Positions 1-64,000 of a DNA stretch of 64,000 nt are shown piece after piece; positions within the stretch are counted from its first letter, which is position 1, and each line of letters opens with the position of its first letter. The stretch spans positions 35,514 through 99,513 of the forward strand of contig MWEK01000012.1 in the NCBI GenBank assembly GCA_002070955.1, written 5' to 3'. This DNA is from Planctomycetes bacterium ADurb.Bin069 (GTDB lineage: Bacteria; Planctomycetota; UBA8108; UBA8890; UBA8898). The position numbers and the translations under genes were made by a program. The notes under the pieces are model-generated. The model worked only from the letters and a program-made list of their open reading frames with translations. It had not been told where the DNA came from and made no database searches.

Positions 1-323
1 ACGGGCAGGCCGAAGGCGAAGTGCAGGTCGTGGTAGGCTTGGGCGCCGGTGGTGCAGATGACATCGACGAAGCCCTTCTCGATGCACTGGATGACGAGGC
101 CGCCGAGGCCGCCGGCGATGCCGGCGCCGGCGATGCCGAGCCAGATGGCGTCGCCGGCGTCGATCATGGTTTTCCAGAGGCGCGCGCCGCGGGCGATGAC
201 GCGCGCTTCGAAACACGTGCCCCCCAGGAGGTCCACCAGTTCGGAGGCCGCCGCGCCGCGGCGGTGCCTGACGGGCTCAATGTCCGGACTCAGGCGGAAG
301 AGCGAATGCTTCGATCGTTTCAT
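1..323 (-). CDS. Deoxyhypusine synthase-like family protein; N-terminal part only, the gene runs off the window start
   Basis: Reverse-strand ATG at 323..321; the translation MKRSKHSLFRLSPDIEP...LGIAGAGIAGGLGGLVIQCIEKGFVDVICTTGAQAYHDLHFAFGLP resembles the N-terminal NAD-binding region of deoxyhypusine/homospermidine synthase-like proteins. No clear SD. Confidence 0.45.
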   Translation of the reverse strand, partial: MKRSKHSLFRLSPDIEPVRHRRGAAASELVDLLGGTCFEARVIARGARLWKTMIDAGDAIWLGIAGAGIAGGLGGLVIQCIEKGFVDVICTTGAQAYHDLHFAFGLP

Positions 324-496
324 GGCGGTATTGTACGCCATCGGGGGAGGCATCCGCGAGCAGCTCCCGCGCGGGCCGCGCGCGGACTGGGCGACCGCGC
401 GCACCGGCGTCGCCCGCGGCCTTGCCATTCGCCGCGGCGCTGCGTATCTTGGAAGGCGTGTCCGCGGTTCGCGCTTCCCTGCAAACGAGGTGACCC

Positions 497-2398
497 ATGA
501 GGATCGGATCGCTTCCGGCGCCGCGGCGGATTGCCGCCTGCGTCGCGACCCTGTGCTTGTTCGCCGCCGTCGCCTGCGCCGCGGGCGACAATATCGCGCC
601 GGAAGGTTACACGGCCCTTTTCAACGGCGCGGATCTTGCGGGCTGGAAGGGGCTTGTGGCCGATCCGCCCGCGCGGGCGGCGATGACGGCGGAGCGCCTC
701 GCCGAGGAGCAGCGGAAAGCCGACGAGCGCATGCGCGCCCACTGGCGCGTCGAGGATGGCGCGCTGGTTTTCGACGGCAAGGGCGACAGCCTCTGCACGG
801 CGCGCGACTACGCCGATTTCGACCTGTACGTCGACTGGAAGATCGAGGCGAAGGGGGACAGCGGAATTTACCTGCGCGGCTCCCCGCAGGTTCAGATCTG
901 GGACAACCCGGTGGGATCGGGCGGCCTCTACAACAACGAGAAGCATCCTTCCGGGCCGCTCTTCGTGGCCGATCGGCCCGTCGGGCAGTGGAATACGTTC
1001 AGGATCATCATGTCGGGCGAGCGCGTGACGGTCTACCTGAACGGGATTCTCGTGGTCGATGACACGCCCATGGAGAATTACTGGGAGCGCGGCAAGCCCA
1101 TCTACCCCTCGGGGCAGATCGAACTCCAGAACCACGGCAGCAAGCTGTACTTCAAGAACATCTACCTGCGCGAGCTTCCCCCCGCGCCGGCGCGGGCGGC
1201 CGCCGCGCCGATCGTGAAACGCGGGTGCCGCGTGGCCGTCGCCGGCGACTCCATCACCGAGCAGCGGCTCTACTCCCGCTTCATCGAGGATTACCTCCTC
1301 ATGTGTTGCGCGGACTTGGATCTGATGTGCATGCAGTTCGGGTGGAGCGGGGAGCGCGCGCCCGGGTTCCAAGCGCGTTTCGCCGACGACTGCCTCGGCT
1401 TCAAGCCCAATGTCGTGACGACCTGCTACGGCATGAACGATGGTTTGTACCGCCCCTACGAACCCGGGATCGGCGCGGCGTACGAGCAAGCCATGCGGGC
1501 CATCGCGCGGGCGGCGGCCGCCGCGGGCGTCGGCATGGTCGTGGGGTCGCCGGGCGCCGTCGATCTCTTCACCTTCAGGCGGCCCGACTTGCCGCCGCCC
1601 GTCTACAACGACAATCTGGCGCGCCTCCGGGACATCGCGCGGACCATCGCCCGGGAATCGGGGCAGCCCTTCGCCAACGTGCACGACCACATGATGCTCG
1701 CGCAGCTTCGGGCCAAGCCCGTTCTCGGCGAGGCCTACGATGTGTGCGGCGGCGATGGCTTCCATCCCCAGCCCAACGGCCACTTGGTCATGGCCTATGC
1801 CTTCCTGAAAGCGTTGGGCATGGACGGCGCCATCGGCTCGATCACGGTGGACATGCAGGGCGGCGCCGCGGCGCAGGGCGGCCACACGGTTTTGAGCGCC
1901 GAGAAGGGCGCCGTCGAAATTCGGAGCGTCAACTACCCGTTCTGCTTCTTCGGCGATGAAAAGTCGCCGGCGGCGACGCGGAGCATCCTGCCGTTCCTCC
2001 CCTTCAACGCGGACTTGAACCGCTTGACCCTCGTCGTCCGGAACCTGACGGGCGCGAGCGCCCGGGTCACGTGGGGCGCGGCCTCGAAGGTCTTCCCGCG
2101 CGCGCGCCTGGAAGAAGGCATCAACCTCGCCGCGGAGTTTCTCGACAACCCCTTCTGCGAGGCCTTCCGCAAAGTCGATGCCCTGGTGGCCAAGAAGCAG
2201 GAGTTCGAGACCGTAATGATCAAGGAGGCCGTGACGAAGTTCAGGTGGATCCGCGCGGCGCTGGGCGATGACGCCGAGGGGGCGCGCGCCATCGCGACGC
2301 TCGTGGACAAGCTCTTCGCGCGGCAGCGCGCCCTGCACGAGGAGGTGCGCGCCGCGATCGCGCCCGTCACGCACAGGCTTGTTGTCGGCGCGCCGTAG
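497..2398 (+). CDS. Secreted fusion protein: DUF1080 (3-keto-disaccharide hydrolase-like/LamG fold) N-terminal domain plus SGNH/GDSL hydrolase domain
   Basis: Signal peptide MRIGSLPAPRRIAACVATLCLFAAVACAAG. The motif FNGADLAGWKG...WRVEDGALV...IYLRGSPQVQIWDN is typical of DUF1080. VAVAGDSITEQ is a GDS(L)-like block-I motif followed by SGNH-like blocks. Confidence 0.7.
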   Translation: MRIGSLPAPRRIAACVATLCLFAAVACAAGDNIAPEGYTALFNGADLAGWKGLVADPPARAAMTAERLAEEQRKADERMRAHWRVEDGALVFDGKGDSLCTARDYADFDLYVDWKIEAKGDSGIYLRGSPQVQIWDNPVGSGGLYNNEKHPSGPLFVADRPVGQWNTFRIIMSGERVTVYLNGILVVDDTPMENYWERGKPIYPSGQIELQNHGSKLYFKNIYLRELPPAPARAAAAPIVKRGCRVAVAGDSITEQRLYSRFIEDYLLMCCADLDLMCMQFGWSGERAPGFQARFADDCLGFKPNVVTTCYGMNDGLYRPYEPGIGAAYEQAMRAIARAAAAAGVGMVVGSPGAVDLFTFRRPDLPPPVYNDNLARLRDIARTIARESGQPFANVHDHMMLAQLRAKPVLGEAYDVCGGDGFHPQPNGHLVMAYAFLKALGMDGAIGSITVDMQGGAAAQGGHTVLSAEKGAVEIRSVNYPFCFFGDEKSPAATRSILPFLPFNADLNRLTLVVRNLTGASARVTWGAASKVFPRARLEEGINLAAEFLDNPFCEAFRKVDALVAKKQEFETVMIKEAVTKFRWIRAALGDDAEGARAIATLVDKLFARQRALHEEVRAAIAPVTHRLVVGAP

Positions 2399-2477
2399 CC
2401 TCGAAAGCGCGCTGAATCCGCCGCTCCCGGAGCCTTTGGAGCCTGTTTTTCCCCTGCGAGAGGAAAGGAGACCGTCC

Positions 2478-7004
<4,527 letters not shown>

Positions 7005-7012
7005 TCAGCGGT

Positions 7013-7453
7013 TCAACGGGAGCCGTGGCCGGCCGGAGCGTGGAGTCCGGCGGCGGGCTCGGGCTCGCCGAGCAGCTTCCTGACCTCGACACGGATCTGC
7101 TCGGGGCGAACGGGCTTGTCGAGCACCTTGTCGGCCTTGATCCACGACCGCGCCTCGGGCGACCGGGCGCCGAAGGAAACGCCCGTCGTGGCCGTCACCG
7201 CCGTGAGCATGATCACCGGCGTCTCGGGATAGAGCTTCTTCAGGTGGTGGCAGAGGACGAAACCGGAGTCCTTCTCCTCCATCATGAGGTCGAGGATCGC
7301 CAGGTCGGGCCGCACCGTGAGGAGGGTCTCCTCGGCCTCGACTTGGCCGCCGGCGCTGACGATGTCGTAGCCCCGCCCCTGCAGGGCGAGAGTGAGCTGG
7401 TCGACGATGTCCGGATCGTCGTCCACAATCAGGATCTTCTTTTTTGCGTTCAT
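7013..7453 (-). CDS. Stand-alone response regulator receiver (CheY-like, no output domain)
   Basis: MNAKKKILIVDDDPDIV...LAILDLMM...PVIMLTA...K shows receiver-domain Asp and Lys motifs. The gene sits between hydA and the nfn-like gene on the same strand. Confidence 0.85.
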   Translation of the reverse strand: MNAKKKILIVDDDPDIVDQLTLALQGRGYDIVSAGGQVEAEETLLTVRPDLAILDLMMEEKDSGFVLCHHLKKLYPETPVIMLTAVTATTGVSFGARSPEARSWIKADKVLDKPVRPEQIRVEVRKLLGEPEPAAGLHAPAGHGSR

Positions 7454-7505
7454 CGTTGTCCTTGCGGGTTCCTGTGCGTTGCGGGTTCACGCGCCGAAGC
7501 GTCCA

Positions 7506-9227
7506 TCATAGCAACACATCGCGCTGGGCGTAATGCGTGTGCAGCAAGCGGTGGCTCGTCTCGCTGAGCGGCTTGCCGAGAAACTCCTCGTAGAGCCGGA
7601 GGACCCACTTGTTGCGGTGGCTCACCCGGAGCTGCTCCTCCCGGTCGATCTTGTACAGCGCCTGCATGCGGGACTTGACCGCCTCCAGGTCGGCCTTGAG
7701 CGGCTGGCCGCCGCCGTTGATGCACCCGCCGGGACAGGTCATGACCTCGATGAAGTGCAGGTCTTTCCGGCCCGCCTTGATCTGATCGAGGAGCTTGCGC
7801 GCCTGCCCGAGGCCGCTCACGACGGCGGCGCCCAACTCCAGCCCGTCGATGTTGAGGCGCACCTCCTTGCAGCCGTGCATGCCGCGGATCGGCTGGATCT
7901 TGAGATCGGGGTACTCCTTGCCCGTGATCAGGAAGTAGGCCGAGCGCACCGCCGCCTCCATGACGCCGCCGCTGGCGCCGAAGATCTTGCCCGCGCTGGA
8001 GCGCTCCCCGAAGGGCGTGTCGGCTCCCTCGGGCTCCATGGCCGCCAGGTCGATGCCGAACATGCGCAGGAGTTGGCCGAGCTCGCGGGTGGTCAGGACG
8101 TAGTCGACGTCGGGGATGTGGCCGGGGGCCATCTCGGGCCGCGAGCACTCGAATTTCTTGGCCGTGCAGGGCATGATGGAAACGCTGACGATCTTGGCCG
8201 GATCGACGGCCTCGCGCTGGGCGAAGAAGCTCTTGATGACCGCGCCCATCATCTGCTGCGGGCTCTTACAGGTGGAGATGTTGGGGATGAACTCGGGGTA
8301 GAACTCCTCGACGAACTTGATCCAGCCCGGCGAGCAGCTCGTCAACATGGGCAGCACGCCGCCCGTCTTGATGCGGTGGACGAGCTCGGAGCCCTCCTCC
8401 ATGATGGTCAGGTCCGCCGCGAAGGAGGTGTCGAAGACGCGGTCGAAGCCCACGCGCCTCAAGGCGGCGACCATTTTGCCGTCCAGATCGGTGCCGGGCT
8501 TGACGCCGAACTCCTCGGCGAGGCTCACCGACACGGCGGGGGCGTGCTGGGCGACGACCAGCTTGTCGGGGTCCGACAGGGCCGCGACGACGTCGGCCAG
8601 CGAACTCGTTTCGCTGAGGGCGCCCGTCGGGCAGACGAGGACGCATTGGCCGCAGTTGACGCAGCTTGAGAGGTTGAGCCCCGTGTCGAAGGCGGTGCCG
8701 ATGAAGGCGCGCGAGCCGCGGTTGACGAAGTCGATGGCGGAGATGCCCTGGACCTCCTCGCAGACGCGCACGCAGCGCCCGCAGAGGATGCATTTGTCCG
8801 GGTCGCGCAGAATCGAGGGGCTGGAGACGTCCAGCTCCCTGGTCGTCTTCTTCCCGCGGTACAGGCGCTGGCGGATTCCCATCTCCATGGACAGAGTCTG
8901 GAGATCGCACTTGCCGTTGCGCGCGCAGTACAGGCAGTCATCGGGGTGGTTGCTCAAGAGCAATTCCACGTTGGTCCGGCGCGCCTCGAGCACCTTGGGC
9001 GAACGGGTCTTGATCTTCATGCCGGGGGCGACGGGAAAGGAGCAGGCCGGCGTCAACGTCGGGGAGCCCTCGACCTCCACCACGCAGAGGCGGCAGGCGC
9101 CGCTGGGCGGCAGCCCCTCCATGTGGCAGAGCGTGGGCACCTGGATGCCCTCGCGCTTGAGCGCCGTCAGAATCGTCTCGCCCTCGTTGGCCTGGATCGT
9201 ACGACCGTCAGCTTCGAACGTGATCAT
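7506..9227 (-). CDS. hydA: [FeFe]-hydrogenase catalytic subunit HydA (multimeric/bifurcating type: N-terminal 2Fe-2S, 4Fe-4S ferredoxin domains and H-cluster domain)
   Basis: H-cluster motifs TSCSPGWIKFVE, MPCTAKKFE and MTCPGGCINGGGQP. N-terminal CxxC plant-ferredoxin-like fold and CxxCxxCxxxCP 4Fe-4S motifs. ATG at 9227. Confidence 0.9.
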   Translation of the reverse strand: MITFEADGRTIQANEGETILTALKREGIQVPTLCHMEGLPPSGACRLCVVEVEGSPTLTPACSFPVAPGMKIKTRSPKVLEARRTNVELLLSNHPDDCLYCARNGKCDLQTLSMEMGIRQRLYRGKKTTRELDVSSPSILRDPDKCILCGRCVRVCEEVQGISAIDFVNRGSRAFIGTAFDTGLNLSSCVNCGQCVLVCPTGALSETSSLADVVAALSDPDKLVVAQHAPAVSVSLAEEFGVKPGTDLDGKMVAALRRVGFDRVFDTSFAADLTIMEEGSELVHRIKTGGVLPMLTSCSPGWIKFVEEFYPEFIPNISTCKSPQQMMGAVIKSFFAQREAVDPAKIVSVSIMPCTAKKFECSRPEMAPGHIPDVDYVLTTRELGQLLRMFGIDLAAMEPEGADTPFGERSSAGKIFGASGGVMEAAVRSAYFLITGKEYPDLKIQPIRGMHGCKEVRLNIDGLELGAAVVSGLGQARKLLDQIKAGRKDLHFIEVMTCPGGCINGGGQPLKADLEAVKSRMQALYKIDREEQLRVSHRNKWVLRLYEEFLGKPLSETSHRLLHTHYAQRDVLL

Positions 9228-9256
9228 GTTGCACCTTTATCCTTTTTCTTTCGGCC

Positions 9257-12200
9257 TCACTCCGGTTGCGTGAAATCGAGATCGCACCGCAGGCACCGGC
9301 GCGCCTCGCACACGGCGGCCTCCTCGCTCACGGCCAGCTCGACCTCGGCGAAGCACTTCGCGCGTTTGGCCACGGGCAGCTCCGGCGCGCGCACGCGCCC
9401 CGCGGGCTCGGCATCCTCGTCCGGCAGTTGGACCGGCTCGATGTACACCGTGGGCAGCGTCACCTTCGGCAGGGTCCTCATGAGCTTGCCCTTGAGGAAC
9501 CGGTCGATCATGAGGGCCGCGTTCTTGCCCGCCGCGATGGCCGCGACGACGGTGCTCGGGCCGGTGACCATGTCGCCGCCGGCGAACACGCCCGGCCGGT
9601 CCGTGGCGTAGGACTCGGGGTTGACCGCGACGGTGTTCCACTTCGTCTTTCTGAGGCCGTCGAGCCCCTCGGTTTCGGCCTCCTCGCTGATGGCCGCAAT
9701 GAGGGTGTCGAGCTCCACCTCGAACTCGGAGCCCGGCACCGGCACGGGCTTGGCGCGGCCGGAGGCATCGCGCTCGCCGAGGCGGTTGCGGATGAGCCGC
9801 AGGCCGGTCAGGGCGCCGTTCTTGGAGAGCACCGCCACCGGCGCCACCAATTCCTCGATTTTGATGCCTTCCTTGAGGGCCCCCTCGATTTCCTCGGCGT
9901 AGGCCGGCATCTCCTGGCGCGTGCGGCGGTAGAAGACCGTGACGCTCGTAACGCCCTTCTCCCTGAAGGCCACGCGGGCGGCATCGATGGCGGAGTTGCC
10001 GCCGCCGACAATGCCGACCCGCCCCTTGGCGGTCTCCTTGCCGTGGAGGTTGTAGTCCTTGAGGAAGGTCACGCCGGGCAGGACGCCCTTGACATCCTCG
10101 CCGGGCACTCCGAGCTTCTTGCTCCGGTGCGCGCCGAGGGCCAGGTACACCGCCTTGTAGCCCTCCTTGAACAGGCCGTCGACCGTCACGTCGCGGCCCA
10201 GCGCCGCGCCGTACTTGATCTCGACGTTCTGGTTGAGAAGGGCCTCGATCTCCTTGTTGAGCGTTTGGCGGGGCAGGCGGTAGGCGGGAATGGCCGCGAC
10301 CAGCATCCCCCCCGCCTTGGCCTCGCGCTCGAAGACCGTGACCTTGTTTCCCAGGAGCGACAGATAGTGGGCGGCCGCGAGGCCCGAGGGGCCGGCGCCG
10401 ACCACCGCGACCTTGGGCGCGTTCTCGGCGGCCGGAATGGCGACCGGCGCCCCGACGGAAGGATCGACGCGGTCGACGACGAAACGCTTCAGCGTGCGAA
10501 TCGCGATGGGCTCGCCGCCGGTTTGACCCGCGCGGCAGGTGCGCTCGCAGGGGTGGTGGCAGACGCGGGCGCAGGCCGACGGGAAGGGGTTCGCGGCCCG
10601 GATGGCGCGGTAGGCGTCCTGGTACTCGCCGCGGGAAATATGGGCGACGTAACGCCAGACCTCGGTGCCCACCGGGCAGCCGTTCTGGCACGGCGCGCCG
10701 ACCAGCTCCTTGCAAGCGCCGGCCGGGCAGCTCCGGTCGAAGATATGCGCCTCGTACTCGTCGCGGAACCACTTCAGCGTGCTGAGCACCGGGTTGGGCG
10801 CGGTCTGTCCCAGGCCGCAGAGGCTCGTCGTCTTGATCGTCTCGCCGAGCTGCTGCAGGTACATGATGCCCTGGACGCGCAGGAGGGCGTCGATGTCCTC
10901 CTCCCGCTTACGGGGGCGGCACACGGCTTGGAGGATTTCCAGCATGCGCTTCGTGCCCTCGCGGCACGGGATGCACTTGCCGCAGCTCTCGCTCTGGATG
11001 AACTCCATGAAGAACTTGGCGAAGTCGACCATGCAGGTGCCCTCGTCGACGACGACCATGCCGCCCGAACCCATGATCGTGCCGAACTCCTTGAGGGCCT
11101 CGTAGTCCGTCGGGAGGTCCAGATGCGCTTCGGGGACGCAGCCGCCCGAGGGGCCGCCGATCTGAACGGCCTTGCACTTGCGGTTGTTGGGGATCCCGCC
11201 GCCCGCCTCGAAGACGACGGTGCGCAGCGTCGTGCCCATGGGCACCTCGACCAGGCCGGTGCGCCTGACCATGCCCGAGAGCGCGAACACCTTCGTGCCC
11301 TTGCTGCCCTTGGTTCCCAGGGCCGAGTACCACTCGGCGCCGTGGTGCAGGATCAGCGGGAGGTTCGCCAGGGTCTCGACGTTGTTGATGACGGTGGGCT
11401 TGCCGAAGAGGCCCTTGACCGCCGGGAAGGGCGGGCGGGGCCGAGGCATGCCGCGGCGCCCCTCGATGGAATGGATCAGCGCGGTTTCCTCGCCGCAGAC
11501 GAAGGCGCCGGCGCCCATCTTGAGCACGATGTCCAGATCGTTGCCGGTGTCGAAGATGTTCCGGCCCAGGAGGCCGCAGGCGCGGGCCTGGGCGATGGCG
11601 TCGGTCAAGCGCTTGATCGCGAGGGGATACTCGGCGCGGATGTAAATGTACGCCTTGGTGGCGCCGAAGGCGTAGGCGGCGATGATCATGCCCTCCAGGA
11701 GGCGATGGGGATCGCTCTCGCCGACGGCCCGGTCCATGAAGGCGCCGGGGTCGCCCTCGTCCGCGTTGCAGATGAGGTATTTTTGATCACCGACCGCCTG
11801 GCGCGCGAACTTCCACTTCCTCCCCGTGGGGAAGCCGCCGCCGCCGCGGCCGCGCAGCCCGCTGGCCTCGACGCAGTTGCACACGTCCTCCGGCGTCATT
11901 GTCTTGAGGGCCTTGGTCGCGGCCGAGTAGCCGCCCCAGGCGATGTACTCATCGATGCTGCTCGGATCGATGATGCCGCTGGCCGCCAAGACGACGCGGT
12001 ACTGGGGCCGCAGGAACGAGTGGGCCTCGAGGGCCGGGACGCCGTCCCAAGCTTTGGCGCCGACGTTCCGGAACTGTCCGATGACGCCGTTGCCCGCGGG
12101 AATCACGCCTTTGCCGAGGACCGCGGCCAGGAGATCGGGAACCTTCTCGGCGGTGACTCCGCCGAAGCTCACGCGCGTCCGGCCGGGCAGGTGGATATCG

Positions 12201-12532
12201 ACGATGGGTTCCTCGGAGCACAGGCCGATGCAGCCGGTCTCGAGGACCTGCGCGTCGCTTTTGTGCGCCGCCACCCATTCCTTGATCGCCGCGAGGGTCT
12301 TGCCCGCGCCGGCGCCCAGGCCGCAAGTGCCCGCGCCCACGAAGACGACGGGCGTCGCGAGCGTTTCGCGGCGCAGCGCGGCGAGCAGTTCCGCGATCTT
12401 CCCGGGGTCTCCGGTGCGCGCGGCCGCGAAAGAGCCCGCCTTGAGCCAGCCCAGGAGATCCGGCGACGGCGCCGGCGGCTCGGCCCAGCATTTACCCGGA
12501 GACACCGGACGAACGAAATCACCTAGGCGCAT
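9257..12532 (-). CDS. hydB: HydB/NuoF-like flavoprotein subunit (NuoE-like Trx-like 2Fe-2S N-terminus, FMN/NADH site, 4Fe-4S clusters) fused to a C-terminal GltD-like (glutamate synthase small chain/NfnB-like) FAD/NAD(P)H domain
   Basis: ATG at 12532 with GAAAAGGAGG 7 nt upstream. NuoF-like motifs are GLRGRGGGGFPTGRKW and ESCGKCIPCREGT. The residues beyond about 590 (CQNGCPVG...[14 protein letters not shown]...VFAGGDMVTGPSTV) are GltD-like. Confidence 0.85.
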   Translation of the reverse strand: MRLGDFVRPVSPGKCWAEPPAPSPDLLGWLKAGSFAAARTGDPGKIAELLAALRRETLATPVVFVGAGTCGLGAGAGKTLAAIKEWVAAHKSDAQVLETGCIGLCSEEPIVDIHLPGRTRVSFGGVTAEKVPDLLAAVLGKGVIPAGNGVIGQFRNVGAKAWDGVPALEAHSFLRPQYRVVLAASGIIDPSSIDEYIAWGGYSAATKALKTMTPEDVCNCVEASGLRGRGGGGFPTGRKWKFARQAVGDQKYLICNADEGDPGAFMDRAVGESDPHRLLEGMIIAAYAFGATKAYIYIRAEYPLAIKRLTDAIAQARACGLLGRNIFDTGNDLDIVLKMGAGAFVCGEETALIHSIEGRRGMPRPRPPFPAVKGLFGKPTVINNVETLANLPLILHHGAEWYSALGTKGSKGTKVFALSGMVRRTGLVEVPMGTTLRTVVFEAGGGIPNNRKCKAVQIGGPSGGCVPEAHLDLPTDYEALKEFGTIMGSGGMVVVDEGTCMVDFAKFFMEFIQSESCGKCIPCREGTKRMLEILQAVCRPRKREEDIDALLRVQGIMYLQQLGETIKTTSLCGLGQTAPNPVLSTLKWFRDEYEAHIFDRSCPAGACKELVGAPCQNGCPVGTEVWRYVAHISRGEYQDAYRAIRAANPFPSACARVCHHPCERTCRAGQTGGEPIAIRTLKRFVVDRVDPSVGAPVAIPAAENAPKVAVVGAGPSGLAAAHYLSLLGNKVTVFEREAKAGGMLVAAIPAYRLPRQTLNKEIEALLNQNVEIKYGAALGRDVTVDGLFKEGYKAVYLALGAHRSKKLGVPGEDVKGVLPGVTFLKDYNLHGKETAKGRVGIVGGGNSAIDAARVAFREKGVTSVTVFYRRTRQEMPAYAEEIEGALKEGIKIEELVAPVAVLSKNGALTGLRLIRNRLGERDASGRAKPVPVPGSEFEVELDTLIAAISEEAETEGLDGLRKTKWNTVAVNPESYATDRPGVFAGGDMVTGPSTVVAAIAAGKNAALMIDRFLKGKLMRTLPKVTLPTVYIEPVQLPDEDAEPAGRVRAPELPVAKRAKCFAEVELAVSEEAAVCEARRCLRCDLDFTQPE

Positions 12533-13001
12533 TGACGGCCTCCTTTTCACGGCAGCTCTGAATGATCTGCGCCAGCTTGCGCGGCGACACTTTGGCGTAG
12601 AATTCCCCGTTGACGTTGACGACGGGCGCCAAACCGCAGGCGCCCATGCAGGCGACGACCTCCAGGCTGAACATCCGGTCGCGGGAGGTCTGGCCGGGGC
12701 TGAGCTTGAGCTGCTTCATGACGGTCTGCAGCACCTTGTCCGAGCCCTTGACGTGGCAGGCCGTGCCGCGACACACCATGAAGTGGTACTTGCCCTTGGG
12801 CTGGAAGCGGAACTGGTTGTAGAAGGTCGCCACGCCGTAGATCTTGCTGGCTGGGAGCTTGAGGTGCTTGCTGATTTGGATGACCGCCTCCCGCGACAGG
12901 TATCCCTCGGCTTCCTGCACCTCCTGCAGGATCGGGATAAGCGCGTCGCGCGAGGCGCCCTGATGCTGCGTCAGGATCCTTTCAACGGTTTGGGCGCTCA
13001 T
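12519..13001 (-). CDS. hydC: HydC/NuoE-like thioredoxin-fold [2Fe-2S] subunit of multimeric [FeFe]-hydrogenase
   Basis: The translation ...MVCRGTACHVKGSDKVL...VACMGACGLAPVVNVNG matches the NuoE/HoxE 2Fe-2S family. The ATG at 13001 overlaps the rex stop codon (ATGA). Confidence 0.85.
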   Translation of the reverse strand: MSAQTVERILTQHQGASRDALIPILQEVQEAEGYLSREAVIQISKHLKLPASKIYGVATFYNQFRFQPKGKYHFMVCRGTACHVKGSDKVLQTVMKQLKLSPGQTSRDRMFSLEVVACMGACGLAPVVNVNGEFYAKVSPRKLAQIIQSCREKEAVNAPR

Positions 13002-13666
13002 GCGTGTTTCCTTTCCATCTGCTGTCCCCGGCGCGCGAAGAACGCGACCTTCTCGAGGGACATGGCCAGATCAATATCCTCGACGAAGACGTGGTCTGGA
13101 ACGCGCAGCGTCACCGGGGCGAAATTGAGAATGCCGCGCACGCCGGCATCGACGAGCAGGTCGGCCGTCGCCTGGGCGGCGGCCGCGGGGACCGTCAGCA
13201 TGGCGACCTCGATGCGGGCGGCGGCGGCCACCGTGCGGAGATCGGCGACGGGATAGCAGCGGCAGCCGAAGGTGACGCAGTTGGTTTTCGCAGAATCGAT
13301 GTCGAAGGTCGCGACGACGGCCAGGCGGGACCGGCGGCCGGCGAAGAAGCTCAGAATGGCGCGCCCGAGGTTGCCCAGGCCGACGAGCGCCACGTTCTGG
13401 GTGCCGGGGCGGTAGAGGAATTCCTCGATTCCGGCGAGGAGCTCCCGCCGGTCGTAGCCGCGGTTGGGGCTGCCCGCGCAGCCGACGAGCATGAGATCGC
13501 GGCGCACCTGCGCCGAGGAGACGCCGCACATGGCGCCGAGCTCATAAGAGTATATGAACCGTTTTTGGTGTTCGTGGGCGCCCGAGAGGCGTTTTCGATA
13601 GAGAATCAGACGGCTGACCGTCCGCTCCGAGATTGTGCGCTCGGATCCGCCCTGTTGCTTCTTCAT
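12998..13666 (-). CDS. rex: Redox-sensing transcriptional repressor Rex (NADH/NAD+ sensor)
   Basis: N-terminal winged helix (RLILYRKRL...) and Rossmann fold (VALVGLGNLGRAIL) typical of Rex. First gene of the hydCBA operon. Confidence 0.85.
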   Translation of the reverse strand: MKKQQGGSERTISERTVSRLILYRKRLSGAHEHQKRFIYSYELGAMCGVSSAQVRRDLMLVGCAGSPNRGYDRRELLAGIEEFLYRPGTQNVALVGLGNLGRAILSFFAGRRSRLAVVATFDIDSAKTNCVTFGCRCYPVADLRTVAAAARIEVAMLTVPAAAAQATADLLVDAGVRGILNFAPVTLRVPDHVFVEDIDLAMSLEKVAFFARRGQQMERKHA

Positions 13667-13691
13667 GATCTAATTCGTTACACGCGTAGCG

Positions 13692-13709
13692 CTGTGAAAT
13701 ATCTCACGT
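13692..13709. promoter_or_regulatory. Putative degenerate Rex operator (cTGTGAA-ATAT-cTCACgt)
   Basis: Compared with the canonical Rex box TTGTGAAnnnnTTCACAA, the first half-site is perfect and the second has two mismatches. It lies 26 nt upstream of the minus-strand rex start. Confidence 0.4.
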
Positions 13710-13808
13710 ATTATGGCGCATCCCTCGGCGGTTGTCAAGGTGGTCGTAAGGCGGCTCCTTGGCATGATCGTTGCGGGGAACTTGACGCCGGGTTGTCTTG
13801 ACGTTAAG

Positions 13809-13826
13809 CTGTGAATGGTTTCACAA
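13809..13826. promoter_or_regulatory. Putative Rex operator (cTGTGAA-tggt-TTCACAA), near-perfect inverted repeat
   Basis: 17/18 match to TTGTGAAnnnnTTCACAA. It is 44 nt upstream of the plus-strand rex paralog start and within the shared divergent promoter region. Confidence 0.6.
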
Positions 13827-13869
13827 TGTGATTGGCTTTGCAAGGCTCCCGGGAGCTTCATGGTCACCG

Positions 13870-14514
13870 ATGCCGCCTTCTGAACGGACAATCGGCCGCC
13901 TGAGCCTGTACCGCCGCCTGCTCAAACAGGCCGCCGCCGCGGGACACGAGCACGTGTACTCCCACGAGCTCGGCGCGCGGGCCGGAGCGACGGCTTGCCA
14001 GGTCAGGCGCGACATCATGGGGCTTGGCTGCGCTGGAAGCCCGAGCCGGGGGTACAAGGTGAAGACGCTGCTCGACCGGATCGAATTTTACCTCGATGCG
14101 CCCGTGGTCGAGCGCGTCGCGCTGGTCGGCGTCGGGAATCTGGGCCGGGCGATTCTGTCGTTTTTTCAGCGCCGCCGGCCGAAGCTCGAGATCACGGCGG
14201 CGTTCGACAGCGACCCGTGGAAGACAAACCGCGTCGTCCAGGGCGTGCGCTGCCACGCCATGGCCGAATTGGAGCCGGTGGTGAGGGAGCAGGGCATCAG
14301 GCTCGCCGTTCTGACCGTGCCCGCCGCGGCGGCGCAGGAGGCGGCCGACGCCCTGGTGGCGGCGGGGATCACGGGGATCCTGAGCTTCGCGCCGGCGCCC
14401 CTGCGCGTGCCGCTCGGCGTTTTCGTCGAGGACATGGATTTGGCGATGTCCCTGGAGAAAGTGGCGTACTTTGCCCGGCGGCACGTTCGGGCGCCGCGGC
14501 GGGGCGGGAAGTGA
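13870..14514 (+). CDS. rex: Second Rex-family redox-sensing repressor (paralog), divergent from the first
   Basis: MPPSERTIGRLSLYRRLL...VALVGVGNLGRAILSF... is about 55-60% identical by eye to the rex at 12998..13666. ATG at 13870. Confidence 0.8.
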   Translation: MPPSERTIGRLSLYRRLLKQAAAAGHEHVYSHELGARAGATACQVRRDIMGLGCAGSPSRGYKVKTLLDRIEFYLDAPVVERVALVGVGNLGRAILSFFQRRRPKLEITAAFDSDPWKTNRVVQGVRCHAMAELEPVVREQGIRLAVLTVPAAAAQEAADALVAAGITGILSFAPAPLRVPLGVFVEDMDLAMSLEKVAYFARRHVRAPRRGGK

Positions 14515-14524
14515 GGGCCCTCCG

Positions 14525-16531
14525 ATGAAATGCGCGGGCGACATCCAGCTCGTACGGACGATCAAGGAGCGCTGCCGCATCTGCTTCACCTGCGTGCGGG
14601 AATGCCCCGCCAAGGCCATCAGGATCGTCGAAGGCCAGGCCGAGGTGGTGCCCGAGCGCTGCATCGGGTGCGGCAACTGCATGCGGGTGTGCAGCCAGAA
14701 CGCCAAGCAGGTGCTCGACGGGAAGCCGGACACGGCCGCGCTGCTAGCCTCGGGCGCGCCCGTCGCGGCCCTGGTCGCCCCGAGTTTTCCGGCGGAGTTC
14801 GTCGAGTGCGGGTGGCGCGAGTTCGTGGGCATGTTGCGCGCGCTGGGCTTCGCCTTCGTCAACGAGGTCGCTTTCGGCGCCGATATCGTCGCCGAACGCT
14901 ACCGGCGCCTGCTCGCCGAGCATGACGGGAAGCGCTACATTGCCACGACCTGTCCGGCGATCATCTCCTTCGTGGAGCAGTACCACCCCGAGCTGGTCAA
15001 GTTCCTGGCGCCGGTGGTCTCGCCCATGGTGGCGGAGGCGCGGGTGCTGCGCAGCATCCACGGCGACGGGGTTAAGCAGGTCTTCATCGGCCCCTGCATC
15101 GCCAAGAAGGGCGAGGCGGCCAGCGAGAACGTTCCGGACGAGGTCGATGCCGCCCTGACCTTTCAGGAGCTCCGGCAGATGTTCGCCGAGGCCGGCATCA
15201 CGCCGGAAAACGTGCGGCCGAGCGATTTCGACCCGCCGCGCGCCGGTCTCGGGGCGCTCTTCCCCTTGAGCCGCGGCTTGCTCCAGACCGCGGGGCTCGA
15301 CGAGGACCTGCTCACGGGCCACGTGGTCGTGACGGGCGGACGGCAGAACTTCGTCCAGGCCCTGCGCGAGTTCGAGAAGGGCGACCTCAACACGCGGCTC
15401 CTGGAGATTCTGGCCTGCGAAGGCTGCGTGATGGGGCCCGGCGTCACGAACGATACGCCGCTTCTGACCCGGCGGGCCAACGTCAGCCGCTACGTGCGCG
15501 AATGCCACGCGACGCTGGACCTGGCGCGCTTCCGGGCGGACCTGGACCGATGCGAGAAAATCGATTTCACGCGGGGGTTCAAGGTCTACGATCAGCGCAT
15601 GCCGGTGCCGCCCGAGGAGGAGATCAGGAATGTGCTGGAGCGCATGGGCAAGGAGGAGCCCGCCGACGAGCTGAACTGCGGCGCCTGCGGCTACGACACC
15701 TGCCGCGAGCACGCCGTGGCGATCATCGAGGGGCTCGCCGAGCACGAGATGTGCCTGCCGCATTCCATCGAGCGGCTGCACAAGACGGTGAAAGACCTGG
15801 CCGCTTCGAATCGACAGCTCGCCTCGACCCAGGAGGCGCTGCTCAACTCCGAGCGCCTCGCGAGCATGGGGCAGCTCGCCGCCGGCATCGCCCACGAGGT
15901 CAACAACCCCCTGGGCGTGGTGCTGATGTTCGCGCATCTGCTCCGCGAGCAGCACGCCAAGAACCCGGCGCTTGCCCAAGACCTGGCCCTGATCGTCGAG
16001 CAGACCGATCGCTGCAAGAAGATCGTGGCGGGCCTGCTCAATTTCGCGCGCCAGACCAAGGTTCTCAGGCAGCCCTTCGATGTGCGCGAGCTCGTCAACC
16101 GCACGCTTCAGACCATGCCGCCCCCCGCGGGCGTCAAGGTGCGCGTCGAGCATGGAATCGAAGACCCGGTCGCCGAGATCGACCGCGATCAGATCGCGCA
16201 GGTCCTCGTCAATCTGATCACGAACGGGTACCAGGCCATGGCGGGCGGGGGCGTGTTGAGCGTGCGCACCCGCGGCGATGCCGACACGGCGGTCATCGAG
16301 GTGGCCGACACCGGCGTGGGCATCCCCAAGGAGAACCTGACGAAGATCTTCGAGCCGTTCTTCACGACCAAGCAGATCGGCACGGGCACGGGCCTGGGGC
16401 TCGCGGTGAGCTACGGGATCACCAAGATGCATAACGGCGGCATCGCCGTGGAATCCAACATCGACCCCGCCCGGGGGCCGACCGGAAGCACGTTCACCGT
16501 CACGCTGCCGCGCCGGGGGGCCGACGCTTAG
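14525..16531 (+). CDS. Putative sensory [FeFe]-hydrogenase (HydS-like, group C type) fused to a histidine kinase (HisKA + HATPase_c)
   Basis: N-terminal 2x 4Fe-4S ([23 protein letters not shown]). H-cluster-like motifs [22 protein letters not shown] and [12 protein letters not shown] Cys-rich linker CGACGYDTC is followed by the H-box (IAHEVNNPL) and N/G1/G2 boxes (LITNGYQA...DTGVGI...[11 protein letters not shown]). Confidence 0.85.
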
Positions 16532-16548
16532 CGCGGAAGGAGAGATTC

Positions 16549-17697
16549 GTGGGAGCAACGACACTGAAAATCCTGGTGGTCGATGACGAGCCTGGGATGC
16601 AGATCGGCGTCGAGCGCGCCCTCAGGGACTACGCCGTGCATGTCGCCGAGGTGAACGAGGATGTGCGCTTCGAGGTCGAAACCGCCGGGAGCGGCGAGGA
16701 TGCGCTGGCGCGCATCGAGAACGTCCCGGCGCCGCCGCACCTCCTGCTGCTGGATCACATGCTGCCCGGCATGACCGGCCTGGATGTGCTCGACCGCCTG
16801 GCGGGCAGGGATCTGGAGCTCCTCACCATCATGATCACGGCGTATGCGTCGCTGGAGACCGCCGTGACGGCGACGAAGCGCGGGGCCTACGATTTTCTGG
16901 CCAAGCCCTTCACGCCGGCCGAGCTCAAGAACGTGATCCAGAAGGCGGCGGCCCGGCTGCTCCTGGCGCGCCAGGCGCGCGCGCTGGCCCGCGAGCGGCA
17001 CCAGGTGCGCTTCCAGTTCATATCGGTGCTGGCGCACGAGCTCAAGGCGCCCCTGGCCGCCGTCCAGGGCTACCTGGCCATCATGCGCGACCGCGCCGCC
17101 GGCGATACGATCGACGATTACGACGAGGCGATCGGGCGCTGCCTGGCCCGGGTGGAGGGGATGCGCAAGCTGATCCTCGATCTGCTCGATCTCACGAAGA
17201 TCGAATCCGGCCAGCGCGCGCGGGAGATCGCCCCGCTGGATCTCTGCGACGCCGTGCGCCACGCGCTGGACACCTACCGGCCCGAGGCGGATGCGCGGCG
17301 GATCACGCTGGAGTTCGCGCCCGCGGGGCCGGTGCCGATGGAAGCCGACCGGAGCGAGATCGAGGTGATTCTCAACAACCTGCTCTCCAACGCCGTCAAG
17401 TACAACCGCGACGGCGGGAGCGTGACCGTGGAGTGCGGGGCCGAGGACGGCACCGTGACGATCGGCGTCGCCGACACGGGCATCGGCATGGGGCCTGAGG
17501 ATGTCAAGAAGCTGTTCGGCGATTTCGTGCGCATCAAGAACGAAAAGACCCGCAAGATCTCCGGCAGCGGCCTGGGCCTGGCGATTCTCAAGAAACTGGC
17601 GCTCTTGAACGGGGGCGACGTGAAGGTGGAGAGCACTCCTGATGTCGGGACGCGCTTCACCGTGACGCTCAACCAGCGTCAGACAAGCAAGGAATAG
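16549..17697 (+). CDS. Hybrid sensor: N-terminal receiver domain fused to histidine kinase (REC-HisKA-HATPase_c)
   Basis: GTG start at 16549 with GGAAGGAGAG upstream. REC motif (LKILVVDDEP...LLLLDHMLPG), H-box (LAHELKAPL) and ATPase boxes (LLSNAVKYN...DTGIGM...GSGLGLAI). Confidence 0.85.
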   Translation: MGATTLKILVVDDEPGMQIGVERALRDYAVHVAEVNEDVRFEVETAGSGEDALARIENVPAPPHLLLLDHMLPGMTGLDVLDRLAGRDLELLTIMITAYASLETAVTATKRGAYDFLAKPFTPAELKNVIQKAAARLLLARQARALARERHQVRFQFISVLAHELKAPLAAVQGYLAIMRDRAAGDTIDDYDEAIGRCLARVEGMRKLILDLLDLTKIESGQRAREIAPLDLCDAVRHALDTYRPEADARRITLEFAPAGPVPMEADRSEIEVILNNLLSNAVKYNRDGGSVTVECGAEDGTVTIGVADTGIGMGPEDVKKLFGDFVRIKNEKTRKISGSGLGLAILKKLALLNGGDVKVESTPDVGTRFTVTLNQRQTSKE

Positions 17698-17737
17698 ACG
17701 CGCGCCCGGGCGCGCGAAGCGGAAGCGAGGTGCATCC

Positions 17738-19162
17738 ATGTGTGCGCTGCCGGCCATGCGCGTGAGCGCGGGCTGCATCGATTTCATCAACGAGGCGCGT
17801 TTCAACGCGCTGCTGGCGCCGAGCCGCCCCGACCCGGGCCGCGTGCGCGAAATCATCGACAAGAGTCTCGCGAAGGAGGCCCTGTCGCTGGAGGAGACGG
17901 CGGTCCTGCTGGGGGCGGAGGATCCCGGCCAGATCGAGGCGATCTTCCAGGCCGCGCGGACTCTCAAGGAGCGGGTCTACGGGAACCGCATCGTGCTCTT
18001 CGCGCCGCTTTACATCGGCAACCATTGCGTCAACGACTGCGCCTATTGCGGCTTCAAGCGCTCGAACAAGGAAGCCGTTCGGCGGACGCTGCGCGGCGGG
18101 GAGCTCGAGGCCCAGATCCGGGCGCTCCAGCGCGCCGGGCACAAGCGCCTGATTCTGGTCTTCGGCGAGCACCCCGCCTACGATGCGGAGTCCATCGCCG
18201 AGGCCGTGCGCACGGCCTATCGCATCAAGGAAGGCCGCGGCGAGATCCGGCGCGTCAACATCAACGCGGCGCCCCTGGATGTGGAGGGCTTCCGCGCCGT
18301 CAAGGCGGCCGGCATCGGGACGTACCAGATCTTCATGGAAACGTACCACCGCGCCACCTACGCCCGCCTCCACCCGGCCTACACGCGCAAGGGGGACTAC
18401 CTGTACCGCCTGGATGCGTTGAATCGGGCCCTCGAGGCCGGTTGCGACGATGTGGGCATCGGCGCCCTTTTCGGACTCTACGACTGGAAGTTCGAGGTGC
18501 TCGGGCTCGTCGCCCACGCGCTCCATCTCCAGGAGCGCTTCCGCGTGGGGCCCCACACGATCAGCTTCCCGCGCATCAAACCCGCCTCGGGCGTGTGCCT
18601 CGACGATTGCCACGACGTGAGCGACGAGGAGTTCGCCCGCGTCGTGGCGATTCTGCGCCTGGCGGTGCCCTATACGGGCCTCATCCTGACGGCGCGCGAG
18701 CCCGCGGCGCTCAGGCGCCGCCTCATGGCGTTCGGCGTGTCGCAGATCGACGCGGGCACGCGCCTTGAGATCGGCGGCTACACCGAAGCCGGCGATGCGC
18801 AGGTCATGGAGCGCGAGCAGTTCAGCCTGGGGGACGTGCGCTCGTTGGACGAGGTCATCTTCGAGCTGGTCGAGGACGGCTACGTGCCGAGCTTCTGCAC
18901 GGCGTGCTACCGGCTCGGCCGCACGGGGGAGCACTTCATGGAGTTCGCGATTCCCGGCTTCATCAAGCGCTTCTGCACCCCGAACGCGCTGACGACCTTC
19001 AAGGAATACCTGATCGACTACGCCTCGCCGCGCACGCGCGCGGCCGGCGAGCGCCGCATCGCGGCGGAGCTGGCCCAGTTGCCCGACGATCCGCAGAAAG
19101 CGGCGCTCATGCGCCGGCTGGAGGCGATCGAAACCGGCACGGCGCGGGATCTGTACTGCTGA
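17738..19162 (+). CDS. hydG: [FeFe]-hydrogenase maturase HydG (radical SAM tyrosine lyase)
   Basis: Radical SAM CNDCAYC motif. C-terminal auxiliary-cluster motif FCTACYRLGRTGEHFME is characteristic of HydG. ThiH-like overall. Confidence 0.9.
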   Translation: MCALPAMRVSAGCIDFINEARFNALLAPSRPDPGRVREIIDKSLAKEALSLEETAVLLGAEDPGQIEAIFQAARTLKERVYGNRIVLFAPLYIGNHCVNDCAYCGFKRSNKEAVRRTLRGGELEAQIRALQRAGHKRLILVFGEHPAYDAESIAEAVRTAYRIKEGRGEIRRVNINAAPLDVEGFRAVKAAGIGTYQIFMETYHRATYARLHPAYTRKGDYLYRLDALNRALEAGCDDVGIGALFGLYDWKFEVLGLVAHALHLQERFRVGPHTISFPRIKPASGVCLDDCHDVSDEEFARVVAILRLAVPYTGLILTAREPAALRRRLMAFGVSQIDAGTRLEIGGYTEAGDAQVMEREQFSLGDVRSLDEVIFELVEDGYVPSFCTACYRLGRTGEHFMEFAIPGFIKRFCTPNALTTFKEYLIDYASPRTRAAGERRIAAELAQLPDDPQKAALMRRLEAIETGTARDLYC

Positions 19163-19202
19163 GAGGGGGGAATCCGCGCCGCGGCGCCGCGGCCGCGCCT
19201 CT

Positions 19203-21197
19203 CTATTCGATGGCGCGGATCGCGGCGTCCGCCGACCATTTGGCGCGGGGTATCTGCGCGATTTTTCGGAGGGCGGGCAGCGCCGGCGCGGCGGGCTTGC
19301 CGATGGCGCCCAGCGCCGCGGCGACCGAACGCAGCACATGGACCTGCTGGCCCTCCGCCGAGGCGGCGTCGATCAACGCCGGGACCGCCGGCGCGGCCTC
19401 CCGGCCGATCGCCGCGAGGGCGTTGGCCGCCATCATCCGAACGCCGGCGTCGGAGTCCTGGAGCGCGGCCGCCAGCATGTCCAGCGCCGCGACGCTCTCC
19501 TGCCCCCTGTCGCGCAGCGCCAAGGCCGCCAAGCCGCGGGTGATCGGATCGGGATCCGACAGGGCGCGGCCGATGTCGGCAATGCTCCCCGCGGGCCTGC
19601 GCGGTTCGGTCACCGCCGCGGCGGCCGCCCACGCCTCCGGGCCCGTCTTGGCGAGAATGATGCAGTCGACGCCGAGGTTGTAGCCCCCGGACGCCTCGCG
19701 CTTGCCGAGGCACACGAACGTCAGGGTGTGCCGGCCCTTCGCGAGGCTGGGCCAGCCGACCTGGTAGGCGAGGCCGACGTAGGTCTCGGGAGCGTATCCG
19801 TCGAACTGCGTCCGCTCGATCACGTCGGCGCCCGGCTCGTGCTCGAGCTGCGCCGCGCCGGGGGCCTTGCCGTCGAGAAGCACGGTGTAGATCCCGTAGT
19901 CGCCCGCCTGGGCGACTTCGGTGTACACCTCGTAGACGCCGTCCTCGGGCGCGTCGAAGGGGATTTCGAGCTTGGCGCCCGGGCCCTCGGCGGCGAAGAA
20001 GATCACATCCTTGGACCAGAAAAGCTCGGGGATGAGGGACGCCTCGCCGCCCGCGGCCTTGACCTCGGCGAGGGATTGCTCCACCTCGATTTGCGCGGCG
20101 TTGCCGTGGGGCAGCCGCGCGGAGCCGTAGGGCACGGGGGGAAGATCCCGCGCGATGCCTTCTTGGTACCAGAAGGCGACGCTCGCGATGCAATCGGTGC
20201 GCTCGCCGAAGCACGATTTGACTGAGCCGTCGGCGTTGTAAGTCCAGCCCCGGTGCTCCATCTCCGCCTTGAGCGCGGACGTGAAGGGAATGGGATCGGT
20301 GAGGTGCCAGCGGTAGGCCGTCATTCGCGCGCCGAGCCCGGTGCCCTCGGCCACCGTGACGCCGTACAGGGGTCCGTCGTTGACATGCAGGCCCCAGGCG
20401 TCGTTGAAGTAGTCCTCGCTGCCCGTGCCCACGATCTCGGGGCGCCGCCCGTCCACCCAGAAGAAGTCATCGCCTTCCCCGAACCAGCCGGCCTCGGCCT
20501 GGACGACGGACATCACGGTGCCCACGTAATGCCCCCGGCCTTTGACGTTCAGGAATTCGTACCTGGAGCCATCCGCCGGTGCGGGCAGCGCCTGGCGGTA
20601 CCACGCGTGGAAGTAGCGCGTGTCCCGCGGGAGCGACGGCACTTTCTGCCAGTCGACGTGGTAGTAGAGCATGGTCACGCGGCGGCGGCCCTCGTTGGTG
20701 ATGGTGATCTTGCACGACTTGTGGAACGGCATCGGCCAGTAGCAGTTGCGGGCGCGGCCCGCGGAGCTGTTCCGAACCATGAGGGACTCGACCTCGGCCT
20801 CGACGCCGTTGCCGACGGCGAAGAAATCGCCCACCGGCGCGTCGACGCTGGGGGTGGGGCTCCCGTCGTAGTACACGCGCAGGCGCAGGAGCCGCGGCCA
20901 GCCGTACTCGTTGTCCGCGATGGTCAGCCAGATGTGGGTGACGACGCCGGGGCCTGCCAGGTCGGCGAGGACCGTCGTCTCGCCGGGGATCGGGCGCGCG
21001 CTGTCGTCGTTCGAGTCCCAGTCGGGATTGTTCGACGAGGCGCGCATCGCCGTGAAGTCCTTCGGCCGGGTCAGGCCGTAAGGATCGGGGTAGGCGGGGG
21101 CCGCGCGGTCGCTGCAGCCGGACGCCGCGGCGATGAAGAGCGCGGCGGGGAACCACGAGAGCAGAAGCTGTGTTTTCATGGGTTCAGTATACCTCAT
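19203..21197 (-). CDS. Secreted lipoprotein: DUF2961 (GH172-like) domain fused to C-terminal HEAT/PBS-lyase-like repeats
   Basis: Possible lipobox (LFIAAASGC). DUF2961 blocks GPGVVTHIWLT...GTGSEDYFNDAWG. The C-terminal GLAALALRDRG...DSDAGVRMMAANALAAIG run is HEAT-like. The exact start (21197 or 21179) is uncertain. Confidence 0.7.
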   Translation of the reverse strand: MRYTEPMKTQLLLSWFPAALFIAAASGCSDRAAPAYPDPYGLTRPKDFTAMRASSNNPDWDSNDDSARPIPGETTVLADLAGPGVVTHIWLTIADNEYGWPRLLRLRVYYDGSPTPSVDAPVGDFFAVGNGVEAEVESLMVRNSSAGRARNCYWPMPFHKSCKITITNEGRRRVTMLYYHVDWQKVPSLPRDTRYFHAWYRQALPAPADGSRYEFLNVKGRGHYVGTVMSVVQAEAGWFGEGDDFFWVDGRRPEIVGTGSEDYFNDAWGLHVNDGPLYGVTVAEGTGLGARMTAYRWHLTDPIPFTSALKAEMEHRGWTYNADGSVKSCFGERTDCIASVAFWYQEGIARDLPPVPYGSARLPHGNAAQIEVEQSLAEVKAAGGEASLIPELFWSKDVIFFAAEGPGAKLEIPFDAPEDGVYEVYTEVAQAGDYGIYTVLLDGKAPGAAQLEHEPGADVIERTQFDGYAPETYVGLAYQVGWPSLAKGRHTLTFVCLGKREASGGYNLGVDCIILAKTGPEAWAAAAAVTEPRRPAGSIADIGRALSDPDPITRGLAALALRDRGQESVAALDMLAAALQDSDAGVRMMAANALAAIGREAAPAVPALIDAASAEGQQVHVLRSVAAALGAIGKPAAPALPALRKIAQIPRAKWSADAAIRAIE

Positions 21198-21305
21198 GAG
21201 AAGGAGGCCGCGCGGCGGCGCGGGAACTTCGCGCGCGGCGGCGCGGCGGGGGATTCGGGCGCCTTCGCCGCCGCGGCCTGCCGGACTTTCGCGGCGGCGC
21301 CGCCC

Positions 21306-22433
21306 TTACAACTCGACCCTCGTACAGCGCAGAAGAGTCAAGAGCGCAAAGGCCGTTCCGTACTGCTGGTGATAGTCGTAGAGGGGATAATCCCACCAGG
21401 AGCCGTCCTTCTCCTGGAGCCCGACGAGGAGCGCGGCCATGCGGTCGCGATAAGGCGCCGCCACGGAGGGGTCCAGCGCGTCCATGCAGAGCGCGGCGTA
21501 GTAGTGGCCGTAGTAGAAGAAGTAGCCCGCCACCTGGAACCAGGCCTCGTGCGGAATGGGGCGCTTGCGGCCGATGCTCAGCCACCCGTTGCGCGCGAAC
21601 AGCCGCTCGAGCCAGGTCCGCAGGACCTCGTCGGTGACGGCGCCCCCCCACAGCCTGAGGGCGACGTTGCAGGCCTGGGAGCGGCCCAGGCTCCCCGCGG
21701 GGCGGTTGACGAGGCGCATCGGCCGCCACTTGTGCGACTCGGCGTACAGGTAGGAGCTGTCCGGCTTGCGCTGCCTCAGGATGGATTGCATGCCGCGGGC
21801 GACGAGCTCCGGCGGAACTCGAATCCCCGCGTCGGCGGCCTCCTTCAGGGCCACCAGCACCGTCGCCGTCACGAAACTCGGCGAAGCGTCGCTCGGGCGC
21901 TGCGTGCGAGCCTCGAAATCGTAGTAGGCCCACCCGCCGGAGATGCACTCGTACCGCGCGAGGTAATCGATCTGGCTCGCGATCAACGCCTGATAGGCCG
22001 CCTGCTCCTCAGCGTCGCGCGTCCGGGCGCGCAGCCTGACGAGGGCCTGAATTGCGTAGGCGTGTCCCCACACGTTGTAGGTCGTGTCGGCCGTGGCGCG
22101 GCGGAGCTTCGGAAGCTGGGCGCGCATCCAGCTCCCGCCCCGGGCGATGGCGTCCCGGACGGCCGGCCGGTCGTCCGCGCTCTCGATCAACGCGGCGAGG
22201 CACAGCGCCGTGGTTCCCGTGCGGAAGGCGTCGTGCGCGCCGGGGACCGGCGCGTAGATGTTGAGGTTTTTCGTGTTACGCGGCGAGCCCCAGCAGCCGT
22301 CGCGCTCCTGGCGCGCGATCAGAAAATCAATGCCGCGCCTGATGGCCAGGCGCACATCCTCGGGATTCGCCGCCCCGCGCGCGGGCGGCGCGGCGGCGAG
22401 CAGCACCGCCGTGCAGAGAAGCGTCCGGAGCAT
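21306..22433 (-). CDS. Secreted prenyltransferase/squalene-cyclase-like (QW-motif, alpha-alpha toroid) repeat protein
   Basis: Signal peptide MLRTLLCTAVLLAAAPPARGAA. Repeated QxxDGxW motifs (RQERDGCWGS, ISGGWAYY, LQEKDGSWWD). The start coordinate is +/-2 nt; it overlaps or abuts the upstream gene's stop. Confidence 0.6.
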   Translation of the reverse strand: MLRTLLCTAVLLAAAPPARGAANPEDVRLAIRRGIDFLIARQERDGCWGSPRNTKNLNIYAPVPGAHDAFRTGTTALCLAALIESADDRPAVRDAIARGGSWMRAQLPKLRRATADTTYNVWGHAYAIQALVRLRARTRDAEEQAAYQALIASQIDYLARYECISGGWAYYDFEARTQRPSDASPSFVTATVLVALKEAADAGIRVPPELVARGMQSILRQRKPDSSYLYAESHKWRPMRLVNRPAGSLGRSQACNVALRLWGGAVTDEVLRTWLERLFARNGWLSIGRKRPIPHEAWFQVAGYFFYYGHYYAALCMDALDPSVAAPYRDRMAALLVGLQEKDGSWWDYPLYDYHQQYGTAFALLTLLRCTRVEL

Positions 22434-22441
22434 GCCGGGCC

Positions 22442-23878
22442 TCAACGCCCCTCGGGGGGCGCGAGGAGGATGCGGTCGCCCTCGACGAGACCTTCCAGAA
22501 TCTCGATCCGATCGCCTGAACGGGGGCCGGTCTTCACCGCGCGCTTGACCGGGCCTTCCGCCAGGAGGAGGTAGACGCTGCGCGCGTTCGGATCGAAGGG
22601 ATCGGCGGCGACGGCCCGGGCCGGCACCGCGATGGTCTCTCGCTTTTCGTAGGCGTTGATCGTCACGGCGCAGCGCATGCCGGGCGCGATGCATTCCCTG
22701 TCCTGGGGGATCGACACCGTCAATTCGGCTCCGAACGTCTCGGGCGCCAGGGGAATGGCATCGATGCGGCGCAGGATGGCGGTGCACGCCGTCTCCGGCG
22801 CGGCCGCCGGCCGGGCAAAACCCTGCATCCCGGCCCGCAGATGCTCCAGATCCTTCTCCGCCAGCTTGGCGACGATGCGCAGCGGCCGCGGATCGACCAC
22901 CGTGAAGACGACTTGGCCGGAGGCGATGGTGCCGCCGCGGCGCAGCTTGGCCGCGGCCTGGAGCGCGTCGCCCCATTCTCCGAAAACGCAGGCGCCGTAG
23001 TAAACGATGCCGCTCATGGGCGCCTTGACCTCCATGATGCCGCGGTCGGCCTCGAGCCGGGCGAGCCTTTCCCGGGCGCGGCGGAGTTCCAGGCGCGTCT
23101 TCTCCGCCGCCAGGCGCTGCTTGTTCAGGGAGGCGGGGACGGAGGTCTGCGCGCGCCGCCAGGCGATGTCGGCGCGGGCGGCCTCATCCTCCAAGCTCAG
23201 GAGCTGGCGCGGCAGGGAGACTTCGAGGACGCGGGCGCACTGCAGGCGCGCGCGCTCGAGGGCGAACTCCGCGCGCTCGACGCTGTTGCGCTGGCGCGTC
23301 AGGACGATCTCCTCGGTCTCTTCGGTGAGTTCGTCGGCCTTGTACATTTTCTCGAGCTGCGCGAGCTCCTCGCGTTCGTACTGGAGCACTTGAGTCGCGG
23401 ACTTGAGATCGAACTGCGCCGACTTTTCCCCTTGAGGCCGGTCGATGCGGATGTAGCGCTCGAGGTTCTCCTGCGCGTGGCGGCGGGCCTTCTCCGCCCC
23501 CGCCAAGTCGAGAGCGGCGGTTTTTTCGGCCGCCTGCAGCGCGGTCTCGGCCTGGGCCGCGTCGATCTCCATGGCGCGGATCTCCGCTCTCAGGTCATGG
23601 ATGGCCTTGTCCAGATCGTCGACGGCGAGCCGCAGGAGCAGATCGCCCTTCCCGACCCGCGTCCCGTGAGCGACGGCGTCGATGACCTCCAGCGTCCTCC
23701 ATTCCTTGGGCCGGAGGACGACTTCGGCGGCATGTTCCGCCTCGAAAACGCCCTTGAGTTCGCTCGTGATGACGAAGGGCCCCTTGGCGACCGTGTGGGT
23801 CGCGGGGGGGTCGTCCGCCGCGCAAGCGGCCGCCGCGAGGGCCAGACAAGCCAAGGTGCCGATAATGCGTTTAGGCAT
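22442..23878 (-). CDS. HlyD-family membrane fusion/periplasmic adaptor protein (efflux or secretion)
   Basis: ATG at 23878 with AGGAGA 7 nt upstream. Signal/anchor sequence, long coiled-coil segments and a C-terminal beta-barrel region (MSGIVYYGA...VVFTVVD) fit HlyD/RND-adaptor architecture. Confidence 0.7.
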   Translation of the reverse strand: MPKRIIGTLACLALAAAACAADDPPATHTVAKGPFVITSELKGVFEAEHAAEVVLRPKEWRTLEVIDAVAHGTRVGKGDLLLRLAVDDLDKAIHDLRAEIRAMEIDAAQAETALQAAEKTAALDLAGAEKARRHAQENLERYIRIDRPQGEKSAQFDLKSATQVLQYEREELAQLEKMYKADELTEETEEIVLTRQRNSVERAEFALERARLQCARVLEVSLPRQLLSLEDEAARADIAWRRAQTSVPASLNKQRLAAEKTRLELRRARERLARLEADRGIMEVKAPMSGIVYYGACVFGEWGDALQAAAKLRRGGTIASGQVVFTVVDPRPLRIVAKLAEKDLEHLRAGMQGFARPAAAPETACTAILRRIDAIPLAPETFGAELTVSIPQDRECIAPGMRCAVTINAYEKRETIAVPARAVAADPFDPNARSVYLLLAEGPVKRAVKTGPRSGDRIEILEGLVEGDRILLAPPEGR

Positions 23879-24086
23879 AGAAGTTTCTCCTCTCGTGGGC
23901 CGCCGGAACGAGGGCGGTATCAATCATCTTCGAACGGCGCGGGCGCGCGGGTGAAGGCGATTTCGGGCCGCGCCGCTCCGGTCCGATTGTACGGCCCGCC
24001 GCGGAGGGATACCATAGATCGTTCCGCGCGGGGGTTCGGCGCGCTCGCGGCCGCGCGGGGCGCTCCGGACCCGCGGAGGGCGACGC

Positions 24087-25334
24087 ATGAAACAAACACC
24101 CAAGGGGCTCCGGCTCCACATCGGTATTTTCGGCCGGCGCAACGTCGGCAAGTCCTCGCTCCTGAACGCGCTGACGCGGCAGACGGTTTCGATCGTGTCC
24201 GACGTCGCCGGAACCACCACCGATCCGGTGGAAAAGCCCATGGAGCTTCCGCCGATCGGCCCGGTTCAGTTCATCGACACGGCGGGCATCGACGACCCGA
24301 GCGCGGTGGGAGAGCAGAGGGTCGCCCGCACGCGCCAAGTGTTCGATCGGACCGATGTGGGCATCCTGGTGGCCGAGGCGGCCGTATGGGGGCCTTACGA
24401 GGACATGATCCTCGCCGAGCTGGCGCGGCGCCGCGTTCCCGCGGTGGTGGTGTTCAACAAGGCCGACCGCGGCGCGCCGTCCCCGGAGGCGTCCGGGGCG
24501 GCGGCCAAGGCCGGCGCGCGGACCGTCACGGCCATCGCCACGCGGGGCGAGGGAATCCTCGACCTCAGGAACGCCCTCATCGAGGCCGCGCCCGAGGAGT
24601 ACATCGACGCGCCCCCGCTCATCGCCGATCTGGTCGCCCCGGGGCAGTGTATCGTGCTCGTTGTGCCCATCGACAAGGAAGCCCCCAAAGGCCGCCTCAT
24701 CCTGCCGCAGGTGCAGACCATCCGGGAGATCCTCGATTCCGATGCGTACTGCCTGGTCGTCAAGGAGCGCGAGCTTGCCGACGCGCTCGGGCGCCTGGCG
24801 CGGCCTCCCAGTCTGGTCGTCACCGATTCGCAGGCGTTCGCCAAGGTCGCCGCCGACACGCCGGCGGAGATTCCCCTCACGTCCTTTTCGATCCTCTTCG
24901 CCCGGGCCAAAGGGGATCTGGGCGAGTTCGCGCGGGGCGCCATGTCCATCGATTCCCTGAAGCCCGGCGACGCCGTTCTCATCGCCGAATCCTGCGCCCA
25001 TCACCCGATCGGGGACGACATCGGCCGCGTGAAAATTCCCCGTTGGCTCACGCGCTACGTGGGAGGGGCGCTGCGCTTCACCACGGTCCAGGGGCACGGC
25101 CTGCCCGACGACCTGGCGCAGTACCGCCTCGTCGTCCACTGCGGCGCGTGCATGTGGAATCGCAGGGAGGTGCTCGCGCGCATTATCCGCTGCCGCGACG
25201 CGGGGGTGCCGATCACGAACTACGGGACGGCGATCGCCTATTCCCTCGGCATCTTCGAGCGCGCGCTCGGGCCGTTTCCCGCGGTGCTCGCCGAGTACCG
25301 CGCGGCGCGGGCCGCCGGCGGCAGCCGAGTTTGA
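24087..25334 (+). CDS. hydF: [FeFe]-hydrogenase maturation GTPase HydF
   Basis: P-loop GRRNVGKSSLLNAL. C-terminal cluster-binding motifs ESCAHHP and VVHCGACMWNR are typical of HydF. ATG at 24087 with GGAGGG upstream. Confidence 0.85.
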   Translation: MKQTPKGLRLHIGIFGRRNVGKSSLLNALTRQTVSIVSDVAGTTTDPVEKPMELPPIGPVQFIDTAGIDDPSAVGEQRVARTRQVFDRTDVGILVAEAAVWGPYEDMILAELARRRVPAVVVFNKADRGAPSPEASGAAAKAGARTVTAIATRGEGILDLRNALIEAAPEEYIDAPPLIADLVAPGQCIVLVVPIDKEAPKGRLILPQVQTIREILDSDAYCLVVKERELADALGRLARPPSLVVTDSQAFAKVAADTPAEIPLTSFSILFARAKGDLGEFARGAMSIDSLKPGDAVLIAESCAHHPIGDDIGRVKIPRWLTRYVGGALRFTTVQGHGLPDDLAQYRLVVHCGACMWNRREVLARIIRCRDAGVPITNYGTAIAYSLGIFERALGPFPAVLAEYRAARAAGGSRV

Positions 25335-25342
25335 GGTTCGCC

Positions 25343-28300
25343 ATGATTAGGACGTTTTGCGGCGGCCGCTGCGCCTGCGCGGCCCTCGTGTGCGCGGTTC
25401 TGAACGCGGCGGACGGCCGGGACCTGACGGTGCCGCTGCCCGCCGGCCGAACGGCGCTTACCGACATCGGGCTCTACCGCGTGATTTGGCAGTCCTACGG
25501 GAAGGCGCCCGTGGCCATGCCGGATTCGTGGGCCGGCCACTTCGAGCCCTCCACGGGCATCTCGGTGGCGAAGTGGGGGCGCGTGCTCGGGCGCGAGGCG
25601 CTGCTGCTCCATTCGCCGTGGCGCGTCGCGTCCGGCTTGCTGCGGGTGGAGTACGAACTGGCGCTTCCGCGCGCCAAGCCTATCACGCTTTCCTTCGGCA
25701 TCGCCATGGGGCCGGACGTGGCGCAGCCCAACAAGAGCGACGGCGTCACCTTCGCGTGCACGCTGGCCGCGGGGGGCGCGAAGCGCGAGCTCATGCGCGT
25801 TCACCAGACGAAGGCCGAGTGGCGCGACTTCGCCTTCGACCTGTCCGCGCACGCGGGGACGACCGTCGTCGTGGCGCTCCAGGTCGAACCGGGCCCCGCG
25901 AACAACTCCGCGTGGGACTATTCCTTCTTCGGCGACGCGGCCATCACGGCGGGGGACGCGCGGCCGAGCCGCGCGGAGACGCTGGCGCGCCTGACGGGAG
26001 CGCGCGCCTACAAGGCCGCCGCGGGCGCTAGCCTCGCCGCGCTCGCCAATCGTCCGGGCAACGGCGTTGTGCCGTCGAACCTGCTTCCCTGCCGAAACTC
26101 CGTGCGGGCCGATGGCTCCGCCTGGCGCTTCGCCTACGAGGGCGCGGACTGCCGCGTCGTCTATACCTACACGCCGGCTACCGGCACCCTTGACGATTTC
26201 CTCGCCTGGGTCGATGCGGGGCAACCGTTCCGGCCGGCGGCGAGCGGCGGCGTCCTGGCGGAGGAGGTCGACGGCGGGCGGCTGCCCGTCCGCGGCGGCC
26301 GAGCGGCGGAGACGACCCTCTCGGGCAACACGCTCAAGGTGGTCTGGGACTACGAGCTCGCGGGCGCGCCGCTGCGCGTCGTCTGGACCTTCGGCATCGA
26401 GGGCAAGGCGCTCACCGTCGCGGCCGAATGCGCGGCGCCGCGCCTGATCGGCTTCTCCCTCGGCGAGGCCGCGGCGCCCTTGCGCCGGACGTTCGACGTT
26501 CCCTATTTGGCCGGCGCCGTCGCCTATCTGTCGGTCCAGAACGCCTTCGCGTGCCGGTACCTCGACTGGACCTTCTCCAACGCCTCGCAATGCCCTCAAG
26601 GGACGGCCGCCTACGACCGCATGACCGACGGCGCGCGCAATCCCCTTAGGGAGCGGGGTTACATCGCGGTCTCGCCCGATGTGGGCGAGGTGCTTCCCAA
26701 CATTCCCCACGCGCCCTCGCCGTACCTGGCCGCGCTCGGCCCGCGCATCATGCTCGACATCTGGAGCCACCACCAGCACAGTTTTGCGGGCGATGCCGAG
26801 AGGCTCAGGGAGCTTGCTGACAACGGCGTCGATCACCTGGCGATCATCCAGCACGTCTGGCAGCGCTACGGCTACGACGTCAAACTGCCCGACCACCTTC
26901 CCGCCAACCCGCGGTACGGCGGCGAGGAGTGCCTGCAGATCTTCGGCCGCGCCGCCAAGGAGTGCGGCTGCATCTGGGCGCTCCACGAGAACTACATCGA
27001 TCTCTATCCCGACGCGCCGTCGTACGATCCCGCCGCGCGCGTCCTGCTGGCCGACGGCCGGCCGTCGCCCGCCTGGTTCCACCCCGATACCAAGATCCAG
27101 AGCTTCGGCCTGAAGTGCAACCTGGCGCTGGGCTTCGCGCGGCGGAACTCCCCCGAGATTCACCGGCGCTACGGCACCACCGCGGCGTATCTCGATGTCC
27201 ACACCTGCGTGGTGCCTTGGCACCAGCTCGACCACGAGGCCGGCCAGCCCATGGCGGCCATGGCGCGGGCCAAAGTCCGGTTCGACGGCGAGCTTTTCCA
27301 GTACCAGCGCGACACGCACGAAGGCCCCCTCTTCGGCGAGGGGTGGAGGCACTTCTACTGGGCGGGGCGCTGCGACGGCGTCGAGGCTCAGGTGGCGGGA
27401 GGCGAGGATCACGCGCCGTTCCTGGATTTCGATCTCTTGAAGCTGCATCCGCAGATGGTGAACCACGGCATGGGCTACTACGAGCGCTGGTTCCGCCGCG
27501 GCTACGACGCCGTGTGGGGCTTCGATGCCGGCAGCGTCCAGCAGTTGGACAAGTACCGGGCCATGGAGCTGGCGTACGGCCACGCGGGGTTTCTAGGCGC
27601 GCGCTTGGTCCACAACGTCAACGCCGTCGTCAGGGAGCACCACCTCATGCACGCCGTGCAGCGGCTCTACGGCACGGCGCGGGCCGTCGCGATCCGCTAC
27701 GAGGTCGACGGCGTCCTCGTGACGGCGAGCGCGGCGTTGGCGCTGGACGACACGCGACGGCAGCGCATCGAGTACGATTCGGGCTTGGTCGTGTGGGTGA
27801 ACTGGCGCGAGGAGCCGTGGCGCGTCGAAGGACGCGTCCTGCCCCAGTGGGGGTTTCTCGCGCGCGGGCCCGAAACGGAGGCGTCCACCGAGCTGCGCGC
27901 CGGCGTCATCGCCGACTACGCCGAATGCCCGGAGTATATCTTCGCCGACGCGCGCACGTGGTTCGATCTGCCCGCGGCGAGTGTTCGGAAGAACATCGAG
28001 CCCCGCCTGAGGGATTTCACGGACCTGGGCGGCGGACGCGTGCGGGTCACCTACGAGTGGGTGGTCAACGACGCGCTGGAACAGGATTTCCGCTGCTTCG
28101 TCCACGCCGTGAACCCCCAGTACGCGGGCGGCGAGAGCATCGTTTTCCAGCAGGATCACGCCCTGTCGCGGCCGACGAGCGCGTGGCGCAAGGGCGAGGT
28201 CGTTACCGACGGCCCGTGGGAGTTCACGGTGAGCGGGAAGTACGACGCGTACGACCTCATGATCGGGCTCCACAAGGGCGAGCGTGTGTGCCTCAAGGGC

Positions 28301-28744
28301 GTCGATGGCGGCGCGAATCGAATTCTGGTCGCGCGGTTGAAAGTGGTCCGCGAAGGCGGGCGCGTCGCGGCCGTCGCGTGCGAGAAGGCGGGGCCGGGGG
28401 CCGCGCCGGCCGAGGGCGTGCGCGAGGCCGACTTCGCGGCGCATCGCAACCCGCCGGGCACCTGGGTCGATTTCGGGAAGGTCGCGACGGACGGCGCGGT
28501 CAAGGTCGACCGCCGGCCCGACCGGCTGGTCGTGTTCCCCTATCCGCGGGCGAGGGAGTTCCGCGTGAGCCTGGCGCTCCCGCCGGGCGCGGAGGCGGCG
28601 CGCGTGCGGCTGCGCGCTCTGGCCGCCGAGACGCGCGAGGATCTGGGTCCGGTTCCCTTCGCGTGGGACGGCGCCGGGCGGCTGGCCTTCACGGCGGGCA
28701 TGCCCCGCGCGGGCCGCTACGTCGTCGCCTGGGACGCGCGCTGA
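25343..28744 (+). CDS. Large secreted protein of unknown function (1133 aa), possibly glycoside-hydrolase-like
   Basis: ATG at 25343 and signal peptide MIRTFCGGRCACAALVCAVLNAADG. There is continuous codon-usage-consistent coding to 28744, and no motif I can assign confidently. The region upstream of 25343 in the same long ORF (22841..28744) is non-coding shadow. Confidence 0.55.
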   Translation: MIRTFCGGRCACAALVCAVLNAADGRDLTVPLPAGRTALTDIGLYRVIWQSYGKAPVAMPDSWAGHFEPSTGISVAKWGRVLGREALLLHSPWRVASGLLRVEYELALPRAKPITLSFGIAMGPDVAQPNKSDGVTFACTLAAGGAKRELMRVHQTKAEWRDFAFDLSAHAGTTVVVALQVEPGPANNSAWDYSFFGDAAITAGDARPSRAETLARLTGARAYKAAAGASLAALANRPGNGVVPSNLLPCRNSVRADGSAWRFAYEGADCRVVYTYTPATGTLDDFLAWVDAGQPFRPAASGGVLAEEVDGGRLPVRGGRAAETTLSGNTLKVVWDYELAGAPLRVVWTFGIEGKALTVAAECAAPRLIGFSLGEAAAPLRRTFDVPYLAGAVAYLSVQNAFACRYLDWTFSNASQCPQGTAAYDRMTDGARNPLRERGYIAVSPDVGEVLPNIPHAPSPYLAALGPRIMLDIWSHHQHSFAGDAERLRELADNGVDHLAIIQHVWQRYGYDVKLPDHLPANPRYGGEECLQIFGRAAKECGCIWALHENYIDLYPDAPSYDPAARVLLADGRPSPAWFHPDTKIQSFGLKCNLALGFARRNSPEIHRRYGTTAAYLDVHTCVVPWHQLDHEAGQPMAAMARAKVRFDGELFQYQRDTHEGPLFGEGWRHFYWAGRCDGVEAQVAGGEDHAPFLDFDLLKLHPQMVNHGMGYYERWFRRGYDAVWGFDAGSVQQLDKYRAMELAYGHAGFLGARLVHNVNAVVREHHLMHAVQRLYGTARAVAIRYEVDGVLVTASAALALDDTRRQRIEYDSGLVVWVNWREEPWRVEGRVLPQWGFLARGPETEASTELRAGVIADYAECPEYIFADARTWFDLPAASVRKNIEPRLRDFTDLGGGRVRVTYEWVVNDALEQDFRCFVHAVNPQYAGGESIVFQQDHALSRPTSAWRKGEVVTDGPWEFTVSGKYDAYDLMIGLHKGERVCLKGVDGGANRILVARLKVVREGGRVAAVACEKAGPGAAPAEGVREADFAAHRNPPGTWVDFGKVATDGAVKVDRRPDRLVVFPYPRAREFRVSLALPPGAEAARVRLRALAAETREDLGPVPFAWDGAGRLAFTAGMPRAGRYVVAWDAR

Positions 28745-28758
28745 GGGCGGGCGCGCCC

Positions 28759-29607
28759 ATGCCCGGAAGGAACTTCCGCCTCCAGGACTACGCGGCCTAT
28801 TTGGCCCGAGTGGGCGATGCGACCTACGTGGATTGCACGCGCCGCACCGATCCCGCGCGGGCGCCCCGGGTCTGGGAAAACCTGCGCGCGGTGGCGGAGG
28901 CGTACGGGCCGCCGTGGATTCTCCAGATCTGGACCAAGAACCCGCGGGGCGTCATGGAGTTGGGCGGCGCCCTGCTGGAGAGGCTGTGCGCGGGCGGAAC
29001 GACGATTACCTGCCAGCTCACGGTCACGGGGCTGGGGGGGACGGAGCTGGAACCCCGGGCGCCGGCCGACGCCCTCGGCGAGGCGGGCGAACTGCTTGAG
29101 TGCATCGGCGGGCCCGCCCATTGCGCGTGGCGCTTCGATCCGGCGATCGCGGGGCTTGACAATACGGCGCGGTTCGAGGCGCTTGCGCCGAGAGCCGCCG
29201 CTCTGGGCATCAAGCGGCTCGTCGTCAACTTCGCCTGCGACCCCGGCGTGTATGCGCGCGTCGACGCCCGCCTCGCGGCGGTCTTTCCGTACTGGCGTCC
29301 CGGACTTCCCGGCATCGAGCCCGGGTGGAAGGAGCGCACGGCGCGGGAGATCGCGGCGCGCGCGGCCGCCCTAGGGCTGGCGGTGTTTTGCTGCGCGGAG
29401 GGCAAGGCGCTCCGCGAGGCCGTGCCCGACCTGGAGCCTCCCGAATGCGGCAGCTTCACGTGGTTCTGCGCGCTCTCGGGCAGGACGCCGGGGCGCCGCA
29501 AGGGCCGTCCGTCGCGCCGCGGCTGCGGCTGCGCCGACTACTTCGATGTGGGCTGCTACGGGAATTGGCGCGCCTGCCACGGGTGTCTTTACTGCTACGC
29601 GGGGTGA
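28759..29607 (+). CDS. DUF1848-like protein with C-terminal Cys-rich cluster
   Basis: ATG at 28759. C-terminal CGCADYFDVGCYGNWRACHGCLYCY Cys pattern. The assignment to DUF1848 is from memory of the family's Cys signature and is not verified. Confidence 0.45.
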   Translation: MPGRNFRLQDYAAYLARVGDATYVDCTRRTDPARAPRVWENLRAVAEAYGPPWILQIWTKNPRGVMELGGALLERLCAGGTTITCQLTVTGLGGTELEPRAPADALGEAGELLECIGGPAHCAWRFDPAIAGLDNTARFEALAPRAAALGIKRLVVNFACDPGVYARVDARLAAVFPYWRPGLPGIEPGWKERTAREIAARAAALGLAVFCCAEGKALREAVPDLEPPECGSFTWFCALSGRTPGRRKGRPSRRGCGCADYFDVGCYGNWRACHGCLYCYAG

Positions 29608-29707
29608 GGCCGGCGGGCGTGCGGCGCAGCTTTGACGATCCCGCGGCCAGGCGCTACTATCGGTGTTCCGCGGCGTCCGCCGCGGCGCCGCAGGAAAGGA
29701 AACCTCC

Positions 29708-31267
29708 ATGCGACCCGTGATCCTGATCATACGCGACGGCTGGGGCCTCAACCCGCGAACCGAGGGCAACGCCGTCGCCGCCGCCAAGACGCCGAACATC
29801 ACGGCCTACAAGGCCGCGTACCCCTGGACGACGCTGGAGTGCGCGGGCGAGCCCGTCGGGCTTCCCGACGGGTACCAGGGCTCCTCCGAGGTCGGGCACC
29901 TGAACATGGGCGCCGGCCGCATCGTGATCCAGGAGCTCAAGCGCATCGACGACGGCCTCAGGACGGGCGCGCTTTTCCGCGTGGAGAAGTGGATCCGACT
30001 CATCGCGAGCTGGAAGGCCAACCGGAGCGTTCTGCACCTCCTCGGCCTCCTCCAGGACGAGGGCGTCCACGCGCACCAGGAGCATCTCTTCAAGATCATG
30101 CGCCGCGCCCGGGAGGAGAACCCGGAGGGCGCCATAACCGTCCACCCCTTCCTCGACGGCCGCGACACGCCGCCGCGCAGCACGCGCGAGTACATCGCCA
30201 AGTTGAACCTGGTCATGCGCGAGGTCGGCAACTGCCGCATCGGCACCGTCATGGGGCGCTACTACGCCATGGACCGCTCGAAGGACTGGGCTCTCACCGA
30301 CACGGCCTACCGCTGTTTGGTGAACGCCGAGGGCCGCCGCGCGGCGTCGGCCGAGGACGCCGTCGCGGAATCGTACGCCCGGGACAAGACCCCGGACGGC
30401 GTCGACATGTTCGACGAGTACGTGCCGCCGTACTGCATCGGCGATTTCGCGGGCATCAAGGACGGCGACTGCGTGCTGCACACCAACTACCGCCAGGACC
30501 GCGCGATCCAGCTTTCGATGGCCTTCGTCGACCCGGCCTATCCGGGGACGCTCCCCGCCAAGCCGAAGGTGGTCTTCGCCGGCCTGACGCGCTACTGGGA
30601 TGCCTTCACGGAGTACCTGATGGGTCCCATCGACGAGGGCGGCGGCATGGAGAACCTCCTCGGCGAGGTGATCTCGCGGGCCGGCCTCGCCCAGCTCCGC
30701 ATCGCCGAGACGCAGAAGTTCCGCCACGTGACGAGCTTTTTCAACGGCAAGTCGACGACGCCGTATCCGGGCGAGGATCAGGTGGAGGTCAAGAGCCGCT
30801 TCGATCCGGCCACCTTCGCCAGCCACCCCGAGATGGACGCCTACAACGTCACCCGGGAGCTGCTCGCGCGCTGGGAGCGGAAGCAGTACGGCTTCATCGC
30901 CGTCAACTACGCGAACGGCGACATGGTGGGCCACACGGGCGACTTCGAGGCGGCGCGCCGGGCCATCGAGGTGGTGGACGAGTGCGTGGGCAAGCTCGTG
31001 GAACGGATGCTCGCCGCGGATGCGCAGATCCTCATCACCGCCGACCACGGCAATTCCGAGGAGATGATCGATTACGAAACAGGCATGGTGAAGACGAGCC
31101 ACACGCTGAATCCCGTCGAGTGCATCTACGTCGCGAGCGATTCGCCGGGCGTGAAGCTCAGGGAACGCGGTAAGCTCTCCGACATCGCGCCCACCGTCCT
31201 GACGCTCCTCGGCCTGCCGATCCCGGCGGAAATGACCGCCGACAACCTGCTCGCGGCGCCGGCCTAG
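29708..31267 (+). CDS. gpmI: 2,3-bisphosphoglycerate-independent phosphoglycerate mutase
   Basis: The translation MRPVILIIRDGWG...SSEVGHLNMGAGR...ITADHGN matches iPGM metal-binding and catalytic-Ser motifs. ATG at 29708 with AGGAAAGGAAACC upstream. Confidence 0.9.
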   Translation: MRPVILIIRDGWGLNPRTEGNAVAAAKTPNITAYKAAYPWTTLECAGEPVGLPDGYQGSSEVGHLNMGAGRIVIQELKRIDDGLRTGALFRVEKWIRLIASWKANRSVLHLLGLLQDEGVHAHQEHLFKIMRRAREENPEGAITVHPFLDGRDTPPRSTREYIAKLNLVMREVGNCRIGTVMGRYYAMDRSKDWALTDTAYRCLVNAEGRRAASAEDAVAESYARDKTPDGVDMFDEYVPPYCIGDFAGIKDGDCVLHTNYRQDRAIQLSMAFVDPAYPGTLPAKPKVVFAGLTRYWDAFTEYLMGPIDEGGGMENLLGEVISRAGLAQLRIAETQKFRHVTSFFNGKSTTPYPGEDQVEVKSRFDPATFASHPEMDAYNVTRELLARWERKQYGFIAVNYANGDMVGHTGDFEAARRAIEVVDECVGKLVERMLAADAQILITADHGNSEEMIDYETGMVKTSHTLNPVECIYVASDSPGVKLRERGKLSDIAPTVLTLLGLPIPAEMTADNLLAAPA

Positions 31268-32037
31268 ACATCGAATTCCGCCGCGAGGAAAGTGTGGTCC
31301 GAGGGTTTCGGGCCGAGGCGGGGCGCCAGGTCGACGTAGGCGGCCGCGGACTTGGCGGCGAGGGGCGCCGTGGCGAGGATGTGGTCGATGCGCCAGCCCA
31401 TGCCGCGCTTGGCGGCGTTCGGCGTCCGGTAGTCGAAGAAGGTGTACTGGCCCGGCTCGGGGCGGTGCTTCCTGAACACGTCGACAAAGCCCCACCGCAC
31501 GACGTCCGCGAAGGCTCGGCGGACATCCACGTGGTAGCAGACGTGGTCCTCCTGCTCCTCGGCGTTGTGGATGTCCATGGCCTCGGGAGCGACGTTGAGA
31601 TCGCCCAGCCAGACCAGCGGCGTTCGAGGGGTGAAGTGCCGCGCGAAGTACTCCTTGAGCCGCGCGAACCACTGGAGCTTGTATTGATACATCGCGTGCT
31701 CGATGTCGCGGCCCTGCGGGACGTAGGTGTTGACGATGTGGATTTTGCCGACCTTGGCGTGCACGAGGCGGGTCTCGTCGGCCGGCCCGCCGTCGTCCAG
31801 GCCGAAGCGCACCTCCGCCGGCGCGCTCTTCGCGATGAGCGCGACGCCGTTGTACGCCTTCTCCCCGCGGTAGACCACCGCGTAGCCGGCGCCTTCGATC
31901 GCTTCGGCGGGAAAGGCCTCGTCGACCGTCTTCGTCTCCTGCAGGCAGAGAACGTCGGGCGCCTGGGCGGCGAGCCACGCCGTGACGACGCCGATGCGCG
32001 AGCGGATCGAATTCGCGTTGAACGTTGCAATCTTCAT
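31264..32037 (-). CDS. xth: Exodeoxyribonuclease III
   Basis: The translation MKIATFNANSIRSR...VLCLQETK...GDLNVAP...DHILAT shows the EEP-nuclease/ExoIII signature. ATG at 32037. Confidence 0.9.
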   Translation of the reverse strand: MKIATFNANSIRSRIGVVTAWLAAQAPDVLCLQETKTVDEAFPAEAIEGAGYAVVYRGEKAYNGVALIAKSAPAEVRFGLDDGGPADETRLVHAKVGKIHIVNTYVPQGRDIEHAMYQYKLQWFARLKEYFARHFTPRTPLVWLGDLNVAPEAMDIHNAEEQEDHVCYHVDVRRAFADVVRWGFVDVFRKHRPEPGQYTFFDYRTPNAAKRGMGWRIDHILATAPLAAKSAAAYVDLAPRLGPKPSDHTFLAAEFDV

Positions 32038-32132
32038 GTGAGTCTGCTCCACTGTGAGGAGCCGCGGCGCGGACCGTTCCGGCGGTTGAGTGTACCCGCC
32101 CGCGCCCGCGGCTTCAACGAGTCGAGCCGCGC

Positions 32133-33146
32133 ATGACCGCGCCCCGCGTCCGCAGCGTTCTCCCCGCGTACAACGCCGCCGCGACCCTCGGCCGGGCGCT
32201 GGCCAGCCTTGCCGCGCAGACCTTCGCCGACTGGGAATGCCTGATCGTCGATGACGGATCTACCGACGCCACGGGGGCCGTGGGCGCGGAATGGGCCCGC
32301 CGCGACGGGCGCATGCGCATGCTCGCGGCGCCCCGCGGCGGCATCGTCCGCGCCCTGAACGCCGGGTTCCGCGGCGCGGACGCGCCGCTCCTCGCCCGCA
32401 TGGATGCCGACGACGAGTCCCTGCCCGACAGGCTCGCGCGGCAAGTCGCGTTCCTCGATGCCAATCCCGACATCGGCATCGTTTCCTGCCTGGTGGAGCA
32501 CGTGCCCGCCCACGGCGCGCAGCAGGGTTTCGGCTTGTACGTCGATTGGACCAACGGCCTGCGGACGCCGGAAGACCATGCCCTGAATCGCTTCGTCGAA
32601 TCGCCGCTGGTTCACCCGACCGCCGTGTGGCGGCGCGATTGCGCGCCCGGCGCCGCCCTCTACCGCGAATCGCCGCGTTGGCCCGAGGACTACGACCTGT
32701 GGCTCAGGCTCATGCACGCCGGCGTCAAGGCGGCCAAAGTGCCCGCCGTGCTCTACCGATGGCACGATCCGCCGGGCCGGCTCTCGCGGACCGATCCGCG
32801 CTACTCGGTGGAATCGTTCTACGAATGCAAGGCGCATTACCTCGCCATCGGGCCCCTTGCGGACCGGAGCGAGGTGGGCGTCTGGGGCGCGGGCCGGCCG
32901 GCGCGCCTGCGCGCGGCGCTGCTTGAGCGCCACGGCGTTCGAATCCGGTTCTACGTGGATATCGACCCGCGCAAGACGGGCAAGAAAATCGCCGGCCGCC
33001 CCGTGCTGGCCCCCGAAGATCTCGCCGCGGCGCCCCCCGTGCCGCTCCTGGCTTACGTCGGTTCGCGGGGCGCGCGCCAGCGGATCCGCGCGTTCCTGGC
33101 GAGGATGCGTCGGCGCGAGGGCGTGGATTTTTGGTGCGCGGCCTGA
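32133..33146 (+). CDS. Family 2 glycosyltransferase
   Basis: The translation SVLPAYNAAATLGRALASLAAQTFADWECLIVDDGSTD...ARMDADD shows GT2 DxD and N-terminal motifs. Confidence 0.8.
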   Translation: MTAPRVRSVLPAYNAAATLGRALASLAAQTFADWECLIVDDGSTDATGAVGAEWARRDGRMRMLAAPRGGIVRALNAGFRGADAPLLARMDADDESLPDRLARQVAFLDANPDIGIVSCLVEHVPAHGAQQGFGLYVDWTNGLRTPEDHALNRFVESPLVHPTAVWRRDCAPGAALYRESPRWPEDYDLWLRLMHAGVKAAKVPAVLYRWHDPPGRLSRTDPRYSVESFYECKAHYLAIGPLADRSEVGVWGAGRPARLRAALLERHGVRIRFYVDIDPRKTGKKIAGRPVLAPEDLAAAPPVPLLAYVGSRGARQRIRAFLARMRRREGVDFWCAA

Positions 33147-33177
33147 GGGCGGTGCGCGCGCCAAAGCGCGGGCGGCG

Positions 33178-34116
33178 TTATTTCTCCGGGACGCCGCCGC
33201 GCCAACGCGCGTGAAGCTCGAGCGCCTCGCCGTGCCTGGCGAGCGTCGCCACCGCGGCGCGCAGGCGGAAGCGCGCCGTCTCGCCCTCCGCGAGATCCTT
33301 GCCCCCGAGGCTCAGGTACAGCGAGTTGTGGCTCGCGACGGAATCGTGTCCGCCGGGCCGCGTGTACGTGCTCTCCAGCGCGAAGCAATCCTCGGCGCGG
33401 GCGAAAAGCAGCACCGCGACGCCGTTCTCGGGATTGCGCGAGCCGAGGAGCGGCGCGGCGTAATGCCGGCCGGCGGCGAAGTGGACCGGGTTGGGCGGCT
33501 TCTCCCACCGGCCGTCGAAGATGAGCCGCGCGGCCGCGTCGTCGCGGGGGAAGGCGAGGTAACAGCCCTCGATGAAGGGCGCGGCCGTGGGCTCGTAGAG
33601 CACGGGGTCGCGCCCGCCGCCCTGGTGGAGCGTGTCCTTGAGGAACAGGAAATGCCGGAGCGCCATGGCCGGGTAGGAGGAGACGAAGATTTCAAAGGCG
33701 GGCAGCGGGGCCTTGGCGACGCACTCAAGCGCCAGGTCCAGCGAGCGCGCGTCGCCCAGCGTGAAGCGCCCCGTGATGGAGTAGGGCCGCTCGGGCGCCG
33801 CCTCCCACAGGATCGAAAGCTCGGTGCGCGCGGCGTTGAGTTGGGCGCGGTGCGGCGCCGTGCGCGCGTCAGGGAAGCGCGTCGGGCCGGCGAAGACGCG
33901 GTACAAGCTCAGGAGGCCCGGAAGCGGCGGGTCGTTGGCAAGCTCCAGCCCCGTGGCCGCGTCCGTGAGCTTGACGACGCCCTGGGACCGGCCGTCGGCG
34001 CGGATCGTGCCCCGCAGAGCGCCGGTGTCGAAGGAAAAATAACCCGGCGCCGCCGGCGTGAAGGTCAGATCGGCGGCGCCTGCCCACGCGACGGCGAAAA
34101 GCACGATCGTGCTCAT
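33178..34116 (-). CDS. Secreted hypothetical protein
   Basis: ATG at 34116 with GGAGGAC upstream. Signal peptide MSTIVLFAVAWAGAADL. No recognisable domain. Confidence 0.55.
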   Translation of the reverse strand: MSTIVLFAVAWAGAADLTFTPAAPGYFSFDTGALRGTIRADGRSQGVVKLTDAATGLELANDPPLPGLLSLYRVFAGPTRFPDARTAPHRAQLNAARTELSILWEAAPERPYSITGRFTLGDARSLDLALECVAKAPLPAFEIFVSSYPAMALRHFLFLKDTLHQGGGRDPVLYEPTAAPFIEGCYLAFPRDDAAARLIFDGRWEKPPNPVHFAAGRHYAAPLLGSRNPENGVAVLLFARAEDCFALESTYTRPGGHDSVASHNSLYLSLGGKDLAEGETARFRLRAAVATLARHGEALELHARWRGGVPEK

Positions 34117-34147
34117 GGCGGCGGTCCTCCCGGACGGCGCGGCGCGC

Positions 34148-34315
34148 TCAGAACGACAAGAGGCAATGCCAGATATACACGTAGGCCAGCGCGTCGTTCT
34201 TCTCCCAGATCGCCTTGATCAGGTCCTCGCGGGTGATCTGCGTCGGCAGCTCCTTGCGCTTCTCCTCCCAGGGAATGCACACGCCGGGCGGACGTTGCCG
34301 CGTTTTCTCGGCCAT
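34148..34315 (-). CDS. Small hypothetical protein (55 aa) immediately downstream of the URO-D-like gene
   Basis: ATG at 34315 with GGGAGGAACACGACC upstream. Translation MAEKTRQRPPGVCIPWEEKRKELPTQITREDLIKAIWEKNDALAYVYIWHCLLSF. It falls below the ORF-track size cutoff. Confidence 0.35.
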   Translation of the reverse strand: MAEKTRQRPPGVCIPWEEKRKELPTQITREDLIKAIWEKNDALAYVYIWHCLLSF

Positions 34316-34340
34316 GGTCGTGTTCCTCCCGATCCGCTTC

Positions 34341-35537
34341 TCAGTACTGCCCGTATTCGCGCGCGGCCTCGGTCATGGCCCGCATGTTCTCGACCCGCGC
34401 GTCGTCCTGGACGATGGCGCTGGCATCCATGATATAGCCGCCGTCGCGCGCGACGCCCTCGATGACCTTCTTGACGCAGGCGCGCACCTCGTTGGGGCTG
34501 TTGTAGGCCAGCATGGCGTTGGGAATCCCGCCGCTCAGGCAGAATTTCCCCCCCAGCGCCTTGTGAGCGTTGAAGATGTCCCCGCGGTCCACATGGTAGA
34601 TGATGCTCTTTTCGGGCAGCTCGGCGAAGGCGCCCAGGTGCGCATCCCAGCTTCCCTCGGCGTAAAAGAGCACCTGGTGCCCCTTGCTCCAGATCTCCTC
34701 GATGATAGGTTTGAGCGTGGGCCAGTAGATGCGGTCGAAATGCTCGCGCGACACGAAGGGCACGCAACCGCGGTGCATCCAAATGGTGATCGGCACCTCC
34801 TTGGCGGGGTCGGCTCCGGACAGGGCCACCCACGTCAGGTGCGGCATGAGCGCCTCGCAGGCGGCAAGCACCTTCTCGGGCTGCTCCATGAGATCGTTGA
34901 TGAGGCCCAGGTAGCCGCGCAGCTTGTCCGCCAGGATGTCCATGGGCGCCTTGAGGATGCCGGCGATCGCCGAGACCGTGCCGCATTCGGTCCGGAGGCG
35001 CTGGTTCTGGCCGCCGAAGCCGAAGAAGTAGTTCAGCATGGCCATGCCGCCCTTCAGGAACGAGAGGTTGTTCCTGAGGGTGGCGGGCGCGCCGATGGGG
35101 ACCACATCGGTCGAGACCCGCGGCAGCCAGACGTTCAAGAGGAATCCCGTGGGGTCCTCGATGAGGGCGTCGTACTCGTCGGCGCGCATGAAGGCGCGGT
35201 CGGGGGGCGGCTCGCGGTACTGAAAGCCCGTGTCGGGCGAGATGTCGACGCCCGGCACGGCGTAGTACTTCAAGCCGATGGCCTGGGTAAGGCCGGTCCA
35301 GACGTAGACCATGTTGCCGACCACGGCATCCCAGTCGAACGCGGCCGCGCACTTGCAGGCCGCATCAAAGGCTTTCTCGTAGTCGTGCGTCACCTCCTGG
35401 CACGTGTAGCCGGCGTACTTGGCGGTGAACTCGGCGACGAAGGGGCGGATCGGCACCATGTCGGGCTTCTCGTTGCGCATCGCCGTCGTGTAGCGCGCCA
35501 ACCGCGCTTGGTAGAGCTTCTCCATCTCGTTCGCCAT
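34341..35537 (-). CDS. Uroporphyrinogen decarboxylase (URO-D)-like family protein (MtaA/CmuA-type putative corrinoid-dependent methyltransferase)
   Basis: Overall URO-D/MtaA-like TIM-barrel pattern (…YAGYTCQEVTHDYEKAFDA…GIPNAMLAYNSPNEVRACV…DGGYIMDASAIV). Confidence 0.75.
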   Translation of the reverse strand: MANEMEKLYQARLARYTTAMRNEKPDMVPIRPFVAEFTAKYAGYTCQEVTHDYEKAFDAACKCAAAFDWDAVVGNMVYVWTGLTQAIGLKYYAVPGVDISPDTGFQYREPPPDRAFMRADEYDALIEDPTGFLLNVWLPRVSTDVVPIGAPATLRNNLSFLKGGMAMLNYFFGFGGQNQRLRTECGTVSAIAGILKAPMDILADKLRGYLGLINDLMEQPEKVLAACEALMPHLTWVALSGADPAKEVPITIWMHRGCVPFVSREHFDRIYWPTLKPIIEEIWSKGHQVLFYAEGSWDAHLGAFAELPEKSIIYHVDRGDIFNAHKALGGKFCLSGGIPNAMLAYNSPNEVRACVKKVIEGVARDGGYIMDASAIVQDDARVENMRAMTEAAREYGQY

Positions 35538-35704
35538 AGCCGCGCGCTCCTTTCGAGCAAGGGGGCGATCTCCTATGCCTCCACATGATACTTAAAACCG
35601 GGCGCGCGTACCAGCCATCCCGCCGCGATCGGGGCGGCCGCGGGGAATACCCGCCGGCGCGGCCTGGCGTTCGGTTACAATCGACGGGGGAGACCTCGCC
35701 GCCC

Positions 35705-37216
35705 ATGAACCGCCGCGTTCTCTTCCTCTACCCGCCGCACGCGCGCAACACCGAACCGCCCCTCGGCGCGGCGCTGCTCGCGGCGTTTCTGCGCTCCTGC
35801 GGAGGTGAGGCGCGCGTCCTGGACCTCAACGCGGGGGCGGCCCCCGCGCTCGCGCTCGGCGCGCCCGACGCGCCCGACGCCCGCACCCACCGCGCGGCAC
35901 TGCACGTCGCCGGCGCGTTGCGCGCCCTGCGGACGCCGGAAGGCTACGCGTCGCCCGCCCGGTACCGCACGCACGTGGCGCACTACGCGGCGGCCCTGCG
36001 GGCGCGCGCCCGGGGCGAGCCCTGGGATTTGACGCCGGGGGATTTCACGGACGGACGTTGCCCGGACTTCGGCGCCGCGGCCGTCGAGCCCTTCATCGAC
36101 GCGCCCGAGCGCGTGCCCTTCCTGGCGCGCTGCGCGGAAATCGCCGGCCCCGTTCTGCGGGAGTTCGAGCCCGACACGGTGGGCATCTCCGTCATCTTCC
36201 GCTCGCAGCTTCTTCCCGCCGCGGCGCTGGGCGGCTGGGTGCGGCGCCAGCGGCCCGGCGCGGTGGTGATGCTGGGCGGCGGTTTCCTGGACGCCCTGCC
36301 CGCGGGGACTCGCGCCATGCTCGAGCGGCGCCTCGGCGCGGTGGTGCTCGGCGACGGCGAGCCGGCCCTCCGCGCGGCCTTCGGGCTGGAGCCGCCCGAA
36401 CCGGACTTTTTCCGCGATCCCGATTTCGGCGATTTCGACCTGGACGCATACCTGGCGCCCGGCCGCGTGTTGCCCATCGCGGCGAGCCGCGGGTGCTACT
36501 GGCGGCGCTGCGCGTTCTGCGACGAAGGGCGCCGGGATTTCGCGCAGGACCGCCCCCGCGCCTTCGCGGCGCGGCTGGCGCGCCTGGCCGCGGCCCATGC
36601 GCCCGCCTGCTTGCACTTCACCGACAACGCGGTTCCCCCCGCGTGCCTGCGCCTGCTTGCCGACGAGGGGAGCCCGGCCGCGTGGTTCGGGTTCGTGCGG
36701 GCGCGGCCGGAGTTGCGGGACCCGGGTTTTGTGCGAGCCTTGGCGGCCTCGGGTTGCCGCATGCTCCAGCTCGGCCTCGAGACGCCTGTCCCGCGGCTGC
36801 TTGCGGCGCTGGGAAAAGGCGTCGATCCCGGGGACTACGGCCCGATTCTGCGGAATTGCGCCGAGGCGGGCATCCGGAGCTACGTTTACCTCATGTTCGG
36901 GCTGCCGGGGCAGACGGTCGCCGACTGCGAAGCGGCCCTGCGGCTGATCGCGTCGGAGCCCATGGATTTTCTCAATGCCTCCATCTTTCGCTTGCCGCCC
37001 GGCGCCGCGATGGGCGCCGATCCCGCCCTATGGGCCATCGACCGCTTCGAGGCGGAACGCGCCACCAGCCTCTACCACGCGTGGAGCGCGCCCGGCATGG
37101 ACACGCGCGCGGTCAGGCATTGGCTCGCGCGACGCTTGAGGCGCGAGCCGCGGGCGCGGGCGGCCCTGGCGCGCACGCCGTCGTACTTCAAGTCGAGCCA
37201 CGCGGCCTTTCTTTGA
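35705..37216 (+). CDS. B12-binding domain radical SAM protein (class B)
   Basis: N-terminal cobalamin-binding Rossmann-like region (RVLFLYPP...) followed by the radical SAM motif RGCYWRRCAFCDE (Cx3Cx2C). Confidence 0.8.
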   Translation: MNRRVLFLYPPHARNTEPPLGAALLAAFLRSCGGEARVLDLNAGAAPALALGAPDAPDARTHRAALHVAGALRALRTPEGYASPARYRTHVAHYAAALRARARGEPWDLTPGDFTDGRCPDFGAAAVEPFIDAPERVPFLARCAEIAGPVLREFEPDTVGISVIFRSQLLPAAALGGWVRRQRPGAVVMLGGGFLDALPAGTRAMLERRLGAVVLGDGEPALRAAFGLEPPEPDFFRDPDFGDFDLDAYLAPGRVLPIAASRGCYWRRCAFCDEGRRDFAQDRPRAFAARLARLAAAHAPACLHFTDNAVPPACLRLLADEGSPAAWFGFVRARPELRDPGFVRALAASGCRMLQLGLETPVPRLLAALGKGVDPGDYGPILRNCAEAGIRSYVYLMFGLPGQTVADCEAALRLIASEPMDFLNASIFRLPPGAAMGADPALWAIDRFEAERATSLYHAWSAPGMDTRAVRHWLARRLRREPRARAALARTPSYFKSSHAAFL

Positions 37217-37931
37217 CGCCCGGCGGAGCTGCCGCGAGGGCGCGCGCCAAGAGGGCCCCATAACGGTCAAAGACCGCCTCGAGCCGCGTGTTGCCCATGC
37301 GGGCGAGAAGCGCCTCCAGCGCGCGCGCGAGCACGGGGGCCTGCGCCGCGAGAAGGAGCTTGTGGCGGGCGTGGAAGTCGAGGAGAGCGGCGCGCGTTCC
37401 GCCCCGCGCGGCGAGATCGCGCCAGCGCCGCAGGGCGAAAACGCGGCGGCAGAAATCCTCCCGCGCCGCGCGGGTGCGCAGGCGGCCCTCCTCGGCGACC
37501 GGCAGGAGCGGAAAACGCGCCGTGAAGGCCGCGGCCCACAGCCCCGCGCCCCTGCGCGCGACGGCGCCGCTCCGGCTGTGGATCTCCACGCACTCCAGGC
37601 CGCAGCTCGGCGAGCGGGCCTTGAAGACGAAGCCGCCGAGATTCTCGGCGCGGAGCGCCGCGAGGCGTTTCCGCGCCCACGCCTTCATGCGGCCGGTGAG
37701 GTCGACGCCGGTTTCGAGCGTTTCCAGGCGGACGCCCCCCCGCGCGGCCACGAGGTGGATGGGCTCGCGGGGCACCGGCAGGCCGCACTCGACCTCGGGA
37801 CAGACGGGCACCCACCGGACGCGCTGCCCGAACCCGTCCCGCAGCCGCCGGTCGAGCTTGTGCCGCCCGTCGTACCTGACTTTCTCGCCGAGCAGGCACG
37901 CGCTTATGCCGAGCGCGATCTTGGGGTCCAT
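37188..37931 (-). CDS. DUF523/DUF1722 (YbgA-like) family protein
   Basis: MDPKIALGISACLLGEKVRYDGRHK... is the typical DUF523 N-terminus. The 3' end overlaps the convergent radical SAM gene by about 29 nt, so the true stop may differ. Confidence 0.6.
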   Translation of the reverse strand: MDPKIALGISACLLGEKVRYDGRHKLDRRLRDGFGQRVRWVPVCPEVECGLPVPREPIHLVAARGGVRLETLETGVDLTGRMKAWARKRLAALRAENLGGFVFKARSPSCGLECVEIHSRSGAVARRGAGLWAAAFTARFPLLPVAEEGRLRTRAAREDFCRRVFALRRWRDLAARGGTRAALLDFHARHKLLLAAQAPVLARALEALLARMGNTRLEAVFDRYGALLARALAAAPPGVKERPRGST

Positions 37932-37964
37932 TCGAAAGCCTCCCTCGCCGGGCCGCCGGCGGCG

Positions 37965-39821
37965 TCACGACCTCCGCACGAACCAGTCGGCGTAGCTGCG
38001 CACTTCCCGGCCGTTCAGGACGTGGACGAGCCGGAGTTGCCTGAGGGTTTGGCCGCTGAAGCGCGCGGCCGGCAGGTGGACGAGGCGCCGGCCGTACATG
38101 CGCGCCATGCGGCGCCACACCGCCGTGGGGGCGACCGGGCTCAGGAACGCGATGCGGCGGTGGCGGCTGTAGGCGCAGGCGGCGGCGATGAGGCGCTCCT
38201 CCAGAGTGTCGGCGAAATCGAAATGCGGGTCGGTCCAGATGTCCGGCATGATGCGCGGCGGGTAGATCAGGAGCACGCCGCCGTACTGCGCGCGGCCGAT
38301 GCCGGGGCCCACCATGTCGTCCAGGTAGTTGCTCGCGTAGAGAATGAGGGTCGACTCCTCGGCGTACTCCGGATACCAGGTGGTGCGCCAGGGGTACTTG
38401 CGCGGGTCGGCCGGCGTGTCGAAGAGCATCACAACGCAGTCCAGGCTGCCGCGCGCCGGCGGGTTGATCTTGACGTAGATGTCGCCGCTCCAGAAACGCC
38501 TGACCGTCTCGCGGATGTCCAACCCGTCCTTGAGACTGGTCGTGAACTTCTCGCTGCGGGCCAGGTCCAGGCCGGCGAGCGCTTTGGCCTGGCTCACGAC
38601 GTGGCTCCGGAAGCGCTCGATGGCTTTGTCCTCGGGGATGAAGGAGCACATCGAGCGCGGATCCCAGAGGATGCGCCACTTGCGCCGATCGCCGGCGGGG
38701 GGCCGCGGCGTGAGCTCGAGGGTGCGCCAGACAAGCGGCGGTCCCGGCAGGCGGCTCACGGCGCGCACGATCCGCCCGTCGGGAAGGCGCGCCTTGTCGA
38801 TGCCGAACTCGATGTCGGGGTGCGGGAGCGGGCGCTGGTAGGGATAGGCGCGCGAGGTTTCCACCAGTTGGAGGGCGAAAGAGTCGCCGGCCATCTGCTT
38901 GGCCGCCACGGCGAGGGTGTACAGGTCCGGCGTCAACCGGTGTCTCATGAGGCTGAGGTTGCGCACGTATTTCAGGTAGAGCCCGAGGGCGTGGGGGCTG
39001 AGGTCGGCGCCGAGCGCCGCGTGGCGCGTCCGATAGCGCCGGCGCGTCTCCAGCAGCAAGTCCTTGACGCCGTCGACGGCGAGGTTCGCGTCGTCCTCGA
39101 TCTCCGCGCGGGCGCGCTCGTACAGGCCGGTGATGTAGGGCAGTTCGCCCAAGACGAAGAACAGCGTCGGCCCGCTGACGCGGAAGGTGCGCGTGGGCTC
39201 GACGAGATCGCTCTCCGCCGGCCGCGCGTCCGGATCGAGATACGCCTGCCTGAGCCACGGCCACTCAAGGAGCGAGCACAGGCACAGGATCGCGCCGAAG
39301 CGCGTCTCGAGGCTCCTGAGGGCCGCCGCCATGGCGCGGACGCGATTGCGCGGCTGGCCCTCGGGAAGGGGCGGCACGGCGGGGAGGCAGGCCGCGGCGA
39401 AGCGCGCCAGCGGCACGCGCTTGAGGGCGTAGGCGTCGGGGAAAAGCGCCCCGCGGGGCTCGAAGGCGTCGACCTCCAGGTCGATGAACGCCCGCGGGAT
39501 GCGTTCCTCCCGCGCGATCCGCAGGGCCGCGATCACCGCCTGGCAGGGGTCGATGGGCACGAAGCTGATCGTTCCCTCGGAGGCATCCTCCTCGCGGTCC
39601 GGGGACCAGGCGGTCGCTTCCTGGGTCACGACGGTGATGGCGGGAAGGTGGGCGATGGCGTCCTCGACATCGCGCTGGAAGGACGGAGGCAGCGGCACGG
39701 CGAGACAGTCGAAGCGCTCCTCGAGCATGAGACGCCGCGCCTCGAGGGCGAAGTCGCCGTTCCCGTGGACGATGGGCGCGAGGGTGATGCGGGGGCTCAG
39801 GCGCAGGACCGGGTCAATCAT
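37965..39821 (-). CDS. Hypothetical protein (619 aa), downstream partner of the MoxR-like ATPase
   Basis: ATG at 39821 overlapping the MoxR stop. No VWA MIDAS (DxSxS) motif or other recognisable domain found by eye. Confidence 0.5.
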
Positions 39822-40840
39822 CGTCCGCGGGGCGCTCGGCGCGCCCGTCGCCGTCGGCATCGTGGGATCCCGGCGGCTCGTCGGCATCGGGATTGAGGGG
39901 GTCGTCGGGCCTGAGGAAGAAGTCGCCCAGGCCGAGGGGCGGCACCTCGCTGCCGAGGCTGCGCTGCCTCGCCTCGGACAGCGCCTTGAGGTCGAGGGCA
40001 TCCTCGCCCAAGCAGCGCTCGACGGCCTCGCGCCACACCGCATCCTCGGCGAGGGGATGGCCCCGGCGCTGGGAGAGGCGCTTGACCGCGTACTTGATGA
40101 TGTTCATGCCGTCGCGGGGCGAGAAGTCCAGGCGCAGCGCGTGCGCCCGCTGCAGGAAATCCACCGTGAGGTCGAGAATCTGCCCGGCGGCGAAGGGCAG
40201 GTGGTAGGTGAGGATGGCCATCTCATCGGCGCGGGACGGGAAGCCGATCTTGAGCGTGGGCTGCAGGCGGCTCAGGATGTAGTCGGGAATCTCGTAAGTC
40301 GCGTCGTCCTCGTTCATCGTCACGGCGCAGCGGAAGTCCGCGTGCGCCCGCACGGCGATGCCCGCGATGATCGACTCGACGAAGCGGCGGTGGTCGAGAA
40401 GGGGCGCCAGGCTCGCCCACGACTTCTCGTTCATGCGGTTGCCCTCGTCCAGGACGCAGACCCCGCCGCGGATCATGGCGGTGACGAGGGGCGAGGCGTG
40501 GTACGCGATCGCGCCCTTCTCGGCCAGGACCGGCGTCACGAGCAGGTCCTCGGGGCGCGTGTCCGCGGTGCACTGGTAGATGTAGACCTCCTGCTTTCTA
40601 AGGGCGCCCGCCGCCGTGGCCAGGGTCGTCTTGCCGATGCCGGGAACGCCCAGAATCCGCGGCGTGAGGGGCAGGTCGTCCTTGTCGGTGACGAGCCAGC
40701 AGGCGAGGAGCTGGGTCAGGGTCTCCTCCTGTCCGATCCAGCGACCCGTGAAGGGCTGCGGCCGCGCCAGGGCGAGCTTCACGCCCTGGATGACGACGGT
40801 CTGGGTCGGGGCGTCCGCGGCCGGCGCCGACGTGGTCGGC

Positions 40841-40854
<14 letters not shown>
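39814..40854 (-). CDS. MoxR-family AAA+ ATPase
   Basis: Walker [12 protein letters not shown], Walker [11 protein letters not shown] and an acidic C-terminal tail. ATG at 40854. Confidence 0.8.
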
Positions 40855-42232
<1,378 letters not shown>

Positions 42233-42422
42233 GCTGTCGAGATCCTTTCGAGGCGACCCGGCGAGCGCCCGGGCGTGAACGCTTCTCAGACCGCCGGACA
42301 CCCCTTTGTAGTCCGTGGCGCGCGTTTTTGCAACCTCGCGCGGAGCGCGTCAAGGACGCCGGGCGGGAGGGCGCCGGCGAAGCCGTCGGAAAGCGGCGTT
42401 CCGCGCCGCCCGACCGCGGCCT

Positions 42423-43745
42423 TCACGGCTCGCCGCCGTACTGCTTCAAGCGGTAAAAGAGCGTCCGCCGGCTGATGCCGAGGAGCGCCGCCGCCTCGGT
42501 ACGGTTGCCGCCGGTCCGGCGCAGCGCTTCGCGGATGGCGAGGCGTTCCGCTTCCTCCACGCTCACGACGGGCGTCCGGTCGGGGCGGGCGGGGGGCGGC
42601 GCGGCGGAGGCGCGCAGCTTCTCCGGCAGGTGTTCGGGCAGGATGACGGCGCCCGCCGACAGAATCGCGGCGCGCTCGATGACGTTGGCCAGCTCCCGCA
42701 CGTTGCCGGGCCACCCGTAGGCCGCAAGGAGCGCCTGGGTCGCCGGCGACAGGCGCGCCTTCTCCTTGCCGGCGCGGCGCAGAAACAGGCGCGCGAGTTC
42801 GGGAACGTCCTCGGGGCGCTCTCGCAGGGGCGGCACGCGGATGTGAAACACGTTGAGCCGCCAGAAGAGATCCTCGCGGAAGCGCCCGGCGGCGGCCTCC
42901 TTCTCCAGATCCCGGTTCGTGCAGGCGATGATGCGCGCATCGGCGCGGCGGGTCCGGGACTCGCCGAGCCGCTCGTAGGCGCCGTCCTCCAAGACGCGCA
43001 GGAGCTTCGGCTGCACGTCGAGGGGCAGTTCGCCGATCTCGTCCAGAAGCAAGGTGCCGCCCGTCGCCGTCTCGAACCGGCCGCTGCGGTTGGCGTCGGC
43101 GCCGGTGAACGCGCCCTTCACGTGGCCGAAAAGCTCGCTTTCGACGAGGGTGCGGGGAATGGCGGCGCAGTTGACCGCGACGAAGGGCCCCGCGGCGCGG
43201 GCGCTCCGGGCGTGGATCAAGGCGGCGATTTTTTCCTTGCCCGAGCCGCTCTCCCCGGTGATGAGCACCGTGGCGTCGGTGGGCGCCACCATGTCGGCCT
43301 CGCGCACGACGCGCGCCATGGCCGGGCCGGCCGCCACGAACCCCTCCGGGAGGGGCGGCGGCGCCTCCTTCCCGCGCTCCTCGCGCGGGCCGGCGAGATC
43401 TTCGATCACGGCCATGAGCTCGTGGAGATCGACGGGCTTTTCCAGGTAGTCGGCGGCGCCTTTCTTGATGGCCTCCACCGCGTCGCGCACCTCGGCGTAG
43501 GCGGTGAGCAGGATCACGGGCAGCGCGGGCAGCCGGGCGCGCATGCGCGCGAGGCCTTCCAGGCCGCCCATGCCGGGCATGCGCACGTCCATGAGGACGA
43601 GGTCCGGCGCCTCCTCCTCCAGGAGCGCCAGCGCGCCTTCGGCATCCCCCGCGGCCCGGACGCGCAGCCCGCGGCCCTCGAGGAACTTCGCGATGATCTC
43701 GCGCTGGCGCGCGTCATCCTCGACGACGAAAATCAAAACGCTCAT
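42423..43745 (-). CDS. Sigma-54-dependent response regulator (NtrC family: REC-AAA+-HTH)
   Basis: REC (VLIFVVEDD), Walker [15 protein letters not shown] motif (HVKGAFTGA) and a C-terminal Fis-type HTH. Confidence 0.9.
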
Positions 43746-45148
43746 GGGACGGCGGTTCCCCTGATGCCCGCGATGCGCACGGTGGTGCCCGCGCCGACCG
43801 CGCTCTCGATGGCGACCTGCCACCCGTGGGCCTCGGCCAGGCGCCGAACGATGGCCAGGCCCAGACCCGTCCCGCCCGGCCGCAGGGAGTAGTACGGCCG
43901 GAAGACTTTGCCGAGCTCCCCGGCCGGAATGCCGGCGCCGTCGTCGGCCACTTCAATGGCGACGGTTCCGTCGTCCGCCGCCGCAGCGCGGAGCCGGATG
44001 CGGCCGCGGGGCCCGATGGCCTGCGCGGCGTTGACGAGGAGGTTGAGCAGAATCTGCCTGAGCATGCCGGCGTCGGCCAGAACCGCGAGGGGCTCGCCCT
44101 CGATTGCCACGGCGCCCTCCCGCGGCGCGAGGTCCGCCTCGATGAGCGCGGTCATGTCGGCGAAGAGGGTGGGCAGGGGCACGGGCGCGAGCGCGGGCTC
44201 AATGGGACGCGAGAACTGCAAGAATTCGTCGACCCGAGCGACGACGCGGTCGATCTCCTCGACCATGCGCCGGGCGGCATCGCGGTGGCGGTCCGGCGCG
44301 TCGGCGTCGTCGGCGAGCTGCTGCGCCAACCCCCGCACGACGGAGACGGGATTCTTGGTCTCGTGTGCCAGGCCGGCGCCCAGCAGGGCCCATTCGCGGT
44401 GCTGCGCGGCGCGCGTCTCCGCGACGGCCAGCTCGCCGCGCAGGAGCCGCGTTTTGCGGCCGCTCTGAAGGAGGAGGAAGAGGCCGGCGAAGGCGGCGCC
44501 CGCGGCGGCCACGATACCCGCCCGCAGGAGCAGGTCGCCGCGAATGCGCCGGTCGGTTTCCGAGCGGTCCAGAAAGAGAAGGAGATCGGCGGGCCTGGTT
44601 TCGGGGATCTCTTCCAGCGCGGCGCGCCCGCGGCCGGCGGGGCCCGGTCCGTACGGAGGGGCGTGGGGGCCTGGGGCGCGCCCCGGCCCGAGGCGGCCGC
44701 CGAGCCGCATCCCGCCGACGTCGATTCTGCGGGTCATGATCAGATCGGCGTCCGTCCAACACAGGGGCGCGACGCGCTTGGGGAGGGGCTGGGATTCGAC
44801 CGCGCCGGCGGCGGCGATGCGCGCGCCGTCCATGCCGAGGATGATCGCGCCCCGCACCTGCGGGATCTGGAGGACTTCGTCCAGCGCGCCGTTCATGAAC
44901 TCGGGGACCTCGCGCCGGCGCGGCCCCATGGAGCGCAGGGCGGCGTCGAGCATGTTGAGGTAGGCGCCGCCCTCGCGCTCCAGGCTCTCCCGGTGGCCCC
45001 GCGCGGCCAGCTCGTGCTCCAAGGCCTGCCAGACCAGCAGGCCGCCCCACGGGAGGGCGCACCAGAGCGCGAGAACGACCGCGGCGCTTGCGTCCAGGGC
45101 GGGCCGGGCGCCGGCGCCCGGCGCGGAGGAAGGCGGGGGTTCGCGCAT
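43742..45148 (-). CDS. Sensor histidine kinase (NtrB-like partner, membrane-anchored)
   Basis: H-box LAHETKNPV and ATPase boxes [11 protein letters not shown]...DDGAGIP...GTGLGLAI. There is a 4-nt overlap with the downstream regulator. Confidence 0.8.
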
Positions 45149-45276
45149 GAGGGCTCCTTGCGGCTTTCAGTGTGCCACGGCGGAGCGGGGTTGTCCACCG
45201 GCCGGGAGGCGCATCCTTGCATCGGGCCCCGCGGAGGGGTACACTCAGGCCTCCGCTCTTACGGGGAAGGAGAAAA

Positions 45277-47031
45277 ATGAACCCCTCGGACCGTTCGCTC
45301 GCCGTGACCTTCCTTGAGCTTCCCGCCACCGTCGATGGCAGGCTTCATGGTCCTCAATCGCGGGACGTGTACTCGCTGTTCAGGCTGCCGGCCCGGTCGG
45401 CGGATCTGCTGGCGGCCATCGCCAAGCGCGCCGGCTACGGCAATGCCGCGGCTTTGACGCCCGCGTTGCGCAAGGGCGGGCGGCTTTCGGCCGAGGACTG
45501 GCAGCGGCTGCGGACTTCCGACGTGGTGGGAATATCGGTCATCACGCGCACGGCGCCGCCGTCCTACGAGGCCGCCCGGCTGATCCGCGCCGCCAACCCC
45601 CGGGCGACGATCGTTTTCGGCGGGCCGCACCCTTCGGCGCTGCCCGAGGAGGCCCTTCAATTCGGCGACGTCGTGGTCATGCGCGAAGGCGACCGCACGC
45701 TGGCGGAGCTTCTCGAGCGCTTGGCGGAGTCGCGGGAGCGCCCGCACCTGGCCGACGTCAAGGGCATTGCGTACAAGGACGGCGGGCAGGTGGTGGTGAC
45801 GCCGCCCCGGCCGTTCCTCACGGGGGCGGAGCTCGACGCCCTGCCCTTCCCGGTGTTTCCGCGCTACGTCCTTAAGCGCATCACCCACCAAACCGTGTGC
45901 ACCTCCCGCGGCTGTCCCTTCGGCTGCGAGTACTGCTCGGTCATCGAGAATTTCGGGCGCGGCTACCGCTGCCTGTCGGAAGATCGGACCATGGAGCTTC
46001 TGCGGCACCACCTCGCGCAGTCGCGCGCGCCGATCTTCTTCGCCGACGACAACTTCACGGCCAACCGGGCGCACACCAAGTCGCTGCTCGAGCGCTGCCT
46101 GTCCGAGGGGCTGACGCTGCCCGCCTGGAGTTGCCAGTCGCGGGTGGAGGCGGCGTTCGACGACGAGCTTCTGGACCTCATGGTCAAGACCGATTTCAGC
46201 ACGATCATGGTGGGGTTCGAGTCCGTCAACGACGAGACGCTCAAGCTGTGGCACAAGTCCTCCACGCTGGAGAAGAACATGGAGGCCGTGCGGCGCTTCC
46301 ACGCCAAGAGGATCTCGGTTCACGGGATGTTCGTGCTGGGCTCCGAGGCCGACACGGTGGAGACCATCCGCCAGACGATCGCCTTCGCCAAGGGCATGAA
46401 GCTGGACACCGCGCAGTTTTTCGCCATCACGCCGTTGCCGGGGCCGCCGCTGACGCGCAAGCTCGAGGAGCAGGGCTGCATTCTGACCCGCGCCTGGCAC
46501 CTCTACGACGCGCAACACGTGGTCGTCAAGCCGGCGCGCATGACGGCGATGGAGCTCCAGAACGGCATCATGCGCGCCTTCCGCGAGTTCTACAGCCCGT
46601 GGGAGGGCGTGAAGCGGCTCTTCGCGCGCGCCCCGCAGCGCCTCGAGAACTGCGTGATCAGGTTTTTGGGCCGGCGGCTCGTGCGGCGCGTCGCCAAGGA
46701 GACGCGGACGCATCGGCGGGGCCTGGAGCGGCTCAACGAATGGATCGGGCGTGTCGATGCCATGTACGCGAGCTCCAAGGAAAACCTCAAGGAGCTCCGG
46801 GCGTGGATCGAGGCGTCGCGGGAGGATTTCTCCAAGGCGCTCGATCGCGGCCGCGCGGAACTCGCCGAGCGCAAGGCGCGCCTGGTGGCGGGTTTCGAGG
46901 CGCACCTGAAGACCCTCAGGGAGAGCCTGGCTTCCCTGGGCGAGAGCTACCATCCTTTCTGCCAGCGGTTTCTCGACGAGCTCTACGCGCGCTTCCGCAA
47001 GGAAGCCGAGGCCGTGCTCGTGCCGGCGTAG
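45277..47031 (+). CDS. B12-binding domain radical SAM protein (class B) with C-terminal helical extension
   Basis: ATG at 45277 with GGGGAAGGAGAAAA upstream. Cobalamin-binding N-terminus. CTSRGCPFGCEYC contains the Cx3Cx2C radical SAM motif. Confidence 0.8.
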   Translation: MNPSDRSLAVTFLELPATVDGRLHGPQSRDVYSLFRLPARSADLLAAIAKRAGYGNAAALTPALRKGGRLSAEDWQRLRTSDVVGISVITRTAPPSYEAARLIRAANPRATIVFGGPHPSALPEEALQFGDVVVMREGDRTLAELLERLAESRERPHLADVKGIAYKDGGQVVVTPPRPFLTGAELDALPFPVFPRYVLKRITHQTVCTSRGCPFGCEYCSVIENFGRGYRCLSEDRTMELLRHHLAQSRAPIFFADDNFTANRAHTKSLLERCLSEGLTLPAWSCQSRVEAAFDDELLDLMVKTDFSTIMVGFESVNDETLKLWHKSSTLEKNMEAVRRFHAKRISVHGMFVLGSEADTVETIRQTIAFAKGMKLDTAQFFAITPLPGPPLTRKLEEQGCILTRAWHLYDAQHVVVKPARMTAMELQNGIMRAFREFYSPWEGVKRLFARAPQRLENCVIRFLGRRLVRRVAKETRTHRRGLERLNEWIGRVDAMYASSKENLKELRAWIEASREDFSKALDRGRAELAERKARLVAGFEAHLKTLRESLASLGESYHPFCQRFLDELYARFRKEAEAVLVPA

Positions 47032-47059
47032 CGCGGGCGCGCGCGTCGAGGGGCGGGCG

Positions 47060-48550
47060 CTAGAGCTCCCAACCCGGGCGGTAGGACCGCGCCAGGAGCC
47101 GGTTGGCGGCTTCCGAGTTCGTGAACCGGCGCGCCGCCGCGTCCCACGCGAGCTTCTTGTCGACGCGCAACGCGATGTTCCCCAGAAGAATCGTCTGGCT
47201 CCAGGGCCAGGCGCGCTCGAAACTCGCCTCGGTGGCCGGGCCGCCGCGGCAGGCCTTGATCCACTGGTCGACTTCCGGGAGGGGGCGGGCCAAGGTGGCG
47301 GGAGGCTTGGCGAAGGCGCGCATCTTCCGGGACGGAATCAAGCGGGGGTTGTCGCCCATGAATTCGGCCAGCAGCTTGCCCTCGTCGCCGACGAACATCA
47401 TGCCCTCCGCGGGGAGGTCTTCGCCGTCCTCCTCGAGCTCGGCGGGCAGCGGCGGCCGCAGGCCTCCGTCGTACCAGTAGAGGACGACGGGCGGCATGCC
47501 GTCGCGCGCGGGGAACTCCCAGCGGATCGCCGCCGCGCGGGGGAAAGACACGTTGTTCTCCTGCTTGACCCACAGGCAGTCCTCGATCTTCCAGAACTGG
47601 TCGCGGCCCGCCTCGACGGCGGACGGCGCGCCGAGGTTCAGGATCTTGAAGATCTGCGAGAAGCTGTAGTGGCCCATGTCGCCGAGGGCGCCGCTTCCGA
47701 AGTCGATCCAGCCCCGGAACACGGCGTGGGTGTAGGCGGGGTGGTACGGACGCGGCGGCACGGGGCCGAGCCAGAGGTCCCAGTCCAGGCCGTCCGGCAC
47801 CGGCGGCCGTTCGCGCGGCAGTTCGGTCATGCCCTGTGGCCAGAAGGGGCGCGTCGTCCAGTTGTGGACCTCGCGCACCGCGCCGATGGCGCCGGCCTGA
47901 ATCCATTCCCGCATGAGGGGCGTGGAGTGCTTGTCGGCGGCGCAGAAAAGATGCGTCGCGAGGCCGGTGGCCTTCGCCGTCGTCATGGCCAGGTGCGACT
48001 CGGAGAAGGTGTTCGCGACAGGCTTGTGCGTGATCGCGTGCTTGCCGAGGCGCATGGCGGCGACGACCACCGAGCCGTGGAGGTGGTCGGGCGTCATGTT
48101 GTAGACGGCGTCCAGATCCTTCTCCTTGGCGAGCATCTCCCTGAAGTCGGCGTAGGCGGGGCATTTCCAGCCGAGCCCGGTCTTGGCATAGTGCCGCTCG
48201 ACCAGCTCCGTGCCGACTTCGCGGCCGCAGCGGCAGCCTTTCGCGTCGGCGCCCCAGGCCGGGTCGTCGAGGAAGCGCCTGACCTTGTCCCGAATCTCGT
48301 TGCGGCCCCACTCGACGTAGTCGTCGGATCTGCGGTTGGGGTCGCACATGGCGGCGACGCGCATGTCGCCCCGCGGCAGCGCCTCGATCAGTTGGCGGAT
48401 GCCCTGGGTTCCCGCGCCGACGAAGGCGACGTTCACGCGGTCGCTGGGCGCGACGAATTTCGCGCCGGCGATGACGCGGCGCGGCACGGCGGTGAGGGCC
48501 GCCCCCGCGGCGGCGGCGGCCAGAAAACGGCGTCGGCTGGCGGTGTGCAT
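47060..48550 (-). CDS. Gfo/Idh/MocA-family oxidoreductase with Tat signal peptide
   Basis: SRRRFLAAAAAGAALTAV is a twin-arginine motif. VAFVGAGTQG is the Rossmann motif. ATG at 48550 with CAGGAGGAACC upstream. Confidence 0.85.
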   Translation of the reverse strand: MHTASRRRFLAAAAAGAALTAVPRRVIAGAKFVAPSDRVNVAFVGAGTQGIRQLIEALPRGDMRVAAMCDPNRRSDDYVEWGRNEIRDKVRRFLDDPAWGADAKGCRCGREVGTELVERHYAKTGLGWKCPAYADFREMLAKEKDLDAVYNMTPDHLHGSVVVAAMRLGKHAITHKPVANTFSESHLAMTTAKATGLATHLFCAADKHSTPLMREWIQAGAIGAVREVHNWTTRPFWPQGMTELPRERPPVPDGLDWDLWLGPVPPRPYHPAYTHAVFRGWIDFGSGALGDMGHYSFSQIFKILNLGAPSAVEAGRDQFWKIEDCLWVKQENNVSFPRAAAIRWEFPARDGMPPVVLYWYDGGLRPPLPAELEEDGEDLPAEGMMFVGDEGKLLAEFMGDNPRLIPSRKMRAFAKPPATLARPLPEVDQWIKACRGGPATEASFERAWPWSQTILLGNIALRVDKKLAWDAAARRFTNSEAANRLLARSYRPGWEL

Positions 48551-48697
48551 GGTTCCTCCTGGGAGAGCGTGATGCGCGACGGCTGCATCGTACCCGGCGT
48601 GCCGCGCGCCTCACAAGAGCCCGGCGCACGGGCGAACAACGAAAACGCGGCGCGCGCGGAAGATTCGATCCGCGCGCGCCGCGCGCAGGCCGGCCGG

Positions 48698-49582
48698 CTA
48701 CTGGCGGTAGTCGCAGATGCCGTCGTTGTTCCGGTCGACGAAACCAGGCCCGCGTCCGCGTCCCCAACCGGGGCCGGCCTGGGGCTGGGCCGGGGGATTA
48801 CCCATCGGTCCGCGTCCGCGTCCCCAGCCGGGAGCGCCCTGGGGCTGGGCCGGGGGATTGCCCATTGGTCCGCGCCCGCGTCCCCAGCCGGGGCCAGCCT
48901 GGGGCTGGGCCGGGGGATTACCCATCGGTCCGCGCCCGCGTCCCCACCCGGGGCCAGCCTGGGGCTGGGCCGGGGGATTGCCCATCGGCCCGCGTCCGCG
49001 ACCCCAACCGGGGCCGCCCTGCGGCGGAGCGGGAGGATTACCCATCGGTCCGCGTCCGCGTCCCCAACCGGGAGCGGCCTGCGGCGGAGCCGGAGGATTG
49101 CCCGCGGGACCTTGCCTGTAACCCCAGGCGGGGCCGCCCTGGAACGGAGCGCGAGGAGGCGGTCCCCACGGCCGGTTCCAGCATGGGCAGCCCGCGCGTC
49201 CCCGGAAGCCCGCGGGGGGCGCCGTCCCCTGAAGCCGATCGCAGACTCCGTCTCGGTTGCGATCGACGAACCACCGGCCGGGTCCGAACGCGGGGCCGAC
49301 CGGCCGCCCGAAGGCGCGGCCCGGTCCCGGCTGAAAGGCCGGAGCGCGGGGCGCCAAGCCTTGGATTCGGTCGCAGACTCCGTCTCGGTTGCGATCGACA
49401 AACCACGGACCGCGTCCGAACCACCCGGGCGGCGCGGGCGCGGGCGAATCGGGCGCGACCTGCGGTTGTGCCGGGGCGGGGCTTGCCTCCTGCGGCGCCG
49501 CCTCCTGCGCCATCGCGGCGCCGCAGGCCCAGAAGAACATGGCCGCGAACGCCAACGCCGTCAACGTTTTCGAGCTCAACAT
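48698..49582 (-). CDS. Secreted Gly/Pro-rich repeat protein with three FVDRNxDGxCD (EF-hand-like) motifs and about 6 tandem 20-aa repeats
   Basis: ATG at 49582 with CAGGAGGTGACGC upstream; signal peptide. The unit PMGNPPAQPQAGPGWGRGRG is repeated about 6 times. Motifs WFVDRNRDGVCDRIQG, WFVDRNRDGVCDRLQG and FVDRNNDGICDYRQ flank the repeats. Confidence 0.65.
   Translation of the reverse strand: MLSSKTLTALAFAAMFFWACGAAMAQEAAPQEASPAPAQPQVAPDSPAPAPPGWFGRGPWFVDRNRDGVCDRIQGLAPRAPAFQPGPGRAFGRPVGPAFGPGRWFVDRNRDGVCDRLQGTAPPAGFRGRAGCPCWNRPWGPPPRAPFQGGPAWGYRQGPAGNPPAPPQAAPGWGRGRGPMGNPPAPPQGGPGWGRGRGPMGNPPAQPQAGPGWGRGRGPMGNPPAQPQAGPGWGRGRGPMGNPPAQPQGAPGWGRGRGPMGNPPAQPQAGPGWGRGRGPGFVDRNNDGICDYRQ
48745..49135. 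repeat. Tandem direct repeats, about 6.3 copies of a 60-nt unit (coding repeats of the G/P-rich protein)
   Basis: The unit cccatcggtccgcgtccgcgtccccagccgggagcgccctggggctgggccgggggattg recurs with few substitutions. Confidence 0.8.
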
Positions 49583-49847
49583 GCGTCACCTCCTGTGTGA
49601 TCCACTCTGGCTCGCCGGACTGAAGCTGCGTGACTTTTAGCAACAACCATGCCAATGCGCGTTGAAGCTCTTTCGGCCCTCGCGAGCCTGGAAAAGGCGC
49701 CGCCGCCGCGCCGTCGCGCGTGGCAACGGGTGCAAGCCTTGCACTCCACCGGAGGCGGTGCAAGATCTGCCCGCGCCGCGCGGTTGCCGCCCCGGGCGCG
49801 CGGTGGTACAAGAAATGCGGCGGACGAATCGTTCCCGAGAGACTGTA

Positions 49848-50606
49848 ATGAACGCGGAGGCGCTCCTTTCTTTTCCGATTCTGGTCCTGGCGGCGCTCTG
49901 CCTGGTCGGGTGCGCGGAGCCCGCGCCCGCGCCCGAAGCGGCACGGGCGCCGGAGGTGATCGCGATAGGGCGTTCGGTGCGCGGCGCGCCGATCGAGGCG
50001 TGGATGTTTCCGGGGCGCGAGCCCGGCTTCCTCATCATCGGCGGAGTGCACGGCGATGAACCCATCGGCGCGGAGCTTGTCGAGGCGTTCGCGGAACGTC
50101 TGCGGGCCGACCCCGCGGCGGCGGGCGGACGGCTTCTGGTTCTCGTGCCGCGGGCGAATCCCGACGGTCTTACGGCCGGAACCCGCGGGAACGCCCGAGG
50201 GATCGACCTTAACCGCAACTTCCCCGCGCCGAACTTCACGGCGGCGGCGCGCCACGGGAGCAAAGCGGCCTCGGAGCCGGAGACACGCGCCCTCGTGGAG
50301 CTCTTGGCGACGCACGCGTTCGCCTGCGTGATCGCGGTTCACGCGCCGCTTCGCTGCGTGGATTTCGATTGCGAGGCCGCCGGGCCCATCGCGGAGGCGA
50401 TGGCCGCGGCGGGCGGGCTTCCGCTCCGGCGCCTGGGAGCCTTGCCGGGTTCGCTGGGGTCGTATGCCGGCGTGCACCTGGACCTACGCTTGGTGACGTA
50501 CGAGCTGGGCCGCCGGCGCGCGCCCAGGGAAAAGACGGCGGAATACCTGGCGCCGCACGTCGAGGCCTTATGCGCGGCGGTGCGCGCGGCGGCCGCGCTG
50601 GAATGA
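49848..50606 (+). CDS. M14-family zinc carboxypeptidase-like lipoprotein (MpaA/succinylglutamate-desuccinylase-like fold)
   Basis: Lipobox LVGCAEP. Zinc-ligand region GGVHGDEPIG and DLNRNFP motif. Confidence 0.7.
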   Translation: MNAEALLSFPILVLAALCLVGCAEPAPAPEAARAPEVIAIGRSVRGAPIEAWMFPGREPGFLIIGGVHGDEPIGAELVEAFAERLRADPAAAGGRLLVLVPRANPDGLTAGTRGNARGIDLNRNFPAPNFTAAARHGSKAASEPETRALVELLATHAFACVIAVHAPLRCVDFDCEAAGPIAEAMAAAGGLPLRRLGALPGSLGSYAGVHLDLRLVTYELGRRRAPREKTAEYLAPHVEALCAAVRAAAALE

Positions 50607-50739
50607 AGATGCGGCCGCCTGAGAAAAGAGGTTGGGCGGGAAGGAACCGCCAGGGCCGGCGGCTTGGCGCCGGGCTCCGGCTGCCTTGTGGCATCGAGAA
50701 TTCGACCGGGAAGGTTCGGCTTCGGGGGTGAGGTGCGCC

Positions 50740-51612
50740 GTGGGCGGCTTGGCGTTGAAGCATGGGACGGTCGTGTTTCTCAGGGGCTTCGGCCAAATCA
50801 TGCTCCAGCCGAGCGCGCTCACCGGCGCCTTGTTTCTCGCCGGCATCTGCACGAACTCCTGGTTGCTGGCTGCGGGCGCGCTTGCCGGCGCCCTGGCCGG
50901 CGTGGTCACCGCCATGCTCTGCGGGTTCAAGCCGGCCGAGATTTCTCAGGGAATCTACGGTTTCAACGGCGCCTTGGTGGGCATCGCACTGCTCGTTTTC
51001 CACGCCCCGGGCGCCTTGTGCTGGCTGCTGATCGCGGCCGGCGGCGCGTTGTCGACTCTCATCATGCGCGTAATGCTGCGCCGGGCGGAGTTTCTGCCGC
51101 CCTTTACGGCGCCCTTCATCCTGGCGGCTTGGGCCATGCTGGCGCTTGCCCATTCGGCCGGAATTGAGGCGGCCGCCCTGGGACGCCCGCCGAGCCATCC
51201 GGGCGATGTCTTCGCCGTTTTCCGCGGCCTGGGACAAGTGATGTTTCAGGAATCCTGGATCGCGGGGGCGGTGTTTTCAATCGGCCTTCTGCTGCATTCA
51301 CGCCAGGCCGCGGCGTGGGGGGTGATAGGCTCGGCGGTCGGGCTGCTCGCCGCCCGCGGCCTCGGCTGCCCCGAGGCCCTCCTCGACGCGGGGATTTTCG
51401 GTTTCAACGGCGCGTTGGCGGGCATCGCCCTGGGCAGCGCCTTTCGCGACAACGCCATGATGCCCCTTGCGGGCGCCGTTCTGTCGGCGGCGATTACCCG
51501 CGGCTTTCAGTTGGCTGGAATTCCCGCCCTGACAGCCCCCTTCGTCCTTGCCACGTGGGCGGCGATCTTGGCGGATCGCGGCTGGGCGCGGGTGTGCCGC
51601 GCGCGCAGCTGA
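50740..51612 (+). CDS. Urea-transporter (UT) family membrane protein
   Basis: Internal duplication with hallmark LRGFGQIMLQ / FRGLGQVMFQ and GFNGALVGIAL / GFNGALAGIAL signature pairs. The proposed GTG start at 50740 (GGGGGTGAGG upstream) is uncertain; the ORF is open from 50632. Confidence 0.65.
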   Translation: MGGLALKHGTVVFLRGFGQIMLQPSALTGALFLAGICTNSWLLAAGALAGALAGVVTAMLCGFKPAEISQGIYGFNGALVGIALLVFHAPGALCWLLIAAGGALSTLIMRVMLRRAEFLPPFTAPFILAAWAMLALAHSAGIEAAALGRPPSHPGDVFAVFRGLGQVMFQESWIAGAVFSIGLLLHSRQAAAWGVIGSAVGLLAARGLGCPEALLDAGIFGFNGALAGIALGSAFRDNAMMPLAGAVLSAAITRGFQLAGIPALTAPFVLATWAAILADRGWARVCRARS

Positions 51613-51772
51613 TCGACGCCGACGAGGCGCGCGGCTCGGGGTGGTTGCGGCCTGAGGGACGTCGAATCCGCGGCAACCGACGGCCCGTGGCGGTTGCTTG
51701 CGCCGTCCGTCCGGGAGCCTACAATAAACCTTGGGTGGGCACGAGGCACCCGTGGTTGACAGGAGGCGTTCC

Positions 51773-52618
51773 GTGCACAGACTGCGGTCGGCATTGGCAA
51801 TTGCCGTATTGTGTGGGTCGGCGGCGCGGGCGGCTGATGCCGTGTACGCTGTCGCCGACACGGGGATCGCGCCGGGGGCGAAGGGCGCCCGCGTTCCCAT
51901 CGCGGCCATGTTCCCGCTACCGACTCAGGGTTTTTCGATGGCCCTGCGCCACGACTGCCCGGCATGCGCCGTTCGCGGGGTTACCACCGACGGCACGATC
52001 GCGTCCGAGGCGGATTTCGTGGAAATCCTCGTGGACGCGCAACTCCGCACGGTGGTCGTCGGGCTGCTGATGGCGGCCGCGCCGCCCGGCGGTCTCAAGG
52101 CGATCCCCGCGCTTCCCGAACCCGCCCCCGTCGTGGCGCTGGAAGTGGACGTGGATGCCGCCGCGGCGCTCGGCGAATTCGAGTTCCGGTTCGAGCCCGC
52201 GGGCTTGCCTTCGGGCGGCGCATGGGTCTACAACACGTACGCCGCCGACAACCGTTCCTTCCCCGTGACGCAGCTTCGGCCCGGCGTGGTGACGGTGGCC
52301 GAGGCGCCGCCGCCGGGGTTCCCCCGCTTCATCCGCGGCGACGCCAACCAAAACCTCGAGCTGGACCTCTCCGACGTCATCTACATGCTGAACGCGCGCT
52401 GGATGCGGCCCGGCAGACCGCCGTGCCTCGATGCGTGCGATGTCAACGATGACGGCAAGCTCGACGTCGCCGACCCGATCTATCTCCTGAGCTACCTCTT
52501 CGGCAAGGGCCCGCGGCCGCCCGTGCCCGGGCTTGTGCCCGGCATCGACTGGACGCCGGACTCCCTGGACTGCGAGCACCCCGCGGCAGGCTGGCTCACG
52601 GACTTCTGGCCGCGGTGA
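51773..52618 (+). CDS. Secreted protein with C-terminal dockerin-like double-repeat module
   Basis: GTG at 51773 with AGGAGG 6 nt upstream; signal peptide. RGDANQNLELDLSDVIYMLNARW and CDVNDDGKLDVADPIYLLSYLFGKG resemble type-I dockerin Ca-binding repeats. Confidence 0.65.
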   Translation: MHRLRSALAIAVLCGSAARAADAVYAVADTGIAPGAKGARVPIAAMFPLPTQGFSMALRHDCPACAVRGVTTDGTIASEADFVEILVDAQLRTVVVGLLMAAAPPGGLKAIPALPEPAPVVALEVDVDAAAALGEFEFRFEPAGLPSGGAWVYNTYAADNRSFPVTQLRPGVVTVAEAPPPGFPRFIRGDANQNLELDLSDVIYMLNARWMRPGRPPCLDACDVNDDGKLDVADPIYLLSYLFGKGPRPPVPGLVPGIDWTPDSLDCEHPAAGWLTDFWPR

Positions 52619-52723
52619 CGCGGCCTCAAAGGGCGCCGTAACGGAGCCGCAAGTCGGTGGCGGCGGACTGAACGCTCTTCTCCTGGTTCTTCGTGTCGTC
52701 CGCCGCGCTGCGCGGCGTCGCCG

Positions 52724-53218
52724 TCACGGCCCCGCGTGGATCATGGGCCAGGCGCCGCCGGCTTCCTCCGCGGCGAGGGCCGTTTCGCGCTCTTCCTCAA
52801 GCAGTTGGTAGTGCCCGCGTTCCATGCGCGCCAGGTAGTCCAACATGCGGGCGGTGTCCGTGTCGGCGCGCACGCGGTCGGCGAGGGCCTGGTAGAAATC
52901 GCGGGCCGCCTGCTCGGCGGCCATGGCCTGCCCGAGGACCGTCGAAAGCGGCGTCGCGTCGTCGGGAATGTCGAGTTCCGGGAGGGGTACGGGCGAAGCG
53001 TCGGGCGGCGTCGCCGCCCGCCCCGGAAACTTGCCCTGGTGGATTTGCGTGAGGATCGCCGCGTGCTTCTCCTCCTCGGCGGCGAGAAACAGCAGTCGGT
53101 CGCGGAGGAGAAAGTTCTCGACCCGCGCGGCCACGGCGGAATACACGCGGTGGGCGTCGATCTCGCTCCTGATGCCGGCCAGGAGCAGCTCTTCCAGGCT
53201 GAATGCGGTCACGTCCAT
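52724..53218 (-). CDS. Ferritin-like/rubrerythrin-family four-helix-bundle protein
   Basis: ATG at 53218 with GAGGGAG upstream. Paired E-x-x-H-like motifs (LAAEEEKHAAIL; LARMERGHYQLLEEE) suggest a diiron site. Confidence 0.55.
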   Translation of the reverse strand: MDVTAFSLEELLLAGIRSEIDAHRVYSAVAARVENFLLRDRLLFLAAEEEKHAAILTQIHQGKFPGRAATPPDASPVPLPELDIPDDATPLSTVLGQAMAAEQAARDFYQALADRVRADTDTARMLDYLARMERGHYQLLEEERETALAAEEAGGAWPMIHAGP

Positions 53219-53390
53219 GAGGTTGTTCTCCCTCGTGTGCCGAAACGGCGGCGATTATAGCATGGCGCGACGGTTTCGCGCGGCCGTATCCCCGGCCGCG
53301 GGGACTGTGCGCCGGGGCGGCGGCCGCGTAAAATGGCGTCCCCCGGGGAGGAAACACGTGGTTCCTCTTGGGCTCGAAAAGAGGCGCGCC

Positions 53391-54728
53391 ATGGAAAGCT
53401 CGCGGATCGAGGCGGCGCTGGCGAAAGCCGCCGAGACGAAGGTCTTCAAGACGGGGGCCGGCGTCCTCGCCGAAGTGCCAGCCGTGTTCAAGGCGTGCTT
53501 CGCCGGCCCGGCCGCCGTCGTCGCGGATGAGAACACCTGGCGCGCGGCGGGGGCGCGGGTCGATGCGGCCCTGAGGGCGGCGGGCATCGCCGCGGCGCCG
53601 CCCATCGTCTTCCCCGGCAGCCCGGTGCTTGCGGCCGACTACGCCCACAGCGCGGCGATCCGCGACCGGCTGCGGCCGACGGGCGCGACGCCCGTGGCCG
53701 TCGGCGCCGGCACCATCAACGACCTGGTCAAGCGCGCCGCTTTCGAGCTGGGGCGCCGCTGCATGGTCGCGGCCACCGCGGCGTCGGTGGACGGTTATTC
53801 GTCCTTTGCCGCGGCGCTGGCGGAAGACGGCTTCAAGAAGAGCATGGATTGTCCGGCGCCGTACGCCATCGTGGCGGACACGGAAGTTCTCCGCGCCGCG
53901 CCGCCCGCCATGACCGCGGCGGGCTACGGCGACCTCGCCGGGAAGATCACGGCGGGCGCCGACTGGATCATCGCGGATGAGCTCGGCCTCGATCCGATCG
54001 ATCCGGTGGGCTGGGACATGGTGCAGAGGGATCTGCGCTTGTGGCTGTGCGGACCGGGAAAGCTGGCGGCCGGCGATGCACGGGCGTTCGAGCTTCTCTT
54101 CGAGGGCCTGACGATGAGCGGCTTCGCCATGCAGGCCCTGCGCAAGTCGCGGCCGGCGTCGGGCGCCGAGCATCTCTTCAACCACATCTGGGAGATGGAG
54201 GGCCTGGCGAAGGACGGCACGACGGCGTCGCACGGATTCTGCGTCGCCATCGGCACCCTGGCCACGGCGGCGCTGATGGAAACCGTGTTCGCCGGCGGCG
54301 CGGGCCCGCCCGATCTCGCCGAGGCGGCGGCGCGCTATCCGACGTGGGAGGCGCGCGAGGCGGCGATCCGCGCCGCTTTCGGCGGCACGCGAATCCTGGA
54401 ACGCGTCTTGGAGGAAAGCCGCGCCAAGTTCCTCGATCCCGCGGGGCTGGCCGAGAGGCTGCGGCGCATTGAGGAGCGCTGGCCCAGCATGCGCCGCCGC
54501 GTGTTGGCGCAGCTCTATTCGTACCGCGAGCTCAGGCGCATGTTCCGCGAGGCCGGCTGCCCGGTCGCGCCCGAGGAGATCGGCCTCACGCGGGAACGCG
54601 CCGCCGGCGCCTTTCGCCTGGCCGAGAAGATCCGCAACCGCTACACGATCCTCGACCTAGCCGTCGAGCTGGGCATCCTCGACGCCTGCGTCGAGCGCAT
54701 CTTTCGGTCGCCGCACTACCTGCGCTGA
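53391..54728 (+). CDS. Iron-containing alcohol dehydrogenase / glycerol-1-phosphate dehydrogenase (AraM/EgsA)-like family protein
   Basis: ATG at 53391. The GAGTINDLVKRAA nucleotide-binding loop and the overall DHQS-like superfamily pattern. The subfamily assignment is tentative. Confidence 0.6.
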   Translation: MESSRIEAALAKAAETKVFKTGAGVLAEVPAVFKACFAGPAAVVADENTWRAAGARVDAALRAAGIAAAPPIVFPGSPVLAADYAHSAAIRDRLRPTGATPVAVGAGTINDLVKRAAFELGRRCMVAATAASVDGYSSFAAALAEDGFKKSMDCPAPYAIVADTEVLRAAPPAMTAAGYGDLAGKITAGADWIIADELGLDPIDPVGWDMVQRDLRLWLCGPGKLAAGDARAFELLFEGLTMSGFAMQALRKSRPASGAEHLFNHIWEMEGLAKDGTTASHGFCVAIGTLATAALMETVFAGGAGPPDLAEAAARYPTWEAREAAIRAAFGGTRILERVLEESRAKFLDPAGLAERLRRIEERWPSMRRRVLAQLYSYRELRRMFREAGCPVAPEEIGLTRERAAGAFRLAEKIRNRYTILDLAVELGILDACVERIFRSPHYLR

Positions 54729-55217
54729 AAGAGCGGCGCGCGGAAGGCGTGTGTTGCGGGACGCCCGGGGCGTTTCCAATAGCATCGTCGGCGATGAAAA
54801 CGCCAACGAGAAGTCCTATGGGTCGGGTAGCTGGCCACGCGAGCCGAGGGGCTCTACAACGTAAGGCCGAGGCAGCGGAACCGCTGACCTGCCGGGATGG
54901 CCGTCGGCCGGATAACGGCCGACGCCACGTGGCGTGCCGACGACGCTCCTGGCTTCTATTTTGCATTCTGGTATGATGTGAAGCAAGAGGCACACTGTGT
55001 CAACGGATTCGTAACCATTGTCAGATAGTGAGTCTCGGTCATGATGCTTCCACGGCGAGAAGTAGACCGGAGATGGGTGGGAGGTGCGAACACCGCCTCA
55101 AGTGAAGTGATAGGAGTGTCGGCTGAGGGGGAGTTCGCGCCTCCCCGCGCGATGCTTCGCTGGAGGGGATAGTTTTCCTCTTCGGTCTCTCTTTGACTGG
55201 TAAAGGGAACGGAGTGG

Positions 55218-56792
55218 ATGGACATGCGCGCCTTGAAGAACACAGAAGAGTCAAAATGTACCGATGTGGCAAGGGCCTACCGTCGAGCAGGAGTGCCAAA
55301 CGAAGCAAGGCGAAGCCCCGGACTCTTACAGCACATTGTACCGACAGAAGTCAGAGATTCCGAAGTTGGAGTCGTCCTTCTAGGTGTAACCCTTCTTTTT
55401 CTGGGGAGTATTCTGTGGGCCGAGGAGTCAAGAGACGTTTCGTCGCCTTCTGGGGAAGGGGAGCCCATCGCGAGAAACGCTGAGCTGAAGAAGACTATTT
55501 ATGAGTTACTGGAAACGTTAATCGAGGCGAAGACCGCGAAGGAGAACGTGGACGCTTTTGGTTCCCTTGTCGAAATGAACGAAAAAGGGGTAACGCCCAC
55601 CCTCCTAGCGATCTTCGAAGAGGCGGAGGACGATGTGGTTCTCCAGTGCACGATTCTGCGGGTACTCGGGGCAAGAAAGGACGAATCTGCGCTTCCAGCG
55701 TTACTGGCACTTGTCAAGGTCGGCACAGAGTCTGAAGAATTCAAGGTTCATCCCGATGTGATTTTTGTCGCATGCACGACTATTGGCATGATAGGGACTG
55801 AGAAAGAACTTCCCGAACTTATTGATATGTTCATTGCCACGGACGGGGCCGAGGCGAATCTTTCGCGTGCAATAGATTCAATACTGCACAGGCTCGAGGG
55901 CGCGGGCGAAAGCCCGGTCGTCGCGGGAGTGGGCCGAGCTAAGGGGTGGGCCAAAGCTAAGCTGCTCGTGCTACTGCGCTTCTTTCCAACCGAGACAGCT
56001 CTCCAGACCGTGCGTCAGTGCCTAAGTGACCCTGACCCCGTAGTCGTCAGTTGGGCGATACACGCTCTTGGGTATTGGCAAAATCGCGAGCCTTTGCCTG
56101 ACTTACTGAGAATTGCTGAAGATAGCAGCAACCGTTCGCGTCAACGACTGGCACTGAGCTGCTATATCGATCTGCTCATAAGGCCCGCGTACGACAGGCC
56201 TGCAGCCGAAACAGTGAAGCTCTTAGAGCAGGCCTTCCAGCGGACAGCTTCGCTGTACGATAAGGAGAGTATCATCAACTCGCTGCGCACATTTGCGTGC
56301 AAAGAGGCGCTTGTCCTTGCGCAGAGGTGCTCGGACGACGGTGAGTTTGGCAGCTCGGCAAAGGAGAGTGCGAAGAAGATCAAGGAGGTTCTTCAAGACA
56401 CAAGGTGCTCCGTCACCGCATCCCCTCATCCGGAGGATGCAGAGAAGGCTATTGACGGTGATATTACGACACGGTGGAGCACGGGGGAGATCACCCGCAC
56501 TGGCTGCGGGCCCGTGCCCTTCTTCCAGATCAACTTGGGGGGAGAAAGGGCATTGAAGCGGATCATTCTTGACGGTGGAGACTCCTCAGACGAGTATCCA
56601 AGATCGTTCAAGGTGTCTGCTTCATTCGATGGCGTTTCGAGTGCACCAGTACTCTCGATCACGTCCGAAGGAAATCCGACTTTGCTCGCATTTTCGAAAC
56701 CGATTTACGCGCGCTACGTGTGGATATCGCTGACAGGAGATTCTAGGCATTTCCCTTGGTCTATCCATGAGTTACTGGTTGAGCATGACTGA
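55218..56792 (+). CDS. Membrane-anchored HEAT-repeat protein with C-terminal F5/8 type C (discoidin)-like domain, in a lower-GC segment
   Basis: TM helix VGVVLLGVTLLFLGSILWA. HEAT-like repeats (…VLQCTILRVLGARKDESALPALLALV…DPDPVVVSWAIHALGY…). The C-terminal AIDGDITTRWSTGE…FPWSIHELLVEH is discoidin-like. Confidence 0.6.
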   Translation: MDMRALKNTEESKCTDVARAYRRAGVPNEARRSPGLLQHIVPTEVRDSEVGVVLLGVTLLFLGSILWAEESRDVSSPSGEGEPIARNAELKKTIYELLETLIEAKTAKENVDAFGSLVEMNEKGVTPTLLAIFEEAEDDVVLQCTILRVLGARKDESALPALLALVKVGTESEEFKVHPDVIFVACTTIGMIGTEKELPELIDMFIATDGAEANLSRAIDSILHRLEGAGESPVVAGVGRAKGWAKAKLLVLLRFFPTETALQTVRQCLSDPDPVVVSWAIHALGYWQNREPLPDLLRIAEDSSNRSRQRLALSCYIDLLIRPAYDRPAAETVKLLEQAFQRTASLYDKESIINSLRTFACKEALVLAQRCSDDGEFGSSAKESAKKIKEVLQDTRCSVTASPHPEDAEKAIDGDITTRWSTGEITRTGCGPVPFFQINLGGERALKRIILDGGDSSDEYPRSFKVSASFDGVSSAPVLSITSEGNPTLLAFSKPIYARYVWISLTGDSRHFPWSIHELLVEHD

Positions 56793-57433
56793 TGCTTTAT
56801 GCTCCTTGCCCCCCGTGTCAGGATGGTTGTCGGGCGGGGTGAAACCGCTGGGACGCCATCGACGTTCCGGCATCGGGCCCAACCGCGCTCTCCCCGCCCG
56901 CCAGGCGGCCAGCGCATCTCGGGCCTGCTCCAGCTTGGGATCGTTGATTTCGAATCGTCGCTGCATCGGCGGTCCTCCCTGATGTCAAAAGGTCCGCCGT
57001 AAAGGTTACAGCCCGGACGCCACCAAAACACGCAGGCTTGCCGAAAACTCACTTCAGATCCGCGAGAGGGCGGCGAGGCGGGGGCGCGAACGAGCGCGTA
57101 GACCGGCCATGCGGCCGGAGCCGCGGGCGAGCCTGACCAGGTCTACGACATCCACGGCGACTCATTAAATTCCGACAATGGGTGTCTCAAAGTCATTGAC
57201 ACATACCGCGTCTTCGTGTTAAGGTGCTATCAGCTTTGCTGACCGCGTACTGCAAGAAACGCTCGGCTGCCGAGTAATCTCAGTCGCCGTTCTTAGTAGC
57301 AGTGAGTCTCGCATGGCTCTTGACTTTGTCTATTGGGCGTCCTCTCTGCGTTCCAGGGAGGACCCACGCAGGGGCCCTACCGTGCCGCCTTCCTTTATTC
57401 GTCGCTTGAAGAAGCGCACCTCAATTCGTCTCT

Positions 57434-57446
57434 GGGGGGGGGGGGG
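57434..57446. repeat. Homopolymeric G tract (13 nt) in the intergenic region
   Basis: tct-GGGGGGGGGGGGG-caat; a second G6 run lies at about 57519. It is about 165 nt upstream of the small secreted-protein gene. Confidence 0.8.
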
Positions 57447-57612
57447 CAATACAACGTCATCTTCACGCGGCTTGTCGGCCCCGTATCACGTATAGCCGGC
57501 GTAGTCCAGTAGACGTCTTCTGGGGGGTGTTTCGGGTTCGAGACCCACCTTCTTCACAAGAAACTGCTATTCGTGGCTAAGTTTAAGCTCATAGCATCCA
57601 AGAAGAAGGTGG

Positions 57613-58083
57613 ATGTATTGTATGAGGCATTTCGTTTTCGCCATCTGTGTCGCTGCGCTGCTTGGCAGCTCCGCAGGCACACTCCTCGCACAGACTAATT
57701 GCTCGGATCTGACGATGTCCCTGCCATATGGCGGCCCACACACCACATGGTGGTGTCGGCCCGCGCCGCATGAGTTTCACTGGGATACCGCGCTTATCCG
57801 TGTGAAGAACGACGCCTACGGCAACGGCTACATCTGCGTCTGGGCGGATGTGTCTAGCATGTGGAATGTGAAGAGCTGGGATATCTTCTCTTACACACCG
57901 TCTAGGGACGACTGCATCAACACCCCTGCTCGTGGGTACACCGAATGGGGGTACACGCAGTTCCGGAATGACTGGAGGGCGAGCGCAGCCGCCACCGTGT
58001 ACATAGCATTCCCTTGCACGGCTGCACAGAGTCAACAAGAGGGGAAACATCTCGACCTTTTGTGGACGGAAACAAGGCCCTAA
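57613..58083 (+). CDS. Small secreted Cys-containing protein (156 aa), unknown function, lower-GC codon usage
   Basis: ATG at 57613 with AAGGTGG upstream. Signal peptide MYCMRHFVFAICVAALLGSSAGTLLAQT. Five Cys in the mature part. Trp/Tyr-rich. Confidence 0.55.
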   Translation: MYCMRHFVFAICVAALLGSSAGTLLAQTNCSDLTMSLPYGGPHTTWWCRPAPHEFHWDTALIRVKNDAYGNGYICVWADVSSMWNVKSWDIFSYTPSRDDCINTPARGYTEWGYTQFRNDWRASAAATVYIAFPCTAAQSQQEGKHLDLLWTETRP

Positions 58084-58167
58084 TTGACGCTACCACCAGG
58101 GCCCCGCTGCCGTACGGGTTTCGGGGCCCTGGAGACTTGTGCGCAGCAACAAACGGGAAAAAACGCC

Positions 58168-60261
58168 ATGCACAGGAATGTTCTTCTCGCGGGGGTGGCG
58201 ATCGTCGCCTCGGGGCTCGCGCTCTTTCTTCTTGTCCGTGTACAACGCTGCGACCACGAGACGCCGCGTACGCCGCCCGATGAGTTCGTACGTGTAGAGG
58301 AACTTCCACGGCGACCTCCAGACGAGAACCGGCACACGGAAACGCACGGATCCGAAGCGGCACCGGCACTGATCACGGTATACGATTTCTTCACCAAGGA
58401 TCCCATTTCGAGCGAGCTGACAAGCGCCGACCAAGTGATTCGAACGTCACCTGCGGGCGACGCTGTCCTCATGTTGTTGCAGCCGCCGCACGAGGTAATC
58501 GCCAAGGCCGACGGCTATGTTCCGGGGAGGTTCATGCTTCCCGATGAAATCCGGGAGGCGCGCCTTCCTCTGGTGCCGGCGGATCCCCATCGAGTATTCG
58601 TCACGGACACAGACTCCCATGATCCGGTTGTGCATGCCCAAGTCCGGCTGTGGTTGGATGGGGCTGTGATCGCGGAGGCGAGAACGGACGAAGGCGGCAG
58701 GGCGATGGTCTCGCGTGGCGAGATCTTCTGCGATTTGCGAGCCGGGGAAACCGGCGACGTTGCGTTGAGACGACTTCGGTGGAACCGAGAAACCACGGCC
58801 ATGGGCTACATGCCGGATGAAGAACTCGAGACAGTCGTCTCGTTCGGCACAAGGGAGGGAGACGCCCTTGTCGAACTGGAGCCCGTGTGGACTCTCCAGG
58901 GGCTGGTTATCGATCCGAACGGGCGCCCTATGCCCGACGCACATGTCTTGTGGACGTGGAATCTGGTCAAAGGACTTGGTTCCGTATTTCGCGACGGAGA
59001 AGCGGTCACCGATTCGCAAGGGCATTTTACCTGGGAGGGGCCGCGGACTACCCAGCAGACGATGGTACTCGCCTGTCATCCCCAATACGGCTACACCTGG
59101 CAACAGGTACGCTATCCCTTCACGCATTCCGAAACAGGGCTCGTTCTGCGTCTGAACGACGCCTGCTCGCTGGAGGGCACCGTGACCCAGAACGACAACT
59201 TGCCCCTGGCGCAGGCAATGATCATGCTGGAGCCGCTCGATCATCCGAATCTCCGCAGGTCCGCAGTCAGGTGTATTCTGCGCTCGTCGGCATTGCGGTC
59301 CTTCAGCGAAAGCACGGGTCAAGAGGGACGGTTCCTCTTCCGGGGCCTTCCGCCCGGGCGCTATCGTGTTGTCTGCATGCACCCAGGACTCGTACTGGAC
59401 ATGGAGACTCCGATAACCGTCACACTCCCGTATGCAGGCCCTGTCACGATTAGGATGCGGCCCGGAGGAATGCGGATACGGGGCTTGGTATTGTCGACCG
59501 AGGGGGATCCCATCCCGGGCGCCATCGTCGATGTCATGAGGCGCAACGTAAACAGCGGGACGCCGGCCTTCTTCAAGCTGCCCGTTCACGTCGACGGGAG
59601 CTTCGAGTTGTCGGACCTGGAGGATGGGCCCTACCTCGTGGGCGCTTCGGCCATAGGTTTCTCCGGCGATCCCGTTGAAGTCAAACCCGGAAACACCGAT
59701 GACGTGCTGGTGGTTCTGGCCAGGACCACGGGACCGGATCCGACCCCCGGCGAAGAAGTGTCTCTCCCGATACGAATCGACTACCAGGGTGCGTTGCCCA
59801 CGCTGCAGTTCCTCGAGATAGCGGTGTGCTCGGCGTCACACACGTGTCGACTCGTGGCGGTACGCGTTGAACGAGGGTCGGCCGAGCTGCGGCTTGCACC
59901 AGGTACATGGGATATCGTGACGAGCGCGTATGGGTTCGCTCCCGAGGTTATCCGCGGGGTGACCGTCCCCGCGCCGGAACCGCTTTCTGTCACGCTACGG
60001 CCGGCACCGACATGGGCGGGCAGGATCGAGGCAGAAGGCCCCGAAACACCGGACCTGCTTGCGGTGATCGACAGGGATGGCCGCCGTTTGCGACAGGTGG
60101 CGCTTGGGCCCGATGGCGACTTTCTCATCCACGGTCTCCCGCCCGGCCTCCACACGTTCAGGGCATGGACGAACCTCGGACGCCAGTGGCGCGGAGAAGT
60201 TAATCTGGAGCGCGGTTGCGAAGATGAGGTTGTCGTGACCCTGAAGAGGGCCGATAATTGA
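58168..60261 (+). CDS. N-terminally membrane-anchored protein with multiple carboxypeptidase-regulatory-like (prealbumin-fold) domains
   Basis: ATG at 58168. TM segment LLAGVAIVASGLALFLLV. Repeated segments of the type GLVIDPNGRPMPDAHV...TDSQGHFTW and GLVLSTEGDPIPGAIVDV...VDGSFEL. Confidence 0.6.
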   Translation: MHRNVLLAGVAIVASGLALFLLVRVQRCDHETPRTPPDEFVRVEELPRRPPDENRHTETHGSEAAPALITVYDFFTKDPISSELTSADQVIRTSPAGDAVLMLLQPPHEVIAKADGYVPGRFMLPDEIREARLPLVPADPHRVFVTDTDSHDPVVHAQVRLWLDGAVIAEARTDEGGRAMVSRGEIFCDLRAGETGDVALRRLRWNRETTAMGYMPDEELETVVSFGTREGDALVELEPVWTLQGLVIDPNGRPMPDAHVLWTWNLVKGLGSVFRDGEAVTDSQGHFTWEGPRTTQQTMVLACHPQYGYTWQQVRYPFTHSETGLVLRLNDACSLEGTVTQNDNLPLAQAMIMLEPLDHPNLRRSAVRCILRSSALRSFSESTGQEGRFLFRGLPPGRYRVVCMHPGLVLDMETPITVTLPYAGPVTIRMRPGGMRIRGLVLSTEGDPIPGAIVDVMRRNVNSGTPAFFKLPVHVDGSFELSDLEDGPYLVGASAIGFSGDPVEVKPGNTDDVLVVLARTTGPDPTPGEEVSLPIRIDYQGALPTLQFLEIAVCSASHTCRLVAVRVERGSAELRLAPGTWDIVTSAYGFAPEVIRGVTVPAPEPLSVTLRPAPTWAGRIEAEGPETPDLLAVIDRDGRRLRQVALGPDGDFLIHGLPPGLHTFRAWTNLGRQWRGEVNLERGCEDEVVVTLKRADN

Positions 60262-60277
60262 CCGAGCGAGGACAAAT

Positions 60278-63200
60278 ATGCTAGTCATGCCGAAGTCGAA
60301 GCTGGCCTGGAGGATCGGTGGTGTGCTGCTGCTGTCATTGCCGCTCGCGCGCGGGGAGTCCTCGCTCTGGCCTTTCGCATTGCCGGCGGTCCCGTCGATG
60401 GAATCGTCATCGCATCTCACGGGCGTGCCGGTGGGGGATTTCGACGGCGATGGGTTTACCGATTTCCTGTTCCTGAGGGACAGCCGGTCGCGGATGCCGT
60501 TCACCTTGGTCTACGGCGGGAACATCGACAGCCCCTGCATGGACATCGAAGCCGGCGAGCTCCGGTCGACGGAATTCACGTGGGGTGGCGGCGGATTCGA
60601 TGTTTCCTACTCCCTGGTCTACGGACATGGCGACATCAACGGCGATGGCATGGAGGATCTGATTCTCGGGTACTTCTTCGACTACGTGGATCCCGGTGCC
60701 ATGAAGACGTTCGTCGTCGTCGTCTTTGGAAGCGACCTATCGGCCGAGAGCGTCGTCGACCTTGCGCGGGTCGAGGCGAATGGCACCGGCTTCGTTCTCT
60801 GCCTGGACACCTCCTCGGAGGTCCTCCCCGACATCTGGACGTGCAGCGCGACTCACGTTCCTGCCGTGGGAGACTTTAACGGCGATGGCATCGATGATTT
60901 CGCGCTATGGCGGCCGACATGCTTCGAAAAGGGAAGCGCCGTGAAGCTCTTCCTGTGTCTCGGCCAGGCACGGTGGCCGTCCCGGGTGTCGATCGACGAG
61001 TTGGTGTCCGCGGGGAAGGCCGTTCTCGTCGATTGCGTCGATGCGGCGGGATCGGAGGGGCTCGGGTCGGCGAAGTACCATCGGGTGGTTCCCGTCGGCG
61101 ACCTCGACGGCGATGGCCGCGCGGAGCTCGCGTGGGCGGTGGCGGATTCCATGTACGAGGAGGGAGGCGGCATGAGCGCCGCCTCGTGGATCATATGGGG
61201 TTGCGCCGATCTCTCCGCGCTGGTGGGGACCGCATGGATCGACCTTGTGGCCCAAGGGCGGGCGTCGTCCTTCAGGAACCTGGTTCTGACGGGTTCGGCC
61301 GGAGACATGGACGGGGACGGGTTCGGCGATGCCCTCGCGTTCACCGTTCCCGAGAAGGATCCCAATCAGGCGACGTTCGACTCCGGGCAAAGCGAAGGAA
61401 TCGTGATATACGGAGGGACGCGGCAGTCCATGTCTCCGGCCGGTGGCCTGGAGTGGCTGAATCCGGGCGTCAACTGTACGAGGCTTCCCCCGTTGCCCGC
61501 GACGCCGCGGTACTTCCCCGCGGGCGTGCGGCACATGGCGGGAGGGACGGATCTCGACGGCGACGGCATTCCCGATATTGCCCTGGCCAACAGTTCTCTC
61601 GAAATCGCCTATGGCGAGTTCCGTGCCGGTAGGGCGGGGCAGGTCCTCCTGGTCGCAGGAGTGAGGGGCAGGCCGGTGACGATCGCGGCAGACGCCGGCT
61701 CCGGCATGCTGTGGGCCGGCACGGACCACTGGGAACGCCTTGGTGCTCCGCTGTCCTTCTCATCTCGCCGGAGCAACGGCGCCGAACCCTTTCTCTATGC
61801 GGTTGCGGGGGCGAGGCTGGACATCCATGGATACGCCGACAGCCTCTCGTCGTCGATGCCGTTACGTGTCGCGTGCGTTCCCCAGGGCGCAGGCGTTCCG
61901 GCATCGCTTGCCGTCAGTCACTGGCGCGGCGTTTCGAGCTACAGAATCATGATCGTCGGTGCCGGATTCTGCGAGGGGGTCGAGGTGTTCTTCGGCGGAG
62001 TTGCGGGACACGATATGGTGATCGTAAGCCCTTGCTGCCTGCTTGTCACCGCACCGCCGGGCACGGCGGGCGAGGAAGTCGACATCACGGTGCGGCAGAG
62101 CGGCAAGGACATAGTCCTGCCAAGCCTGTACGTGTATCCGGTCACGTCTCCGACGCGTTCCCTGTCGCTCGACCGGCTCGTCTCCGCGGGCAAGGCGCAT
62201 CGGTTCGCATTCGAAGATGCAAGCGCCGACGCATACACGTGCATTCCCGTCGGAGATGTGAACGCCGACGGCGTCGAGGAGATCGCCATCGGCGTCGCGC
62301 GCGCGGATACGGACGCAATCTGGCTTCTGCCGTGCGATGCGCGGCTCGCGCCATCCACGGCGGTGTTCGCTTCCGAGGCGCCTGTCGTGGCGCGAGTCTC
62401 GGGGGCGACTCCCGGGATGCGCCTCGGTACGCCTGTCGCCGCGGCCGATCTCGACGGCGATGGGGTCTCCGATATCGTATGCACGGGGTGGACCAGTGCA
62501 GAGGGAGGTTTTGCGTGCGTCGTGTTCGGCGGATCGCATCTGCAAGGCGATGTCGCGATCGACTCCGGCATGGGAGTCTTGCAGCTCGGGCCAACCGCCG
62601 GCGTGTCCTACCCGGTGGTGCAGCTCGCAGGCGACATCGACGGCGATGGGACGGCTGATCTCGTCCTCGGACTCGTCACACGAGGCGTCAACTCTGTCTT
62701 CGTGCTGTACGGCGGCGCTCAATTAAGGTCGCTGGGGCGCATTGGTCTCGATGCTGTGCCGGCGGCGTCCGCGGGCGCGAGGATCCTTCCAGGAACCGCG
62801 CTCGTCATGTTCGGCGATCATCTCGGAGACGGGAATATCGGCGCCGGGCTGATGTTCGCCGACCAGTTCGGCGTCCTTGCGTGGGGGGAGAAGCTGACGG
62901 GCGAGTTGGAGGCGTCGGAGCTCTGCGTCGAGCGAAGGGTGTCTTCGCCATTCTACATCGATCATTGCGGGGGGCTCACGGGTATTGCCCCCGGTCCTGT
63001 CGACTTCGACGGAGATGGACGGCCCGATCTCGTGGCCTGCAAGCCGTCCTTCTTCACGGAAATGGTGGGCGCTTCCCTTGTCGGCGTGGTGGGTTTTTTC
63101 TCCGGAGAGTTTCTCGACTTCCCATCCGGGCGCTTCGATTTGGGCACATACCTAGGGTGGCTGGTGCAGGGCATGGGGCAGATGACGGGTACGCCTCGAT

Positions 63201-63862
63201 ACTATGTCGGGGACGCGGTCACATCGGTCGGCGACCTGAACGGAGACAGTCGTACCGACTTCGTGGTCCTGTGCGCCGACCGATTGGATGCGGAGAAAGG
63301 GGCTCGCGGCGTCGCGCTGCTGCTCCTCGGCGACGCGAGTTGGTCCGGTGGCGTCTCGTGCGATGTGGAAAGCGTGGGCGGCGTCGGGGTCTTCCTCGAT
63401 ACCGCCTCGCGACTGAGCGCGCGGCCGCTGTATCAGACCGCCTCGCGCGACGTGAACGACGACGGGCTCGACGATTTCGTGGTCGCGTTCAGCGCGGGTC
63501 CCTACAGCAAGTGGAACGCCGTGCCTCTCTCCGAGGCGTATCTTGTCCTGGGCTCCGTGACCCCGTACTGGGATCTCGTCCGCGAGATGTTCCAGCGCGC
63601 CGATGTGAACGACGATGGCAAGGTCGACATCGCCGACGCCATCTTCATCCTGGGCTATCTGTTCGCTTGGGGCGCCGTTCCGGGGTGCGTCGATGCGGCC
63701 GATGCCAATGACGATGGCAAGGTCGACATCGCCGACGTCATCGCCATCCTAGGGCATCTTTTCGCGAACAGCGGTCCTCTGCCGGCGCCATTCGGCGAGT
63801 GCGGAACCGATCCCACGGACGATACGCTGGGATGCTTTGAGTACTCCCACTGCGAACCGTGA
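60278..63862 (+). CDS. Large secreted FG-GAP/VCBS-repeat (beta-propeller) protein with C-terminal dockerin-like double repeat
   Basis: Signal peptide. At least 12 repeats of the xDxNGDGxxDx type (GDFDGDGFTDF, GDINGDGMEDL, GDLDGDGRAELA, DLDGDGIPDIA, GDIDGDGTADLV ...). The C-terminus ADVNDDGKVDIADAIFILGYLF / ADANDDGKVDIADVIAILGHLF is dockerin-like. Confidence 0.75.
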   Translation: MLVMPKSKLAWRIGGVLLLSLPLARGESSLWPFALPAVPSMESSSHLTGVPVGDFDGDGFTDFLFLRDSRSRMPFTLVYGGNIDSPCMDIEAGELRSTEFTWGGGGFDVSYSLVYGHGDINGDGMEDLILGYFFDYVDPGAMKTFVVVVFGSDLSAESVVDLARVEANGTGFVLCLDTSSEVLPDIWTCSATHVPAVGDFNGDGIDDFALWRPTCFEKGSAVKLFLCLGQARWPSRVSIDELVSAGKAVLVDCVDAAGSEGLGSAKYHRVVPVGDLDGDGRAELAWAVADSMYEEGGGMSAASWIIWGCADLSALVGTAWIDLVAQGRASSFRNLVLTGSAGDMDGDGFGDALAFTVPEKDPNQATFDSGQSEGIVIYGGTRQSMSPAGGLEWLNPGVNCTRLPPLPATPRYFPAGVRHMAGGTDLDGDGIPDIALANSSLEIAYGEFRAGRAGQVLLVAGVRGRPVTIAADAGSGMLWAGTDHWERLGAPLSFSSRRSNGAEPFLYAVAGARLDIHGYADSLSSSMPLRVACVPQGAGVPASLAVSHWRGVSSYRIMIVGAGFCEGVEVFFGGVAGHDMVIVSPCCLLVTAPPGTAGEEVDITVRQSGKDIVLPSLYVYPVTSPTRSLSLDRLVSAGKAHRFAFEDASADAYTCIPVGDVNADGVEEIAIGVARADTDAIWLLPCDARLAPSTAVFASEAPVVARVSGATPGMRLGTPVAAADLDGDGVSDIVCTGWTSAEGGFACVVFGGSHLQGDVAIDSGMGVLQLGPTAGVSYPVVQLAGDIDGDGTADLVLGLVTRGVNSVFVLYGGAQLRSLGRIGLDAVPAASAGARILPGTALVMFGDHLGDGNIGAGLMFADQFGVLAWGEKLTGELEASELCVERRVSSPFYIDHCGGLTGIAPGPVDFDGDGRPDLVACKPSFFTEMVGASLVGVVGFFSGEFLDFPSGRFDLGTYLGWLVQGMGQMTGTPRYYVGDAVTSVGDLNGDSRTDFVVLCADRLDAEKGARGVALLLLGDASWSGGVSCDVESVGGVGVFLDTASRLSARPLYQTASRDVNDDGLDDFVVAFSAGPYSKWNAVPLSEAYLVLGSVTPYWDLVREMFQRADVNDDGKVDIADAIFILGYLFAWGAVPGCVDAADANDDGKVDIADVIAILGHLFANSGPLPAPFGECGTDPTDDTLGCFEYSHCEP

Positions 63863-64000
63863 TGTCGGAGGGCGGCTTCAAGGAGAGTCCCGTTCTCGGC
63901 GCCCCCATGATCCACGTGGTCCCGCGACGTTGCGCGAGCCCGGCGTGGAGGTGTCCCTCCCGAAAATCCCATCCGCTGCCGAGGTGCGGGTCGGCAGAAC

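Follow-up and report, generated by a model that had tools for sequence, protein, structure and literature searches.

The first-pass annotation of this locus drew attention to a lower-GC segment at positions 54,730 to 58,100 of the window (the whole 64,000-nt stretch that was analysed) and suggested that it was horizontally acquired or strain-variable. This raises the question of how far the atypical DNA extends, how it came to lie here and what its genes may do. The source is an uncultured Planctomycetota species of ~70% GC, recurrent in digester and wastewater assemblies.

Positions 1 to 55,000 had a GC content of 0.64-0.75 throughout when measured in 1-kb bins, followed by bins of 0.544, 0.568 and 0.577 from 55 to 58 kb and then by values of 0.60-0.67 up to the window end, the intermediate level that had been described for the downstream genes. 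The sequence had been said to turn AT-richer from about 54.7 kb; the drop itself is real (from ~0.69 to 0.52-0.60 around 54.95 kb), but its onset belongs at about 54,900-55,000 rather than at 54,730, with positions 54,729-54,960 still at 0.66 GC. Codon usage was compared with that of 34 host open reading frames (ORFs), whose GC at third codon positions (GC3) was 0.896 ± 0.033 with a minimum of 0.816. The two ORFs for which different codon usage had been noted departed strongly from this distribution, namely 55218..56792 (GC3 0.589, z -9.4; synonymous-codon log-likelihood z -7.5) and 57613..58083 (GC3 0.682, z -6.5), as did the following ORFs at 58084..60261 (GC3 0.697, z -6.1) and 60278..63862 (GC3 0.783, z -3.4). 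Tetranucleotide distance to the host profile in 2-kb windows peaked at z = 11.3 at 55-57 kb and was still z = 3-5 at 61-64 kb, so the sliding-window checks that the annotation had proposed bear out a departure from the host.

The segment had been ended at ~58,100, a border that cuts the atypical region mid-way. We placed the inserted, lineage-specific block at 54749..64000 within the window and followed it ~75 nt beyond the window on the extended contig (L001/L050) to a right edge at ~64,075, using blastn and tblastx comparisons of two related Planctomycetota MAGs (L004 and L035) with the window plus L001, together with junction sequences and GC, GC3 and tetranucleotide composition. A GC of at least 0.70 was regained some 20-100 nt beyond the end of the window, and FUN14 and glgP, which lie beyond, were again of host-level composition (GC3 0.89-0.92). 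The segment first noticed thus makes up only the left third of a probably foreign block of ~9.3 kb (54,749-64,075) that consists of two modules, and the block deviates from the host in composition and codon usage, as is expected of a genomic island. Three GC-rich patches were observed within it (54,729-54,960; 56,800-57,150; 63,863-64,075), a point against its reading as an acquired block. The second of these (0.66 GC) divides the two low-GC modules, while the first belongs to the non-coding spacer 5' of the first block gene (54729..55223), in which the first ~230 nt have a GC of 0.66 and the remainder 0.55.

The left flank is a native gene for a glycerol-1-phosphate-dehydrogenase-like protein, Fe-ADH_2, at 53391..54728 on the forward strand (GC3 0.906), an assignment based on Pfam (PF13685, 4.4e-28), NCBIfam and synteny. 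Its counterparts in L004 and L035 share 87-90% amino acid and ~84% nucleotide identity with it, and there FUN14 lies directly 3' of Fe-ADH_2, with ~85 nt from the Fe-ADH_2 stop to the FUN14 start and the whole block missing. The rubrerythrin/Fe-ADH_2/FUN14 core was contiguous in both relatives, and only the first ~20 nt of the left spacer could be aligned with their Fe-ADH_2-FUN14 spacer. Because the flanking genes are ~85 nt apart in the relatives, the ~9.3 kb from ~54,749 to ~64,075 constitute a lineage-specific block. The annotation had named conserved synteny among relatives as a result that would speak against its proposal; the opposite was seen. Absence from the orthologous site, a further expectation for an island, was thus found in L004 and L035, which count as one independent related lineage since their spacers are near-identical. 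As the relatives are effectively a single lineage, the direction of the event (gain here or loss there) rests on composition.

On gene order alone, a single deletion in the ancestor of the relatives is as parsimonious as a gain. The block could accordingly be ancestral and have been deleted in the common ancestor of L004 and L035, its low GC reflecting local relaxed selection or the fast evolution of surface genes. Such a history would fit the single independent empty site, the poor synteny on either side of the core (from which we consider the neighbourhood to be generally rearranged) and the stepwise climb of GC3 along the block from 0.59 through 0.68 and 0.70 to 0.78. Against it, GC3 in the block lies 12-31 points under a tight host distribution (SD 0.033), and the correlation of tetranucleotide z-scores (TETRA r) with the host was 0.46 for the three-gene cassette that forms the second module and -0.07 for the first module, compared with 0.70-0.85 for host chunks of 6.7 kb against the remaining host. 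Homologs of the cassette are moreover compositionally native in genomes of 57% GC, and a native dockerin-bearing surface protein of the host, encoded at 51,773-52,618, has a GC3 of 0.855, so that a surface role alone does not lower GC. We regard ancestral presence followed by loss as improbable and infer a gain: the composition tests and the empty site together support the earlier proposal of horizontal acquisition. In our judgement the locus is probably a two-module islet of ~9.3 kb, horizontally gained in the Fe-ADH_2/FUN14 spacer, whose predicted extracytoplasmic products likely serve surface binding or adhesion. The best cassette homologs, at only 26-37% identity, do not point to a donor.

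No recognisable means of transfer was found in the block. The annotation had reported the lack of an integrase, a tRNA and clear direct repeats, and each point held. The four block genes gave no match to integrases, recombinases or other mobility genes in Pfam, PHROG, PADLOC or NCBIfam (PADLOC returned a single weak HEAT-repeat match and PHROGs none), and there were no tRNA genes in the 64-kb window. The search for att-like or inverted terminal repeats, which compared 54,729-55,217 with 63,863-64,400 and with the spacers of the relatives, returned nothing beyond chance, the best end-to-end direct match scoring 23 against shuffled means of 20.8-21.8. What looked like a second copy of the 5' end of FUN14 at the left junction was likewise lost under the shuffle control. 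The two stretches that had been taken as non-coding (54,729-55,217 and 56,793-57,612) contained neither a Pfam match nor a credible Rfam match; an Rfam mir-2058 call at 55,077-55,149 was spurious (27 bits, gathering score 90). ORFs in the spacers had no Pfam match at E <= 1, among them a 64-aa ORF at 56772..56966 on the reverse strand, called by some annotators, which lies in the GC-rich (0.66) patch, had no PHROG or PADLOC match either and is doubtful as a gene. Phage DNA gave no match, and the 697-aa protein, searched against plasmids, returned only domain-level matches of 23% identity.

These negative results bear on whether the block might be the remains of a classical mobile element (an integrative island or the cargo of a transposon) that has lost its integrase or transposase and its att or inverted-repeat ends, or in which they are no longer detectable. 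Insertion precisely within an intergenic spacer would suit such an origin, and the three GC-rich non-coding patches and the doubtful 64-aa ORF could be its remnants. With no mobility match in Pfam, PHROG or PADLOC for the block genes or the 64-aa ORF, none in Pfam for the other spacer ORFs, no tRNA, end-to-end direct or inverted similarity no better than in shuffled sequence, no phage DNA and plasmid matches at domain level only (697-aa query, 23%), we give a decayed element little chance of being the right explanation. Because no mobility machinery is recognisable, we infer that the islet was probably integrated by illegitimate or flank-homology recombination. It resembles the known genomic islets, which are recognised by atypical composition and by their absence from relatives, in its atypical GC, codon and tetranucleotide signature, in its precise intergenic insertion relative to related genomes and in carrying genes for surface or secreted proteins that have few homologs. 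It differs from them in having no integrase, tRNA target, direct repeats or other mobility genes, and in being a mosaic of two compositionally distinct modules of only 9.3 kb that exhibits no presence/absence polymorphism in the sampled population.

The block was 99.9-100% identical in every examined assembly of the species, and all examined contigs of the species with the flanking Fe-ADH_2 also carried it. The block is fixed in the sampled population, and the strain variability that had been suggested was not seen; with assemblies 99.9-100% identical, the sampled diversity is very low. Identical junctions were observed in at least five independent assemblies from different projects and assemblers, including a 1.2-Mb contig at ~50x coverage, and single contigs span the left (L062) and the right junction (L060). 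That DNA of a lower-GC organism was misjoined into the contig during assembly or binning is therefore extremely improbable given these shared and spanned junctions, even though the assemblies come from metagenomes, with one MAG contig breaking off at 57,039 inside the block and several short contigs starting beside a G13 tract within it. A divergent upstream sequence on one further contig (L064) was traced to an inverted-duplication assembly artefact.

The first module consists of one gene (55224..56792, forward strand) for a membrane protein of 522 aa that, as the annotation had read it, combines HEAT repeats with a discoidin domain; it spans the membrane once, and the discoidin (F5/8 type C) domain is C-terminal. 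Both Pfam matches were well above cutoff (HEAT_2, 2.2e-15, 57.2 bits, cutoff 27.7; F5_F8_type_C, 8.6e-14, 52.2 bits, cutoff 28.2), and a single hydrophobic segment was observed at residues ~45-68. With a GC3 of 0.59 it is the most foreign-looking gene of the block. The search returned just 8 homologs, of which the best other than the protein itself was 36% identical and lay in an unrelated context; no trace of the ~250-360 N-terminal residues that longer homologs carry was detected upstream of the gene. Because its homologs have other neighbours, we rejected this gene as a member of the cassette that follows.

The second module comprises three genes, all on the forward strand. The first (57622..58083) encodes the small Cys-rich secreted protein of the annotation, a description that its signal-peptide-like N-terminus and six Cys agree with; it is 153 aa long, has five invariant Cys and is predicted to adopt a beta-sandwich fold. 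In the 697-aa product of the second (58168..60261), an N-terminal transmembrane helix and a disordered linker accompany about seven beta-sandwich domains of the CarboxypepD_reg type in tandem (PF13620, 4.7e-38), an arrangement also seen in its AF2 model, for which the Foldseek matches were adhesin and pilin stalks. The third (60278..63862) encodes a secreted protein of 1194 aa in which at least 11 calcium-binding repeats of the FG-GAP type (2.2e-31) were counted and which has a C-terminal dockerin-like module (Dockerin_1, 4.3e-05).

The same order (small gene, ~700-aa CarboxypepD_reg protein, ~1195-aa FG-GAP protein) was observed on only two other metagenome contigs, L057 (10001-16266) and L059 (874-7266), on one strand and in unrelated genomic contexts. 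Identities across the loci were 34-35% for the small protein, 26-36% for the 697-aa protein and 26-37% for the 1194-aa protein, the latter two over their full length (36% and 37%, respectively, to the L057 homologs), and the intergenic spacers were similar in all three loci at 77-84 nt and 3-33 nt. Among 1.84 billion representative proteins the small-protein family formed only three clusters, and its only two relatives each head the same cassette. The orphan-looking 153-aa gene is a real gene and a marker of a conserved three-gene cassette. Both other contigs have a GC of ~57%, to which their cassettes are compositionally native; TETRA r between the window cassette and these contigs was low (0.30-0.35).

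It is common for a lineage to have acquired small blocks of surface-protein genes specific to it, and the block is an ordinary small island in this sense, a clean example with base-level borders and modestly novel cargo. The cassette, with three loci known, provides a defined and testable unit for planctomycete surface biology.

The cassette is preceded by its own promoter-like site and a leader of ~400 nt. Only one site in the 64-kb window matched TTGACW-N17/18-KAWNNT, a sigma-70-like match (TTGACA-N18-TAAGGT) at 57196..57225 on the forward strand, and equivalent matches, each unique, were found in the same leader of L057 and L059; the pattern was derived post hoc from these three loci. The leader also contains a G13 homopolymer (57434..57446, forward strand) that lies 175 nt 5' of the small-gene start; no other G/C run in 66.8 kb exceeds 7 nt. 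The longest G/C runs of the three loci (G13, G9/G10 and C8) all lie 148-175 nt 5' of the small-gene ATG, with chance probabilities per leader of <5e-5 (G13), 0.0145 (G9/10) and 0.032 (C8). The three leaders are mutually unalignable while the position of the tract is conserved, and they folded no better than shuffled sequences (z -0.24, -0.02 and +0.29), which gives no sign of a structured leader RNA.

Homopolymers are known from contingency loci such as the poly-C tract in the fim promoters of Bordetella pertussis and the poly-G and poly-C tracts of Neisseria and Haemophilus surface genes. The cassette tract resembles these as a long G/C run 5' of surface-protein genes. L057 (G9) and its counterpart L058 (G10) differ by one base in tract length, their sole difference over 1,631 nt, which falls in poly-G, a sequence prone to sequencing error. 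The tract differs from the known ones in lying ~100-200 nt 3' of the best promoter match, outside the -35/-10 spacer and the coding frame, and in allowing no on/off logic to be derived. The source species carries G13 throughout (5 of the 5 assemblies covering the tract, as consensus sequences that cannot show minority lengths). The tract may be a phase-variation or slippage element. That all three leaders keep it at an equivalent position hints that surface proteins in an environmental phylum may be controlled stochastically or by slippage. It is rather unlikely that the conserved tract controls the cassette by phase variation or transcriptional slippage and that the cassette is a new horizontally mobile surface-assembly module of anchor stalk, propeller and small subunit. 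If true, surface proteins of free-living, non-pathogenic Planctomycetota would be under a switch of the contingency type; a narrow literature search returned no description of such a switch in free-living members of the phylum. An upstream ORF whose frame is switched by the tract was rejected as a model, no logic being consistent across the loci. In L058 (G10) an upstream ORF of 77 aa with an ATG start overlaps the gene start by ATGA at its end, and the corresponding ORF of L057 (G9) stops after 27 aa; the leaders of the window and L059 do not fit this logic.

All four block proteins have N-terminal hydrophobic segments and are predicted from sequence to be extracytoplasmic. The block would be a mosaic of the HEAT/discoidin gene and a tricistronic cassette whose products are the small Cys-rich protein, the membrane-anchored stalk and the large propeller protein of FG-GAP repeats with its dockerin-like tail, and a cell-surface binding or adhesion assembly is the most likely function of its products. 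The stalk protein may present or partner the propeller protein. In its predicted string of beta-sandwiches the 697-aa protein resembles stalked adhesins with tandem Ig-like, CnaB or transthyretin-like domains (SdrD B repeats, SpaC, PitA and Bacillus anthracis TIE; Foldseek E to 4e-11), a resemblance of domain class only, with TM-scores of at most 0.2 over the whole query and 8-14% identity; it differs from them in being anchored via an N-terminal transmembrane helix. The many FG-GAP calcium-binding repeats of the 1194-aa protein are in turn reminiscent of integrin-like propeller proteins.

The dockerin-like module of the 1194-aa protein (PF00404, residues 1108-1154, 24.1 bits, cutoff 22.9) is made up of two 68-nt repeats that are 85% identical. 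This two-repeat, dockerin type I-like end recalls the cohesin-dockerin pairs of cellulosomes; the block differs from these in having no detected cohesin or carbohydrate-active enzyme and in a Cys-containing tail that follows the dockerin. Cohesins were absent from the Pfam matches of all block proteins and from the top 50 Foldseek matches of the 697-aa model, which were of adhesin, pilin, protease and macroglobulin type. The tail of the propeller might plug into a display system already in use by the host, whose native 281-aa protein (51,773-52,618) shares the dockerin-like C-terminus with the 1194-aa protein at 40% identity over 82 aa (E 4e-15). Dockerin-like modules were also observed in neighbouring genes of the other cassette loci.

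Relatives of the Fe-ADH_2 protein encoded at 53391-54728, immediately to the left of the block, were sought in one genome per species, and two close matches were found in Planctomycetota MAGs (L004, PPR_0510, 87% amino acid identity; L035, UBA4800, 90%), while the remaining matches were from other phyla at 49% identity or less. Nucleotide and translated alignments to both MAGs covered the rubrerythrin and Fe-ADH_2 genes, ended at 54,729-54,743, and restarted in the FUN14 gene at 64,114-64,118 of the extended contig. Both relatives have ~85 nt from the Fe-ADH_2 stop to the FUN14 ATG, and alignment of this spacer placed an insertion of roughly 9.3 kb from ~54,749 to ~64,075. On the extending contigs the gene for the 1194-aa protein is followed by the FUN14 gene and then a glycogen phosphorylase gene, a region where GC is again at least 0.70 and GC3 is 0.89-0.92. 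The first-pass annotation had treated synteny as the decisive check, and the absence of the block from both MAGs favours horizontal acquisition; their spacers are nearly alike, so the two relatives count as one lineage. We conclude that the block is indeed an islet of ~9.3 kb acquired by horizontal transfer, and we infer from its composition that the event was a gain here.

GC in 1-kb bins was 0.64-0.75 over 1-55,000, dropped to 0.544, 0.568 and 0.577 across 55-58 kb, and was 0.60-0.67 from 58 kb through the window end; the fall was placed between ~54,850 and ~55,150 at 300-nt resolution. The host codon background was taken from 34 long ORFs with the host coding signature (GC3 0.896 +/- 0.033, minimum 0.816). 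Against it, GC3 was 0.589 in ORF 55218-56792 (z -9.4), 0.682 in 57613-58083 (z -6.5), 0.697 in 58084-60261 (z -6.1) and 0.783 in 60278-63862 (z -3.4). Under the host model the block ORFs had z-scores of -7.5 to -2.8 for synonymous-codon likelihood, and tetranucleotide distance to the host in 2-kb windows reached a maximum z of 11.3. The correlation of tetranucleotide z-scores (TETRA r) was 0.70-0.85 for 6.7-kb host chunks against the remaining host and 0.84-0.87 for related species against the host, compared with 0.46 for the cassette part of the block and -0.07 for the HEAT part. By all of these measures the segment of low GC and odd codon usage first described at 54730-58100 is real and far beyond chance. 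Its right end was set too early, however, since atypical DNA continues beyond 58,100 to the window end, and the segment is the most AT-rich third of the block. Three GC-rich (0.66-0.69) non-coding patches were also observed within the block (54729-54960, 56800-57150 and 63863-64000); nothing equivalent occurs in the 85-nt spacer of the relatives, and the patches matched neither protein nor RNA families.

A chimeric assembly would also place foreign DNA between host genes, and strong evidence against it comes from matching junctions and block in independent assemblies. Exact matches to the 522-aa HEAT/discoidin and Fe-ADH_2 proteins were present on many public contigs, including a 1.2-Mb ENA contig, JGI metagenomes, and NCBI MAGs labelled Planctomycetota bacterium; these loci were 100% identical to the window in the overlap and extended past its end. 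Identity was complete across the 11.8-21.6 kb that seven loci from five samples have in common with the extended window. The block was likewise present in assemblies with slight divergence (5 SNPs in 9.3 kb; 1 in 3.4 kb), and these cross the right and left junctions. The first-pass annotation had offered strain variability as an alternative to acquisition. No variability was visible, as all of the longest contigs examined for both proteins had the same neighbourhood including the block, although the sampled population is nearly clonal and this is weak evidence on the point.

The block is not a classical integrative island. No tRNA or tmRNA was found in the window, no Rfam family reached the gathering score there, and direct or inverted repeats shared by the block ends did not exceed those of shuffled sequence. 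The four block proteins and the spacer ORFs had no match to integrase, transposase, phage or defence families, with the sole exception of a weak PADLOC HEAT-repeat match. The block had no DNA similarity to phages, and similarity to plasmid genes was only at the protein level (23%, domain-level). The failure of the initial reading to find an integrase, tRNA or direct repeats was therefore borne out. Islets of this kind are well known and the overall interest is modest; what is added here are the exact borders of the block, the placing of an apparent orphan Cys-rich gene at the head of a very rare conserved three-gene cassette, putatively of the cell surface, and a positionally conserved homopolymer in the cassette leader.

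The block is probably a mosaic of two acquisitions, given that its two modules are unlike in composition and have the GC-rich patch at 56,800-57,150 between them. Module 1 (55,224-56,792) is a single gene for a 522-aa protein in which an N-terminal tail of ~45 residues and a single hydrophobic helix precede HEAT repeats and, at the C-terminus, a discoidin domain. Only 8 homologs emerged from 5.8 billion proteins. Apart from self matches, the best of them (36% and 30% identity, 775-778 aa long) aligned solely over the C-terminal ~330-430 residues and had unrelated gene neighbours.

Module 2 (about 57,150-63,862) contains small, CarboxypepD_reg and FG-GAP genes encoding proteins of 153, 697 and 1194 aa. 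A word-based search returned no homolog of the 153-aa protein, while HMMER, run exhaustively over 1.84 billion representative proteins, returned two (P0039, 40%; P0040, 38%), and all three members have in common five invariant cysteines and an FPCT..Q..GKH..WT motif. The genes of both homologs head the same arrangement, with small proteins of 149 or 162 aa, CarboxypepD_reg proteins of 701 or 744 aa, and FG-GAP proteins of 1199 or 1193 aa. Full-length identity of the 697-aa and 1194-aa proteins was 36-37% to one cassette-bearing contig (L057) and 26% to another (L059), with intergenic distances alike in all three cassettes. Both contigs have 56-57% GC, and their cassettes have the GC3 of their neighbours (0.57-0.62), which indicates that the cassette is native to lower-GC genomes and foreign to this one. 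L057 and L059 themselves were rejected as donors because identity was low and TETRA r was 0.30-0.35.

The model of the 153-aa protein, built from a three-sequence alignment, showed a signal peptide and a nine-strand beta-sandwich (pLDDT 76, pTM 0.69), and the PDB neighbours of the model were all generic beta-sandwiches (TM-score at most 0.43). The 697-aa model (pLDDT 74.5) placed a transmembrane helix at the N-terminus, followed by a disordered linker and ~7 tandem beta-sandwich domains, and its top structural matches were Gram-positive adhesin/pilin stalks and macroglobulin MG domains. The 1194-aa protein has a signal peptide, at least 11 FG-GAP calcium-binding repeats and a C-terminal dockerin-like module of two repeats (63590-63862), which is shared with a native high-GC 281-aa protein (51,773-52,618; 40% over 82 aa). 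Extra genes adjoining the cassette in L057 (7021-7821, 16278-19346) and L059 (7302-8792) also end in this module. It comprises ~85 aa with two dockerin-like calcium-binding repeats, occurs on otherwise unrelated secreted proteins at 40-55% identity to the 1194-aa protein, and, in the window proteins, has a short Cys-containing tail after it. This distribution suggests that the module is a tag used in common for sorting or anchoring. From the domain classes, the most economical reading of the cassette is a surface-exposed assembly that would draw on dockerin-dependent display already present in the host; no cohesin partner was found.

The small gene is preceded by 829 nt of non-coding sequence, which holds the cassette leader. 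This stretch includes the window's sole match to a relaxed sigma-70 pattern (TTGACA-N18-TAAGGT, 57,196-57,225), and the sole matches in L057 and L059 sit in the equivalent leaders on the same strand, although the pattern was composed after seeing the three sites and its statistics are optimistic. Downstream of the promoter match lies a G13 tract (57,434-57,446), every other G/C run in 66.8 kb being 7 or shorter. In each of the other loci the longest G/C run was the one in the leader: G9 in L057 (9844-9852), G10 in L058 (245-254), which is the L057 organism from another sample, and C8 in L059 (704-711). The run lies 175 nt (window), 148 nt (L057) or 162 nt (L059) upstream of the ATG in leaders that otherwise cannot be aligned, and runs of this kind had chance probabilities of <5e-5, 0.0145 and 0.032 in the respective leaders. 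The tract was the sole difference between L057 and L058 over 1,631 nt, and G13 was found in all five assemblies of the query species covering it. Neither RNA structure in the leader nor an upstream-ORF switch gave a mechanism consistent across loci, and a limited literature search found nothing on free-living Planctomycetota. The tract is thus a conserved, unexplained feature that may act by phase variation or slippage. Several independent assemblies break in the 56,793-57,621 spacer, with one contig ending at 57039 (L003) and two starting at 57498 (L060) and 57454 (L063), 8-52 nt downstream of G13. A number of low-coverage contigs begin shortly after the tract, and this fits sequencing difficulty and variation equally. 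Upstream of the small gene, positions 1-101 of a 1-kb JGI contig (L064) departed from the window sequence; a rearrangement was rejected in favour of an assembly artefact, as these ~100 nt include a copy of 57,588-57,629 in reverse complement.

Outside the rubrerythrin/Fe-ADH_2/FUN14 core, gene order differed between the window and both relatives on both sides. Upstream of rubrerythrin the relatives carry AP_endonuc_2, an uncharacterised gene and a DUF4382 gene, and the window carries three genes of slightly reduced GC3 (0.82-0.855) at 49662-52618 for a peptidase M14-like protein, a urea transporter and the 281-aa protein with the dockerin-like C-terminus. A second variable segment, of older date, may lie here. 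The glycerol-1-phosphate-dehydrogenase-like Fe-ADH_2 gene is itself patchily distributed, with the nearest relatives beyond the two MAGs at 45-49% identity mostly in Actinomycetota (single matches in Armatimonadota and Lentisphaeraceae) and at 37-42% in Alistipes and other Bacteroidales. A 60-nt tandem repeat was also observed at 48750-49157 (5.9 copies, 88% matches; a 120-nt period is also possible), within a 294-aa minus-strand ORF in the assemblies' gene calls with no Pfam match on record.
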